Origin: Ascoidea asiatica JCM 7603
Taxonomy: Eukaryota > Fungi > Ascomycota
DNA length: 64,000 nucleotides
NCBI GenBank assembly: GCA_001600695.1
Contig: BCKQ01000001.1
Coordinates: 8,423 to 72,422, forward strand
Direction of reading: 5' to 3'
Positions 1-64,000 of the stretch are shown piece after piece. How positions within the stretch are numbered: the first letter of the stretch is position 1; each line of letters begins with the position of its first letter. The position numbers and the translations under genes are program-made. Under the pieces are notes generated by a model. That model worked only from the letters and a program-made list of their open reading frames with translations. It did no database searches and was not told where the DNA came from.

Positions 1-1298
1 CAAACCTATATAAATATGTCTGTTTTTGTCTACATTTTTTTTTTTAATTTTATATAGTCTTGAAATTATCGACTTTTATATTTACTATTTTACATATATT
101 AATACATAATATTTATTATTAATATATTTATAATATTGACCTCATTTTTCATTATCGTTGGTAATTTTTAGACTAAAACAACTTAATTTATTCCATTATT
201 TCTCAAGAATCCCAACATATTCTAAGACAACTAGGTTTTGGGTAAAACTCTGTTTAACACTATTGGGCTAAAAATGTTTTTAAGTTGCCCTTTTTAAATA
301 CCTCCCCTTCTTATTCTAGTTACTATAATGTAACCGTTATAAGGTAGTGCATTGCTTCTGGAAGAAACCAGAATATTTCAAGACGCTAAATAATACTATC
401 ATCCTGATTTCGTTCTCAGTCCCAACTTTTATTTTAAACCTACTTTATGATACTTCACTATCCTAATAAAGTTAATCTTTACAGTCTTTTTTTGTTTGTA
501 CTCACAGCGCGCCCCGTTCTATGTCTTAAGTCAAGAAATTTTCTATTGTCCAATATCTTGCCAAACCTCACCGTGTAATGTCCAATTCCAGTAATATCTG
601 GGCATATCCAGAAGATTACTAGTGTTCGACTAGTATATATTCATGAGTCCTAGGAAATAGGAAAAAGCTTAGTATGACCCGTTATTGTTAAGAATGGGTC
701 AGTAATTTACGTTGGAACGCAAATTTGTTCTGACAGGTCCCCAGCTGTTCCCATAGTAGCAGAAAACGTAAACTGTCTAGAGTTTATAATAATAGAACTT
801 GAATTCTAGGTGAAATTTTCATGTATATATAGGCCACCATATACACTACTTTAGTGTCAAGTTGGCCATTTAATTCAAGTTTGTCATCAAATGACTTCCA
901 ATAGCTCGCGGGATTTCGTTTTTTGTCCTCCACTCTTTTTCTATAAATTTTGATCTTGCTATCTGAACATATCATTATGCATCCCTTTATATACAAGATT
1001 TCTCGGAGCTATATCCACATGTGCCTCCAGTAGAAATACGTGTATTTCCATGGAACCCCAGCTGGTAAGGTTAGTACCGCCGATTATTATGGTAATCATG
1101 ATATAGGTATCCGGACAGTGCAACTATCTATTGACGGATTTATAGTTCTAACTCGTACTGCTTTAAAAGCCATCACGGGACCTGCACCTGTAGCAGATAT
1201 CCTGACTACACTCAGGAAAGTTCTCCTGTGAATGGTAAGCAGAAATTCGATCAACAAACTGCTTTTAATATATATGTTCCTTAATAAATTTCATAACT

Positions 1299-1860
1299 TG
1301 ACATAATATATTAAAAAAATATTTGACGTAATTAATATATATAAAATAAATATATTTTTCTGTTAAGAAAGAAAAAGAAAAATATGAAGGAGATAAAGAA
1401 AAGAAAGCTATTTAAGTTAAATTAGCAAAGCTGGAACGAACTTTCAAAACAGCAGCAGATTGTAATCGAGCGCACAATTGCCAAAGTAGTTGAGCAAGTA
1501 CAAAGTTTTCAGACAGGTGAAAAGTTTTCAATGAAGTGAAAATTTTTCATGGGAGGAAACACAAAAAGCATTTACATCCCCGTGCCACCCAGGTGACCAC
1601 GGAAACATGTGACTTGAGAAAAACCAATCAACGCAAATAATTAGAACGGTCACAGTAGAGCCCTGGCACATGATAAATATTAGGGTTCGCAAACAGTAAA
1701 GGAAAGAGAAAAAGAGAGAACAAGTAATTGTGTGATAACAGTCTTAAGTAAAACAGAACTAATTGAAGTAGAAAGCAAAGGTAAACGGAAGCGAGTAATT
1801 GATGAAATAGATTAATAACTGATTATGACCCACCAAATGAGGGAGAATCTCTGATGATCA
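1299..1860 (-). repeat. Left inverted LTR-like arm
   Basis: Reverse complement of ~5494-6062, roughly 85-90% identical by eye, with a ~60-bp perfect run (acctgggtggcacggggatgtaaatgc...cacttca). Confidence 0.9.
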
Positions 1861-4800
1861 AAGACCCACTTAATACTGGTTTATCAATCTTGCAAATTCA
1901 AGAAGAAGTCAATCTAGTAGATTCCTCTTCCAATGCAAACTTTGTCTTGGATACTGGTGCTTCAACTCATGTTGTCAACTCAATGGAGTTTCTTGCAGAC
2001 CAAAGAGAATCAAACACTTTGGTGAAAGGGATCAATGGACGCGAGATATGCAAAACTGAAGGTACTGTTAAAATTGGATGTCTTCAACTCAATGATGTGA
2101 AGTTGTTACCCAATGCTGCTAGAAATATCATTTCCATGGGAAAGCTATCAGAAAGCGGTTACAAAATTGAAATTAAGGACAAATTGGGTTCAATTTATCA
2201 TCAAGGGAAGCTTATATTTGAAACAGTTATGTAAAACTATTTGTGGCATTTGGACCCCAATGATGTTTGTACTGAAATGGTGTTTAATGCTGATACTTCT
2301 ACAACTACTGATTCAGGTGCTCAAACTGCCGTTTGCGATGAAATTCTTCAATTTCTCTAAAACAATGGACATTGCTCATTTAACCAATTCAAGTCGTTAA
2401 AACAATCTGCTTAAGTCAAATACCTCGATAATGACATTCATGCTGCTTTGAAGAGATGTGAAGCTTGTGTTTCAATTGTACCTAAAAGTACAATTAGAAA
2501 GACAAAAGAAGCTAAACACTTGGTTACTGGTGAATATATCGTTGCTGATCTAATTGGTCCCATTAACAACTCTTATGGGTTGATTGTAACTGAAGCTAAT
2601 GCGCACTTTGTTGTTGCTCATGTTCTTACTTCTAAGTCTCAAGCTACTGACAACTAATTGAATCTCTCAGGATTTTCGAGAAGCTGCTTTCCTTGACCAA
2701 CAAATCACTTTGTTTTGTGAAAACTGATAATGAGTTCAAAACAAATGCATTCAAAGCATTTTGTTCTGCAAATGGTATTATTCATGACGCGACTGCTCCT
2801 TATTCATCTTATCAGAATGGAAAGTCTGAAAACATGAATCGTCAAATACAACACAAGTTCAAACAGTTGCTTGCCGATTCTAATATTCCTGATACTTATT
2901 GGAATTTTGGTTTCCATCATGCTGATTTTTTTCACAATTACTTGCCCTTGAATTTAAATGGACAATCTCCTTGGGAGATGCTCAGAGAAATCAAGAAAAC
3001 TGCTACTGTTACTGCTCCCTTTGGATGTCATATCTATGGCTTTAATCATAGTGTTAGGCAACAGGGTTTCAAGAAAGACGTTTCTGGAACGTTCTTTGGC
3101 TTCAATAAAACTAATAAGATTGCTTTTATTCTAAAAAATGGAACCGGTGAAATAGTCAGATCCAGTTCATTTAGGTGCTTAACTGATGTTTATCCATTCA
3201 AGTTAAACAATCATGTTGTTGTTACTGACACTGATGTCCAACCGATTTCTTTTGGTGGTTCTTCTGCCTCTTTCTCAGCTGCTTCTAATAAAGATTTTAA
3301 CACTTCTGCCACTGAAAATACTGTTGAAGTTAGACCTTCTAGTAATGATGCTGCTGACATTAATATGAATGATAACAATGAAAGTCAACAAAGTCAAGAA
3401 GATACTCAAGATGTTTCTCTTGATGAGACTAGTGCTCCACCTGAAATGCAGGAGGATTGCTTAAATGACACATCGAATTGCAGTATTTCAAGTGATTCAC
3501 TTCAATCGGCTGTTGAATCAACTACTCCTTCTATTATCAAATCAACTCCATCTTTAATTTCCAATTCTGGTGTTATTACTCCCCCCAGAAGAATTAGGTT
3601 TCGGGTTGCAAAAGCTTGTAATCGAGTTTACAACATGAAACTAAGACCCAAAAGACATGTTTCGTTGCAAATGAAAAATAACCTCAATTTGCTTTCAAAC
3701 AGCAGTAATAATTCAAATCCTGTTTATTCAACTCCCTGATGAAGATGCATCTGATCACGAAGCTTATTCTCAAAAAGCTATCGAAGGTCCAAAAGATGTT
3801 GTTTCTATGTCTGAAAACACCTCTGATAATGAAATCAATCTTCTTGTTTCCAAATCAAAATACAAGATTCCTAACTACTTTTCAGAAGTGTTACAATCAC
3901 CTGCAAAGAACAAATGGTTAGAAAGCATTGAGAATGAGATGAACTCCAGTCGTTGTAACAATGTGTATGATTTAGTGAAAAAGAATGTTGTTGATGAAGC
4001 TATCATCAAAAACAGATGGGTTTTCAATGTTAAACAAGAAACAGATAACTCAAAACGGTTTAAAGTTAGATTAGTTGCGAAAGATTATTTGCAACAACTT
4101 GGTGAAAACTACATCGATATCTATGCTCCAGTGATGAAGTTTGATACTTTGAGATTGATCTTGCCCTAGCTGCAATTAAAGGTTATTCTTTGTGCCAAAT
4201 GGATGCTAAAACTGCTTTTCTCAATGGAAAGATAGATTATCCAGTTTTCTTTCAACCTCCTCCAGGAACTGGTACTCCTTCAGAATATGTCTGGAAACTC
4301 AAGAAAGGACTCTATGGAGTAAAACACGCTCCTCACATCTGGTTTAATACAATTAGAAAGGTGGTAATGAAAAGTGGTGATTTTGAACAAAGTGTGCTAG
4401 ATCCTTGTTTGTTTTACAACAAAAGCTGTTACATCTCAAACTACGTTGATGATATTCTCATTGCAGGTGATACTTCGTCTGATATTAAAGTTGGAAAAGA
4501 TTTACTCAATGATGCTTTTGTGATGAAAGATATGGGTTCTCCTGCTGTGTTCCTTGGAATTAACATCAATAAATTTCAAATGGATACTCCAACTCGCTAA
4601 ATGACTTTATAACCAAAATCGAAAATGATTTTGAAGTTAAACAGCTCAAAGAGCTCAGAACTCCATTAGCTAAAGGTTTTGAACCATCTGATTCTACTTC
4701 AAAATTTCTAACTGAAGAAGAACATTCAAAATACAGATCAGTCATTCGAACTCTCTTATTCAAGGCTAACACTGTTAGACCTGATATCTCATTTGCTACT

Positions 4801-5455
4801 TCAATGGTAAGTCGATATCTGGTTACTCCCAGAAAATCTCATTTGAGTGCTGCATTCAGGATATTGCAGTATGTTGTTCGAACTAAGAACTTCTCTTTAA
4901 CTTATGTTACAGATCAGAACCTCATCAAATATGCTGATTTCCGTTACATGGATAAAAGTGACAATGCTAAGATTCAAGACTATCCTAAACAAACAGCTTG
5001 AAAATTAACTGTTGTTAGTGATTCTGACTTTGCAAGCGATAAAGAAACTAGACACAGCCAAAGTGGCTATTTCACATTATTGAATGGAAATATCATTTCA
5101 TGGTCTTCTAGAAAACAATCGTTGATTGCTCTCTCGTCAACTGAAGCTGAATATATTGGACTTACTGAAGCGATGAAAAGTGGATTGTACTTCAAGAATG
5201 TTTTAGCTGAAATCAAATGCCACTGTTCCTTTATCAACCTTCTTGGTGATAATTTCTCTTCTTTAACTCTTGCTGCTCATTTTTATATTCACAACAAGTC
5301 TGTGCACGTTGATATCAAATATTATTTCATTAGACATAATGTTACAAGTTGATAAAACTTAACTATGTAAACCCTAAGATGAATATTGCAGACATGCTTA
5401 CCACGCTCGTTGATACAACTACATTTCAAAGCTTGGTTCAATCTGTTTTTCATTA
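1854..5455 (+). pseudogene. Copia pol polyprotein (protease, integrase, reverse transcriptase, RNase H), with frameshifts and stops
   Basis: Protease LDTGAS. Integrase CEAC, ADLIGP, KTDNEF, QNGKSE. RT RWVF..K..RFKVRLVAK, MDAKTAFLNG, LYGVKHAP, YVDDILI. RNaseH SDSDFA, SSTEAEY, NIADMLT. Confidence 0.92.
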
Positions 5456-5493
5456 ATCAATTTCAATTATCAATACTTTTACAATTATCAAAA

Positions 5494-6062
5494 GATCATG
5501 TTATTCTCTTTTGAAGGGGACTAATAAATTATTGATCTACTTTATCAATTACTTGCTTCAGTTTACCTTTGCTTTCTACTTCAATTACTTCTGTTTTACT
5601 TAAGACTGTTAACACTCAATTACTTGTTTTCTGTTTTTCTCTTTCTTTTACTTTCTGCTAAGCCTAATATTTATCGTGTGCCAGGGCTCCACTGTGACCG
5701 TCCTAATTATTTGCATTGTTTGGTTTTTCTCGGATCACATGTTTGCGTGGTTACCTGGGTGGCACGGGGATGTAAATGCTTTTTGTGTTTCCTCCCATGA
5801 AAAATTTTCACTTCAATAAAAACTTTTCACCTGTCTGAAAACTTTGCAATTCCTCAAGTATGATCACATATGTTTGCTCTATTGCAATCTGCTGCTGTTT
5901 TGCAAATTTCTTTCCAGCGTTTCCAATTTAGCATAAATAGCTTTCTTTTACTGTTTTATTTTCTTTATCTCTTTTATATTTTTCTTTTTCCTTCTTTACA
6001 GAAAAATATTTTTATTTTATAAATATTAATAACCACAATTATTTATCTAATATATTTTTACA
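5494..6062 (+). repeat. 3' LTR / right inverted arm, with a PPT (GAAGGGGA, 5513-5520) at its inner end
   Basis: Follows RNase H, has a polypurine tract at its inner end and ends ...TTTTACA. Inverted copy at 1299-1860. Confidence 0.9.
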
Positions 6063-6264
6063 AGCTAAAAATTTTATTACCTAGTCCTGGAATAAATGCT
6101 AATATTACGACCAAGAGCATCCTATATAACCCTACGATCTGATGGTACAATAATCCACACGTCTCACTGGGTGAGCATCTGATCTCATAAAGTTTCCATG
6201 CAACTCGGAAATGTAAATCAGATCTCAAAAAGTATTTTTTGATGTTCATATGGTCACTTATAGA

Positions 6265-7647
6265 CAGTCCCTTCCAAAAATTTGAACCCATTTTGATTTT
6301 AAAGACGGGTTTTATTTTATTTTTTTTTTTTTATTTTCAATTCTAGGCTTTGGAAACAATTAATAAATGCCAAATTTGATTAAATTATATAAAAATAGAG
6401 ATCGAAATCTGTAGAATATGAATATGTAAAAAAAATAATAAAAAAGATACGAATAAAAAAATATTTCCTAGCAGGGAATGGAGCCTCCTTTTTGCTGCAA
6501 GACCGTTTTCAGTCTTCTGGGCATAGAACAAATTAGGTTCTCCACGACACTATTCGGAATCTTTTCCCAGCAGTGTTTAATTGCCTCTCGACGATTTGGC
6601 TGGCGAGCTTTGCGGGGTTTTAGAGAGGAGTGAAGGTAAGGAAATTCCTTTACCAGATTGCCCTTCAAAATTGACCACACATTTTCAATCGGATTGAGGT
6701 CTGTTAAGTTTGCGGGCCACTCCAACACCAACAACACTTTGGAATTAAATAATTCTTTTGATTAGGACGTATGTATCGGGGAATTAACCTGGCAATTGAT
6801 CACGTGATCGATACTTTCCAAACTTGAATTAATGTAAGGAAAAAGATTGTCTTGTAAGCAATTCTGATGGGCAAGGGAATCGGTAGACCTTCCCTGCTCG
6901 AATTGATGTAATTCTCCCAAACTTTTCAAGGAGAAGACGCCCCACATCATCTGCATTACCCTCTTTTGGGCTCAAATGTTTCAGAATATGTGGCAGAGGT
7001 TTTTTTCTTCTTTTAATATGAACCCAGACCTTTGCCCTGAGCAACAGGTACGACTGATGGAACTTTCATCGGACCAAACCACCGTTCCCGGATTCTCAGG
7101 GGTCCAATTTTGATCTTTCCTAGCAAACAGCATCTACCCTTTCTGCTGAGCATCATTTAAGAAGGGTTTGTCTCCTTCTTTTATCTTAAAAAGTCTCATT
7201 TCTTGAAAAACTTTTCTGTTTGTATTCAATCAGGGCCCGGTAGTTCACCCCAGGAAATGCTTCTTTTTGCCAAAACATCTCGCTTTAGAACCCTGTACTC
7301 ACGATCTGTTATCAACTTGGGTCTTCCTCTAATTTTAGGACGTGTAACTTGCAGTTTATGTCTTTTAATAATTGTTTTACCCGATTCAACTTTGATCAGA
7401 AGCTTATGGGCAATGTAAGAGGGCTATTTATTCTCCTCATAGTAAAGGACAATAAGAATTCCTTTTCCTACTTTATCTATATTTTTAGATTTCGTACACA
7501 TTGCTGATTAAGATAAACTACTTTTTATGATGTTTATGAACTATATACACTACATACTGGATCCTTTAATAATTATTTTATACTGTTATTTCAAGAATTT
7601 TAACAACCCCGATTTTAAAACGGGTTCAAATTTGTTGGAAGGCACTG
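6265..7647 (-). mobile_element. Tc1/mariner (IS630-Tc1) DNA transposon, decayed
   Basis: ~28-bp TIRs: CAGTCCCTTCCAAAAATTTGAACCC and rc CAGTGCCTTCCAACAAATTTGAACCC. TA on the right flank, GA on the left. Transposase motifs WSDES, MMWGVFS, QVNSPIH, WPANLTDLNPIENVW. Confidence 0.9.
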
Positions 7648-7856
7648 TATAATCCGTTTCCCAAAACAAAGCAGTTCAGAAATTGAAGCTATTAAATGCC
7701 TAATAATTTGAAATAGTTGTGGTATCAGATTTATTGGCTGTGATGAAATAACCCTCCATGGCCAATTAAATTGGAATTGTCAATCAAAAGGAAACAAAAG
7801 AAAATTAAAACAATGCTTTTGATCATTCGAACAATAAAAATATAAATATAGATATA

Positions 7857-9242
7857 CAGTCAAAGTGGATAAATTTCCTTTCGTTTTGAAACTGCGGGAA
7901 ATGTTTTGTTAAATTTGTAAAATAAAATAAAACTATTCTATTGAATTATATAAACTATTTAGTAAATAAATGAATAAAATTCGATTCCAAAGTAAAATAC
8001 GATGAATCAGAAATCTCACAATACCAGTAAAGTGGTGAAGCTGATTTCTCTTCATCTTTATTTTGAAGAAAATAAGAAACGTAGGTATATTGCCGATAAA
8101 TTACAGACCAAGCTTCCTAAAGATCATAATTTAGAGGTATAAGAACGCTCCAGAGGCCCAAAAGATAAGAGGAAGTTCAGAAAAATTGACGCCTCATGAC
8201 TGTAGAACATTGAAAAGAGAACTTCTTACAAATTGTGGTCTTTTCTGGAGGGATGTAACAGGTGAGGGATGTCTAAATACAACAAAAGGCCATTTTAAAA
8301 ATGGGAATAAAAAAAGTAAAAAAAATATCAAAACCCTTTTTGGGTGATGCTCACAGAAAAGCCACAGTCGCTTCTGCTAAAAAGTATTAGGAAATGGCTC
8401 TTGAAGATGGGGGATAGCTGATTTTCTCAGATGAAAGTTCAATAAGCAGTGTGGGGGGCTGAGGACCGGATTATGGTTTCGTTTTAATGGGTGCAACAGA
8501 CCTAAAACATCGGGTTAAAGAGGTACGCGTTCAGAGGGAGGGGAGGGTACCCCTGATGGTTTGGTATGTTTTTGAACTAAAGGATTGGCAGAATTACATC
8601 AATTTCAAGCTCGTAGAGCTGCGAATTCCATTTCGTATCAAAATTGTTTAGAGAAAAACCTTTTTCCTTATATTTCGGCCAATTTTGCTAATAATAAGCG
8701 GGTGATTTTGTGGCAGGTTAATTCCCCAATTCACAAATCGAAATCGACCAAAGAATATTTCAATTTGAAGGGTTTGAGGGTGCTTATCTGGTCAACCAAT
8801 TCCCGAGATCTCAACCCGCTTGAAATTCTTTGGGCCAGTTAGGGTAAAACTTTCCAGGCAGTACCAAAAGCTCCACAGGTCCATTCAATCAAATAACTTA
8901 ACCACACAAGGGCTTGAAAAGGCCATTAATCAAGGCTGGAAAGCAATTTTCAAAAATTCAATCCCAAACATTATTCATTCTATGACTAAAAATTACAAAT
9001 GGTTTTCGATCCCAAAGGAAGGTCCATTCCGTATTAGGAAATTTTTGTAAATTTCTTTAATTTTTTTTACGTTTTTTTACTGATTATACTCTTCGTTTCT
9101 TTCCCAAGGTTTAAATGTTTTTTATTTTCAATTTCAAAAGATTATTTATTGAAAAAAATCGATTTAAAAAAAAGTCAAAGTCAATATATTTGAAATCCGC
9201 TGTTTAAAATTCAAACGGATTCAAATTTATTGAATTTGACTG
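7857..9242 (+). mobile_element. Tc1/mariner DNA transposon, decayed (second copy, opposite orientation)
   Basis: TA|CAGTCAAAGTGGATAAATTT ... AAATTTATTGAATTTGACTG|TA. Motifs FSDES, MVW, QVNSPIH, WSTNSRDLNPLEILW. Length 1386 bp versus 1383 bp for the first copy. Confidence 0.9.
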
Positions 9243-9899
9243 TATATCTGAACAAATAATTCAAATCATTAATACCGACGGGTGCAAATAAACTTGACAG
9301 GATAAAATGTCAAGATAATCTTTAGATTCAAGAGACAACTATGGTAATTCCTGAATCCATAACCGTCTAAATTTTGGGAACATTTTATTACGGAATCAAA
9401 AACATTTGCATTTAAAAAATGTACGGCTTTTAACTTTAAAAGTCGTAGAGAAACCTCGAAGTCATCTGCATCTCTATCACAAATTTCTACTGTAGCTTTA
9501 CAAGATTCCATATATGATCCGATTTTGTACTTTCTTGAGATAAGAGAAGCAAGAACTAAGACCCTTTTTTCATGACGAGCATCATCAAGGGTGGTCTATT
9601 TACCAGCCATCGCATTTAGCACCGGAAGTAGGTGGGTAAAATCATGTTTAGTGTAACTAATTTGAAGGTTTATCGGCAACCCGGTTGATGTCTTAGATTC
9701 TCGTCAAATGGTTTGTAATATCCAAACAACGGGAGGTTTTGAAGCTCCGTTGATCTTCTGCAATTAAAATCTATGGCTATAATCTGTTGATATTCTAACT
9801 GTTAGTTATGTTGCGACCCCAAATCTCATATTATATACAACCTGTATGATACTATATGACGTAACTTTTTTGATGTTAAGAACTTTTAGAAGCACAAAT

Positions 9900-12800
9900 A
9901 GATAATAATATACTTTTGATTTTGAGCAAAGTATTTGTCTTTTTGTTTAATTTTCAATTTTTTATAACAGAGATAAATCAGTGTGACATAGAAATAGGAA
10001 ACTGGCGGGTTTTGAGTTTGTGTAATACCATACCTGTTAGAACATTGCTAACATCCAAAGTTAATAAATCACATGTCAGCAATCCAACGCTAACGAAATT
10101 AGACATTTTTTATACAGAACAACGACGACGGTATAAAGATGTGGGCTGGTGTGTTTACCGGAATAATATAAAGCGGTTTTCTACCATGCGTGTAAAGAAA
10201 TTCGGGACTATTATTGGACGCAGTTCCATCCCGTGTAAGCTGATTCATTGTTAACTATTGATTTCACAACCAGGGACCAATTCAGCGGGCATTGCCAATG
10301 CTTTTCGATATTGTTTTATTAACTGATTTAATCCTCTATTGTAACCTGTTAAAAGCAAACCTTAGAACAGGAAGATTAATTCATAATATAGCGGTTTCAG
10401 GCACTACAAACATTCCAACAACTATTAACCTTAGTTCTTATTGCGGTTTACATAGTTTGCTGCAGCCGATTGGTTCTCTTACTGAGCTAGAATATATATT
10501 CCCGACGCGTGTCATAATTAAATACGGCAGATCAAACATGAATCTAGTTTGAAAAAGGCCAACAAATCGAAGTTAGTTTTGATTGTCAAAGAGAATAATA
10601 GATATAACATTTAGTGTTGTTAAGTTAACTATATAATATTTATAATAGACAAGCCTAAGAGAATGATACCTGCATCCTGAACATTCCATAAATGCTCAAT
10701 TATTCAACAAAATGATTGTATTGCTTCCCTGTTTTGTCAAGTTCCAAGTCCGGCAGCGCGGTGGATTCTTCGGCCAATGAATGGCTGTTACAACCCTTCT
10801 TTAAACTGCAATTAATTTAATAGCTGCATCAGAGTCTAATCACTGACGGGCAACCCTCCTGATAATTGCAACTGGTTCATTCAGTCGTGTTTGATTTTCG
10901 AGCACCTAAAAGAGAGATTCAAGGATGTTAGCTGGGATTGTAACAAAACGTACAACTACCAGCCCTATTACCCGCTAACACCGTCTCATCATGCGTTAGT
11001 AGAGCATTATGGGGGTTATATAGCAACTAATATTTGCGACCCCTTTTTCTTCTCAAGTGTTACAGAAAAATTCATTATGTGAACAGCTGTCTAAGAAGAG
11101 GAGAAGGTAAAATAAATTCTTTGAAAGTTAGCAAGCTTTTTTTTTTTAAATATCTCAATAAATATAATTTTCTTTTTTATTAGTTGATATAGATCATCTT
11201 CTTTTAAAATCTCACACAAATATAGAGATTTAATGTCTGAATAAGGATCTAGCACCGTGTGGTAAGTATCGGCTTAAAGCAACCGAAAGACAAAACCTCT
11301 CTGCGTAGTAGACCTTTTTAGGAATCAGTCGGCCATGAACGCCAGTAGACCTGTGAATACGGTGCCGAGCTATGGTTCTCCTATATAAGCATTTCGAAGG
11401 AACGTCATGGTATATCATCTTGCAGAATACTTAGCATGCTTGAGTAAAATTAGAATTGAGCCGCTCATAGATAAGGTTAATTTGTTTAACGCTTAAGCGA
11501 CAATATGTCAGTCCTATAAGTAAATTAGGACAGTCTGTGTGTTAAATTGCGGAATAGAATTTTCGAGACAACTAGAATTTTCAATAGCAAAGTGTGATGA
11601 GAGGTCAACTTTAGATATTGAGGAGAGCAACCAATAAGATACTAATCCCTGAGTACTATTTTGTGGCTCAATAACAGCACTAGTAAAACGATGACCATTA
11701 TAATCTTTTAAAACCAAGATTGTAAGTGTCTTTTTATACCTCATCTTACCGGGAGTGCTTTGCATTAAGACGAATTTCCTAAGCTTCATTTTTTGCAGAG
11801 AGTGATGTATTCTAAAAACATAGCTTTCTTGGATCTAGCTCTGATGTGTGGATTTGGTTAAACCTTCCATAGGTTTTTGATTGTGAGTATTTGAATCTGA
11901 AACCCTATTAAACCCGGAGGAGGTTTAACTATCCTTCACCACGACAGAGGTATTTATTATTTAACCTCAGGTGAAACACGCGTCACCCAAGGAGTTGTAA
12001 ATCCTTCCCGAGAGAACTGGCAGCTATGTTTTTACTTCAATTTCTGAATAAGATATTGAACCTTCCTTTTCTAGAATGTGCCGATAAACGTACAGCAATG
12101 TTTGAGATAGCTGTTTTTATTTGGTGGACTGCGTTTTTCGGTTTATTTTTAACCGCCCTTAAATCATTAAATTTTACTGCGAATTTGGAAGCCAAGTTGA
12201 AAGATATTTCGTTATCCGAGCACTTAAATTGTGTTTTACTTCAATTGGAAAGTTTTCCTTTGTATCCACCTTCAAAAGGGCCCCTTTAGTAGAAAGATTA
12301 TTTTGAACAACCAGACATGGCTGTTAAATATAGAAGGCCACACGTTTTATGGTTTCCATACAATAGATGTTCTTGTCTAATCGTTCTTTTAAATGAAAAA
12401 CCAAATTTCGATTCGCCGCAACAATTGTAAGGAACCGCCTAAGACCTTGCCCATAAATACAAATCTTCCAATATAGTTCTTTTAGATTGCTTACTTAACT
12501 AATTAAATAACAACAATGAAGAGTTAATCAAGTACCAATTCTGAACTAGAAGGGTAGTTTAAATAGTATATGAGAATTTCGGTGAAGAATTTAATTCCAC
12601 AAATCTCTATAACAAATATTGAGATTCGGCTATTCAAGAAAAATAAAGTTCCTCTTTTTTGCGCTTACTCAGCTTCTATAGGTGTTTCTGAGTCTTTATG
12701 AAAACACTGGCTACTTTCAAACGTTTGGCAGCTAAGTTTTATTTTCACCGAAAGAATTGAACTTTTAACCATGAAGACAATAAGAACCCAACCATTACTT

Positions 12801-13700
12801 AACGCTCAACTCACAATGGTGTTAGTTTAAACTAAAATGTACGGGTAAGACAAAATCATAAATTCCTTAAGTGTTATGTTTTGTAGGAAGTTTCTTGGTG
12901 GAAGCAACCTGCGTTCAAGAATGCAGGTACGATAAGAAACATAACCAATGGTAATTTATTAGTTGAACTCATATGTAACTTCTATTGATTTGTCCAACCT
13001 GTTCTGCACAATAATAATAATAATAATATTAATCATTAACTCAAGTAAATGGCTTGTATAATAATTCCTTGTAATCTAATGTGTTCAACTACAATTGTAG
13101 TATTTTACTTAAACTGATAGTACTTTCTATTTAAAATATTCTACAAAACAAGGTTCACAATATACATTTAAAATCGTAGACTAATTTGGACGCTTTCCGC
13201 TATCACAATAGAATTCTGAAGATTTTACTGTAAAATTTACTCCCAGACTACCAACAAGCACATATATTGGACTGCAAGTCAATTGAAGTCTATTATCGCA
13301 ACTAATTGCGTGGCTATCAATCTGGGTATCCGGCACAGACTTTTCTCAGCAAGGGAGCAACATTAGTAACGGAACCCGTATTCCATCCACTCGTGAAAAA
13401 GCAGGCAGAGGTGATTTTCAATCATTTTGTTATTTTATTAGAATTCTAATGGAATTTTCTACGCTATTATTAGAGTTTTTAAGATTGCATAGATTATTCT
13501 ACGAGTACATTCGGTTACGTTTCAGAACTTACATGTGCATCGAAGATGTACGAGAACGTTCGTCGTCAACATTTTTTATTTTTTCGTTGAATTTGGGTGT
13601 GTGTACTCGAATCTTCTTGCCTGTTCTCCCAATCAGGTAGACTCTTATAGATCAGAACCTTATTTTACTTATTTTCTTAAGTATGGGAAGGGAACTTTCA
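9900..13700 (-). mobile_element. Highly degenerate L1-clade non-LTR retrotransposon (LINE) remnant
   Basis: Minus-strand fragments in L1 ORF2 order. APE-like IVAANRNLV..KERLD (~12380-12440, cf. GDFN..DR). RT-like NG..STQG and IYL (~11520-11700). LSMSGSILILLKH (~11430-11480, cf. LS..GR..L.K). C-terminal NTPAHIF (~10135-10155). Boundaries and ORF1 uncertain. Confidence 0.45.
10615..11220. mobile_element. Probable solo LTR inside the LINE remnant
   Basis: Begins TGTTGT and ends ACACAAA. Flanks TTTAG (10610-10614) and TATAG (11221-11225) match at 4/5 as a TSD. Confidence 0.4.
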
Positions 13701-14539
13701 CGTACTAAATTTAAAAATTTGTTCTTAAGATAAGTTAGCCGCTCCTATTGTTCACTAATATAAATAGGTCATTACCACCCTTATTTTTCACATAGTTTTT
13801 ATATATATTATAATTTAATTAACACTTTGTTACAATTTAAATTGGATAAATTTTTAGAAACAATTAGATATTTCGGTCGAACTAGAACCATACTTATTAC
13901 AAAATGTGGAATATGGCTTCCCTACTACGCATAACTATTGTCTTATTTTTTAATGATTTCTATCTTCCAAGGTTAAAGCGAACACGACTTGAATTCTCTT
14001 ATTATTATACTAAAAAGAGAGGTATCTGGAAAAGTGATTAACCCTTTAACATTTAATTCCCTCCTATGTTATTTGAAATATTTGTGGCCTTTATGGAATG
14101 GTTCTGAGCTTTATGGTGAATTGGGTTAATTAGCTACTAGTAATGATTTAATCCTCGTTGAGTTATCTCAGAGTTTGAGATGCTAGTCTTCTCTTCATTT
14201 CAAGTTAAAAAATAATACAAATTTTATATTGTAGCCAAGGGTCAACACAATAAAAGAATTTACTAATATAATTTCTTTAATAATAATTTTTATTTTAAAT
14301 TATTTATGTTACTAATTTTTCTACTTATAATTTTTATTACTTATCTTCGCTTATATTTAAAAATTCAACTATTAATTTAAAAACAAGTTAAAAACAAAGG
14401 ACCAAAAAAGAAAAAGAAACAATTAACCCCACAAAAAAAAAAAAAAAAACAATAATTAAAAAAGACGAAAATCAACAACAAAATCATATACTTTTATTAT
14501 TTTTATATGTTCAATTAATATCAAAAGCAGATCATTTCC

Positions 14540-16440
14540 TATGCTTATATGGAAATGACTGAAACTGCTAACGCTTTGGCAAAAAAATTTTAAAACCACA
14601 ATACATTAAATGAACTCGAATTCAACAAAATGGATAAACAAATGGCATTAATTTGTGAATCAGTCAAAAAATTAAGCTCTGCTGTTAGTGAAAGACTAAA
14701 AAATCCAAATTCAAATACTATTGAATATAGTGAGCATTTTGATGATTTAAGCTCTGGCATTGTTCATCAATTACCTGATCTGCACATTATTAACGATGTG
14801 GTTAAATCAACTGAATCTTGTTTATCCAAAACAACAAATGGAAATGATGCTGCTATTGAAGTTAAACGTGAACAAGAAGATAATTCTGCTTCAACAAAAA
14901 TTAACACTACTGCTGCTACAAATATCGCTGCTCATTCAAATGCCGATAAGACTAATGATGCTAAACTTACCAGATTTCTGGTAATTGACGACAAAACCAA
15001 AACAGATAGTTTTAAGTGACAAGCTATACCATCCACTGTTGGCCAAGTTGAAGGGCTTTCACAAGGTTTTCAAAAACCCAAACAGAGTAATCCGAACTTA
15101 TTCAGTGAGCTGAATGACGCTAACACCTGGAGATATGATGTAAATCGAAGTACATCCGATGAAATAAAGATTATGTTTGCTGCAGGGTACAACACAAAGG
15201 TCAAAATTGGTTTACTTTGGTCTGGTATGGCAAGAAACAGAGGTATCTCTGATATTGGCTTGGATGCTACTGCCAATACATCAAAATTAAAACAATATGC
15301 TATTAGTGAAGGTTGACCCTGGTGGAAATAATAGATATCTATATATACTAGGGCATATATTGGTAGTAACACCATAGCTTGTGAAGGTCTACAACACACC
15401 TATCTACAGTAGACGTAAAAGAGTTAAGTATTATACAATAATGTGTGTACACTATGTATAGTTATGCGTAGACATGCATGATTAGGCTTAAGTATACATT
15501 TGCATAAAGGTGCATTAAGTTGCATGCAGAATATATCAATTCACGTTACTTTGCATGACTCTGTGCGCACGTACACAGACAATCAGATATCATGTTATAT
15601 TCCAGTCACATGACATAGGTCATATATGCTAACGTCAGGCATAGGGTACAAACTAGAAAAGACCTAGTGATTGCTACAAGGCAAAGTGGTAGAACATTTA
15701 AGAGCATACTGAAGGCAAGCCACTCGGTACAAGGAGAAAAAAACAGCAGTGACGATTTAGCGTCTATCGGGATAGAAGTTGAATTCGAATAGCCAAACGG
15801 ATCCATGCAGGGACTCCTTCTGGATGGTTGAACTGGATAACCGTAGTTTCATGCGACAAAGGGTATAGTTCTCAGTGCGTACACGGAATTGTCTCAGAAT
15901 AAAAAGGAGACTAGTGAACCAGGTCGGGTATGAATCTAGTCAGAGTCCGGGCTTTGGTATTTAAAATAATTCCTGGGAATTAGTTTTTTTGACTACCCCG
16001 CTGGAAAGTGGACTGATTGGTTTTTGTCTCATAAATTGAAATGGGAATTTCAATTGAGGTCTCATCAAGTTTCCAACACTTTTTTATAAGGTAAACTTGG
16101 TCCCCCCCCCCAGATTCTACGTAGCAATCCTGGGACCGTTGGGAATTCCCTTGAATTCTTGATCGTTCTCCGGGACCCTGTAGGAATCCAGAAATAATAT
16201 AAGAGGAACCGATTTGCTCTTATTTTTTGAATAAAATTTATTTATTTTTCTGTTTAGTTCATCGATTAGCATGAGTTAATTGATTAATACATAGTTTGTA
16301 AGTACGTAAAATTCGTATATTCGATTTTGTAAAATGAATGAAAATTCACAACACAACTCATTGATTCCCTTCTATATGGAGTTGTCAAAGCACTTTCCTA
16401 GTATTAAAAACTTCATGAACAAAACATATAATATCTTTTA
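14540..16440 (+). pseudogene. Disrupted ORF with a GCR1_C-like C-terminal domain (Gcr1/Msn1/Hot1/Crypton-type), split by a solo LTR
   Basis: Reading through TGA at 15017 gives FK*QAIPSTVGQV...SELNDANTWR...YNTKVKI...ARNRGIS...KLKQY. After the insert (~16355) it resumes as NSLIPFYMELSKHF. The pattern resembles GCR1_C by eye. Confidence 0.45.
15320..16353. mobile_element. Probable ~1.03-kb solo LTR
   Basis: GC-richer non-coding block with TGGTGGAAAT...AATTCACAACA ends that interrupts the ORF above. TSD not preserved. Confidence 0.5.
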
Positions 16441-17049
16441 AGGTAAACTAAACTTTCTACAAAGATATCAAGGAATTATTATCAATAATGATGAAAAGAA
16501 AAAACAAAAAACAAAAATTACAAACTGATTAACAAAAGAGGTATAAACGTGTAGGCCGTTTTTTTGATACTTATTGTTTCTAATTAAATTAATAGAAAAG
16601 GAAGCGTTTTTATTAGTTCATTATTTTTCAAAAAATAAAAGATTATAATATATTAATTTAAATAAAACCAAAGATTATAATTCAATTTTGACTACAAGTA
16701 TAATATATTTTTCAAGTTCATATTCAATATCAAAAGTAAATGCAAATTAAAAATTGTAATGTAGAATAGTTTTGCACCATTGATACAATCAAAATCAAAT
16801 ATTTCTAGTTTAACAAAATACGTTTTAAATTCATGTTAATTAAAAATTAATTTTAATCTGATTTTTCTATCTTGATTACACATTCGTATTAAAATCACTA
16901 AAATCAATTTCTTCACAGCTTCATTGGAACTCAAATAAAGGAAAGTTTATAACTGTACAAATATGTTCTCTTATTTGTATTTCCCTTATATTTCTGTTTT
17001 GTCGTTGAGGGTACCAACGGCTTAAGCACTGATATTTTACTTCAATTAT

Positions 17050-20000
17050 ATTTCGTCAATGCATTTAACTACAATACATGCTTGGGAAAATGTGGATTAC
17101 GTTTACAGCCAAACGCATTAGCCTCATCGCATTCATAATCAGCTGCAAAAACTTCAAATCACAATAATCTATCTGACTCTTCTAGTTTTGCTAGCACAAG
17201 AACAACTGATCATACTAATTATTTTAATCATATACCTTCTAGAACTCCTACAAGCTTCAGAATTTTGAGTTCCGGATTTCAAGGTGCTATTGATGTTGGT
17301 GCTTCAGACCGTATTCAACATACCTTGATCGAACAAGAGATCAATTTTCTATTCAAAAAGAAGAACTTGAATATGCAATGCAAGGGGGTAATGATCTATC
17401 GTAGTTCGTACAATTTCCTTTACCTATCAACATCAATTTAATTTTGCGAGAATTCGTTCACTTATTATTTGCTGATGACATTGCAACAACTGTTTATTAT
17501 TTTAAGCACCTTGATAAAGCATTCTCGTCAACATTTCGTGATATTTTTCCCAGAACACAAGGAAACTTTTAAAGGAAAACATCCTGCTCTGAAATTTGGA
17601 ACTAACTAAAGACGATATTTCCCGAGGCTAATATCACTGCAACTGCCCTTCAAGACTTATCGGATTGCATGTTGAAAAAGATATAAACTTTCTTCAAATA
17701 AGGCAAACACTTCATGATGGATCCAAAGACTTTGATAAAGCTTTTACAGATCCTACTACAGCATGTGTACCGATGTATGTAATTATCAGAATCAAACATG
17801 AATGTTCAAGTTTCGCAGGATCGGAAAACAGGTTAAAAGATATTTGCTGCAATTTCATGACAATGAAAAAGGTCTTAAATTTGAATCAATTATTACCATG
17901 ATTAACCATAAGCATGACAACATACGCCAACATAATAATAATGCTAAACCCAATGTTGTTATTTTTGGGTAAAAAAAGACCTAACACTCATGTTTGTAAT
18001 ACTGTTAATCATAAACAATCCACAAAAAATAATGATTCTCCTAGTTGAAGTGAACCTAATGATAAGATCAAAAACAATTTCAAAGACTCTACACATTATT
18101 GTCCTGGTTGTGAAGCCAAACATCAGTTTGGGTAACACATTAACGACAATCATCTAATAATTCAAATAAACTTCTTAATGTTAAAACTGAGGCGTCTTCT
18201 ACCAACAATAATATCAATAACAATACCAATTCAAATTCTCAGAATAATAGTAATCAAAGATATTCTGGTTTACAAAATCTTAATTCAAAACCAGATTATA
18301 ATAGTAAACACCAATACATACAAATATAATGCATATAGTTCTGAAACTCTATCATCGACTACTTCATTTTCTGAGAGAAAGAACTGTTTGAGTCTTTCAA
18401 ATATTAATAATACTCCTCATCCTATCTTATGTTATACGGGGGTTAACATCCCTGTTACCAGTGATAGAACTTTATTTGAAAAGTTTACAGCTTGTCAAGT
18501 AGTCATTAAAGGAGTTGGTGAAACTGCAGAGTACAGTAAAGGAACTGCTAGCATGAGTATCAAGTTTCCTCATAACTCCTCACAAGATGTAAAAGCTACG
18601 CTCACTGAATATGGCCGAACGCTAATCAGTTTTGGTGCTTTTGGCGACTCACACTTTCAATTACTTGATGCTAAACTTTCATGCAATGAGTTCATCTTAG
18701 GTCGTATGGAAAATGGACTTCTTATTCGGGAAAATATAAAAATTATTAAACAAAATGCAGCAAATAAGTTTGCTTCTCATTTTAACAATTCTGAACCACA
18801 TTTACTTAGAGAAAAATCAAATAACTATTCAAGTCGATCATACGCTGTTGAGGATTCATATGCTATATAGCATAATGACGATTAGAGTTTTGTCATAAAA
18901 TCAGTCAAACGAGTCTGAATGAAGAATATCTAGGTATTCCAGAAGAAAAATTACTTAAGTAACCCTATTCATTAGGTGCATCTGCTTCCGCAACGCTTAA
19001 GCTACAATATAAATGAACCGAGCATGAACAATTCAAAATTGAACTATGTCGAATCTGCAACTTAATTTATCAGAAAATTAATTCGGATTCTACAACTTCT
19101 CTACATAGTTAATAGTCAGCAAGCTCCAATTTTAGATATTTAGATATCACCCGACAAAACTATGGCAAATACCAAGTTATGTCCATCGATCATTACAGTA
19201 GATTCCCAGCAGCATTCGGTGCGAATCACAAGGCTTCTGTTAGCCCTGAGATGGATCAATTTATTTCAGAATGGTGCAATAGATCAAATGTAGCTGAACC
19301 TAAATTTAAAATTGAAAATAGAACAGAACACAAAAAATCTGAATACAATACAATGGTTGGACTAGCGGACGGATATGCATCTGTTGATAGTAGTAGATCT
19401 GAGTCAGGTATCAGTAAAGTTAAATCTATGACATCAAAAATTTTATCTCATGATCCCTCTGATTATCATGAAGATTTAATTAATAAAGTTACAGAATTTG
19501 TTTGTATTTTACAAAACATGCAAACGCACTCGCGAACCGATGAGATTCCTTTACTTGTTTACTTGTATTTTATGAGCGGCATCGAAAGAAGCTTACCTTT
19601 CCCCTATTTTTATGAGATGTGATATATAGATATAGTGCAAACAGTTTGGAAAATGACATATTTCGTTGAGATAATGAGTACTCATGTACTTAAAAAGTTG
19701 TTAAAGGACCAATAAGCATTAGTTTGATTCAATTGCAACTGTTACAGATATTAGCGAACTTGATTCTTTTAATGTTGATAACTAACGTTTATCACATATT
19801 GGGAAAGCTACGTATCCTGATTCGCAATTTGAATATATCAAACACTTGTTTGTCGACCAAGTACAATTGAAGCAAAACTTTACTACAATAATATTTATTC
19901 CTAACATAAATTCTTTCCCTTATGAAATTCAGATTTGGAAATTAATTTATCTGATTATGAGTTTATTTTAGATCTTATGCGCCTGCCATCCAAAATCATT

Positions 20001-22480
20001 GTTCGAAAGAAGCTATGAACACGAAACTAATAAATTAAACATCTTGATGTGGTTCAGCGGACTGATTCTTGACCAAAAAATGCCAACGTATTTGCGGCAG
20101 GAAGAATATTTAATAAGAAAGTTGGTACTATCAATTTAAATCTTAAGAATACATCAAGACTTGTTCTCGATGCTCAATTTGCAAAGTTTCATCATCTAAC
20201 ACTAATTTCAATTCGGTACTCCTGTTTTGAATAGGGGCACTTTATAATTCCACTTTTATATGCTGCACGCTACCGAGTTAAGACTAAAACACTTGATATA
20301 TGAAGAGAATCTCGTCCTGCTCCAATTCTTCAAGATAATCATTTTGTGAGAACAAAAAAGGGATTTAATGCTGAATTTAACACACAATATGTTAAATTCA
20401 CAAAATGTGTTTATGTGCTAAGACAATCACCTTTAACATTATTCCCTCACTTTAAAAACATTCTACGACAGTTAAGATGTACTCAACTACTTGTCATGAT
20501 TTTTTATGTAATACCATGTGAGGTAATATAGTGTAGCGGCGCAGACCTGGAGTCATGAATTTGGGGGAGAGTCTAGTAGTACAAGCCCTGTTCATAAGGC
20601 CCTGTACCTATGATGACTACACGACAAAGGAATGCCTATTGGGATACTGTCTCGGGCATAGTATTTTCATGAGGCCATTCAATAGGCCTCAGTCGTCCAG
20701 TTGTACTGGATTACAAGTTATATTGATCAAGTATTCCCTACCGAGAGCCTTAACAGTGAATATAGATTGTCTACATACATGTTATGATATGCAGAATGGA
20801 GATACTTGAAGTACTCTCCAGGTACAAAGTTCCATGACATTGGTCAGATCCACTGGCCTGCTCAGGATTAGGTAAGTGATTACATAATCAGGAAGACCGG
20901 AACTTGATTGCGGTATAGTCGAGTGGAGCTGATATAGCAACAGCGTAGTGGGGTGGTTTCAGGTTCCAATTACTAATGGTTGAAAGCAATTATTAGCTCA
21001 TATTTTTCTGTGAGGGGCTAATATGCGGTTGTGGCAGAAGTGATGTCGTGACATGCTTAACTGTTCTTGGCAAACAAGGTGATCTCATGGGGTTGATGGG
21101 GGTAACAGATTACTGATTAGCTTCCACAAGTTGATTGGCTACTTGGACAGCAATGTAGCAACTGATACCAAAATTCCCTGTAGGTTCCATCAAACCGAAA
21201 TTCTACTTCTACCTTCTATCAAATTGTAGGTGCACAGTACTAAGTTGTAGTTTGTGATTACCAGACGCAAATTTAGCCCAAAATTTTACAGCTAGGAAGT
21301 GATATCCTCCTTCATTTTGGGCTTTCCAATAGCAACCGTTTTGCTATACCTAAGGGAAATAGCTACCAAGATCTATAAGATATATTTCTTGCTGATGAAT
21401 GTCCAAATTAAGATAAATAGGCCTAGGATTCTCTATATTTTTATATAAATTATTATATATAAGAGTATGGAAATAAATAAATATGAATACTAATAATGAG
21501 AATAATATTCAACACTACTATCAAACCACTGCGGTTTTAAACCGTCAAGTCGTTTACTGCTCGCCTTCTATGTGCATGATTCAATAATCTGAGGGAAAAT
21601 CTTAAGGATGTTTCGACTTTTGTGGACAAATTGAAAACCAAGTTATCAATCAATGGAACCTCTTTTGGCGGTTCTCTCGCTTTGCATTTGTCATCGAACG
21701 ATGGTGAAATCGTAATGACCTCGGATCCTATTACCACTAGCATCCTACAAATATGCAAATTTGTTGAACCACCCCCATCACCCTGCCCTTATTTAAATCT
21801 TGATAAGTCACAAATCATGTTCAATGCTCAAGATAAAAGTATTTATCACCAAATTGTTGGTTCATTAGTTTGTTTGGCCACTCATACTCTTCTTGATATT
21901 TCTTTTGCTACTCATGAACTAATCAAACGTAATTCATGCCCTTCAAGAAATGAAAAACTCTGGCCAAAAATCTTCTTAGATATCTTAAAAGATCAACTAA
22001 CTTTGAATAGAAATTGAAACAAATAAATGCCAAAACAATGGATCTTTACACAGATAGTTCTCATTAACAGATGGTATTGGAAGGTACCTTTTAACCTATC
22101 GTGCTAATGTGGTGGCATCTTGGAAATTTACAATAGCTGGCACACTTGGCCTTCATCAGTTTATCAAGCAGAAATTATTGTGGCCAAAATAGCGGCTAGG
22201 CTTATCTTTTATCAACTTTGTTTCATAGAAGAAATTGAAACTGAAATCAAACATTATTCACCTTACAATATCACAGTTCATATACCTGTATTAGTGCATG
22301 AATTCTCGATTTTGAAAAGTCAGTCTTCCTTAGGCAACATTACAATCAGATAAACATTACTACATAATCCTACAAAGTTTATGTTATTCAACATTTCTTA
22401 TACTTCTTTTAATTTGAATCCTCCTCATACGAAGACGAATAGTTCAAAAACTTTTATACTCCAACGCTATCTGCGAATTC
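17050..22480 (+). mobile_element. Old degenerate Ty1/copia gag-pol remnant
   Basis: Degenerate zinc knuckle (HVCNTVNH, ~17990), protease-like ILCYTGV, integrase SIDHYSRF, RT VYVLRQSP, FYVHD and YHQIVGSLVCLATHTLLDISFA, RNaseH YTDSS. Its own LTRs were not identified. Confidence 0.75.
20492..21514. mobile_element. Solo LTR (1023 bp) inserted in the copia RT
   Basis: TGTCATGA...TTCAACA ends, perfect 5-bp TSD CTACT (20487-20491 and 21515-21519), and RT sequence on both sides. Confidence 0.85.
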
Positions 22481-23296
22481 GAAAATTTTAAAACCCTATT
22501 GATTTCTATTTTTTCCTCGCATCGCCCAATTTTGCTGTACTGTCAATTATTTGTTTTTGTGCTACTGCACACTTTACTTAGAGTATCCTTACTTGAAAAA
22601 AGTTTCTTTTTCTTTGAATTCTATTCTAAATCTTGCCCTACATAAGATATTACTTTTTTTTTATCCAGATGAATTGACTCAAACCAGCCTGGCAAAGTTA
22701 GGATATTAGACTTTAAGGAGCAGGTCATTCATTTTGACCCACTAATATAGGAACTCTTCCTCTGAGGCAGCCATATCGTTTTTTATACTTCACGCATGTT
22801 ATGTCCTAAAACTTTTTTTTGATTATTAATATACAACTACACAAAACAAAGTTTGTCCTCTCTTCTTTGAGCAAATGAGATCAAGAACGTTTTCCATCTG
22901 AGCTTTCTGAGAGCAGAGCTACTGTGTTGTCGAGTAACTCTCGCGATTGGTGTGTGTGGATGCATAGTGCATCATATGCAACTATGAAACTAGAATTGAA
23001 ATTTGTTTTTGCGTTTTTATTTTTGGTTTATTGTTTGCTTTTCAATTTGTTTATTTTGCTTGTTAAATTGAGACACCCTATGTATATGTTAAAAACCAAG
23101 TTCCACTAATCTGACTTTGGTTTTTATAGCAAACATTCTTTCGGGTGCTAATATATTGAAATTGCCTTAACTTCGAGAATACATTTTAAATGCTTTTTGT
23201 TAAAATCATCCTTGTCAACTAAATTTGGTTCTGCAAATTTAAAACTGCCATTTCGTAAAAAGGAAAGCTTAATAATTTGTTGGAAAATTTTTTTAG

Positions 23297-26200
23297 TGAT
23301 GAATATTGCATTGTTTGCAAATAATAAATTTCAACTCTAATTTACTTTTGAATTATGTTTTGTTTTATTTTTGTTTTTCAGTTTGTTTCTTTCACGTGTT
23401 CCACTGTTACAACCAATGCATATGTTAGAAAAGAAGTTCCACATATAGGGTTTTCGGTTCAATATCAAACATTATTTTTGCTGGTAATAAAGTTAAATTG
23501 CCTTAACTTTCAAAAGGAAATTCAAATATTGTGTGTCGAAATTACTGTTATGAATTACAGTTGGTAGTCTTTTTATTAAAATTGCCATTTCTTGGAAGAA
23601 ACAAGTTTAATATTTTGCTAAAAAATGTAATAGGTTTATTTTTGTTTGTGTTGGGATGATTTAAAGAAGAAAGTGGATGTATTTACTTGCTCACCTCTCA
23701 GTGCTGGTTTTACGAACAGATTTTATTGCTGACCGATTATTTTGTTGGAGTCAACTTTTGGTTTTATTAGTTTGTTTCGGTTTTAGTTTTGCAAATTAAC
23801 TTCATTTTAATTTTACAAATTAGTTTTGGTCTAAAATTGACATAAATAAGTTGAAATGTCTTTACTTATTTTATTTTATTTATTTATGTTTTGTGCTGAA
23901 TTATTTTAGTTTATTATATATAATTGTTTATTGTATTATATACATTTAGTATTATTATTTTATTACTATTATTATTTTATTAACTTATTTTATTAATAAA
24001 TTAAAGCTTTTTTTAAGATCACGTTTTACATCTACGTTTTTTTGAAATGTTTGTTTTGGGTCTTGAAGGAGAACTAATCTTATTGTCTACCACGAATTAT
24101 CTTCATGGTAGCGCCACTCATGATAGAACTAATCAAGTGGATGGGGTGATAATACTTTTGGAAGCATCATGGATGACAATAATGATACAGATGAAGGGCT
24201 TCAGGAACCCAATAATCTTACCCGTCAACTAAAATTGACTTCAAAACGAAATGATGGTGGTACTTTAAAATTATGCTTTCAATTATGCTAAACTTATTAG
24301 GGTTTCAAAATCTATATCTAAATGGATTTTATGGTATGCTAACTTTGCAAGATTTATTGCTATGTTGGGAATCAAAACTGTACTACAAAAAAGGATTCCT
24401 TTCACTGAATTTGATGATAATATTTCATTTATATTAAATCATATTTTTACTCTTTGCGTTGCTGATAGTCCCGCAGGAGTGTTAGACCCTTTAGCTTAGG
24501 GAGTACTTAATTTGAGAAACTTGGTTGCCAGGGTACGAAAATCTAGGATGGTATTTGAGATTTTAGCACATTAGATAAGCTTTCTTTTTCAGGAAAAGAT
24601 GTAAATGAATTCATTATGAAAGTAAATGCAAAGGTGCTGAATCTGAGGTTTCATATGCACCTATTCTTAGCTATATTCTACCAGGTTTATGTACTTGTAT
24701 GGTTGTCTTAAGAACGATTATTTGAGCTCAAAATTCTAAGCTACCGTTGGGTGAGTTGTTTAATACATTGATCACAATGACTGAGGATATTGATGCAAAT
24801 CATGGAACTAAAGGAGATTCAGATTTGGGTATCAACAATGTTAATAACAATGGTAAAAAAGAAAAGATAGAGAAAAATTCTAACAAGAAGAAATTTTATG
24901 GAAAAAGTTTTCATTGTGGTGTCGTTGGTCATAGGAAGGCTCAACGTTTTATGTGAAAACAAGAAAATGGCAATGGTAATAGTGATTATAGAGCAGGGTT
25001 TGAAGCAAATTTCACAGAACTTCTAAGATTAGATGCTAATTTAGATGCTTCCAAAAATTGTACTGAAATTAATAATATAATTATAGATTCAGGAGCGGGT
25101 TTATCTATTACAGGTAATAGATTATTATTACATGATATTTATGATGATAAAGATTCATCATTGAATTTCAAAGGTCGAACAGGTAAAGGTTTAACACCAC
25201 AAGAAGTTGGTACATTAGTTTTAGTTAAAGATGAAGCTGAAATTAAGATTAAATGTTATTATTTTCCTCAAATCAGACATACATTTGGTACTGTAACCGA
25301 TTTAGAAGATAAAAAGTAAGTGTTTCAAGAATAAAACTTATCTTTGGCAAAGATAAACATAATTTTATTCCTATTTTTGATAAAAATAGAGTTTGGAATA
25401 ATGATAAGAAAAATATTAAGAAACCAAATGTTTTGGTAAATAATGTAAACTTGCATAGTGCATTAGGACATATCAATAAAGATACAATTATGAAAAGTAT
25501 AAATCATGGTTTGTTTGTTGGTGTTAAGGAGTCTGATATCAAGGAGATTAAAAATCTTGAATGTCAAGTATGTGGTCTAGGAAAGGCAGAAAAGTTTACT
25601 AATAGAGGTTCGAGTATGCTAGACCAAATGGCATTATTTCCATGGGAAGTTGTGCATAGTGATATAGCTGGTCCATTCAAAACCATGAATTACTCTTATT
25701 TTGCTACATTCACACATGAATTCGCTAGTTATTGTTATACAATACCAATTCAAAATACAGCGGAAGTGCTAAAAATTTTGATAATTTAATCGGATTGGTT
25801 GAAACTCAGTAAAAAGTTAGATTCAAAAGGATTCATGGCGATAATGGTGCTGAATATACATCAAAAGAGATGAACTTTATTTGGATTAAGGCAGGAATTT
25901 TACAGAGTTTTACTACTCCTTATACTCCCGCTTCAAACAATTTTGCAGAAAACGGAAATACTATTTTAGTTAGAGAGGGAAAGGTTTAATTAGCTGGTAT
26001 TCAGAAATTAAAATCCAGGTTAAAGCAATTTTTCTTCGAAACAATTATATATGGAAACATGTTAAGAAATTGTACTTTCAACAATAGATTAGGAGACAGT
26101 CCATAGAATTACTTAACAGGTAAGGTACTTAACATTGGAAAATTTCATGATTTTAGATCAGAGGCTGTGGTAACGGAACTAAGTTTAAAAGATAAAACGA

Positions 26201-29200
26201 AATCGAAAGCTGTTGTTGGTTATTATATAAGTCCTTCAACAAAATGTTTTGGAAGGAAATTTTTTACTGAAAGTCTAAATAAATGTATTGACACTAAATA
26301 TGTTAAATTTTTCAAAAATGGTACTGCCCAAGAAAATATCTATGACAGGTTTGAAAAAGAATGTGAAGATATTGATATGGAACTTGAAAATGAAAATAAA
26401 TCGGGACCTAGAAGTAAAGATGTAATTACAATTGATAAAGATGATATCCACACAGGTCATAATGACAGAGAACAAATTAATATACTTCCAGAATATGAAA
26501 ATGTTGATGAAAATAAAGATTTATGTGATGGGTATAAAATTAAAAAAGGCTTGTGGTGGGGATTCTGATAAAGTTATTCCAAACACTTTCAGTCTGATCT
26601 TGTTAATGCTAAAGAAACCATATCTATAAATTATAGATCAACATCATCTAGGACTGTAAATCATTTTGAAGTCAAGATAACAAGCCTGTAATAAAGAAAG
26701 ATGTTTCTAGCCTACACAAGCACGAAATCAAATTCTTACCTAATGGCTTAGGCATTGAAACTTTGTATGAGTATTTACCTGATGATATCTTGATGATAAA
26801 TAATATTAATCCAGTTGTTATTCCATAGTTAGTTACTCGAGCTGCGTCTTCAGAATAAATTTTAAAGTGGAAAGATGCATAGATTCTGAGATTGAAAGCT
26901 TAGAACTTCATAGTACTTACAGTAAGCCATTCGACGACATTGATGCTTGGAAAGGAAGACTATTACAACTAAATGCGGTTTCTATATCAAAGGCAGTAGC
27001 GCGGTGTATTCAAAGGCGAGCTAGTGGCTTTACGTAGTCATCAACATGGTCATCTCTATCATGCCACATATGCTCTCACATTATATACGGCTATGTTAAA
27101 TATATGTACTGAATTGTTCTTGAAGAAAAAGTTAGTTTAAAATCTGATGGACAATTCCACTGCTTACCTAAATGCTGAACTTGATCAAGATATTTTTATA
27201 TATGTGCCTGATCATATAAGTGGAGCAGATGGTATAACTAGAATAGAAAAATTGCAAAAGGTATTGTATGGTTTGAAACAAAGTGGTAGAATATGGTACT
27301 CAACCATAGCTGCTTTTGTTAAAGAAAATAATTTCGAGGTTTCACCCATTGCCCCTTCTGTTTATTTAGGGAAGCAAAATTGAGAAATTATTGCTTTAGT
27401 AATACGCTTTGTTGAGGATATGGTATTTATGACTAAAGGTGAGGAGGTGTTTAAGAACCTTATGAATATTAATAAAAACAAATTCAAGTCTAGAATTACA
27501 CTTAAACATTCTGATGGTACGCGCATGTGGTTATGGTTTAATGTTGAAAAGATTATTAACCCAAATGGATCAATTAAACAAATGAAATTATCCTTAGCCG
27601 ATAATATCACAAAGTTGTGTAAGGCTAATGATTGTATTAATGATAAAAAACATACTCCAATTGACACTAGCTTTTATTATGTGTTAGTTGATAAAAAACT
27701 GGATTATAATCAAGATACATATACATTAGCAAAATTTGTCGGGAATTACAGATCAATTGTTGGTTCGTTATTGTATATAAGCAATAGAAGTAGTCCAGAT
27801 ATCTCTTATTCTGCTCAATCTATGACTAGATTTTGTAAACTTGCACATCCAAAATTATTTAAAAAATAGAAAATAAAAAGAATTATTTATATTTCTCAAA
27901 AACAGAAGCTTTGAAATTTGAATATCATAGTAATACTAGCCCAATTAACAGTTATTGTGATGCAGCTTTTTCAACTGATCCAAATTCTAGAAAGAGTACT
28001 CTCAGTATTATATCAAAGTTGGTAAATAATTCAAACATTTCAGGGCGTTATAAAGTTACTCCTCTTGTATGTACTCCAGCAACCAAAACTGAAATTCACG
28101 GTTAGATGAAGTATTCAAAAGAAGCAATATAGTTAAAAGAAATCAAGTTATTGTTAAATTATAATGTTAACTAAAGTATTGTTGTTTATTATTATAATGA
28201 AGGTTCAATAACTTTATCAGGAAGAGAAAATGTGAACTGTAGGAACAAACATTAAGGAAGATATCAACATTCGTACAATAAAATTCATTCATATCAAATC
28301 TGAGTTGATGGTGGCATATATTTTCATGTTCAAGAAACGTATTGCAAATTATTCCTCAAAAGCGTTTGGTTATTAATTATTTTAAATATAAATTAAGGAA
28401 GTATGATGAATATTGTACTGTTCGCAACTAATCAATCCTAATTCCAATTTGTTTTTGATCTAGGTTCTGATTTATTTTTTATTTTCAATTTGATTCTTTC
28501 ACATATTCCACTGTTAAAACTAATTCATATGTTAGGAAAGAAGTTTATAAATAGGGTATTGGGTTTTATATCAAAGATAATTTTGGCTGGAAATAAAGTG
28601 AAATTGCCTTAACTTTCAAGACGAAGTTTTAATATTATAGCTCAAAATTACCCTTTTGAATTAACGTTGGTACTGTTTTCTTTAACTAGCCATTTCTTGG
28701 AAGAAGAAGGTTTGATATTTTGCTGGAAAATGTAATTGGTTTATTTTTGTTTTTGTTCGGATGATTTAATGTAGAAAGTGGTTATATTTAATTGGTGATC
28801 ACTCAGTGCTGCGTTTATGAACTAATTTTATTGGTTAGTGATTATTTTCTTGTTTCCAACTTCTGGCTCTATTCCGTCAAAGGTCAATTTGATTTTGAGG
28901 TTATTCGATTTGGTGGTTTTTATTAATCAAAACCAATTTGCTCTTAATTTTTTTTTACCTTTTTGTTATTATGTTGTTTGTGTTTTGGTTTTTCAAATGA
29001 ATTTTCTTTTTAATTTACAAACTAGTTTGGATTTAAAATTAATATAAAAAAGTGCAAATTTGTTTATTGTTTTGAACTTATTTGTTTGTACTTTGTTTTG
29101 AATTATTTTAATTGATTATAAATAATGGTGTACCATAGCCTCTACATTTACTAATATTGTTTTATTCTTATTACTGTCTCATTGATTATTTTAATGATAA

Positions 29201-29307
29201 ATTAAAGCGGTACTTAAAATAAAGTTTTACAAATAAGTGTTTTATAAATGTCTTTTTTGAGGTTGTGTGTAGAACATGTACACACGCGTTGCCACCAATT
29301 CCTTTCA
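23297..29307 (+). mobile_element. Full-length decayed Ty1/copia element with direct LTRs
   Basis: LTRs 23297-24105 and 28404-29307 (both TGATGAATATTG...TTCA). TSD TTTAG at 23292-23296 and 29308-29312. Gag knuckle FHCGVVGH, protease IIDSGAG, integrase LHSALGH..CQVC, HSDIAGP and GDNGAEY, RT LYGLKQSG, RNaseH YCDAAF. Confidence 0.93.
24106..24115 (+). promoter_or_regulatory. Primer-binding site for initiator tRNA-Met (Ty1-type)
   Basis: TGGTAGCGCC immediately after the 5' LTR terminal CA. Confidence 0.9.
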
Positions 29308-29899
29308 TTTAGTGATTGTACGCTTTTGACCATTAAATAAAGAAACACCACCCATTTAAATAGCCAAGGGAATAAGCGTTTTTATTAGGCGATATTAATG
29401 TAAAATGATTTCACGGGCTTCAGGTTTTTATTGGCAGCGTTCCGCGTTAAAAGGCATTCGAAGCATACTCAATTTCTTTATTTTTTTTAATTAGAAACAC
29501 TTTCCAAATAGATTGATTTTATTCTTTTCTTATTAATTTGTTTCTATTTTAATTTCGAAAAACTATTAGTTTTTTTATTTTACCATAGAGTATTGTTTTC
29601 GAAACAATCAAATTTTATCAAAAATGTTTTATTTATTTAATGTTGTTAATTTATTTTAATTTTCGACTTATGTTAATAGTCTTTTATATATTAATGATGT
29701 TAAGCTTTAATTCAAATTATCTTTCACATTTGAGTTTTATGAAAAAGCTTGTTTGAAAACTTACAAAAAAAAAACTTTTTGTCCGCCACTTAATATTCCT
29801 CACCTATAAATGACGGTTAATTTAGGCATTTATTTAGTAATGTTATTAAACCGATATCGTCTTAAATAAATCGGAACAAAGGTGGCATTTAAAAGTTTG

Positions 29900-32876
29900 T
29901 GACCAATATTGCATTGTTGGCAATTAATAATCTTTAATTATAAAATGTTTTGATTTTTCCATTTCATGTTTTTGGTTTTCAATTTGTTTATCTCACGTGG
30001 TCGTTTTTACCACCAATGTTTATGTAATTAAGGTGATATACATCTATGGCTTTAAATATTATTTCAAACATTATTTTGGATGGCAACAAATGTGAGTTGC
30101 CTTAGTTTTTTGAACGCATGCCAAATATTGTATGGTAAAATTATTTTTATTATTTAAAGTTGGTAGTGTTTTCTGTAAATTTACATTTCGTGGAAAAGGC
30201 AACTTTAATATTTGGCTACAAAGTACCATCAGTTTATGGGTTTTCTTGGACCATTTACAATATAAATTGATTATATGTAATTGGTCAATTTTCAGCTGTG
30301 GTTTTATTAGCTCAATTTATTTGTCGGTATTTCGGTTCTTGAACTGAACTTTTGTTGTTTTTAGTTCAAAGGTCAATTTGGTTTTGAGGTTGTTATATTT
30401 CATGAGTTTGTTTAATCTGGATTCAAATTTTGATTTATAATTTGAGTTTGACTTAGATTTAGATTTTGATTATTATTTCCATTATTGTTCTCAGCCATGT
30501 TTTGATTTTGATTTGAATTTGAAATCATTTTTGGTACTGCTGAATTTTTAGTTGACAATATGATTTTTAAAAACGGCAAAAAAAAAGTTCAATTAAGAAA
30601 ACAGTAGTTATATTTATAGGTCATATATGCTTTATGAATAATTCACCGCAATGAAGGAATTAAAAAAGTTATATTTGATTATATTTTAAAATCATTAAAT
30701 TATAAAGGATTAAGTAACTGAGTATTGAGGTACGTAAGTAATTGAAAAGGTGTGAAAAGTTACCAATATTTAAAATAGAACCAATTACCAAGTTTATTAG
30801 CAACGCGTAAACTCAAAAATATAAATAAATAAATTAAAATAATCATAAAATAAAATAATTATAAAATGAAAAAGAATAATCACAAAAACTCGTCCACCCA
30901 CAAGCATGGTAGTACTTCGATAATCGTAGTAGCATTAAACTGGTCGTACCATAAATTTTGTAATACGTGAATTCACACCTCTAGACATCATTTAATTGCC
31001 ACCAGCACGGGTTCAATCTTATAGCTCAGCCTCTTTTTCTGATGCCGCACACCTTCCGCCACTGCTTTCTGCTGTTCCTGGCAATGTTTTAAACTTTGCC
31101 CTTAACTTTGGTATTTCTTTTTCACACCCCCAACTTCTAAACCTAAATTTCACTGTAACGAGTTGAATCTAAATTGGGAGAGAAATATAATAATTGTGGA
31201 ATTCCATAGATATTATAACAAAGGTAAAAATAAGATCCCTACTGTAATATGATGATAATTATAAAAATATCCAAATTGAAGATGCACTATTTGTAATAAT
31301 ATGTAATATCATTTTAATAAAAGTAATCTTCTTTTTCTTCTTCTCTTTGTGGCTTTTGATTCTTTTCAGTGAGACAGATAGCTATAATAATATAAATACT
31401 GTAGAAACTTACTTCATGCATTACACTGAATACACGGACAATTATAAGTAATTTTTAATAAAACGTTTTCATTATTTCATTTAATTTTCTTCCTTTCACA
31501 ATTCTTTATAAACTTTAATTCTGGTCAACCTGTTCAATCGTTTTCTTCAACTGGTTTACCTTATAAAATTCAAATTCAAATAATATTTTATTTGTAGATT
31601 TTGATATATTTCCTCGCAGTTGAGTTTTTTTGGATTTTTTTTATTAACGTCTTAAGATTCTCAACCATCCTACTCGCCCAATACCATAATCAATAACACC
31701 ACGTCTGGAGTTAATAAATAGCACCTCAACATGCTTCCTATCCAAATCCAAAGGTACAACCAACATAGTGTAACAAAAAGGGTGGTGATCCAAAAAAATA
31801 GATTTCTTATTTTAATTCCAGTATTTAATAAAATGATTTAAAATTTTTTATTGTTTATTAACTTTCAAGTCTTAAAATTGCTTCTTTGTTGCTTAATTAT
31901 TCTGATAAATTAGAATGAATAAAAACAAAATATAAGACCATTAATATAGAATTGAAAGGCATGAAAAAAAAAGAGTTTTTTAAACTGTAGTAGAACGAGT
32001 AAAAACTAATTTTTGAAATTGTAAAATTTTGAAATATAAAATTTAAAAATAATTGTTAAGATAGTAAGCCTCTAAATCGTAAACCTGACAAATTATTGTT
32101 CAAATTGTAAGCTTCCGTGTTGGTGGCGAAACTGTAAAAGTAACCTTGTTGGATTTTGAAGCTGACAGTGTGAAAGACACAACTGATTGATTTCACATGC
32201 AATCAATGGATATTGTTGTAAGAATTTCACCTGGGTATGCTGATGCTCAACCCTTGACCTATGAGACCAACTTGTTAAATATTGGCGACAATGGTTGTGT
32301 TTAAGAGCCTTGAGAGCTGGCTTGTGCAACGCCAATTTTGACCACTGAGGCGGAATTGTTGATTTTTGAGAGATAGTATGTAAAAATAAAATATAAATCT
32401 GAAACATGTTTTTACTGGGAGGGGTACAACAACACTGGCGTTGATTTGATACAAAAATTGAAGAATGTTAAAGGATAGGCTGGAGCAGAATAGACGGAAA
32501 TTGAAACAGTGGGCGGATAAATGGCAACCGAAAGAAGTGATTTCAGTTTCATTTGCATTACTGCTTTACACATGTGTTTAAGTTTCTCAAAATAATTTTA
32601 TTTTTTTATTTTACAGATTAGCTTTTTTCAAATCAATATTGATTGGTTGAAGATCCTATACCTTGCTTCAAATTATTTTGATTTATTATCTATAATTGTT
32701 TGTTATATGCTACACCTGTTTTAATATTATTTTATTACTACTTTCATTTTATCAATTTATTTTATGAATATTTTAGTGCTTAATTCAAAATTTTGTTGTA
32801 CATCTAAATTGTTTTAAAATGGTTGTGTTAGGTCTTGAAAAAGAACATAGCTTATTGTCGGCCACAATTTGCTTCA
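29900..32876 (+). repeat. Fourth LTR copy of the same family, split by a ~2.1-kb insertion (~30437-32537)
   Basis: 29900-~30436 matches the LTR 5' part (TGACCAATATTGCATTGTT..., ggtcaatttggttttgaggtt). ~32540-32876 matches the 3' part (ggtcttgaaaaagaac..cttattgtcggccacaatttgcttCA). Confidence 0.75.
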
Positions 32877-33209
32877 GTGTCAATAAAATATGGAACTTTT
32901 TTCTTAATTTGAAAATTGAATGTTGAATATAAAACGATAGTTTCTTTTGAATTTCTCTCCAAATAATTTTATTTTAGGGTTGACTTTTCACTTCCCAAAG
33001 CTTGTTAGGTGTGAGAAGTATTTTTTGTAGAGTCGGTACGTATATGCAGAGTTGCAGTCATCTTAAAAAATAGTTTAGCAAAGGCGGGTAACCCCCTTAG
33101 ATTTCTGTTGATTGTTCTAAGTGCTTAAAGGCTAGAAGGATATTCTCATTTAAATATTGTACTAAAGTTTTGTTCTGAAGAATAATGTTTTGGTCAATTA
33201 ATTGTTGAG

Positions 33210-36152
33210 ATGACACCAATGGAAAAGACCATATATATATATATATATATATCATGGTGCTTTTTAAATGTTTTTGCAGTCTTGTTATCAAGTGATTTTT
33301 CTGCAATTCCAGAAGAAGATTCACCTCAGTTCAATGGGAATTCTATAATTTTCAATCAAACTCCAGAAACTACTTCTTTAAGTTCTTTTGTATCAGAAAC
33401 CACGGTTTTAAATTTGTTTATTAATAATCAAACTAAAGTGGATACTCAATGCTCCTCAGTGTTATCAGTTGGTGTTTATAATGATTCTGAATGCTACGTT
33501 CAAAATTTTTCAAATTTCAGTGCAAATTTTCCTAACTTTCTCAAAAACCATATAACATCTTTGGAACATACAGACAACTTTTCTTTCAAAAATTTGCCCA
33601 TAAGGAATCAGAGCTCGATACATTTTGATGTCAGGCTGTCATCCGATTTTAGTTCGGATAGTCAAGCTTTGGGTCACAATACTTCATCTAATTACAATCA
33701 TCACTTGGGCGAAACGTTGGATGATAAACTTCAGATAAATATGTCTTCCCCTTTCAAGTCTGATCACGATGATTTTGAAGAAGTTTCGGAAGCCCCTTTC
33801 TTATCTTTTGAAGAATGGAAAGAATTAAAATCATTGAAAAGTCATAAACATAGCAAATCACATCTTAATAAAGAGAACCGATTAAAAAAAAATGGCCATA
33901 GCCTTCAAAAAATGCAAATCTATCCTGGGGATTCAGAGAAACTGCCTGATATTGAAAAGTCTAAGGTTCCAAACAACAATAACAATATAAATGATATAAT
34001 TGGTGATGACATGGAAATTGACCCTAATTTATTTCATACAAATATTGACATAATCTCCAATCAAAAAAAAAATGGTATACCATATAGTAACAACAAAAGA
34101 TTCAACTATGCTTCCATTGATTGTGCTGCAACTATAATTCAGTCAAACAGAGAAGCGAAAAGTGTTTCCTCCATCTTGTCTGAGAGAAAGGATAATTATC
34201 TTTTGAATCAATGTTCAGCAAAAGAGCAATTTTTAATTATTGAATTGTGCGAAGATATATTAATAGACACGATAGCTATTGCCAATTTTGAATTTTACTC
34301 TTCTACTTTTAAGAACCTAAAATTTTCTGTTTCTTCAAATAATAAAATCTATAAAACTTTAGCTGAAATCAAGGCCAAAAATCTGCGAGACCTTCAAAGT
34401 TTCAAAATTAAAAATCCTTTATTTTGGGCTAGATATTTAAAGGTTGAGATTGGTAGTCATTATGGTAATGAGTTTTATTGCCCGATTTCTTTGATAAGGG
34501 TTCATGGAAAAACAATGATGGAAGAATATAAGTTAGAACAAGAAAAAGAAGAAAAGGAACAAGCTATAGTCTACAGTGATGTTTTGAGCTCAGATCCAAA
34601 AATTATGGAAAATAATAGAAGCTCCAAAATTTTGTCTACATATACTGAAGGATTGAATAACTTCAACATCACCAGTTTGATTTTATCTCAAACCGATAAT
34701 AAAACTTTTATAGACTATCCTTATCAGTATGATATCAATGATCTTATGAACTCCAGTGCTATTTTGACCAATAATCCCAATGGTTCCTTACTCATTAGTA
34801 AAACTTTTGAAGACATTGATGCCTGTTATCCATCTCATTTCCAATATCTTGGCCTTCAGGAGTTTTTGACCGATTTAAACTTGAATATATGTCAGCCGAA
34901 TGCAAGTATGGATTTGGAATATATGGCATCTTTACTGTCCCAGGCTCCTTCACTTCCACCTAGTCCCAATAAATTCCAGTCTACCAATCTTGGAAGCAAT
35001 CAAGTTTTGTCTCAAGAATCGATTTATAAAAATATCATGAAAAGATTAATGCTTTTAGAGTCGAATGCGACCCTTTCTTTATTATATATTGAAGAGCAAA
35101 GTAGATTACTAACTACTGCGTTCAATAAATTAGAAAAAAAGCAGTCTATGAAATTTAATAAACTTCTATCCACTTTTAATTCAACTGTATCCAATCAGAT
35201 TTTTAGTTTAAAACTTTTATATTCTTCTATTGAATCTGAGTCCAGAAAGCTGTTTGAAACTCAATCAGATAACAATCATAAAATGCTGATTAATACAAAT
35301 TTGCAATTGAATATATTAACTGACAAGTTGAATTTTCAGTATAAAATAATATTAATAAACTCTGTAATATTAATTTGTTTGCTAATCTATGTAATACTAA
35401 CAAAAGATACTTATATCGAGACTGAGTACGTAGATGATTTTGAGGAAGTTGCTTATGATCCTCATGTCTTTAGTAACAACGATACTTCATTGTCAAATAT
35501 GAGTTCAAAAAATAATAGTGGAATTATGCTTGGTTGTTCACATACTTCCGATGAGAATTTACTTACTAATAATTCCGGTAAGATAAATAAAAAATCTGTT
35601 AACTTTCATTTGGTCAACTCTTCCTTATCTACTATAGATCTCAGTACCTCCCATATTCTGCATGATAATTTTAATAATGCAAAGACTGCTTATACAACAG
35701 ATAATCAAAATGCTTTTGTACGTGATTCAGCTCATAAAAAAGCTTCTAGTCTAACTAGAGTTGTTTCTTCTCCTACTAGTCCTACTTTTTCAGGAAATCC
35801 TAATGGGTTTTTCAAAAAAAAATTAGCAGTAAAATTAAAACACAAGTTTAGATCGGTTTCAACATTTTATATTAATGCCAATAATAGCAGACAATACATT
35901 CCTCAAGTACTAACCCCAACGATTAAAAGTACCTTTGATAGTATCAATAATGTTAGTAATTCGGCCAAATTAAGAAGAACTTCTTCTTTGCCAAAAATTA
36001 CACTTAAATCCACTTATAAAAATAAAGTGCCTATTTCGTGTTCTGAATTTCAAGTGGTGAAAATGAGTGAGGATTTTGAAACTGATATAGAGAAAGAAAA
36101 CCGTAGAGATTTTCAAACTATTGAAAATGATTCCTTCAAGTTTCCTGGTTAA
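33210..36152 (+). CDS. SLP1: SUN-like ER membrane protein (Slp1/SUCO family)
   Basis: 980 aa. FLSFEEWK, RFNYASIDCAA, IIELCEDILID, ANFEFYSSTFK, HYGNEFYCPISLIRVHGKTMMEEY, QESIYKNIMKRL..LESNATLSLLYIEEQS, and a C-terminal TM segment. Confidence 0.92.
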   Translation: MTPMEKTIYIYIYISWCFLNVFAVLLSSDFSAIPEEDSPQFNGNSIIFNQTPETTSLSSFVSETTVLNLFINNQTKVDTQCSSVLSVGVYNDSECYVQNFSNFSANFPNFLKNHITSLEHTDNFSFKNLPIRNQSSIHFDVRLSSDFSSDSQALGHNTSSNYNHHLGETLDDKLQINMSSPFKSDHDDFEEVSEAPFLSFEEWKELKSLKSHKHSKSHLNKENRLKKNGHSLQKMQIYPGDSEKLPDIEKSKVPNNNNNINDIIGDDMEIDPNLFHTNIDIISNQKKNGIPYSNNKRFNYASIDCAATIIQSNREAKSVSSILSERKDNYLLNQCSAKEQFLIIELCEDILIDTIAIANFEFYSSTFKNLKFSVSSNNKIYKTLAEIKAKNLRDLQSFKIKNPLFWARYLKVEIGSHYGNEFYCPISLIRVHGKTMMEEYKLEQEKEEKEQAIVYSDVLSSDPKIMENNRSSKILSTYTEGLNNFNITSLILSQTDNKTFIDYPYQYDINDLMNSSAILTNNPNGSLLISKTFEDIDACYPSHFQYLGLQEFLTDLNLNICQPNASMDLEYMASLLSQAPSLPPSPNKFQSTNLGSNQVLSQESIYKNIMKRLMLLESNATLSLLYIEEQSRLLTTAFNKLEKKQSMKFNKLLSTFNSTVSNQIFSLKLLYSSIESESRKLFETQSDNNHKMLINTNLQLNILTDKLNFQYKIILINSVILICLLIYVILTKDTYIETEYVDDFEEVAYDPHVFSNNDTSLSNMSSKNNSGIMLGCSHTSDENLLTNNSGKINKKSVNFHLVNSSLSTIDLSTSHILHDNFNNAKTAYTTDNQNAFVRDSAHKKASSLTRVVSSPTSPTFSGNPNGFFKKKLAVKLKHKFRSVSTFYINANNSRQYIPQVLTPTIKSTFDSINNVSNSAKLRRTSSLPKITLKSTYKNKVPISCSEFQVVKMSEDFETDIEKENRRDFQTIENDSFKFPG

Positions 36153-36408
36153 CTACATTCAACTGTTTTGGCAATATAAGCATTGAAACTTCATCTCTCC
36201 AAAAGGATATTTTTCAAATTGAACTGTCGTAATGAGCTTTTTTGCATACTTTAATACTATAAAGCTAATGTAAACTCTTTATATATTTAGTGATAATGCT
36301 GATGATTGCCTTTTAAGTACAAGTATTGTATTTGTCAACTAAGTTTTGACTACTGTGAACCAAAACATGGGTTTAAAATCTATAAAAAATATATAATCCT
36401 ATAAATTA

Positions 36409-38292
36409 TCAATTAAAATTTATAAAATCCAAATTCCTTTTAAAATCTGACCTGTCCTCATTTTCAGATAGAAATTCAATGTCAGTGTCATGGCTAAGAT
36501 CATGATCGGATGACGATAAACTTATATCATTGACAGTATCTTGTATGCCTAGATTGGTATTATCAGCCTCTGAAGTGATTTGGCTGTTATAATCTGGGCT
36601 ATCACCACTTATAATTTTCTCTTTTATACTTTTTTTTCCACTTTTGGCTATATTATAGTTGGGAGTACTTCTGTCAAGATCACTATCACTGCTGCTTTCA
36701 CCCTCGTCATCAGTTTCATCGAGTAATCTTGAAATTTTATTCACCATGTCTAAATTTAAAATAGTCGAAGAATTGGGGTTTTCTTTTTCAACAGGATGCT
36801 GATCTAATAAATTGCAGTTTTTTTCTAATTGTTCATTTTTTTTTTCCATATCTCTATTGCCTATGAATGTGTTTCTTCCACTATTATTTCTAATTATATG
36901 GGAAAGTTTACACAATTTACCTCTAGGGCACGGATTCATCCCTTCGTCGATAAAATCTGGGCATTCATAAACATGTTTAAATTGGCACCTACTGCCTCTT
37001 TCACACCAACCTAAAATTGCAAAGGGTCGACAAACTTTTGCGTTTGCATTGGTCTTAACATGGTTAAATGGGCATTCTGAACCCTTGGAACAATAGCCTC
37101 TTAAAAAAAACAAGCAGGTGGGAGAGTTAAATTGATTGGGAGAATGTGATAAAGTACAACTCATGTTGTTACACTTTCCTGCAATATACTTTCTGCATAG
37201 AGAAACGTGATCTTTCTCATGTTTATATTTGCAAGTTATCCCTTTTTGACATACGCCTTTGGATTTGAGTTTAAGTATAATTTTAAGGTTAGTAAAATAA
37301 TTGTTCAAAGAATATAAAACCAGAAGCTTCGGATTCTATTCATACTCACCTGTTTTTGTATAGTATCTACAATTAGGTACTTTAGATCTAAATTATTTAT
37401 GTTAGTATTGAAATATGCTTATCTTTTTAATTATCAGCTACAGAAAAATCTATACATACAATTTAGTATTCTGCTGAATTAAGGCTCCATTTTTCGATTT
37501 TTTGTACACAAGACCATTATATTCTATAGCTTCACTGGCTGTAGAAGACTGCTTATAAAAATTAGATAATGGAACAAGTTTTAGTCCATTCAATGTTATT
37601 GCATATAATATATGATTCAATTTAATTCGATCGCAATAATCGTATTTGGATAGATTTTTTTTTATTTTTGATTCTATTTGTTTCTTTTCTTTTTCATCTT
37701 TCTGTCTCAATTTCAAGTCTATGGACTGTTCAAATAACTTTCTGTTAACCAATTTCACTCCATTTGTTGAATACGTTGTCATATATTGATTTGAACCGAA
37801 ATCTAAACCTCTGTTTGTTTGAAGATCAGTTTGAAGGTCTACTTTATTATGTTCCTGATTAGAACTAGAAGCGCTGTATATGTTGTTATTATTGTCATTT
37901 TTGATTACTAACTTCATATTTCTATGTGATGGTCTTACTGAGTTAGAATATATTGGGGAAATATATAGGTTGCCATTAGCATGATAGCTATTTGAGTATT
38001 TATATTTTGGACTTATTGAATTATATGGAGCAGAACTTACTTTAGAATTTAAGTTCTCAACTGGGTTGAGATCAGTTGATTGTGAAAAAGAACAGGATGT
38101 AGATATAGGATTTTTTATCACATCTAACTTATTTATTTTATTTGTTTTTAATTTATTATTTAGCTTCGAATTGGATTTGCAACTTTCAATTATTTTTTTC
38201 ATTTCTTGTAATCTTTTATTTAGCTGAATCAACTCCTCAGCTTTGGAAGGATGTGACTGAGATGAATTTGAATTCGACCTGGAGTTTGACAT
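36409..38292 (-). CDS. Five-CCCH zinc-finger protein, ZC3H3/Red5-like; 3 exons (38292-37460, 37387-37350, 37256-36409)
   Basis: Intron 37459-37388 is GTATGT..TACTAAC..TAG; intron 37349-37257 is GTGAGT..TACTAAC..AAG. Splicing joins the two ORFs in frame and rebuilds finger 1 (CRYYTKTGVCQKGITCKYKH), followed by four more CCCH fingers. Confidence 0.85.
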
Positions 38293-38694
38293 AATGAATA
38301 AAAAACTATTATTGATCATATATCTTTAGGGGGTGTTTCTACCCTCTGTTACCTGTAGGAATGTCGTTCAAATGATTTTGATATCTAAACTGTTTAACAT
38401 AACTGGTACCTTTAAAATAAAATGTTCAGATCTTCGTTTTCTCCAATACCAAACCTTTCTCAAACTCAATTTGCTCACAAAGAAACTAAAAGAAAAACCT
38501 GCTCGAAGTCAAGCCCGACCTAAAAATAACATCACGTGATATTTAGCAGAAACTACTAATTCGAATTTGCAAATAAGATATCATTAACACTACTTAGCCT
38601 CATAGATATTCATGCAGTTAGAACTATTTTTTAAAAAGTTACTATATATTACAAACATAATAGAATAAAGCACCAGAGAATGTGAATAAAATGC

Positions 38695-40641
38695 TTACTG
38701 AAGCAAATCAGGTTCTGTTTTGATTCCATTAATTTCTAAAGCTTTTTTATTTAGTTTGTTATTGTTGATATCATTATTATCACTATTAACATTGTTATTA
38801 TTAACAATATTCTCATTGTCAGCATTACCGTTATTACCTTCATCGTCATCATCATCACTGTTACTATATGTACTGTCAAAATCATACTCATAGCTGGATT
38901 CATCTGAGTCATCGTCACTTTCCTCAATGCCTTTGTTGGTTATCTTCGAAGATTCAATGATCTTATCCACCATTGTTTCATCTTTATTGAAAAGATAATA
39001 GTTATCTACTTCGTGTTTTAAAGAATCATGGGTTTTTCTTTTCGGCGTTCTATCTAAAGATTTTGATTTTCTACTATTGAAAAAAGCTTTTGCTTTTCCT
39101 CCGGTAAAATTATTTGATCTAACATTATCACTGGTTGAAATTTTTTTACTATTTGAAGAAACTGGTTCACTTTTATTCTGATCTGTTCTTGGATCTTTAT
39201 ATGTTCTTTTCTTATTATTGTCAATACCAGTTGAATCTAAATCTGACAAAATTGAGTTATTATCATGAAGATTAGATTCATTGAAATACTCATTGATTTT
39301 ATTATTCATATAATCGCTATACTCCTTATAACAATTTAGACAGCATTTTGCTTCAATTCCAGTTCCATAAACCTTGAAATTTAAATCTGGGTCTAAATGA
39401 ATTTTAGAATTTAAGCATTTGAAACAAAAAATCTTACCACATAATCTACAGTGGTGCTTTCTATTTAAAAGATTGAATGTCGACTTACAATTAAAACATT
39501 CACTCATCGATGAATTCTTAACCCAATGGTTTTTATTTAGATTGAAATCATTATCCATGTAATTTATATCATTTAAGCTATTATCATTATGATTGTTCTC
39601 ATAAATTGAAAATCTGCTATTGGAGAAAGTTATTGAATTGAAAAAATTTCTTAGTAATAGCATTGAGTTTGAAGTTGACATCAAAGTAGATTTGTTAGAT
39701 CTAATGCTTAAAGTGCTTGAATTTCTTTTATGGGGAATTGAAGTTGTTGAATTACTACTCAATGCTGAAAATCCAGTATGATTGATTGCATTATGACCAC
39801 CATTTGAATTGGAATTAATTGTAATCAATGAATTCAAATTATTTGAAACACTTTTATTTGAAATTGTATTATTAGCAGGTAAATTAGGAGGGGATTTTGA
39901 AGTGTTTCGACTACTCTTATTATTGTTGATCCTACAAGTATTTATATTATTGTCTAAAAGGTTATTGTCATTATTATTGATATTATTATTATTACGTTCT
40001 TTATTATTATTTATGGAACTTTTATTATTACTAGTATTATTAGTGGTAGTTATATTGATGTTATTAGTATTATTATTATTATTATTATGATTATGATCAA
40101 GTCTTAATGAGTTAGGTAGAGAATTAGGACTGGTATTAAACAAACTATTATTTGAAAATGACCTATTCATAAACATATGAGGATGGGTAGAATTACTTGT
40201 ATTTGTAATATTGTGACTATAATAATTATCATTATTATTTGGAGTAACACTATTAACATTCATATTAATGTTATTATTATAATTATTTTTATTGATATTA
40301 TTAAAGGATAGAGAATTACTTGAGTAACTTCCATTACTACTATTGAAACTTCCAGGAGTATTACTTAATTTCAAATCTTCCGGTTTAATTATAACTTCAG
40401 TTTTTCTTAAAACTGCAGGGATATAAAGAGGTCTCCTTAAATCTTCATCATCGTTATTTATATTATTATTCACGTTATTATTTTGGTTAGATTTTCCATT
40501 ATTACTTTGAGAACAATTTTTGGTATTATTTTGATTATTTTGATTATTTGCTTTTTGATTAGATGTCAAAGATCGTCTTCTAACCTTCACTTTATTTTTA
40601 TTATAAGTTTGATTTTGACTTTGGCCATTACCTTGATCTCG

Positions 40642-40673
<32 letters not shown>

Positions 40674-42024
40674 GAGTATGAGGATGAGTATGAGTATGCC
40701 TATGAATTTCATTATTAATCGAAGATTTTGATTGAAATAAAATCGATGAATTATTTTGATCATTATTGTTATTTTCCTCTTTGAGGCTGTTAACTGGGGT
40801 ATGGATTTTATGTTGAGCTTGAAATTGACCTAAATTTTGATCTGTAGTAGAAGAAAAAGTATTTTTCGATATATAATTTTCATTTGAGGACAGTTTTTTG
40901 GTACCTATTGAATCATTGCTTATTGAGTTTGTAGTTGTATTATTCACCACTATGTTTGAACTTTTATTATTGTTCGTATGAATATTATTTAAATTATTTA
41001 TAGGATCATTGAAAATAAAATGATTATGTTTAAAATCATTTGAAGTATTTTTTAATAATAGGTCATATTCCTTTTGATTTATTAGAATATTCTTTTGATT
41101 ACTGTTAATATTTTTAATATTTTTAACATTTTTAGTATTTGTGGTATTTGTAGTATTTGTAGTATTTTTATTTGATATTATATCTGTTTTATAATTATTT
41201 AATAGATTGTTTTGATTTTTTTGCATTAAAGATATATTATCATTAAAAAAATCATTTTGAAGATTATTTGATTTTTTGATAATTTTATTGGAATGATTAT
41301 CATTATTAATTTTATTTGAAGGAGAAGTTAAAGTTCTTGAATCATTTAATTCAGTTGTAATATCATTGAAATCATTAAAATCATAAAAAGTATTATCATT
41401 ATTTTTTTTACTAGTGTCTATCTTATTGAAATTATTATGATTATTATTATTGGTTGTTTTGTTATTGGATTTGTTAATGGTTTTGGTATTATCTTGAGAA
41501 GATATATCAGTTAATGAATAACCAGATTTAGTTAAAACTGGAAAATCCATTGGCGGTATAATTTGATCAGGAAAATCATTATAATTTACATTTTTATTAT
41601 AATTATCAAAATAATAATTGTTATTATTTTTATTATTTTTATTATTTTTATTATTTTTGACAATATTGTTATTACTTAAAGTTTCAACCTCATCTATATT
41701 TACTGAAGTTAAGTTAGAATCATCTAATTTAATTTGTTTAACATTATTTAAAGAGTCCTGTGGAATATTGGATATATTGTTATCATTATTATTGTTATTA
41801 ACATTTGATGAATTGGAAGTTGTATTATTATCTTCATCATCAGTCAATTCAAGATAATTAAAAGCAGTCAAATTTTTTAAAGCTTGATCAGTTAAAGATT
41901 TGTTTTCATCTTGATCAGGTAAAATACCTTCATGAATATTTTGAGTATTTTGAATTTGAATATTTTGAGAGTTCAACATATTTAGGGTGGTATTATTACT
42001 ATTATCGATAGTAACAGTCATCAT
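38695..42024 (-). CDS. Asn-rich FYVE-domain protein, PIB2-like
   Basis: FYVE: HWVKNS..CFNC..FNLLNRKHHCRLCGKIFCFKC..CCLNC. Also LRRPLYIPAVLR. Start placed at the first ATG (42024) downstream of the TAT repeat. Confidence 0.8.
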
Positions 42025-42092
42025 TAATATTTTGAATATTTCAGAAGATACTCTGGAAGAGAATAAGCAAGTATTTTTGTAACCAAAAGAGC

Positions 42093-42187
<95 letters not shown>

Positions 42188-42200
42188 TAACAATAACAAT
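42093..42200. repeat. (AAT)n microsatellite
   Basis: About 30 perfect AAT units followed by degenerate units. Confidence 0.95.
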
Positions 42201-42876
42201 AAAAATGAAAATGAAAATAAAAAGGAATAGTATTATCCAACTCCTTTAAAAATAGACAGTAAGATATATGTGTAATTTAATTAGATATGAAATGATAGTG
42301 AATATAATGCTCTCCAGTACATTTCTTTATTTATTTATCTATTTTATTTATTATCAAGTTACTGAGAGAGAGAAATTAAACAGAGATTGTGATATCGTAA
42401 AAGAAGCTCAGATCTGAACTGATTACCGAGTTGCAATTTGTGGGCTGGAGTCCCGCTGGAGGCACTGTCCACAAGAGGCAACTCGGTGTGGCTAGTACGC
42501 ACAAGTGGATCTTTTGTGATTGGTCAGGCACTAGGGGGCCCCACCGCCACAGCGCGTTTTGCTCATATCTCAGTTGGCTCGGTCGGAGAGAACTGCGCAG
42601 TGGGTGGATGGTGTCTGCAGTGTACAGTATGTTTATCTTCGGGTTGGTTTCACGTCTGCAGGGTTAGGACCAGGACAACCCGTTGCCCTAGGATACGCTT
42701 GGCGGGTTTTAATAGGCCAGTGGTAAGCAGTCGCAGTAAGCATCCCACAACGAAGGCCAGTGTTCCCATCAAATTTGAGATGCACGTGTTAAAATCTGCA
42801 TTGGCAAGCCACTACGCATTGTCTCTCTTACTATTTTATTCTCAGCTACAAAGACTGAAAAAAAGAGAAAAAAAAA

Positions 42877-42949
42877 TGCCTTCAGCCTGATTCGAACAGA
42901 CGATCTCCTCATTACTAGTGAGGTGCCTTACCAACTTGGCCATAAAGGC
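42877..42949 (-). tRNA. tRNA-Thr(AGT)
   Basis: GCCTTTA-TG-GCCAAGTTGGTAAGGC-A-CCTCA-CTAGTAA-TGAGG-AGATC-GTCTG-TTCGAAT-CAGGC-TGAAGGC-A folds as a cloverleaf, followed by an oligo-T terminator. Confidence 0.95.
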
Positions 42950-43381
42950 AGATTTTGTTAAAACAAGTAAATATGACTTTTGATTTTTTTAAAATAATTT
43001 CCAAATAACTTTTTTTTTTTTTTTTTTATTTAACTTGGAACTTAAAACCGTTAGAAGTAAACAAGTAATAGAACATTTATCGTTAAATAAGCTAGCTGTA
43101 TGTATATAAATAGTTAAAATATAAATATATATATATATATATATATGATTATGTATAATATGCGTAAATAATTAAGAGAAATCAAAGAAAATCAAAAATG
43201 AAAAAAAAAAAATAATAAAGAAGTTAAAATAAATTGCATAACATACATAACATTAGGTTTAAATAAAATAATAAAGAAAAAAAATAAAGAACCTGATTAG
43301 ACAAAAATCAGCGCTTATTTTATAATAGAGAATTGAATAGTTAATTAAAACAATCTTTTGATTTATCAATCAAAGCATTTA

Positions 43382-44473
43382 TTAAAGCAGATCAATAAAG
43401 TTATTACCTTTCTTAATATTTGGAGTTAATTGATCAATAGCAACTTCTAATAAATCTTTTTCATAATCTGTGATTTTATCTATAATTTTATAATTTATTT
43501 CTTTTATACCATTTTCATTAAATGTTACTGGTAATGAGAAATACTCTAATGATTTATGATTAGTTTTGTGATTATTATTATTGTTATTACTATTACTTAG
43601 AATTTCATCAAGTTTTAACTTAAATTCTTTTGAACCTTTAATATTATCATTTAAATTTATATAACAACAAATATCTTTAACTTCAACTTTATTAACGATT
43701 GCATTGATAAAATTATTTGCAAAATTATAACCAGCATATGCCATTGATAAAGTTGCAGAACCTTTACCTTCTTTAGCTTTAACAATTTCATCACCACCAT
43801 ATTGAACTCTATTTATTAAAGCATTTTTTTCAATATTTGTTAAATTATTAAAAATATTTTTTGAATTACCAATTGAAAATAATGGTACAATAGTTTCACC
43901 AGAATGACCACCAATTACAGGTACATTAAAATTTTCTGGTTTAAAATAATTTTTATTTAAATTATTTTTAGTATTATTTGCTAATTCTGAGATAAAAGTA
44001 TTTGATCTAATTACATCTAAGTTTGTTACACCAAATATTTTTTTTGAATTTAATAAATTATTTTTTTTAAGAATTTGACAAACTATTGGAACTAAAGAAT
44101 TAACAGGATTTGAAATTATTAAAATAAAAGCATTTGGACAATTTTGAGCAATTGAGATTGATAAATCTTTTATAATTCCAGCATTAATTTTAAATAAATC
44201 ATCTCTTGTCATTCCTGGTTTTCTTGGAATTCCAGCAGGTATTATAACAATATCTGAATTAATTAAAGAATTTTTTAAACCATTATTATTATCATCAGAT
44301 GGTAAAAATGAATTAACTTTAACATGAGTTGAAATATGAGATAAATCTTTTGCAACACCAGGAGAATTAACAACATCAAATAAAGATAATTGATCAATTA
44401 ATGGATTTAATTTTAATAATAAAGATAATGGTTGTCCAATACCACCTGCTGCTCCACAAACTGTTACTTTCAT
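43382..44473 (-). CDS. NAD-dependent malate dehydrogenase, probably cytosolic
   Basis: KVTVCGAAGGIGQPLSLLLK, IPAGIPRKPGMTRDDLF, SNPVNS, VIGGHSG, GSATLSMA. No presequence and no PTS1 (ends IDLL). Confidence 0.95.
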   Translation of the reverse strand: MKVTVCGAAGGIGQPLSLLLKLNPLIDQLSLFDVVNSPGVAKDLSHISTHVKVNSFLPSDDNNNGLKNSLINSDIVIIPAGIPRKPGMTRDDLFKINAGIIKDLSISIAQNCPNAFILIISNPVNSLVPIVCQILKKNNLLNSKKIFGVTNLDVIRSNTFISELANNTKNNLNKNYFKPENFNVPVIGGHSGETIVPLFSIGNSKNIFNNLTNIEKNALINRVQYGGDEIVKAKEGKGSATLSMAYAGYNFANNFINAIVNKVEVKDICCYINLNDNIKGSKEFKLKLDEILSNSNNNNNNHKTNHKSLEYFSLPVTFNENGIKEINYKIIDKITDYEKDLLEVAIDQLTPNIKKGNNFIDLL

Positions 44474-45419
44474 TTTGATTTGTATTTTTTGGTTGTTAAG
44501 TTATGTAATTAAATGAAAATTGTATATATATATTAACAATTTAATATATTTAAGAGTATTGTAAAATAATTGATTAATAAGTTTAGTAGTATAATATAGA
44601 ATATATAGTATCAATTAATAATTAAGAGTAATAGAATTTTATGAAAAAGTAGGAAACTTCAATGGTTTTTATAAGATTTTATAAGATTTTGAAAAAAAAA
44701 AGTTTATATTCATTATCTCCATATTTTGGAATCCACAACTAGTTTCAAAACAGAAAAGCGTTAGAAAGAGAAAAAAGAGAGAAAAGAGAGCAAAAAAAGA
44801 AGAGCATATCACCCATTATTTGGTATCATCACTCATCTTCTTCCATCATTGCCTTCATTGCCTTCATGTTCATGATAATAGTTCATAATGCTAAACATTA
44901 TGCTAAACATTATGCTAAATAGTGGTGAAAGCACTGGCAGCAGTGGTTTGCAAATGGAAAAATATATTTTATCGGCGTTGGGCAAGGTCCAGAAACTGAA
45001 ATGAACGCGTGGAGAGGTGGCCCGGTGCAGCTCCAGCCGGATAGCAGAGGTCTCCGTGTTATGTTCGGAGCTCCCACCCTTGCGGAGATCACAGACACTC
45101 CTCACACCAGAGCCTGCTATTCCACTTCCTCAGGGCAGCCTCGACGGGTGAGTTCGCGGAGTGCCTCCGTGCGCGCCACTTCCTTTTTATATTACTCTTT
45201 AGCTGGGAACTTGGGTGGGAATACTAGAACAACAGACGGCGAGCACGTGTATAAGGCGGCTGGCATCAGTAATATAACGCTTGAGTAAGAGTACTAGCAA
45301 AGATGTTCTATTTCAGGGCCTTTTCCTGATAGCAGTGGGAAGAGCGCCAGGCCTTGCTCTGCGTCACTCAGGCCTGGAACAGTCACGAAGTTCGCAAAGT
45401 TCATGAAGTCCTCCAAGAA

Positions 45420-45600
45420 ACAGAAAGAAAAAGAAGAAAAGAAAAAGAAAAAGAAAAAGCAAAAGAAAAGGCCGAATTCTCTTCAGTTGCTGCTGCTGCT
45501 GAATCTGGAGTTGAATCTGAAACTGGCGCTAGAACCAGTAGAGCCAGTGGAACCAGTGGAACAAGAACTGGAACTGGAACTGGAACTGGAACAAGAACTA
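45420..45600. repeat. Purine-rich simple repeats (AAAAAG)n and (GGAACT)n
   Basis: Tandem hexamers visible in the intergenic region. Confidence 0.7.
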
Positions 45601-47206
45601 GATGCAAAGGCTCCATTCCATTTGAAGAAACCGCGCTTTATTTTTTTATGCCATTTAATTTACTTTACTATTGTTAGCTTTCCTGAAGTCATGAACTGCT
45701 TGATTTTTACATTGCGATAATTATCATTTTGCTTCTTTTTTTCTTCTTCTTTTCTACAATGTAATACATACAATACGTATACGGTATAACTTTATAGAAT
45801 ATTTATTCAATTACATTACCTTCTCAAAACAAATGTTTTATTAGAATAATCCCATCCTGTTCTTACCAATCACAAATGCCTAAGTCGCTTTAAAAAAAAA
45901 TATTATATTTAAATATTATTGTTTATTATTGTAACAGTTATATTTTTAGTATTTAATGAAAATTTTCTTATTTCTTCATAACTGAATAATTCCTTCACTT
46001 GATTATTTGACAGATATATCTAAAGCAAAAAAATATTATTAAAACCAAAATACCGGGACCCCTAAGGGGTTTAGTAACCTTAGGCTAATACTAATAATCT
46101 AATAACCCAGGAAACACAGCAAGCTTTACGTAACAGCTGAGTAATCATCCTAACAAAATCTATGAATCTTGGAAAAAAATCCTAAAAATATAAGATTTTG
46201 TGGCATTTAAAAAATATTCAAATAAAACTGAATCAAACACATTTATTATTAACTTATGTGATGTGAAGAACTCCGAAGGCTATGGACGACTCCAGCCCAA
46301 CCACGTGGCGACGAAGTTAGTTCATTCACTTTTCCAAATCAACTTTCGGAAATATTCTTATATTGTGCCAGAATGTGATATCCCACTATTGACATTCGCA
46401 CCACTATCTACCCACCTCCTCTTATCAGGACGTCATCTGTTTCAACTTTGATAAACGCAAATAAATACTAATACATACCGTATCTGTATTTGCTGAAAGA
46501 CTTGGCTTGGAAATCAGCGGTTTCGCTGCCACCACCCAGGGTCCAATGCATTAGAGCAGTATCTAACCTGCACACGCATCCCCGCAAATGTCTTTCCTGT
46601 GTTTACCTTTTCCTTTTATTCTCCATACTCAATTCACGTGCTTTTTTTTTCAATATTTTTTAATTATTTTAAGCACAGCCACAGTTGTGCATTTCAACAG
46701 TTCCACAGGTGGCGTTTCGTTTGACTAAGATGCTTACGAACTGTTTCTCGTTTGCAGTGTGTAATTGCATCTGACAACGGGGCAGTTGCCGTCGGATCGG
46801 ATGCTCGTCGGATACTTCTTTGCTACCATCCATATTAATGCTAAGCGATTCAGTAGCGTTACCCGTAGCTTTTTTTAACTTTTCCGAATTAAATTTATTG
46901 ATTCTAAGCAATATTAAACCATAATACAGTATATTTATCTATCTATCTATTTATCTACATGTATCTGCTTTCCACAAATACTGTATAAACTACCTTACCT
47001 TACTAATATCGAAAATATTCCATCCCTCTTAAATAACTATTTACTGACTAAAAGTTAACATAGACTAATAATATTTGTTTATTTGATCAATTATTTACTT
47101 CTAGATAAAATTTTCTTTATCTATTAATATAAACTAAAATATAAAGAATTCAATATTACTTATTGTAAATTTATATCTAATTTCTTTTTTATTATCTTAT
47201 CAAAAA

Positions 47207-48151
47207 ATGGTACTTCCCATATATGTTCCTATTATATTCGGTGTAGCAGTAACAGCTGGGGTTTCTCTTGCAATTTATGAAAATAGAGAATTAATTTGTG
47301 AATTTATTAATGAAAAGGCAAATGATTTAAAATGTAAAATAAATGAAAATAAATTTAAAAAAACTTTAGTTAAATGTAAACAAGATTTTGATAATTTCAA
47401 TAATTTTGATAATAATGATAAGAATAATGATGAAAAAAATGATATTATAAATGAAAAAAGTAACATTAATGATAATATTAATGATAATGATAATGATAAT
47501 AATATTGTTGTTAAAAATACTTCTTCTGAAGTTAATGAAAATTTATCAAATTCAATTTTAAAGAAAAGATATTCTATTGATAATAATGATGATACAGATT
47601 TCAATTATGAAAGTAATGATGATCATTATAATAATGATAATAATGTCAATTATGAATCAAGTGATGATGACTTATATGTTTCTCCAAATTATAATCAATC
47701 TAATAATTATAATCAATCAAATCAAATTCCTGATTATATATCTTTTGGTCCAACAAAAGAGATTCTTTCTCAATCTGAATCTGAATCTGAATCTGATACT
47801 GAATCTGACACTGGATCCCAACGTAAAACTGTCACTAATTCGCTATCCAATACTTTTCAAAACAATGATATTAATCCTTTCGTAAATGGTTTCGAAGAAA
47901 ATAATTCTTCAATTTCAAATCCATTTGCTGATTCAAATATTATCTCTAATTCAAATTTTAATTCTTCGGATGAACTTATGAATTCTTCTTCATGGTCAAT
48001 TATTCCTCCATTTGAAGATTCTGAAAATGAAACTGCCAGTGAAATTGAAAATGGAAATGGAAATGAAAATGAAAATGAAAATGAAATTTCGAACCTAAAC
48101 ATTAAATCAAATTCAACCTCAAATAACTCAACTCAATTTTTATTAAATTGA
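47207..48151 (+). CDS. Uncharacterised protein with N-terminal TM anchor and acidic Asn/Ser-rich tail
   Basis: 314-aa ORF with AAAAATG start context. Hydrophobic IYVPIIFGVAVTAGVSLAIYE segment and host-like codon usage. Confidence 0.75.
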   Translation: MVLPIYVPIIFGVAVTAGVSLAIYENRELICEFINEKANDLKCKINENKFKKTLVKCKQDFDNFNNFDNNDKNNDEKNDIINEKSNINDNINDNDNDNNIVVKNTSSEVNENLSNSILKKRYSIDNNDDTDFNYESNDDHYNNDNNVNYESSDDDLYVSPNYNQSNNYNQSNQIPDYISFGPTKEILSQSESESESDTESDTGSQRKTVTNSLSNTFQNNDINPFVNGFEENNSSISNPFADSNIISNSNFNSSDELMNSSSWSIIPPFEDSENETASEIENGNGNENENENEISNLNIKSNSTSNNSTQFLLN

Positions 48152-48959
48152 TTTAATTTATATTCCCTTTTTTTCAGTTTCAACTTTTCTTTTTCATTTC
48201 TTTTCTCTTCTCTTCTCTTCTCTTCTATTCTACTTAATTTTTTTTTCTTTAATTTATTTAATCTATTCTTTTTTTTTATTTTTTTTCAATCTTATTCTAC
48301 TCTTTTCTATTTAATATAATTTTATAAAATAGATTTCTTATCAGATACTAAATAACTAATAAAAAATAAATATTGTTGCCACCCATGAATTTGGCTTCAC
48401 CCGCCACATATCCTTCTAAATGTACCCCAGTACATAGTTTTTCAAATACCGAACATGCGAGATGGTTTAACGAACGTTCCCGAAAATAGTAAGCAACTGT
48501 ACCATAAAATAAATAATGATGAAATTTCTTGAATTTTTGGGAAATATTTTATTCAAATCAAAACTTTTAATTTTAAACAGTTCTTAAATTTAAACATTTT
48601 GATTAGATCATTTCTAAAACTGAAAACTAATACTGAGTTTATGCTATAAATTAGACAAAGTAAAAGAAGTCAATTTTTGTTATTTCAGTTTTTTCAAAAA
48701 AAAAAAATGGTAAATACAATATTAGATTTTGAGTTTTCTTCATTCAATTTTTATACCGACTCAATTCAATTTTTCAAATTACCATGTTTTACCTTTTCTA
48801 AATCTTTTTTTTTGTTATTCGTGTCGTAGATAATTTCAAGAACAAAAACAAAAATAGAAAATTACAATTACAGTTACAATTATAAATATCAATTATTGAT
48901 TACAAATTATTAATTATCATTCGAATATTCAAATCTCCAATCAAATAAGATTATCAAAT

Positions 48960-51002
48960 ATGATAATCAGGTTATTCAATCTTAATCTCAGAAGAATTCA
49001 TACTTTTCCTCCTGCCAGAATAATCAATCCTTTATTACCTTTAGAAGCTCTTGAGGATCAACAAGATAGTGTTGGCTCTAAAAGAAAAAAATTTCAAAAA
49101 GATATAACTCTCACACATGATAATCATGGCTCAAATATCAAAAACAGATCTACTAAGACTGATAATAAGTCAAGCAATAATAATAATAATAACAACAATA
49201 ACAACAATAATAATAAAGACTCCAGTGAAGACAACAGTGAAGAAAAAAAATATAGTTGGGGAAAAGATGTTTGGACGAAATCTATTGAAACTGGTGCTAT
49301 AACTGCAGCCTCTATTTTGGTCTTAGCTTTCGCTGGAATTTCTTATCATACATTTTATGATTTCACTGTTTTATCAAAAATGAATAAAGCCTTTGAAAAA
49401 GGGTTTCATAGTTATGATACAACAATGCATTCAAAGCAGAAGATTTCTTCTCATAATTCAGATTCAAATTCTATCAAGCATAAAAAATCCAGTTCCTATC
49501 AAGCCAATAATGAGCCCGAAAACTCTATAGAGAACAGTGCAAATACTAATGCTCAAAATGATGACAAGGATCACGAAGATAAATATGAAGAAAAAGATGT
49601 TGAAGAAGATGATGAGGATGACGAAGAAGATGACGAGGAAGATGATGATAATGAAGAAGAAGAAAATGATGATAATTGGGTGGAAAGAAAAGAAGAAATT
49701 TTCATTGATGGAATTATAAGTGGCAATAAAGGTAAAGGGAGATACTACTTGTTTTTAGGTGAAAAAGGAACTGGTAAAACTTCTTTATTATTACATGCTA
49801 TCAAAAAAAATAATGGTAAAAATGTTGTTCTCTTTGATGCTCATAGTGATCCTGAAATTTTCAGATTAAGATTAGGCAATGCATTAAATTTTAAGTATTT
49901 TGAAGATTATATTGGCTCTTTATTTTCAATTAAAGGTCCAAGAGATACAACTGCTTTGTTGGATATTGAAAGGGCTTTAACAAAATTAGAGGAATTTGCT
50001 TTTAAAACAAAAGAAAAAAGAAACTTTAAACCATTGATAGTTGTAATAAATAATTGTCATTTAATTAGAGATGATGATCTTGGTAGAGATTTAATTGAAA
50101 TTTTACAACAAAAAGCTGAAGCTTTAAGTGGCTCAGGTTTAGTAACAATGATTTTCAATTCTGATGATTATTGGTTTTATGAAAGATTAAGAAAATTGGC
50201 AACAAGACTTGAAACAATAAATATCAAAGACTTGAATAGAGATCAAAGTATAAATACTTTAAAAATATTAAATAAAAAATTTCAATATCTTGATAATGAT
50301 GATAATAAAACTGATGATAAATTGGCTGAACGAATTTATGAATTAATTGGTGGTAGAATTCAACATTTATCAAGGGCTTGTAAAAAATCACATAAAAAAG
50401 TTAATTTAATTAAAATTGCAAATGAATTGATTGATAGTGAAAAAAGTTGGTTAATGAGTCAATGTGGCTTACTTGGAATGAATATGGATGATGATGTTAT
50501 GGAATCTGGTAAATTTGCAAATTCTGCTATGCTTTTAATAAAAGAATTCGTTGAAATGGATAAAGATTTTTTTAAAAAAAATAAATGTGGAAAAGTTAAA
50601 GATTATAAATTACCTGAATTACCTTTATGGCGAGCAAGACAAATAATGACAAGAAATGATTATATTCAGAAATATGATGAGTTAAATATTTTCACAATTG
50701 ATTCCAATCAAATTGTAAGACCAGATTCGATTCCAATGTTAAGAGCATTTCATGAGATTTATAATCAGCCTGGCTTTAATAAATTATTGGACGATAATTG
50801 TGATAGGGTTTCTCAGATTGAATCATTAGGTAGAACAAGAGAGTTAGTTGCCAAAGATTTAATTCTAGGGGCTAATTATAGAATTGATAAAAATAAGGTC
50901 ACAATTGAAAACAATGAGGAAGATGATAATTACGAAACTATATTAATGCAAAAATTTGGCAAAGCTGCTACTAAAGAATACTGGAAAGAAAGATTGAAAT
51001 AG
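48960..51002 (+). CDS. Membrane-anchored P-loop (AAA-like) ATPase, probably mitochondrial
   Basis: 680 aa. Arg-rich N-terminus, TM AITAASILVLAFAGISY, Walker A GEKGTGKT, atypical Walker B IVVINN, IGGR motif. Confidence 0.8.
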   Translation: MIIRLFNLNLRRIHTFPPARIINPLLPLEALEDQQDSVGSKRKKFQKDITLTHDNHGSNIKNRSTKTDNKSSNNNNNNNNNNNNNKDSSEDNSEEKKYSWGKDVWTKSIETGAITAASILVLAFAGISYHTFYDFTVLSKMNKAFEKGFHSYDTTMHSKQKISSHNSDSNSIKHKKSSSYQANNEPENSIENSANTNAQNDDKDHEDKYEEKDVEEDDEDDEEDDEEDDDNEEEENDDNWVERKEEIFIDGIISGNKGKGRYYLFLGEKGTGKTSLLLHAIKKNNGKNVVLFDAHSDPEIFRLRLGNALNFKYFEDYIGSLFSIKGPRDTTALLDIERALTKLEEFAFKTKEKRNFKPLIVVINNCHLIRDDDLGRDLIEILQQKAEALSGSGLVTMIFNSDDYWFYERLRKLATRLETINIKDLNRDQSINTLKILNKKFQYLDNDDNKTDDKLAERIYELIGGRIQHLSRACKKSHKKVNLIKIANELIDSEKSWLMSQCGLLGMNMDDDVMESGKFANSAMLLIKEFVEMDKDFFKKNKCGKVKDYKLPELPLWRARQIMTRNDYIQKYDELNIFTIDSNQIVRPDSIPMLRAFHEIYNQPGFNKLLDDNCDRVSQIESLGRTRELVAKDLILGANYRIDKNKVTIENNEEDDNYETILMQKFGKAATKEYWKERLK

Positions 51003-51191
51003 ATTTTGTTTTAAACTTTTCTTTCATTTAAATTCAGATATATATTCGTTAATTATTGCATTCATAAAACTTTCATTTTAGTTCATTTTATAAAAATAAT
51101 GAACAATCTCAAGTTATATTCATAAATCAACTTTTGTAGAATTTAAGACATTTATTAAAATATACAAACTAAACAATAGGTACATTATTCA

Positions 51192-54038
51192 TTAAAGTAA
51201 ATCATTGAAAAACTGGTTACTACTAGTATTAAACATATTATCATTTTTGTTACCGAAGTTTTTATTATGGTTAAATTTCGTATCATGTAGCTTGATATTA
51301 TTTATTCTCTTTTTTGGTTGGATTGGATCCATATTCATACTTGGTTTCATTTTCATTGATTCCGATGACCAATCTATTCCTACACTGCTATTATTCTGGT
51401 TCATCATATTCAACTTAATATTTTTAGTCCCGGATTGTGGAATATCAGAGCTTGATCTACTACCAAAATTATTAGAAGCAAAAGAGGTAAAGACCGAAGA
51501 ATTTGGAGATATTATTGATGTATTTACACTTTCATCAGTCTTATTGTTATTATTATAATTATGAAGTTTAGTTTTTCTAGGAGTTAGCCCAATCGAACTT
51601 GATATTGGAGAGTTATGAATTGCATTATCATTTAAAGTATTACTTGCTTTGTTAAATGGAGTTAACGGCGTAATTGGGCCCATTGAACTAAAACTGGATC
51701 TTGAAAACGAATTATTGGATTTTATATTTGAATTGATGGTATTGAAATTGCTATTGATTTGATCCATAGGCTTGTTGGTTGAAGTTTTGTTGATTGACTT
51801 TGGAAGTAAGCCTAAAGCTGTTTGCATGGGCTTCGATTGAAAATCATCAAAATCATCAAAATCATCTGATTCATTGGAATTTTCCCCTATGTTTATCTCT
51901 AAAGACGAGCCTGCAATTTTGTTGTTGACAGTTTCTTTATTATATTTATTTCCATAAATTAATTTCTCGAAATCTGTCTCTGTATTATTATTAGTGATAT
52001 CATTGTCATTATTAGTATTCACTATATCATTATTATTTAGATTGACTTTTTTATTTGAAAATTGATTTTTATCCAATTCCTTCTTTTGCTTATTTTCAAT
52101 ATGAGCTTCAATTTTTTTTATTACATTTAAAAATTGATTAAATTGATCAGTAGATAAAGTATTTGAAATTGAAAATTCCCATAAATTAGGTAATATTAGT
52201 TTAATAATATCAATTAAATCAAGATATGAAAATGAATTTTCATAAATATTTAGTATTGAGATTAAAACATTTGGCTCCCTTGTTTTCATTTTATTGAAAA
52301 GAGGTAACAAACTTTCTTTAATTAAAAATTTATCAATTTTTTTATTTAATATTAGTAAATTAAAAGAATTAATTGTTAAAATTTTAATATTTAAAGAAGT
52401 TGTCTTCGAGAATAAATTTGAAATTTTTAAAAATAAATTATTTTTGATTGTAGGAAATTCTAATACAGATAATACTTTTTCAAAATTATTTAAAAAAATT
52501 TCATGCAATTTATTGAATGAGTTATTATTTGATAGATTTAAAGAATTATTTATTATTGGGATTAAAAAAATTTCATTTAATTCTAATTTATTTGAAACTT
52601 TTTTTAGTAATAAATTAAAATTTTCAATTAATAAGATTAAAATATCTAAATTTTTATTTGAATTAATTAAGATTTCATTTTTTTTTTTAAATAAACTTAC
52701 AAATTTTTCATGAAAGGATAATTGAGATAAAGAATTTGAAATTTTCAAAATTAATGATAAAGAAATTTTTATTAAATTATTATGCAATTCAAAATCTGTT
52801 GAATCATTAGTATTATTGGATTTAAATTCAATTGAAGTCAATTGACTAAAAAAATCAATTAATAATGGATAGATTTTTTTTTGTTGAATATTTATCGGAA
52901 ATCTTGGTAATAATTTATTAAAACCAATTAAAAAAATTAATTTTTCATTATCAGATTTTGTTAAAAACTGATCAAAAAATGTTAAGGATTTAATTAAAGG
53001 ATTATTAAAGTAACTTGAATTTATAAAATCATTTATAGTTATTGATTTATCTAATAAATTAAAAAATAAATCATTAGATAAATAATCAGGAAAGTTTTTA
53101 GTAATTTGATTTTTAATAGAAGCAGAAATTAAAGTGGAAGGATTAGAAGATAATAAATGTAATTCATTGATTTTAGATTTATAAGATTGTAAAGAATTTA
53201 ATTTTGAATTAATTAAATGAGATTGACCATTGTTATATAAATAATAAATTAAACAAGCCAAAGAAAATAAATCATTTGAATAATTTAAATTGTGATTTAT
53301 GATTAAATTTGGATCGGAATATTTATAATTTAATAATAAATAATTTGGTATAAGATCATCATTTGGATAAGTTGGAATTATAAAATTAGAATTTAACTTT
53401 GAATCTTCTTGTATAAATTTAACAGAATGTATAAAATTTGCAATTTTCCAATCTTGGTTTGAATTTATAAAAATTGAATAAGGATTTATAGACAAATGAA
53501 TTAAATTTACTTTATTATTTAAAAATTGCAAACCATTTGAGATTTGTAATATACCTTTTTGAATTGACAATTCATCTAATATTTCATTGTTATTATTATT
53601 ATTACTATTGTTATTGTTATTATTTAGGTTATTTGAATTGCTTTGAATTAGATTAATTAAAGAATTTGATAAATATTCAGATACAAAAATTAAATTTTTT
53701 GAATGATCTTCAATTGGTTCAATAATATTTAAAATGTTTGGATGTTTGAATTTATATAATTTTAATATTGAATTTTTGATTATATTAATTGATTCATTAT
53801 ACAAAGAGTTTTTATCTTTTTTATAAGAAGAAGAATGTTTGGGATTTAATAGATTCAAACTAATTAAATTCTTTTCAAAGTTTCTTTTATTGAATATAAA
53901 AACAGATACTAGATTATTTGTAGTTCGATGCTTTCCAGGATATATTGACCAAGGATCCGAATTAAAAGAAGGATTGGAAGATATATTATAGGAGGATTCA
54001 ATACCAGAAGCAGTCTTGAACACAGACTTGAACATCAT
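51192..54038 (-). CDS. SCY1: SCY1-like pseudokinase with HEAT repeats
   Basis: PWSIYPG..VSVFIFNK, KFKHPNIL, IQKGILQISNGLQFL..IHLSINPYSIFINSNQDWKI, followed by a HEAT-like region. Confidence 0.88.
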   Translation of the reverse strand: MMFKSVFKTASGIESSYNISSNPSFNSDPWSIYPGKHRTTNNLVSVFIFNKRNFEKNLISLNLLNPKHSSSYKKDKNSLYNESINIIKNSILKLYKFKHPNILNIIEPIEDHSKNLIFVSEYLSNSLINLIQSNSNNLNNNNNNSNNNNNNEILDELSIQKGILQISNGLQFLNNKVNLIHLSINPYSIFINSNQDWKIANFIHSVKFIQEDSKLNSNFIIPTYPNDDLIPNYLLLNYKYSDPNLIINHNLNYSNDLFSLACLIYYLYNNGQSHLINSKLNSLQSYKSKINELHLLSSNPSTLISASIKNQITKNFPDYLSNDLFFNLLDKSITINDFINSSYFNNPLIKSLTFFDQFLTKSDNEKLIFLIGFNKLLPRFPINIQQKKIYPLLIDFFSQLTSIEFKSNNTNDSTDFELHNNLIKISLSLILKISNSLSQLSFHEKFVSLFKKKNEILINSNKNLDILILLIENFNLLLKKVSNKLELNEIFLIPIINNSLNLSNNNSFNKLHEIFLNNFEKVLSVLEFPTIKNNLFLKISNLFSKTTSLNIKILTINSFNLLILNKKIDKFLIKESLLPLFNKMKTREPNVLISILNIYENSFSYLDLIDIIKLILPNLWEFSISNTLSTDQFNQFLNVIKKIEAHIENKQKKELDKNQFSNKKVNLNNNDIVNTNNDNDITNNNTETDFEKLIYGNKYNKETVNNKIAGSSLEINIGENSNESDDFDDFDDFQSKPMQTALGLLPKSINKTSTNKPMDQINSNFNTINSNIKSNNSFSRSSFSSMGPITPLTPFNKASNTLNDNAIHNSPISSSIGLTPRKTKLHNYNNNNKTDESVNTSIISPNSSVFTSFASNNFGSRSSSDIPQSGTKNIKLNMMNQNNSSVGIDWSSESMKMKPSMNMDPIQPKKRINNIKLHDTKFNHNKNFGNKNDNMFNTSSNQFFNDLL

Positions 54039-55206
54039 CAACTAGTTCTACCTGAAATAGCTGTATAAACAGAGACAATCATCTGAAATAAACTGATCTT
54101 CCTGGAGTGTTTTTATTATATTTCATTAGATTTCATTATATTTCACTTTGTTGCCTTCTCTGTAAAAAGATCAAAACGCCCGGGAACCCTTTGATTACGT
54201 CAGCCAGAACGAGGTTTGCGTGTCACTTCGAACCCATTTTTACTGTTACTGTACAGAAGTTTATATCAAATATAATCATTTCCTGGACAATCTTGTTAAA
54301 GGAGCATGAACAAATCTACTGGTATTGCTGAATTTAACCTTATAATACAATGCATTTGACTCAAAGTAGTGTAATATGGCAAGTGTGGTTATTACTTATT
54401 GATATCATTTTATATTGTCAGTGAAAACTGCTTACCAAGCTCTATCAAGAATTCCTTTTAAAATACCTTTGAACTGTTTGATGGATCTTGTAAAAATAAT
54501 TCAGAAATTCTCCATTTATTGGTAAATAATTATTTATTCTTTCTACTTTGTTTTAACGAATTGAAGCCTATTGCAGTACTCGAAGGTATTCACAGCTCTA
54601 ATAAGTTCGTGATTTTATTAATGAGAAAAGTAACTTTAGTAACAGAACTAGTGATTTGCTTTTGAGAGTCCACTTTTACAAAAAAGAGTATTCTCTTTTT
54701 ATCTGAAATTATAATGGAATTTTCAGAGTATTTTTATCAAACATAGCTTTTTTTTTTGGGTATAAATCAGATCTACTCTTCAATAGGCAGCTGATCAGCT
54801 GAAGAAAACTAAAGTTGGCAAGTATGGACTTCTATTCGAAAAAAACAAATTTTGAGGGAATAACTTATTCAAAACTAAAGTCAAATCAATAGCTACTTTT
54901 TGAAATGAAACAGTTTTCAACTGAATTTTTGAAGTAGCAATTGAAATGCTCTTGCTTAGTATCTGGACTCAATGGATTACTTTCGTTTTTTTGTTGTTTT
55001 TTGTTTTTTTATAATCAATCAATTGATTATTGATGATTCATTCATAAACTTTTTTATATAAAAGAAGAGTATCCTTTCCATATTTTTATTCTTTTTTTAT
55101 TATTTTTTTAACTCATTTTTCAAGCTATTATAAAAAGAATACATAAATTTCTTATTTTAACTTTCCCTATTTGTTAAAAATACTAAACGTTTAAAGCTCC
55201 ATTAAA

Positions 55207-55605
55207 ATGTCTAATAGAGAATTCTACCCTAGCCAATTCAATGATAATAATCAAAGTTTGAACAACAATCATCAACAGCAAAAACAACAACAAGGTCAAG
55301 AAACCGAAAAAGGCTTTCTTTCAACTGTCGGAGGTGCTGCCACAGGTGGAGTTGTTGGTGGTAAACTAGGTGCAAATCATGGCCATGGAAAGTTGGGTGG
55401 TTTAGTTGGTGTTATTGGAGGCGCCATTGTAGCTAATAAGCTTGAAGATAAATTGGTTGATTACTTAGAAGCCAGAAAACATAAAAAACATCAAGCTCAA
55501 ATGGAAAACCAATCTAATACCATATCTGGAGTTAAATCTTGTTCGTGTGGTGATTGCAAATGTGGACAATGTGGAATGAAACAAAATTGTGGCTGCTCAA
55601 CATAA
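55207..55605 (+). CDS. Small glycine-zipper protein with Cys-rich metallothionein-like tail
   Basis: 132 aa. GFLSTVGGAATGGVVGGKLG..GGLVGVIGGAIVANKLED, ending CSCGDCKCGQCGMKQNCGCST. TATATAAA at ~55055. Confidence 0.8.
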   Translation: MSNREFYPSQFNDNNQSLNNNHQQQKQQQGQETEKGFLSTVGGAATGGVVGGKLGANHGHGKLGGLVGVIGGAIVANKLEDKLVDYLEARKHKKHQAQMENQSNTISGVKSCSCGDCKCGQCGMKQNCGCST

Positions 55606-56035
55606 TTATAAAGAGATTTTAATTATTTTTCTTTTAAATATTGATTTTATAATGAATTTTCTTCGGGGAATATTCTTTCTTATCATATACAGTATGCGTT
55701 TTTATTTAAATAAAGATAACTTAAAACATAAATCTAGGCTTAAATTCAAGACCTATAGCTTCATTTAATATCAGTAAATCTGAATCCCAAAACAAATTGA
55801 AAGAAATTTATCTTTTCTTAGTGGACAGAAAAAATTATTGAGCCATTGTAAAGGAAAATTAATATCTAATATTGAGCTTTGAAATGCTTTTTTTATCCAT
55901 AAAAGTTCTAGAAATATTACATAGGACCCGATTTTCAATAAGCATATCAACTTTATACATTATGATTGATTTGAAATTTCATTATGGAAGCTTTGATTCT
56001 TTGATTATGGAAAGAATTTTTACATTGAAATTTAT

Positions 56036-59000
56036 TTATTGAATAATTAGTGGCAATCCATAAACAATTGGAGCTGCCCCGTTGAGATATTCTAATTTAC
56101 ATACTTTTCTAGAAGCAGATACTGCTTCTGATATATTCATGAACTTTTTGAGCTTGGCATTTTTACCCATTTTATTTGAGTTTTGAACTTCTTTTTCTTT
56201 AGCATCATTTTCATTAAGATGCATAAATAGTTCCGAATAGTCTTCATTTAATAATCCCCATTTCTCAAAAACTGATAAGGAAAAGGTATCAATGTCCTTA
56301 TCAGTAACATCCCATAAATTCACTAACAACATTGGACACCTACTTATTAGATAATTGTATGATGTTCCAAATGGTTCAAAATTGCCAATTTCATTTAAAC
56401 TACCAGATGAACACCCTAACAATAAAACGGGAGAACAAGTTTTAAGTTTTTTAATATTAGTAGATTTAACTAAATTTTCTCCTCCTCCATGCCCAATATA
56501 TATCACTAAATTATTTGGTTCAGTCGCGCTTAATTCTTTTAAAACTTCTGATTCAGAAGGTTTTTTATTGATAACTGATTTCCAGTTATGTAGAGATTTC
56601 TTGAATTTACTTTCAAAAACTTTCTGAGTTCTAACTAAATCACCTCCTGGATTTAAAATGTAATATCCTTTCAATTTTTCTTTATCTAAGGTCATTGATT
56701 TATGACTATCATTGAAATTCATTAGTGAATCTAGCAAAATTTCTAAAGAGGGGATTCTGCTAATACTTTTATTTTTCAAGCAAGGCAAAGATTCCCAAGG
56801 AAAACTTTGACAGGACTTTCCTGTAATTAAAATAAAATGATAATTTTCTTCATTTTTTCTTGTCTTTTCTTTATCAATTTCAGCATAATATTTGCTCAAA
56901 ATATCTTCAATATCAACATACATCTGATCAATATCAATCTCGTCATAAGCATTTTCCTCTCCATGGTAAATCAAAATATCAATAACAAAATATATTAAAT
57001 CTTCCAAAAGCTCAATGCTATTTGAGGCTTGCATTGAGTTTCCAATTCTAAGAAATAATTCAAGTATTTTATCATCTATCTCAACTCTAGAACTTTCAAT
57101 ATTATTAGCATTATTATTTCCAAGACAATTAAGTTTCTTTCTTGATGGTAGATGATTGTTCAATATTAGTTTAAATTTAGTTTTGAATCGAAGAAATAAA
57201 GCTGGATCAATGGACTCAGTGTCAAATATTCCTTTAAATCCTCCTATCCAACAATTTTCAACCTCAGTTAATAATTTTTTTAGCCTACTATTTAACTCAA
57301 ATCTTTTCTTCCACCATTCACTCTTTTCAATTTTCTCTGTATCAACTTTTGTTGATAAATTGCTCTCATTAATAATAGCTTCTAGTTCCCTCTTACCATC
57401 TTCAAACGAAAAAGAATCCTCGTCAGCATCTCTACTTGTGTGCCTATTCAATGGCAATCTTATAATCAATGGTAACTCGTTCCTTTTATTACTCGGCTCC
57501 AATTTTATTAATATCAAATCACCACTAAATGGGCATATATCAATGGATATAATAATCCAATTTTTTGGGAGATGTTTTGAAATTTTTGTGAAAAATTTTT
57601 CTGAACTTTCTATAAGTTTGCTCCATGTAATCAGCTTTGAACTTTTCAGTGATGCTGAAGGGGCAGATAAAAGCAGCTGTTCATTTGAATTTAATGTTGG
57701 TATTAATTGATCGTCTTCGACGAATACAGCTAATTTTCGAGAATAATCAAAAGGTAATTTCCTTGATCTATCAATTACTTCAAATAGTATTTTTAGGTAA
57801 TCATTTCTGCATCCGTTATTTGTTATAGACGATAGTAGAGATAGATTGTTTGACAAAATATGTGACACTTCATATAGCTCAAAACTTGAGCATAATTCAA
57901 TAGCATCAAGTGAGTACTTCAATAACAAATCTCTTGATCTATTCAACTCTTCAATTGATCTAGAAATTAAATTGCTCTGCCTACTGTTTTTGTAATTCCC
58001 ACTTGAATGAATCTTATTTGTCCCGTCAATTGAGGGCATTGAAATGGCTGAATCTTCCAAGGAGACTAATGTAGGATCTAAAGATAATGACTTTTTGGCA
58101 GATATAATTAGCTTTTTAGATTTAACTATACTATTAAGAACAACATCGTAATAGAAACGAAATGTTTCTTTATCATTCAAAGTTGTTTTCTTGATATTAT
58201 TAGCATTCTCATCTTCCGTATCACCAATGAAAAAAGAAGGTGCTTTTTCCATTAGTTCTTCAATTGCATTGTTATTAAAATCGATGATTCTTCTATTTTC
58301 AATCAATATCTCAAATCTCTTAAGAGCTATCATATCTTCGTCTTGAATTTGTTCATTATATAGTCTTAAAACCAGATCATTTAACTCAAAGCATTTGTAA
58401 TCAGTCTCTTCGATTATATTGCTAAGGCTGATTAAATTATCTAAAGCAGTTGTATCATATATTGTTTTCAATTTGCCAAAATAAATACCAAAATTATTGA
58501 AGTCACCTATGCTTTGAAAGTATAGACAATGTACTGCAGTTGAAAGCATTTCTGTATTTTTGTCGATATAAATTAATCTATTATACATATCATCGGCTTT
58601 TATTAGAAATTCACAGAATTTTTCATGGTCTTTACAAAATATATAAAATTTTGCAGCAGTCAAATAAACTTGAGTTATAACCAATGGAGAAAATTCATTT
58701 TCCATAATTTTGATTGACTCTTTTAAAAAATAATGAGATTGCCTAAAGAATCCTAAATGCATATAACTATCGCTTAATAGGCAATAGCAATCCATTAAAT
58801 TGTTTATAGTGGAATACAATAAATGAGTGGATTTAATCTGGAACTGGTTAGAGTCAATAGAATAATTGAAAGCTGAACATGAAACAATATTTTCTGATTT
58901 CAAAATTTTAACTACCATGCAACTAATTCTAATTGACCTTCTCAAATCAAAAATAGCATTACAGTGATCGCCACTACAAACCCTTAGCTTAGAAGATAAT

Positions 59001-62000
59001 AACGAAATCTCTGAAAACATAAGCAACGTTGTCTTATTCGGCTGTTTTTTATTTTCAGCAACAAATTTTAATATATTCTCTAATTTTTCTTTTCCTTGGG
59101 CAATATTTCCTGCTAATAAGCAATACTGTAATTGACAAATTTTCCACTTCAAAATATAATACCAGTAATTTTCTTTGCTAAATATTTTTTTTGTACTTTT
59201 CAAAATTTCCGAAATATCTAACAATATACCTTTGATTTTTTTTGTAAATCCTAAATTAATATAGTTTTTACAGATCAAAAAATTTATTTTCACACTTAAA
59301 GGTAAATTAGACTGTATTTGATCTTTCCTATAATTCTTATAAAGATTTAGCACTAAATGTATATAATCGTTTAATTTTTGATAGCTTAAAAACTCTATCA
59401 ATTGAATTAAATTTTCAATTTCCAAATTCATCATAAACGGATCAAACTCATAAGAACCAATTGTAGAATTGTTGTGTGTATTAGATTTATTAGTATAAAA
59501 TTTTGAAAATTTTAGCCAATTTATGAAAAGTTCAATGACTTCCAAAATCAAATCTGGATTTTTGAAATTATTGTTATAAGTTACTAAAACCTGAAGCTTT
59601 AAAACAAAAATTACTAATAATGAATAGTCTTTAAAAATTGAATTGGAAAAGTCAGGATTTAGGGTATTATCAGTTATATCAATATCATTAATTTGATTGA
59701 AAAATTGAATTTCGTTAATAAGGGATTCTGGATTACTTTGCTCTAAGTATTTTATATAACAAAAAAAATATAATAAAGGATCATCATTTATAATTAGAGA
59801 ATTGAACAAAGAATTAAGTAAAGTTGAGTTGGAATCAGATTGTGAATTGAGTAAGTTAAAATCCGATAATTTGGATAATAAAGTTAAAAAAATTAAAGAT
59901 CTTAATGAAGTATCGAGTATATTTTTAAATAATAGTTTACATATGCTTGTTCTGATAATATCATTATTCGATAATAGTAATTTAATTAAGATTTGAAAAA
60001 CAATTGAAAAATTATTTGATAAGGAGTTTTGAGTATCTATGAAATTATTTATTTTTGTATTATTTAAATTTGATTTTGAGCGGAGTAAATTATTTTTATA
60101 AAAAATATTGAAAAAGTTTGTCATTGTTTCTAAAATTTCACTAGTATTGTCATCTAATATTATTTCACTATCTTTTGATTCTAGTTTTTCTTTTTTTGAG
60201 GCTATATTTTCATCGTTCTTGAATGAAACAGATTTAGATAAAAATAGTAAATAATTTTCAAATTTCATTCTAGTTGAATTTAAATTTAAATTTACATTAT
60301 CACTTGAATTGATCAAAAAAACTTCAATATCAATTGAGTTTTTCAAGAAGGAAATTATTTTTAGTTTATTACCAAAATGATAATACAAATTGGAGATATT
60401 CATCAATCTTTTAGAGTGAGTTTTAAAATGTTTGAATATTGTTGAAAGATTTTTTAATGATTCAGATAAAAAATCGATGATTTCAATATTAAATAAATTG
60501 TTTTCATCAATTTCATTTTCATTTTTAATTGGATCCACTGAAGCAGATTTTATCGATAAATCTGTTGACGGTAAGGATTGATCTTTAATAAAAATAGTTA
60601 TTGGATCTAACATTGATAAATAATTTTTATTCAAAGAAGTAATTTTCTTTAAATTTATAGATAATAAGTCCAATATGGACAAGATTGTCTTATATTTTAT
60701 TTTTAACTCTAAATCTGAGGATATAACTATATTATTACTGATAATTAAATTAACCAATTTAACTAAATCCGACCAAAAAAAATGATCATTTAAATAATTT
60801 GAGAATTGAAAATTAAATAAATTAATAAAATTTAGTAAATTTGAATTACTAAGATTTCTAAAAGAATTTATTAATATAAAATTTAGAGAAATTCTTAGAT
60901 TATTTTGATTAGTTAAATCAAATTCTTTTTCTAGAATTTTCAAAACTTTTTGTAATTGATTATTAATCGAGATTTTATTGATTAATTTTATTTTATTTTC
61001 ATTACTTTCATTGTTTTCATTATTTTCATTGACGTCTTCAATTGAAATTAAATTAAGTATTATTATAACAAAGAAAGATAAATCTAAATTAAGATTATTT
61101 TCACTAAAGTTATAAATTTTTAAAAAACTAAGAAAATTTGAAGAAAAGTTATTATACGTTATAATATTTGAAGTTTTGAAAGAATTAAAAAAAATTTTGT
61201 TGAAATTATTGAATAAGTTAATTACTTTATCATTAGTATCATTATCAGTGTTTGTATTTACATTTGATTTTGAATTTGAATTTGTATTAGTATTAATATT
61301 GATATTTATATTTTTAGAAAATATCAATAGAAAAGATAAGATGAAATTAAGTTTTGATAGATTTGAAAATTTATTTAGATTGATTAATTTTGATGAATAG
61401 TTTAGCAAATTATTAATTGAAGAATAAGATCTTTTTAAAAATAAATTAGTAATCAAAGAATTTGAATTATTTAGATCTAAAAAATAGAGGAATATCTGAT
61501 TTGAAGATAAATTTGTGTTGGAATTTGAATTTGGAGATGAATAATAATTGAAATAAATTAGTTTAAATTGAATTAAATATATTGAAAATAAAAAATTAAT
61601 AAAATCTATGGAAGAATTAATTGAATTAGATAATAAATTGAGTGATAAAATATAATTTAAATTTAAATTTGAAGGTTTAATATAATTTTTATTTATATAA
61701 AAGTTTATGAAATTGAATAAATCAAATAATTGATTGTTAATTAAGGGTAGAGATATAAGTAAATTTGAATTTAAACTTGAATTTAAATTGAATTGAATTA
61801 AAAGAGATATGAAATTTTTATTCTTTTTAAATAAATTTAGAATTAAATTTTTATTATTAGATGATAAAGATGATGACGAAGAAGAGAAATTATAAATATA
61901 TTGAAATTTGAATGATAAATTGATTAAATTTATCAAATTTATTAAGTCTATTGAGTCTACTGAATTCTCATGTTTATTAAGTGAATTTAAATTATTTAAG

Positions 62001-62329
62001 TAAGAAGAGAAATTATTATTTGAGAAGAAAATTAAATTATTGGATAATTGAATTAAATTTGATTGAATTAGATTAATTGAAGATAAAGATTTATTTGAAT
62101 CTTTTGTTGATAATAATTGAGAATATAATTTATTTAAATTAATTGAAGGAATTGAAGAAATATTAATGTTTTTTAAAATTAATTTGAATTTTTCTTGATA
62201 AGATAAAATTATTGAAGATAACTTTTTAGTATTATTTGAATTTGAAGAATTGGAAGATTTGGATAAAGAAGAAGAAGATCTTGTTGATTTAATAGATGAT
62301 TTTGTATTTAGAATTGTATTAGTTGTCAT
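56036..62329 (-). CDS. ESP1: Separase (peptidase C50)
   Basis: 2097 aa. WWKKR..L, FPWESLP, YILNPGGDL, catalytic YIGHGGG and LLGCSSG, NLWDVTDKDID, YLNGAAPIVYGLP. Confidence 0.96.
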   Translation of the reverse strand: MTTNTILNTKSSIKSTRSSSSLSKSSNSSNSNNTKKLSSIILSYQEKFKLILKNINISSIPSINLNKLYSQLLSTKDSNKSLSSINLIQSNLIQLSNNLIFFSNNNFSSYLNNLNSLNKHENSVDSIDLINLINLINLSFKFQYIYNFSSSSSSLSSNNKNLILNLFKKNKNFISLLIQFNLNSSLNSNLLISLPLINNQLFDLFNFINFYINKNYIKPSNLNLNYILSLNLLSNSINSSIDFINFLFSIYLIQFKLIYFNYYSSPNSNSNTNLSSNQIFLYFLDLNNSNSLITNLFLKRSYSSINNLLNYSSKLINLNKFSNLSKLNFILSFLLIFSKNINININTNTNSNSKSNVNTNTDNDTNDKVINLFNNFNKIFFNSFKTSNIITYNNFSSNFLSFLKIYNFSENNLNLDLSFFVIIILNLISIEDVNENNENNESNENKIKLINKISINNQLQKVLKILEKEFDLTNQNNLRISLNFILINSFRNLSNSNLLNFINLFNFQFSNYLNDHFFWSDLVKLVNLIISNNIVISSDLELKIKYKTILSILDLLSINLKKITSLNKNYLSMLDPITIFIKDQSLPSTDLSIKSASVDPIKNENEIDENNLFNIEIIDFLSESLKNLSTIFKHFKTHSKRLMNISNLYYHFGNKLKIISFLKNSIDIEVFLINSSDNVNLNLNSTRMKFENYLLFLSKSVSFKNDENIASKKEKLESKDSEIILDDNTSEILETMTNFFNIFYKNNLLRSKSNLNNTKINNFIDTQNSLSNNFSIVFQILIKLLLSNNDIIRTSICKLLFKNILDTSLRSLIFLTLLSKLSDFNLLNSQSDSNSTLLNSLFNSLIINDDPLLYFFCYIKYLEQSNPESLINEIQFFNQINDIDITDNTLNPDFSNSIFKDYSLLVIFVLKLQVLVTYNNNFKNPDLILEVIELFINWLKFSKFYTNKSNTHNNSTIGSYEFDPFMMNLEIENLIQLIEFLSYQKLNDYIHLVLNLYKNYRKDQIQSNLPLSVKINFLICKNYINLGFTKKIKGILLDISEILKSTKKIFSKENYWYYILKWKICQLQYCLLAGNIAQGKEKLENILKFVAENKKQPNKTTLLMFSEISLLSSKLRVCSGDHCNAIFDLRRSIRISCMVVKILKSENIVSCSAFNYSIDSNQFQIKSTHLLYSTINNLMDCYCLLSDSYMHLGFFRQSHYFLKESIKIMENEFSPLVITQVYLTAAKFYIFCKDHEKFCEFLIKADDMYNRLIYIDKNTEMLSTAVHCLYFQSIGDFNNFGIYFGKLKTIYDTTALDNLISLSNIIEETDYKCFELNDLVLRLYNEQIQDEDMIALKRFEILIENRRIIDFNNNAIEELMEKAPSFFIGDTEDENANNIKKTTLNDKETFRFYYDVVLNSIVKSKKLIISAKKSLSLDPTLVSLEDSAISMPSIDGTNKIHSSGNYKNSRQSNLISRSIEELNRSRDLLLKYSLDAIELCSSFELYEVSHILSNNLSLLSSITNNGCRNDYLKILFEVIDRSRKLPFDYSRKLAVFVEDDQLIPTLNSNEQLLLSAPSASLKSSKLITWSKLIESSEKFFTKISKHLPKNWIIISIDICPFSGDLILIKLEPSNKRNELPLIIRLPLNRHTSRDADEDSFSFEDGKRELEAIINESNLSTKVDTEKIEKSEWWKKRFELNSRLKKLLTEVENCWIGGFKGIFDTESIDPALFLRFKTKFKLILNNHLPSRKKLNCLGNNNANNIESSRVEIDDKILELFLRIGNSMQASNSIELLEDLIYFVIDILIYHGEENAYDEIDIDQMYVDIEDILSKYYAEIDKEKTRKNEENYHFILITGKSCQSFPWESLPCLKNKSISRIPSLEILLDSLMNFNDSHKSMTLDKEKLKGYYILNPGGDLVRTQKVFESKFKKSLHNWKSVINKKPSESEVLKELSATEPNNLVIYIGHGGGENLVKSTNIKKLKTCSPVLLLGCSSGSLNEIGNFEPFGTSYNYLISRCPMLLVNLWDVTDKDIDTFSLSVFEKWGLLNEDYSELFMHLNENDAKEKEVQNSNKMGKNAKLKKFMNISEAVSASRKVCKLEYLNGAAPIVYGLPLIIQ

Positions 62330-63661
62330 TATATTTTCAATACTTTTTTTTCCAAATTGACTATTTTTTTTACTTATATCTTTTATTTCATATAATTGAT
62401 TTATTGATTTGAAAAGTATTAAATTGAGTTATCTCTGACTTATCATTGTTTATAAAAAATAGTAAGCGCCAATAGGTAATTATTTTACAAATATTAAATT
62501 ATCAGTCTGTGATATCTCCCCTAAGTTTATTACTAAAAAACTATAATGATCAAATCTTTCTGCTATATTTTAACGCTGCTGTTAAAGGTTCTTTTGATGT
62601 TTCTGCTATTTCTGATGGTTTTGATAGTTTTGGTGGTGGTTTTGTTTACTCTTTGTTATTTCGTAGGCTTTGTTTACATTCTGATTTACTTCACTCAAAA
62701 GAACAGATGCAAACAGACCTGCGAAACCGCAAATACGGAACTCATTCAGGAAGGAACAAAAGCCCTGAAGTATACAAATATAGCCCTAAAGCAAAAAGTC
62801 GGAATTCGTGTAATAAACTTCCTATTGTAGAAAAACATTTCGTATCAGAACTAAGCTCCGTGTCGAAAGTTGCATCCGTGTTTGTTTCCGGGTTCAAGTG
62901 GTGCGGCTGAGCCGAATCTCGCTCGAATTCCCCAGATCCAAGCCAGAAATAGAAATCGTATATAAAGAACTTGTTTTCCCTTTTTTCGCTTTTTTTTCTT
63001 TTGTTTTTGGTTTTGTTTTTGATTTCCTTTAATTACTTCCCCTTTATTCTTTTTTGGTTTTGTTTTCAAGTTTTAGAAGTCAGTAACAATCTTCAATAAA
63101 TGCATCCAGTCAAACCTCATCAGAAGCATATCAGTAATAATAACAATAATAACAACAACAACAAGCGAGTTAATTTCCAAATCACAAAAATTAAGCGCCC
63201 CCATGAAAATGATGAAATATAAAATTATATTCTACTAAAGACAACTATTAATTTTATTCAATTAATTACCTAATAAAGGAATGTTCAAATCAGTGTTTAA
63301 AATTGGTATCGTGATGCAACAGAAATATTTGGATTAATATTTATCTATTTATTTATTTATCTTTTTCGGATTGATATTTGAGTTATTTTTTTTGCCGGAA
63401 TTCAAAATTATACAAAATAGTACAGTTTCACTGTAAATGGTGTAATACGATTTAAATTTCTATAAATAACAAAAAATTAAAAGAATTGAAACAAAAGAAA
63501 CAAATGAAAAAAAATATGAAATAAAAGGTTGAAAATTTGAATGAAAAAAGGTTATCACCTTATACAGGATTCTAATCAACTTATTCATATTTTTCAATTG
63601 ATAATCAATACTATTCAGTATTCAATTTTAAATATTAAATATTCACATTGGCATATACTTC

Positions 63662-63714
63662 GACTTAGACTTAGACTTAGACTTAGACTTTGACTTTGAC
63701 GTTGACATTGACAT
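63662..63714. repeat. Drifting hexamer repeat (GACTTA)n > (GACTTT) > (GACATT)
   Basis: Tandem 6-mers visible in the sequence. Confidence 0.8.
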
Positions 63715-64000
63715 ATTATATTCTATCCTAGTCTATTTTATTCTGGTTTATTCTCTTTCAATTTACACACTAAATATTATGGCTTTATTTAAGATTGAAT
63801 TATTAGGGGAATAAAATTTTATTTGAATCTAACCACCATTACTTTTATTAATTTTTTTTTCAAAATTACAGTAATTAATGAATGAGTCATATTTAATATA
63901 TTGAATATTTCAAATGAATAATGGAATATAATATAATAGAATATAATAATTTTATTATTAATAAAGTAAATCAAAATGGTTTAATGTGAAAATATTTCAT

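Follow-up and report, generated by a model that had tools for sequence, protein, structure and literature searches.

The window, i.e., the whole stretch of 64,000 nucleotides that was analysed, carries at positions 1282 to 6079 a Ty1/copia pol enclosed by two LTRs in inverted orientation, and an even chance is given to the reading that two copies of one Ty1/copia family are combined here in a dead composite, formed by a nested insertion in opposite orientation and subsequent LTR-LTR recombination. The copy in the window is neither intact nor canonical: the left LTR is inverted, gag is gone, pol is broken and a target-site duplication (TSD) is absent. The structure is no transposable unit and contains nothing functional. 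Judged from its sequence and by the family-level criteria, the region is a member of an ordinary yeast Ty1/copia family (Pseudoviridae), and the finding is most likely ordinary transposon debris, namely a dead gag-less copia copy with an LTR reversed at the cut end.

Self-comparison of the window revealed a long inverted repeat enclosing the copia pol, with one block at 1439-1841/5506-5908 (87% identity) and a second block at 1282-1406/5955-6079 (84% identity). The bounds of the arms were set by BLAST to the LTR of the copy on contig C12 and by alignment with 12 other LTR copies, according to which the LTR termini are TAATAAA...TTTATTA. The left arm is a complete LTR in reversed orientation (1282..1825, minus strand), with its U5 end at 1282 toward the flank and the first base of U3 at 1825 toward pol. 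The right arm is a complete LTR in normal orientation (5522..6079, plus strand), being the 3' LTR of a truncated copy. The inverted LTRs reported in the preliminary description are real, but these bounds replace the ones given there (1299 to about 1860 and about 5500 to 6062). The TG...CA ends ascribed to the unit, with an LTR end CA at 6062, are internal LTR sequence located 17 bp inside the true ends, and the 4-mers AACT and AGCT, taken as a possible TSD, both lie within the LTR. The true flanks, TTCCT and CCTAG, are also unmatched and have CCT as sole shared trinucleotide, and no TSD was found at the true LTR ends 1282 and 6079. For the family, a TSD of 5 bp with 4/5 positions matching is suggested by C15, the only solo LTR that allowed a test. 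The earlier observation that the same LTR end is exposed on both sides was borne out, as both outer ends of the unit are U5; both are intact and adjoin non-copia DNA. The LTR termini of this family are TA...TA, in contrast to the TG...CA of Ty1/copia.

The internal region (1826..5521, plus strand) comprises pol and, ahead of it, the final 28 nt of the gag frame, as assigned by homology to the C12 copy, ORFs and Pfam. It is 92.7% identical to the C12 copy from position 2340 on, and the alignment continues into the 3' LTR. Pfam identified the copia protease barrel Pol_BBD at 1854-2231 (E 5.9e-9) and the copia-type reverse transcriptase RVT_2 at 3807-4597 (E 2.9e-28 and 1.1e-13), while the integrase core reaches no Pfam significance in the window, and the integrase region (about 2448-3739) is assigned from its location and from rve-carrying homologues (P0008). 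Together with an RNase H region at about 4800-5350, all on the plus strand, this gives the order PR-IN-RT-RH as in Ty1/copia, with the integrase ahead of the RT; the pol proposed at the outset is backed by Pfam for its protease and RT and by placement for its integrase. The pol is decayed into at least seven ORF pieces, and seven of the larger interior ORFs gave Pol_BBD and RVT_2 only in Pfam, with no tyrosine recombinase. At TGATG (1852..1856, plus strand) the stop TGA of the gag frame overlaps the ATG of pol, and the C7 copy has the same arrangement (ORF end/start at 5567 of the C7-copy sequence). The succession of pol, polypurine tract (PPT) and LTR was confirmed, with the PPT GAAGGGGAC immediately 5' of the right LTR; the PPT region TTTTGAAGGGGAC (5509..5521, plus strand) adjoins this LTR and is kept upstream of every 3' or internal LTR start. 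It was also confirmed that gag and a PBS are both lacking where the protease frame follows the left arm: homology to full-length copies begins at 1826, 28 nt upstream of the pol ATG, and about 1.14 kb of PBS and gag is missing, positions 1204-2339 of the C12 copy being absent from the window copy.

The family was followed through the 20.3-Mb assembly, in which the window copy is located on contig C1, about 10 kb from its start. Canonical copies were found at five or more other loci (C12, C7/C47, C16 and two in C43). Their LTRs are direct and about 550 bp long, and in each copy the forward LTR is followed by the conserved sequence GATTTCCAATC..., the putative PBS side, and by about 1.14 kb carrying the CCHC knuckle of gag; the C12 copy gives RVT_2 with 3.2e-52 in Pfam. 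In the C13 copy a simple deletion affects gag; it corresponds to positions 1208-2296 of the C12 copy and has a microhomology of 2 nt. In RVT_2, the protease barrel, the domain order, the PPT, and the direct LTRs and gag of its relatives, the window copy resembles the Ty1/copia elements of budding yeasts, but differs from them in that an inverted LTR replaces 5' LTR, PBS and gag. Every copy of the family belongs to a transposon cluster no more than about 40 kb away from a contig end, many of them at contig breaks, and the LTR of a second copia-like family, termed 'Z', is nested in the LTR or pol of the window's family at four loci. The best database protein match is 43% identical, and the sole named match is a hypothetical protein of Saccharomycopsis crataegensis; on these comparisons the family is undescribed and has no close described relative.

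At the joint 1825/1826 the terminal base of U3 is fused to C12-copy position 2340, with no bases added or lost. In a search of the genome for the junction of arm and protease frame, this joint proved unique, occurring once in the assembly. Two more loci, C23 and C43, have an inverted LTR joined exactly at its U3 terminus to pol. On the C12 copy, the three joints map to positions 2340 (window), 2900 (C23) and 4035 (C43), with an ambiguity of 0-1 nt at C23 and C43. All three are of one type, U3 end to pol, and the complementary joint of a U5 end to the copia interior was not found among the LTR copies located. An internal polypurine tract was rejected as a hot spot for the joints, as two of them have purine runs about 70 nt downstream and the third has none. 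The precision at the LTR terminus at three loci points to an integrase. In the preliminary description a one-off rearrangement, such as autointegration or a head-to-head pair with deletion, had been offered as one option; this is the kind of explanation favoured by the evidence, with the addition that the joint type recurs at C23 and C43.

Over their whole length the two arms share 87.1% identity, and 85.4% if one patch is left out; in this patch, 1511..1595 of the left arm matches 5752-5836 of the right arm at 96.5% identity. As a yardstick for the sliding identity, and for this purpose only, the majority letters of the columns of the yeast LTR alignment were used. Each arm is equally far from the other arm and from unrelated LTR copies. 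Private substitutions amount to 5.0% in the left arm and 5.7% in the right arm (27 and 32 changes), compared with 2.44% in the 3.7-kb interior. From this interior rate, an identity of about 95% is expected for arms derived from one cDNA, whereas 85-87% is observed; the canonical C12 copy has LTRs of 94.6% mutual identity, which matches its interior rate of 2.25%. By their sequences, the arms are thus too diverged for one cDNA and act as independent LTR lineages. Seven states are exclusive to both arms, which could suggest sister LTRs, but six of the seven are confined to a stretch of about 85 bp (P for such clustering about 0.001), so this reading was rejected in favour of gene conversion, and the patch 1511-1595 is a probable gene-conversion tract between the inverted arms.

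The left flank (1..1281) has no recognisable domain and is neither copia nor detectable gypsy DNA; its tested part, 500-1281, is single-copy, and an own-genome DNA search returned the flank itself only. On the right, 184 bp of single-copy DNA (6080..6263) precede position 6264, where matches to other loci begin. A decayed Tc1/mariner-type transposon with a DDE_3 remnant follows at 6264..7650 on the minus strand, with an 81% DNA match to C11, and a second Tc1/mariner relic lies in opposite orientation at about 7850-9246. The DDE_3 matches (E 6.7e-4 and 5.9e-5) are short of the Pfam cut-off, yet carry a DLNPIE-type motif. The minus-strand gypsy pol that had been suspected to run across the site was not recovered: Pfam found no gypsy domain in any open stretch of both flanks (at least 40 aa in the left flank), genome-wide scans with Integrase_H2C2 (PF17921) and RT_RNaseH (PF17917) gave no match in window 1-10,000, and tblastn of four gypsy pols of the same genome yielded nothing better than E = 0.18; the right side holds the Tc1/mariner DDE_3 relics. 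In silico removal of the unit left no long open frame across the rejoined flanks. No gag DNA of the family is present in C1:1-38,422, where the sole gag-like match, C1:4044-4439 with 33-37% amino acid identity, belongs to a different family. Targeting of a tRNA gene was rejected, as window 1-20,000 contains none.

According to the nested-insertion reading, the host copy X would be represented by 1826-6079, a segment that starts 28 nt ahead of the pol ATG, spans pol and the PPT and ends with the 3' LTR, and the second copy Y by the complete inverted LTR 1282-1825 only. The exact joint of a complete LTR to pol makes it most likely that Y inserted by integrase into X, which would then have been chromosomal, in opposite orientation and by strand transfer at its U3 terminus. 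Y would subsequently have collapsed to one LTR and/or exchanged by homologous recombination with another LTR of the same orientation upstream, thereby deleting its own interior together with the 5' LTR, PBS and gag of X. Such LTR recombination, having removed the interior of Y and the 5' part of X, would account for a left-arm U5 end adjoining unrelated DNA and for the missing TSD. Later, a short gene conversion probably copied about 85 bp between the nearby inverted arms. We infer an integrase origin of the joint as well as the order and nature of these later deletions. Compared with nested LTR-retrotransposon insertions that later form solo LTRs and undergo ectopic recombination and gene conversion between LTRs (e.g., PMC7251063), the transposon nest, the exact LTR terminus, the lost TSD concordance and the short converted tract are alike, while the window differs in the absence of the host copy's other half and in that its nested state is deduced.

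In favour of the nested insertion are the exact joint at three loci at different pol positions, arms that do not stem from one cDNA, the local abundance of nesting ('Z' at four loci), the missing TSD, the uniqueness of the joint and the existence of canonical copies. Several observations weigh against it. The other half of the host copy (5' LTR, PBS and gag to near 2339) is absent beside the inverted LTR and in C1:1-38,422, so that one or more additional recombinations involving a third LTR have to be assumed. A host element continuing past the insert with a duplicated 5-bp target was not found, and, the left flank being unrelated single-copy DNA, a later deletion must be assumed as well. Furthermore, simple nesting predicts both joint types, and an asymmetry as observed would arise by chance with a probability of roughly 0.06-0.25, depending on the assumptions. 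The inverted and the direct LTR at C43 are 98% identical, as predicted by a single-cDNA origin. This contig is poor, however, with 327 ambiguous bases in 10 kb and the LTR and flank repeated after a 100-N gap, and because of this quality C43 was down-weighted as support for a single cDNA. Finally, the Logan contigs listed give the inner joint no independent confirmation.

It is possible, though rather unlikely, that the structure is the chromosomal fossil of a product of opposite-strand autointegration or snap-back reverse transcription that was captured later. The U3 end of a cDNA would attack its own plus strand within the element, which inverts the LTR with respect to pol and exposes U5 on both sides, and after chromosomal capture the duplicated inverted part would be lost by LTR-LTR recombination. 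Autointegration 'suicide' products in the form of inversion circles, in which one LTR runs directly into an inverted or truncated portion, are documented both for Ty1 (Garfinkel et al., 2006, as outlined in PMC7197481) and for the Arabidopsis copia SISYPHUS (Lee et al., 2020, PMC7197481). In these circles, as in the window, an LTR terminus is joined precisely and in inverted orientation to an internal site of the same family, and mutually inverted LTRs surround a truncated interior. However, the circles are extrachromosomal, derive from one cDNA and keep the inverted remainder, whereas the window structure is chromosomal, its remainder is absent and its arms are too diverged. The recurrence of the exact U3-terminus joint at different internal sites, U3-to-pol as the only joint type, the intact U5 ends next to non-copia DNA and the similar arms of C43 fit such an origin. 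It is opposed by the divergence of the window arms, whose shared derived states are few and clustered, by the absence from C1:1-38,422 of the inverted PBS-gag segment of an inversion circle, by the missing TSD, by the quality of the C43 contig and by the description of such products as dead-end circles, for which a capture route must be invented. It is doubtful that all three joints are captured autointegration or snap-back cDNA fossils and thereby mark a recurrent route to pol-only units with inverted termini of about 550 bp. If so, the exposure of two integrase-competent U5 ends would be the expected first step from an LTR retrotransposon to an integrase-driven DNA transposon, and the recurrence would provide rare genomic evidence of "suicide" products fixed in chromosomes.

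An integrase-free rearrangement, i.e., an end-joining deletion or replication error between neighbouring head-to-head copies, or between a copy and an inverted solo LTR beside it, that happened to stop at the LTR edge, is improbable. The region is a nest of decayed repeats and the C13 gag deletion with its microhomology shows that the family undergoes such deletions, but random deletion is very unlikely to have placed the breakpoint on the terminal LTR base, with an ambiguity of 0-1 nt, at three loci independently.

The outer junctions are real on both sides: without a single difference, Logan contigs of two independent studies span 1000-1357 on the left and 5786-5980 and 5961-6303 on the right. 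Since the inner joint 1825/1826 is bridged by none of the Logan contigs listed, and a multi-copy contig derived from other copies explains the depth in its bin in runs X1 and X2, a misassembly at the repeat-rich end of the contig was considered, to which the position about 10 kb from the start of C1 and the many family copies at contig breaks would also fit; an exact-protein look-up of the protease ORF for an independent assembly of the joint found no record. Such an error is nonetheless held to be quite improbable: the window has no ambiguous bases, contigs of two studies reproduce the outer junctions exactly, assemblers mis-join within shared repeats rather than between the last base of an LTR and an unrelated site in the interior, the arms with their 87% identity form no perfect fold-back, and the clean contig C23 has the same joint type.

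Long inverted termini around a retroelement-type enzyme gene are also a feature of DIRS retroelements and of Ginger and other integrase-derived DNA transposons. The window differs from them in having no tyrosine recombinase, no family of identical units and no TSD, and its inverted arm is the ordinary LTR of a canonical direct-LTR family. An undescribed gag-less copia architecture with long inverted termini, whether moved by its DDE integrase or relying on gag in trans, is highly improbable, even though the unit starts 28 nt before the pol ATG, retains the whole pol frame and has identical U5 ends, because canonical copies with direct LTRs and gag exist, the joint occurs once while the inverted loci C23 and C43 join elsewhere, the TSD and collinear gypsy flanks are missing, the arms are 85-87% identical and behave as independent lineages, pol is in pieces and the promoter of the inverted LTR would face away from pol. 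The absence of a TSD and of a detectable gypsy pol in the flanks, and arms too different for one cDNA, also argue against the apparent insertion of the region as one unit, as given in the preliminary description.

Before a new architecture is claimed for inverted LTR pairs in transposon nests, the true termini, the family context and the arm divergence need to be established. Of minor interest in themselves are the undescribed copia family with TA...TA termini, its clusters at contig ends and the inverted joint found at three loci with the precision of an integrase.

The unit belongs to an undescribed, otherwise canonical copia family, of which it is a rearranged and decayed copy. A repeat finder detected a long inverted repeat at ~1282-1841/5506-6079 of the window (C1:8423-72422; C-numbers denote contigs of the 20.3-Mb assembly, which comprises 71 contigs, and L-numbers locus stretches within them), confirming that the unit is bounded by inverted arms. 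Between the arms lies a pol frame split into at least seven pieces, in which Pfam identified Pol_BBD, the protease barrel of copia elements, at 1854-2231 and RVT_2, the copia-type reverse transcriptase, at 3807-4597. The nearest named protein relative comes from Saccharomycopsis. With the C12 copy (L023:3400-9945) serving purely as coordinate ruler, BLAST aligned its positions 2340-6042 with window 1826-5521 and placed the LTR at 5522-6079 in forward and at 1825-1282 in reverse orientation. LTR termini were set by aligning the ends of 12 other LTR copies: every copy aligned starts with TAATAAATTATT and ends with AAATTTATTA, 3' LTR starts directly adjoin the PPT GAAGGGGAC, and in 5' LTRs the conserved GATTTCCAATC follows the LTR end. 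By this alignment, the ends assigned in the preliminary description (TG at 1299, CA at 6062) both lie 17 bp inside the LTR, the supposed flanks AACT/AGCT are internal LTR sequence, and the inner LTR edge is at 1825 instead of ~1860. The pentamers at the true edges, TTCCT and CCTAG, have CCT alone in common. Instead of the canonical TG...CA, the LTR termini of this family read TA...TA and form a 7-bp terminal inverted repeat, TAATAAA...TTTATTA; this applies to every LTR copy in L023-L034 and, at 1282-1288, 1819-1825, 5522-5528 and 6073-6079, to the window. As had been described, the same LTR end (U5) is exposed on both sides and the unit lacks the PBS and gag (~1.14 kb). The inner joint (1825/1826) lies 28 nt upstream of the pol ATG. 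At the TGATG at window 1852-1856, as at L025:5565-5569 (C7), the gag-frame stop overlaps the pol ATG with pol in another frame, so that pol may be expressed via reinitiation or frameshifting.

Searches of the own genome gave 22 LTR and 12 internal matches. The canonical layout, i.e., forward LTR, conserved PBS-side sequence, gag with a CCHC knuckle and pol, is found on C12, on C7 and its near-duplicate C47, on C16 and in two units on C43. The C7 and C47 copies (L025:3732-4404; L032:601-1202) have a common 5' flank and LTRs that are 98.2% identical, which points to a duplicated locus or, alternatively, to a small contig that is redundant. The C13 copy (L026:5086-5150) is a second, independent gag-less derivative: it has a direct 5' LTR but no PBS or gag, a plain deletion (C12-copy positions 1208-2296, 2-nt microhomology) having left 4 nt of the PBS side.

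On two further contigs an inverted LTR is joined by its very first base to pol, at C12-copy position 2900 on the clean contig C23 and at position 4035 on C43. At all three loci (window, C23, C43) the joint ambiguity is 0-1 nt and non-copia DNA adjoins the other end of the inverted LTR; a U5-end-to-interior joint was not found. The C43 arms are 98% identical, a value given little weight because of poor contig quality (327 ambiguous bases in 10 kb; LTR and flank repeated after a 100-N gap). Along C43:1-20000 (L024, L038) single ambiguous bases number in the hundreds and the same LTR end recurs with its flank beyond the gap, marking a repeat region that was collapsed or scaffolded redundantly.

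The arms of the window unit are 87.1% identical; comparison of each with unrelated copies gave 81.0%-89.9%, so the two are not especially close to each other. Private substitutions amount to 5.0% in the left arm, 5.7% in the right arm and 2.44% in the 3.7-kb interior. The LTR pair of the canonical C12 copy shows 94.6% identity, consistent with its interior rate of 2.25%. Had the arms of the window unit started out identical, ~95% identity would be expected today. Six of the seven states exclusive to the two arms fall within one patch (1511-1595/5752-5836; P ~0.001 for the clustering), where the arms are 96.5% identical vs 85.4% elsewhere. We interpret the patch as the product of a short conversion event between closely spaced inverted repeats; outside it each arm is a lineage of its own, the two coming from different source copies.

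Precise junctions at an LTR terminus are the hallmark of integrase strand transfer, and two routes, nested insertion and autointegration, fit the inner joint. The former, which we regard as about equally likely to be right or wrong, would start with the insertion of copy Y, the source of the left LTR, into a chromosomal copy X (1826-6079) of the reverse orientation; LTR-LTR recombination would then delete the interior of Y together with the 5' LTR, PBS and gag of X. The divergence of the arms, the missing TSD and the dense nesting around the unit agree with this: element Z (~530 bp), which is probably an LTR from a second copia-like family, interrupts the LTR or pol of the window's family at four loci (Z at L023:3883-4412, in the C12 5' LTR, L025:7451-7662, L028:99-312, L024:2924-3151 and L035:4471-5170), and a gag-like frame (C1:4044-4439; 33-37% amino acid identity to the window family's gag) that adjoins a Z copy upstream of the window belongs to Z's own family. 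Since no remnant of the 5' half of X was found nearby, nested insertion needs an extra recombination with a third LTR. In autointegration, known for Ty1 and SISYPHUS (PMC7197481), a cDNA attacks its own opposite strand; chromosomal capture would then have followed. This route accounts for the one-sided joint type but neither for the arm divergence nor for the missing inverted gag segment, and is unlikely. An integrase-free deletion is still less probable for a joint of this kind.

Logan contigs (three runs, two studies) matched 1000-1357 and 5961-6303 with no differences, so both outer junctions exist in independent samples. Most of the interior coverage comes from multi-copy contigs of other copies, which break at 1826 and go into the gag sequence of canonical copies; none of the Logan contigs listed bridges 1825/1826. 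The support for the inner joint is thus limited to the assembly itself and to the argument that a mis-join made by an assembler would not fall on the exact end of an LTR; misassembly of the joint appears highly improbable. A 141-nt probe across it matched other copies only from 1826 or 1827 onward, so the joint is unique in the genome, an outcome that the preliminary description itself counted against a new inverted-terminus architecture; with canonical copies elsewhere, a truly mobile element of this form is barely credible, and while arms, missing gag and missing PBS stand, that striking interpretation is not supported.

Insertion into a minus-strand gypsy pol, also proposed, found no counterpart: Pfam on every open stretch detected no gypsy domain in the flanks, genome-wide scans for gypsy Integrase_H2C2 and RT_RNaseH gave nothing there, and tblastn with four gypsy pols from the same genome gave no flank match (best E 0.18, inside the copia integrase). 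After in silico excision no continuous open frame crosses the rejoined flanks. The left flank is single-copy (tested stretch 500-1281), and the right flank consists of 184 bp of single-copy DNA followed by two diverged Tc1/mariner relics, head to head (6264-7650, minus strand, decayed; ~7850-9246, plus strand), with relatives on C11, C12 and C3. Copies of the window's copia family sit in clusters with other transposons, and a contig end lies at most ~40 kb from every copy (C1, C3, C7, C8, C12, C13, C15, C16, C23, C43, C47), a pattern suggestive of integration targeted to heterochromatin, centromeres or subtelomeres, at which the assembly breaks off.
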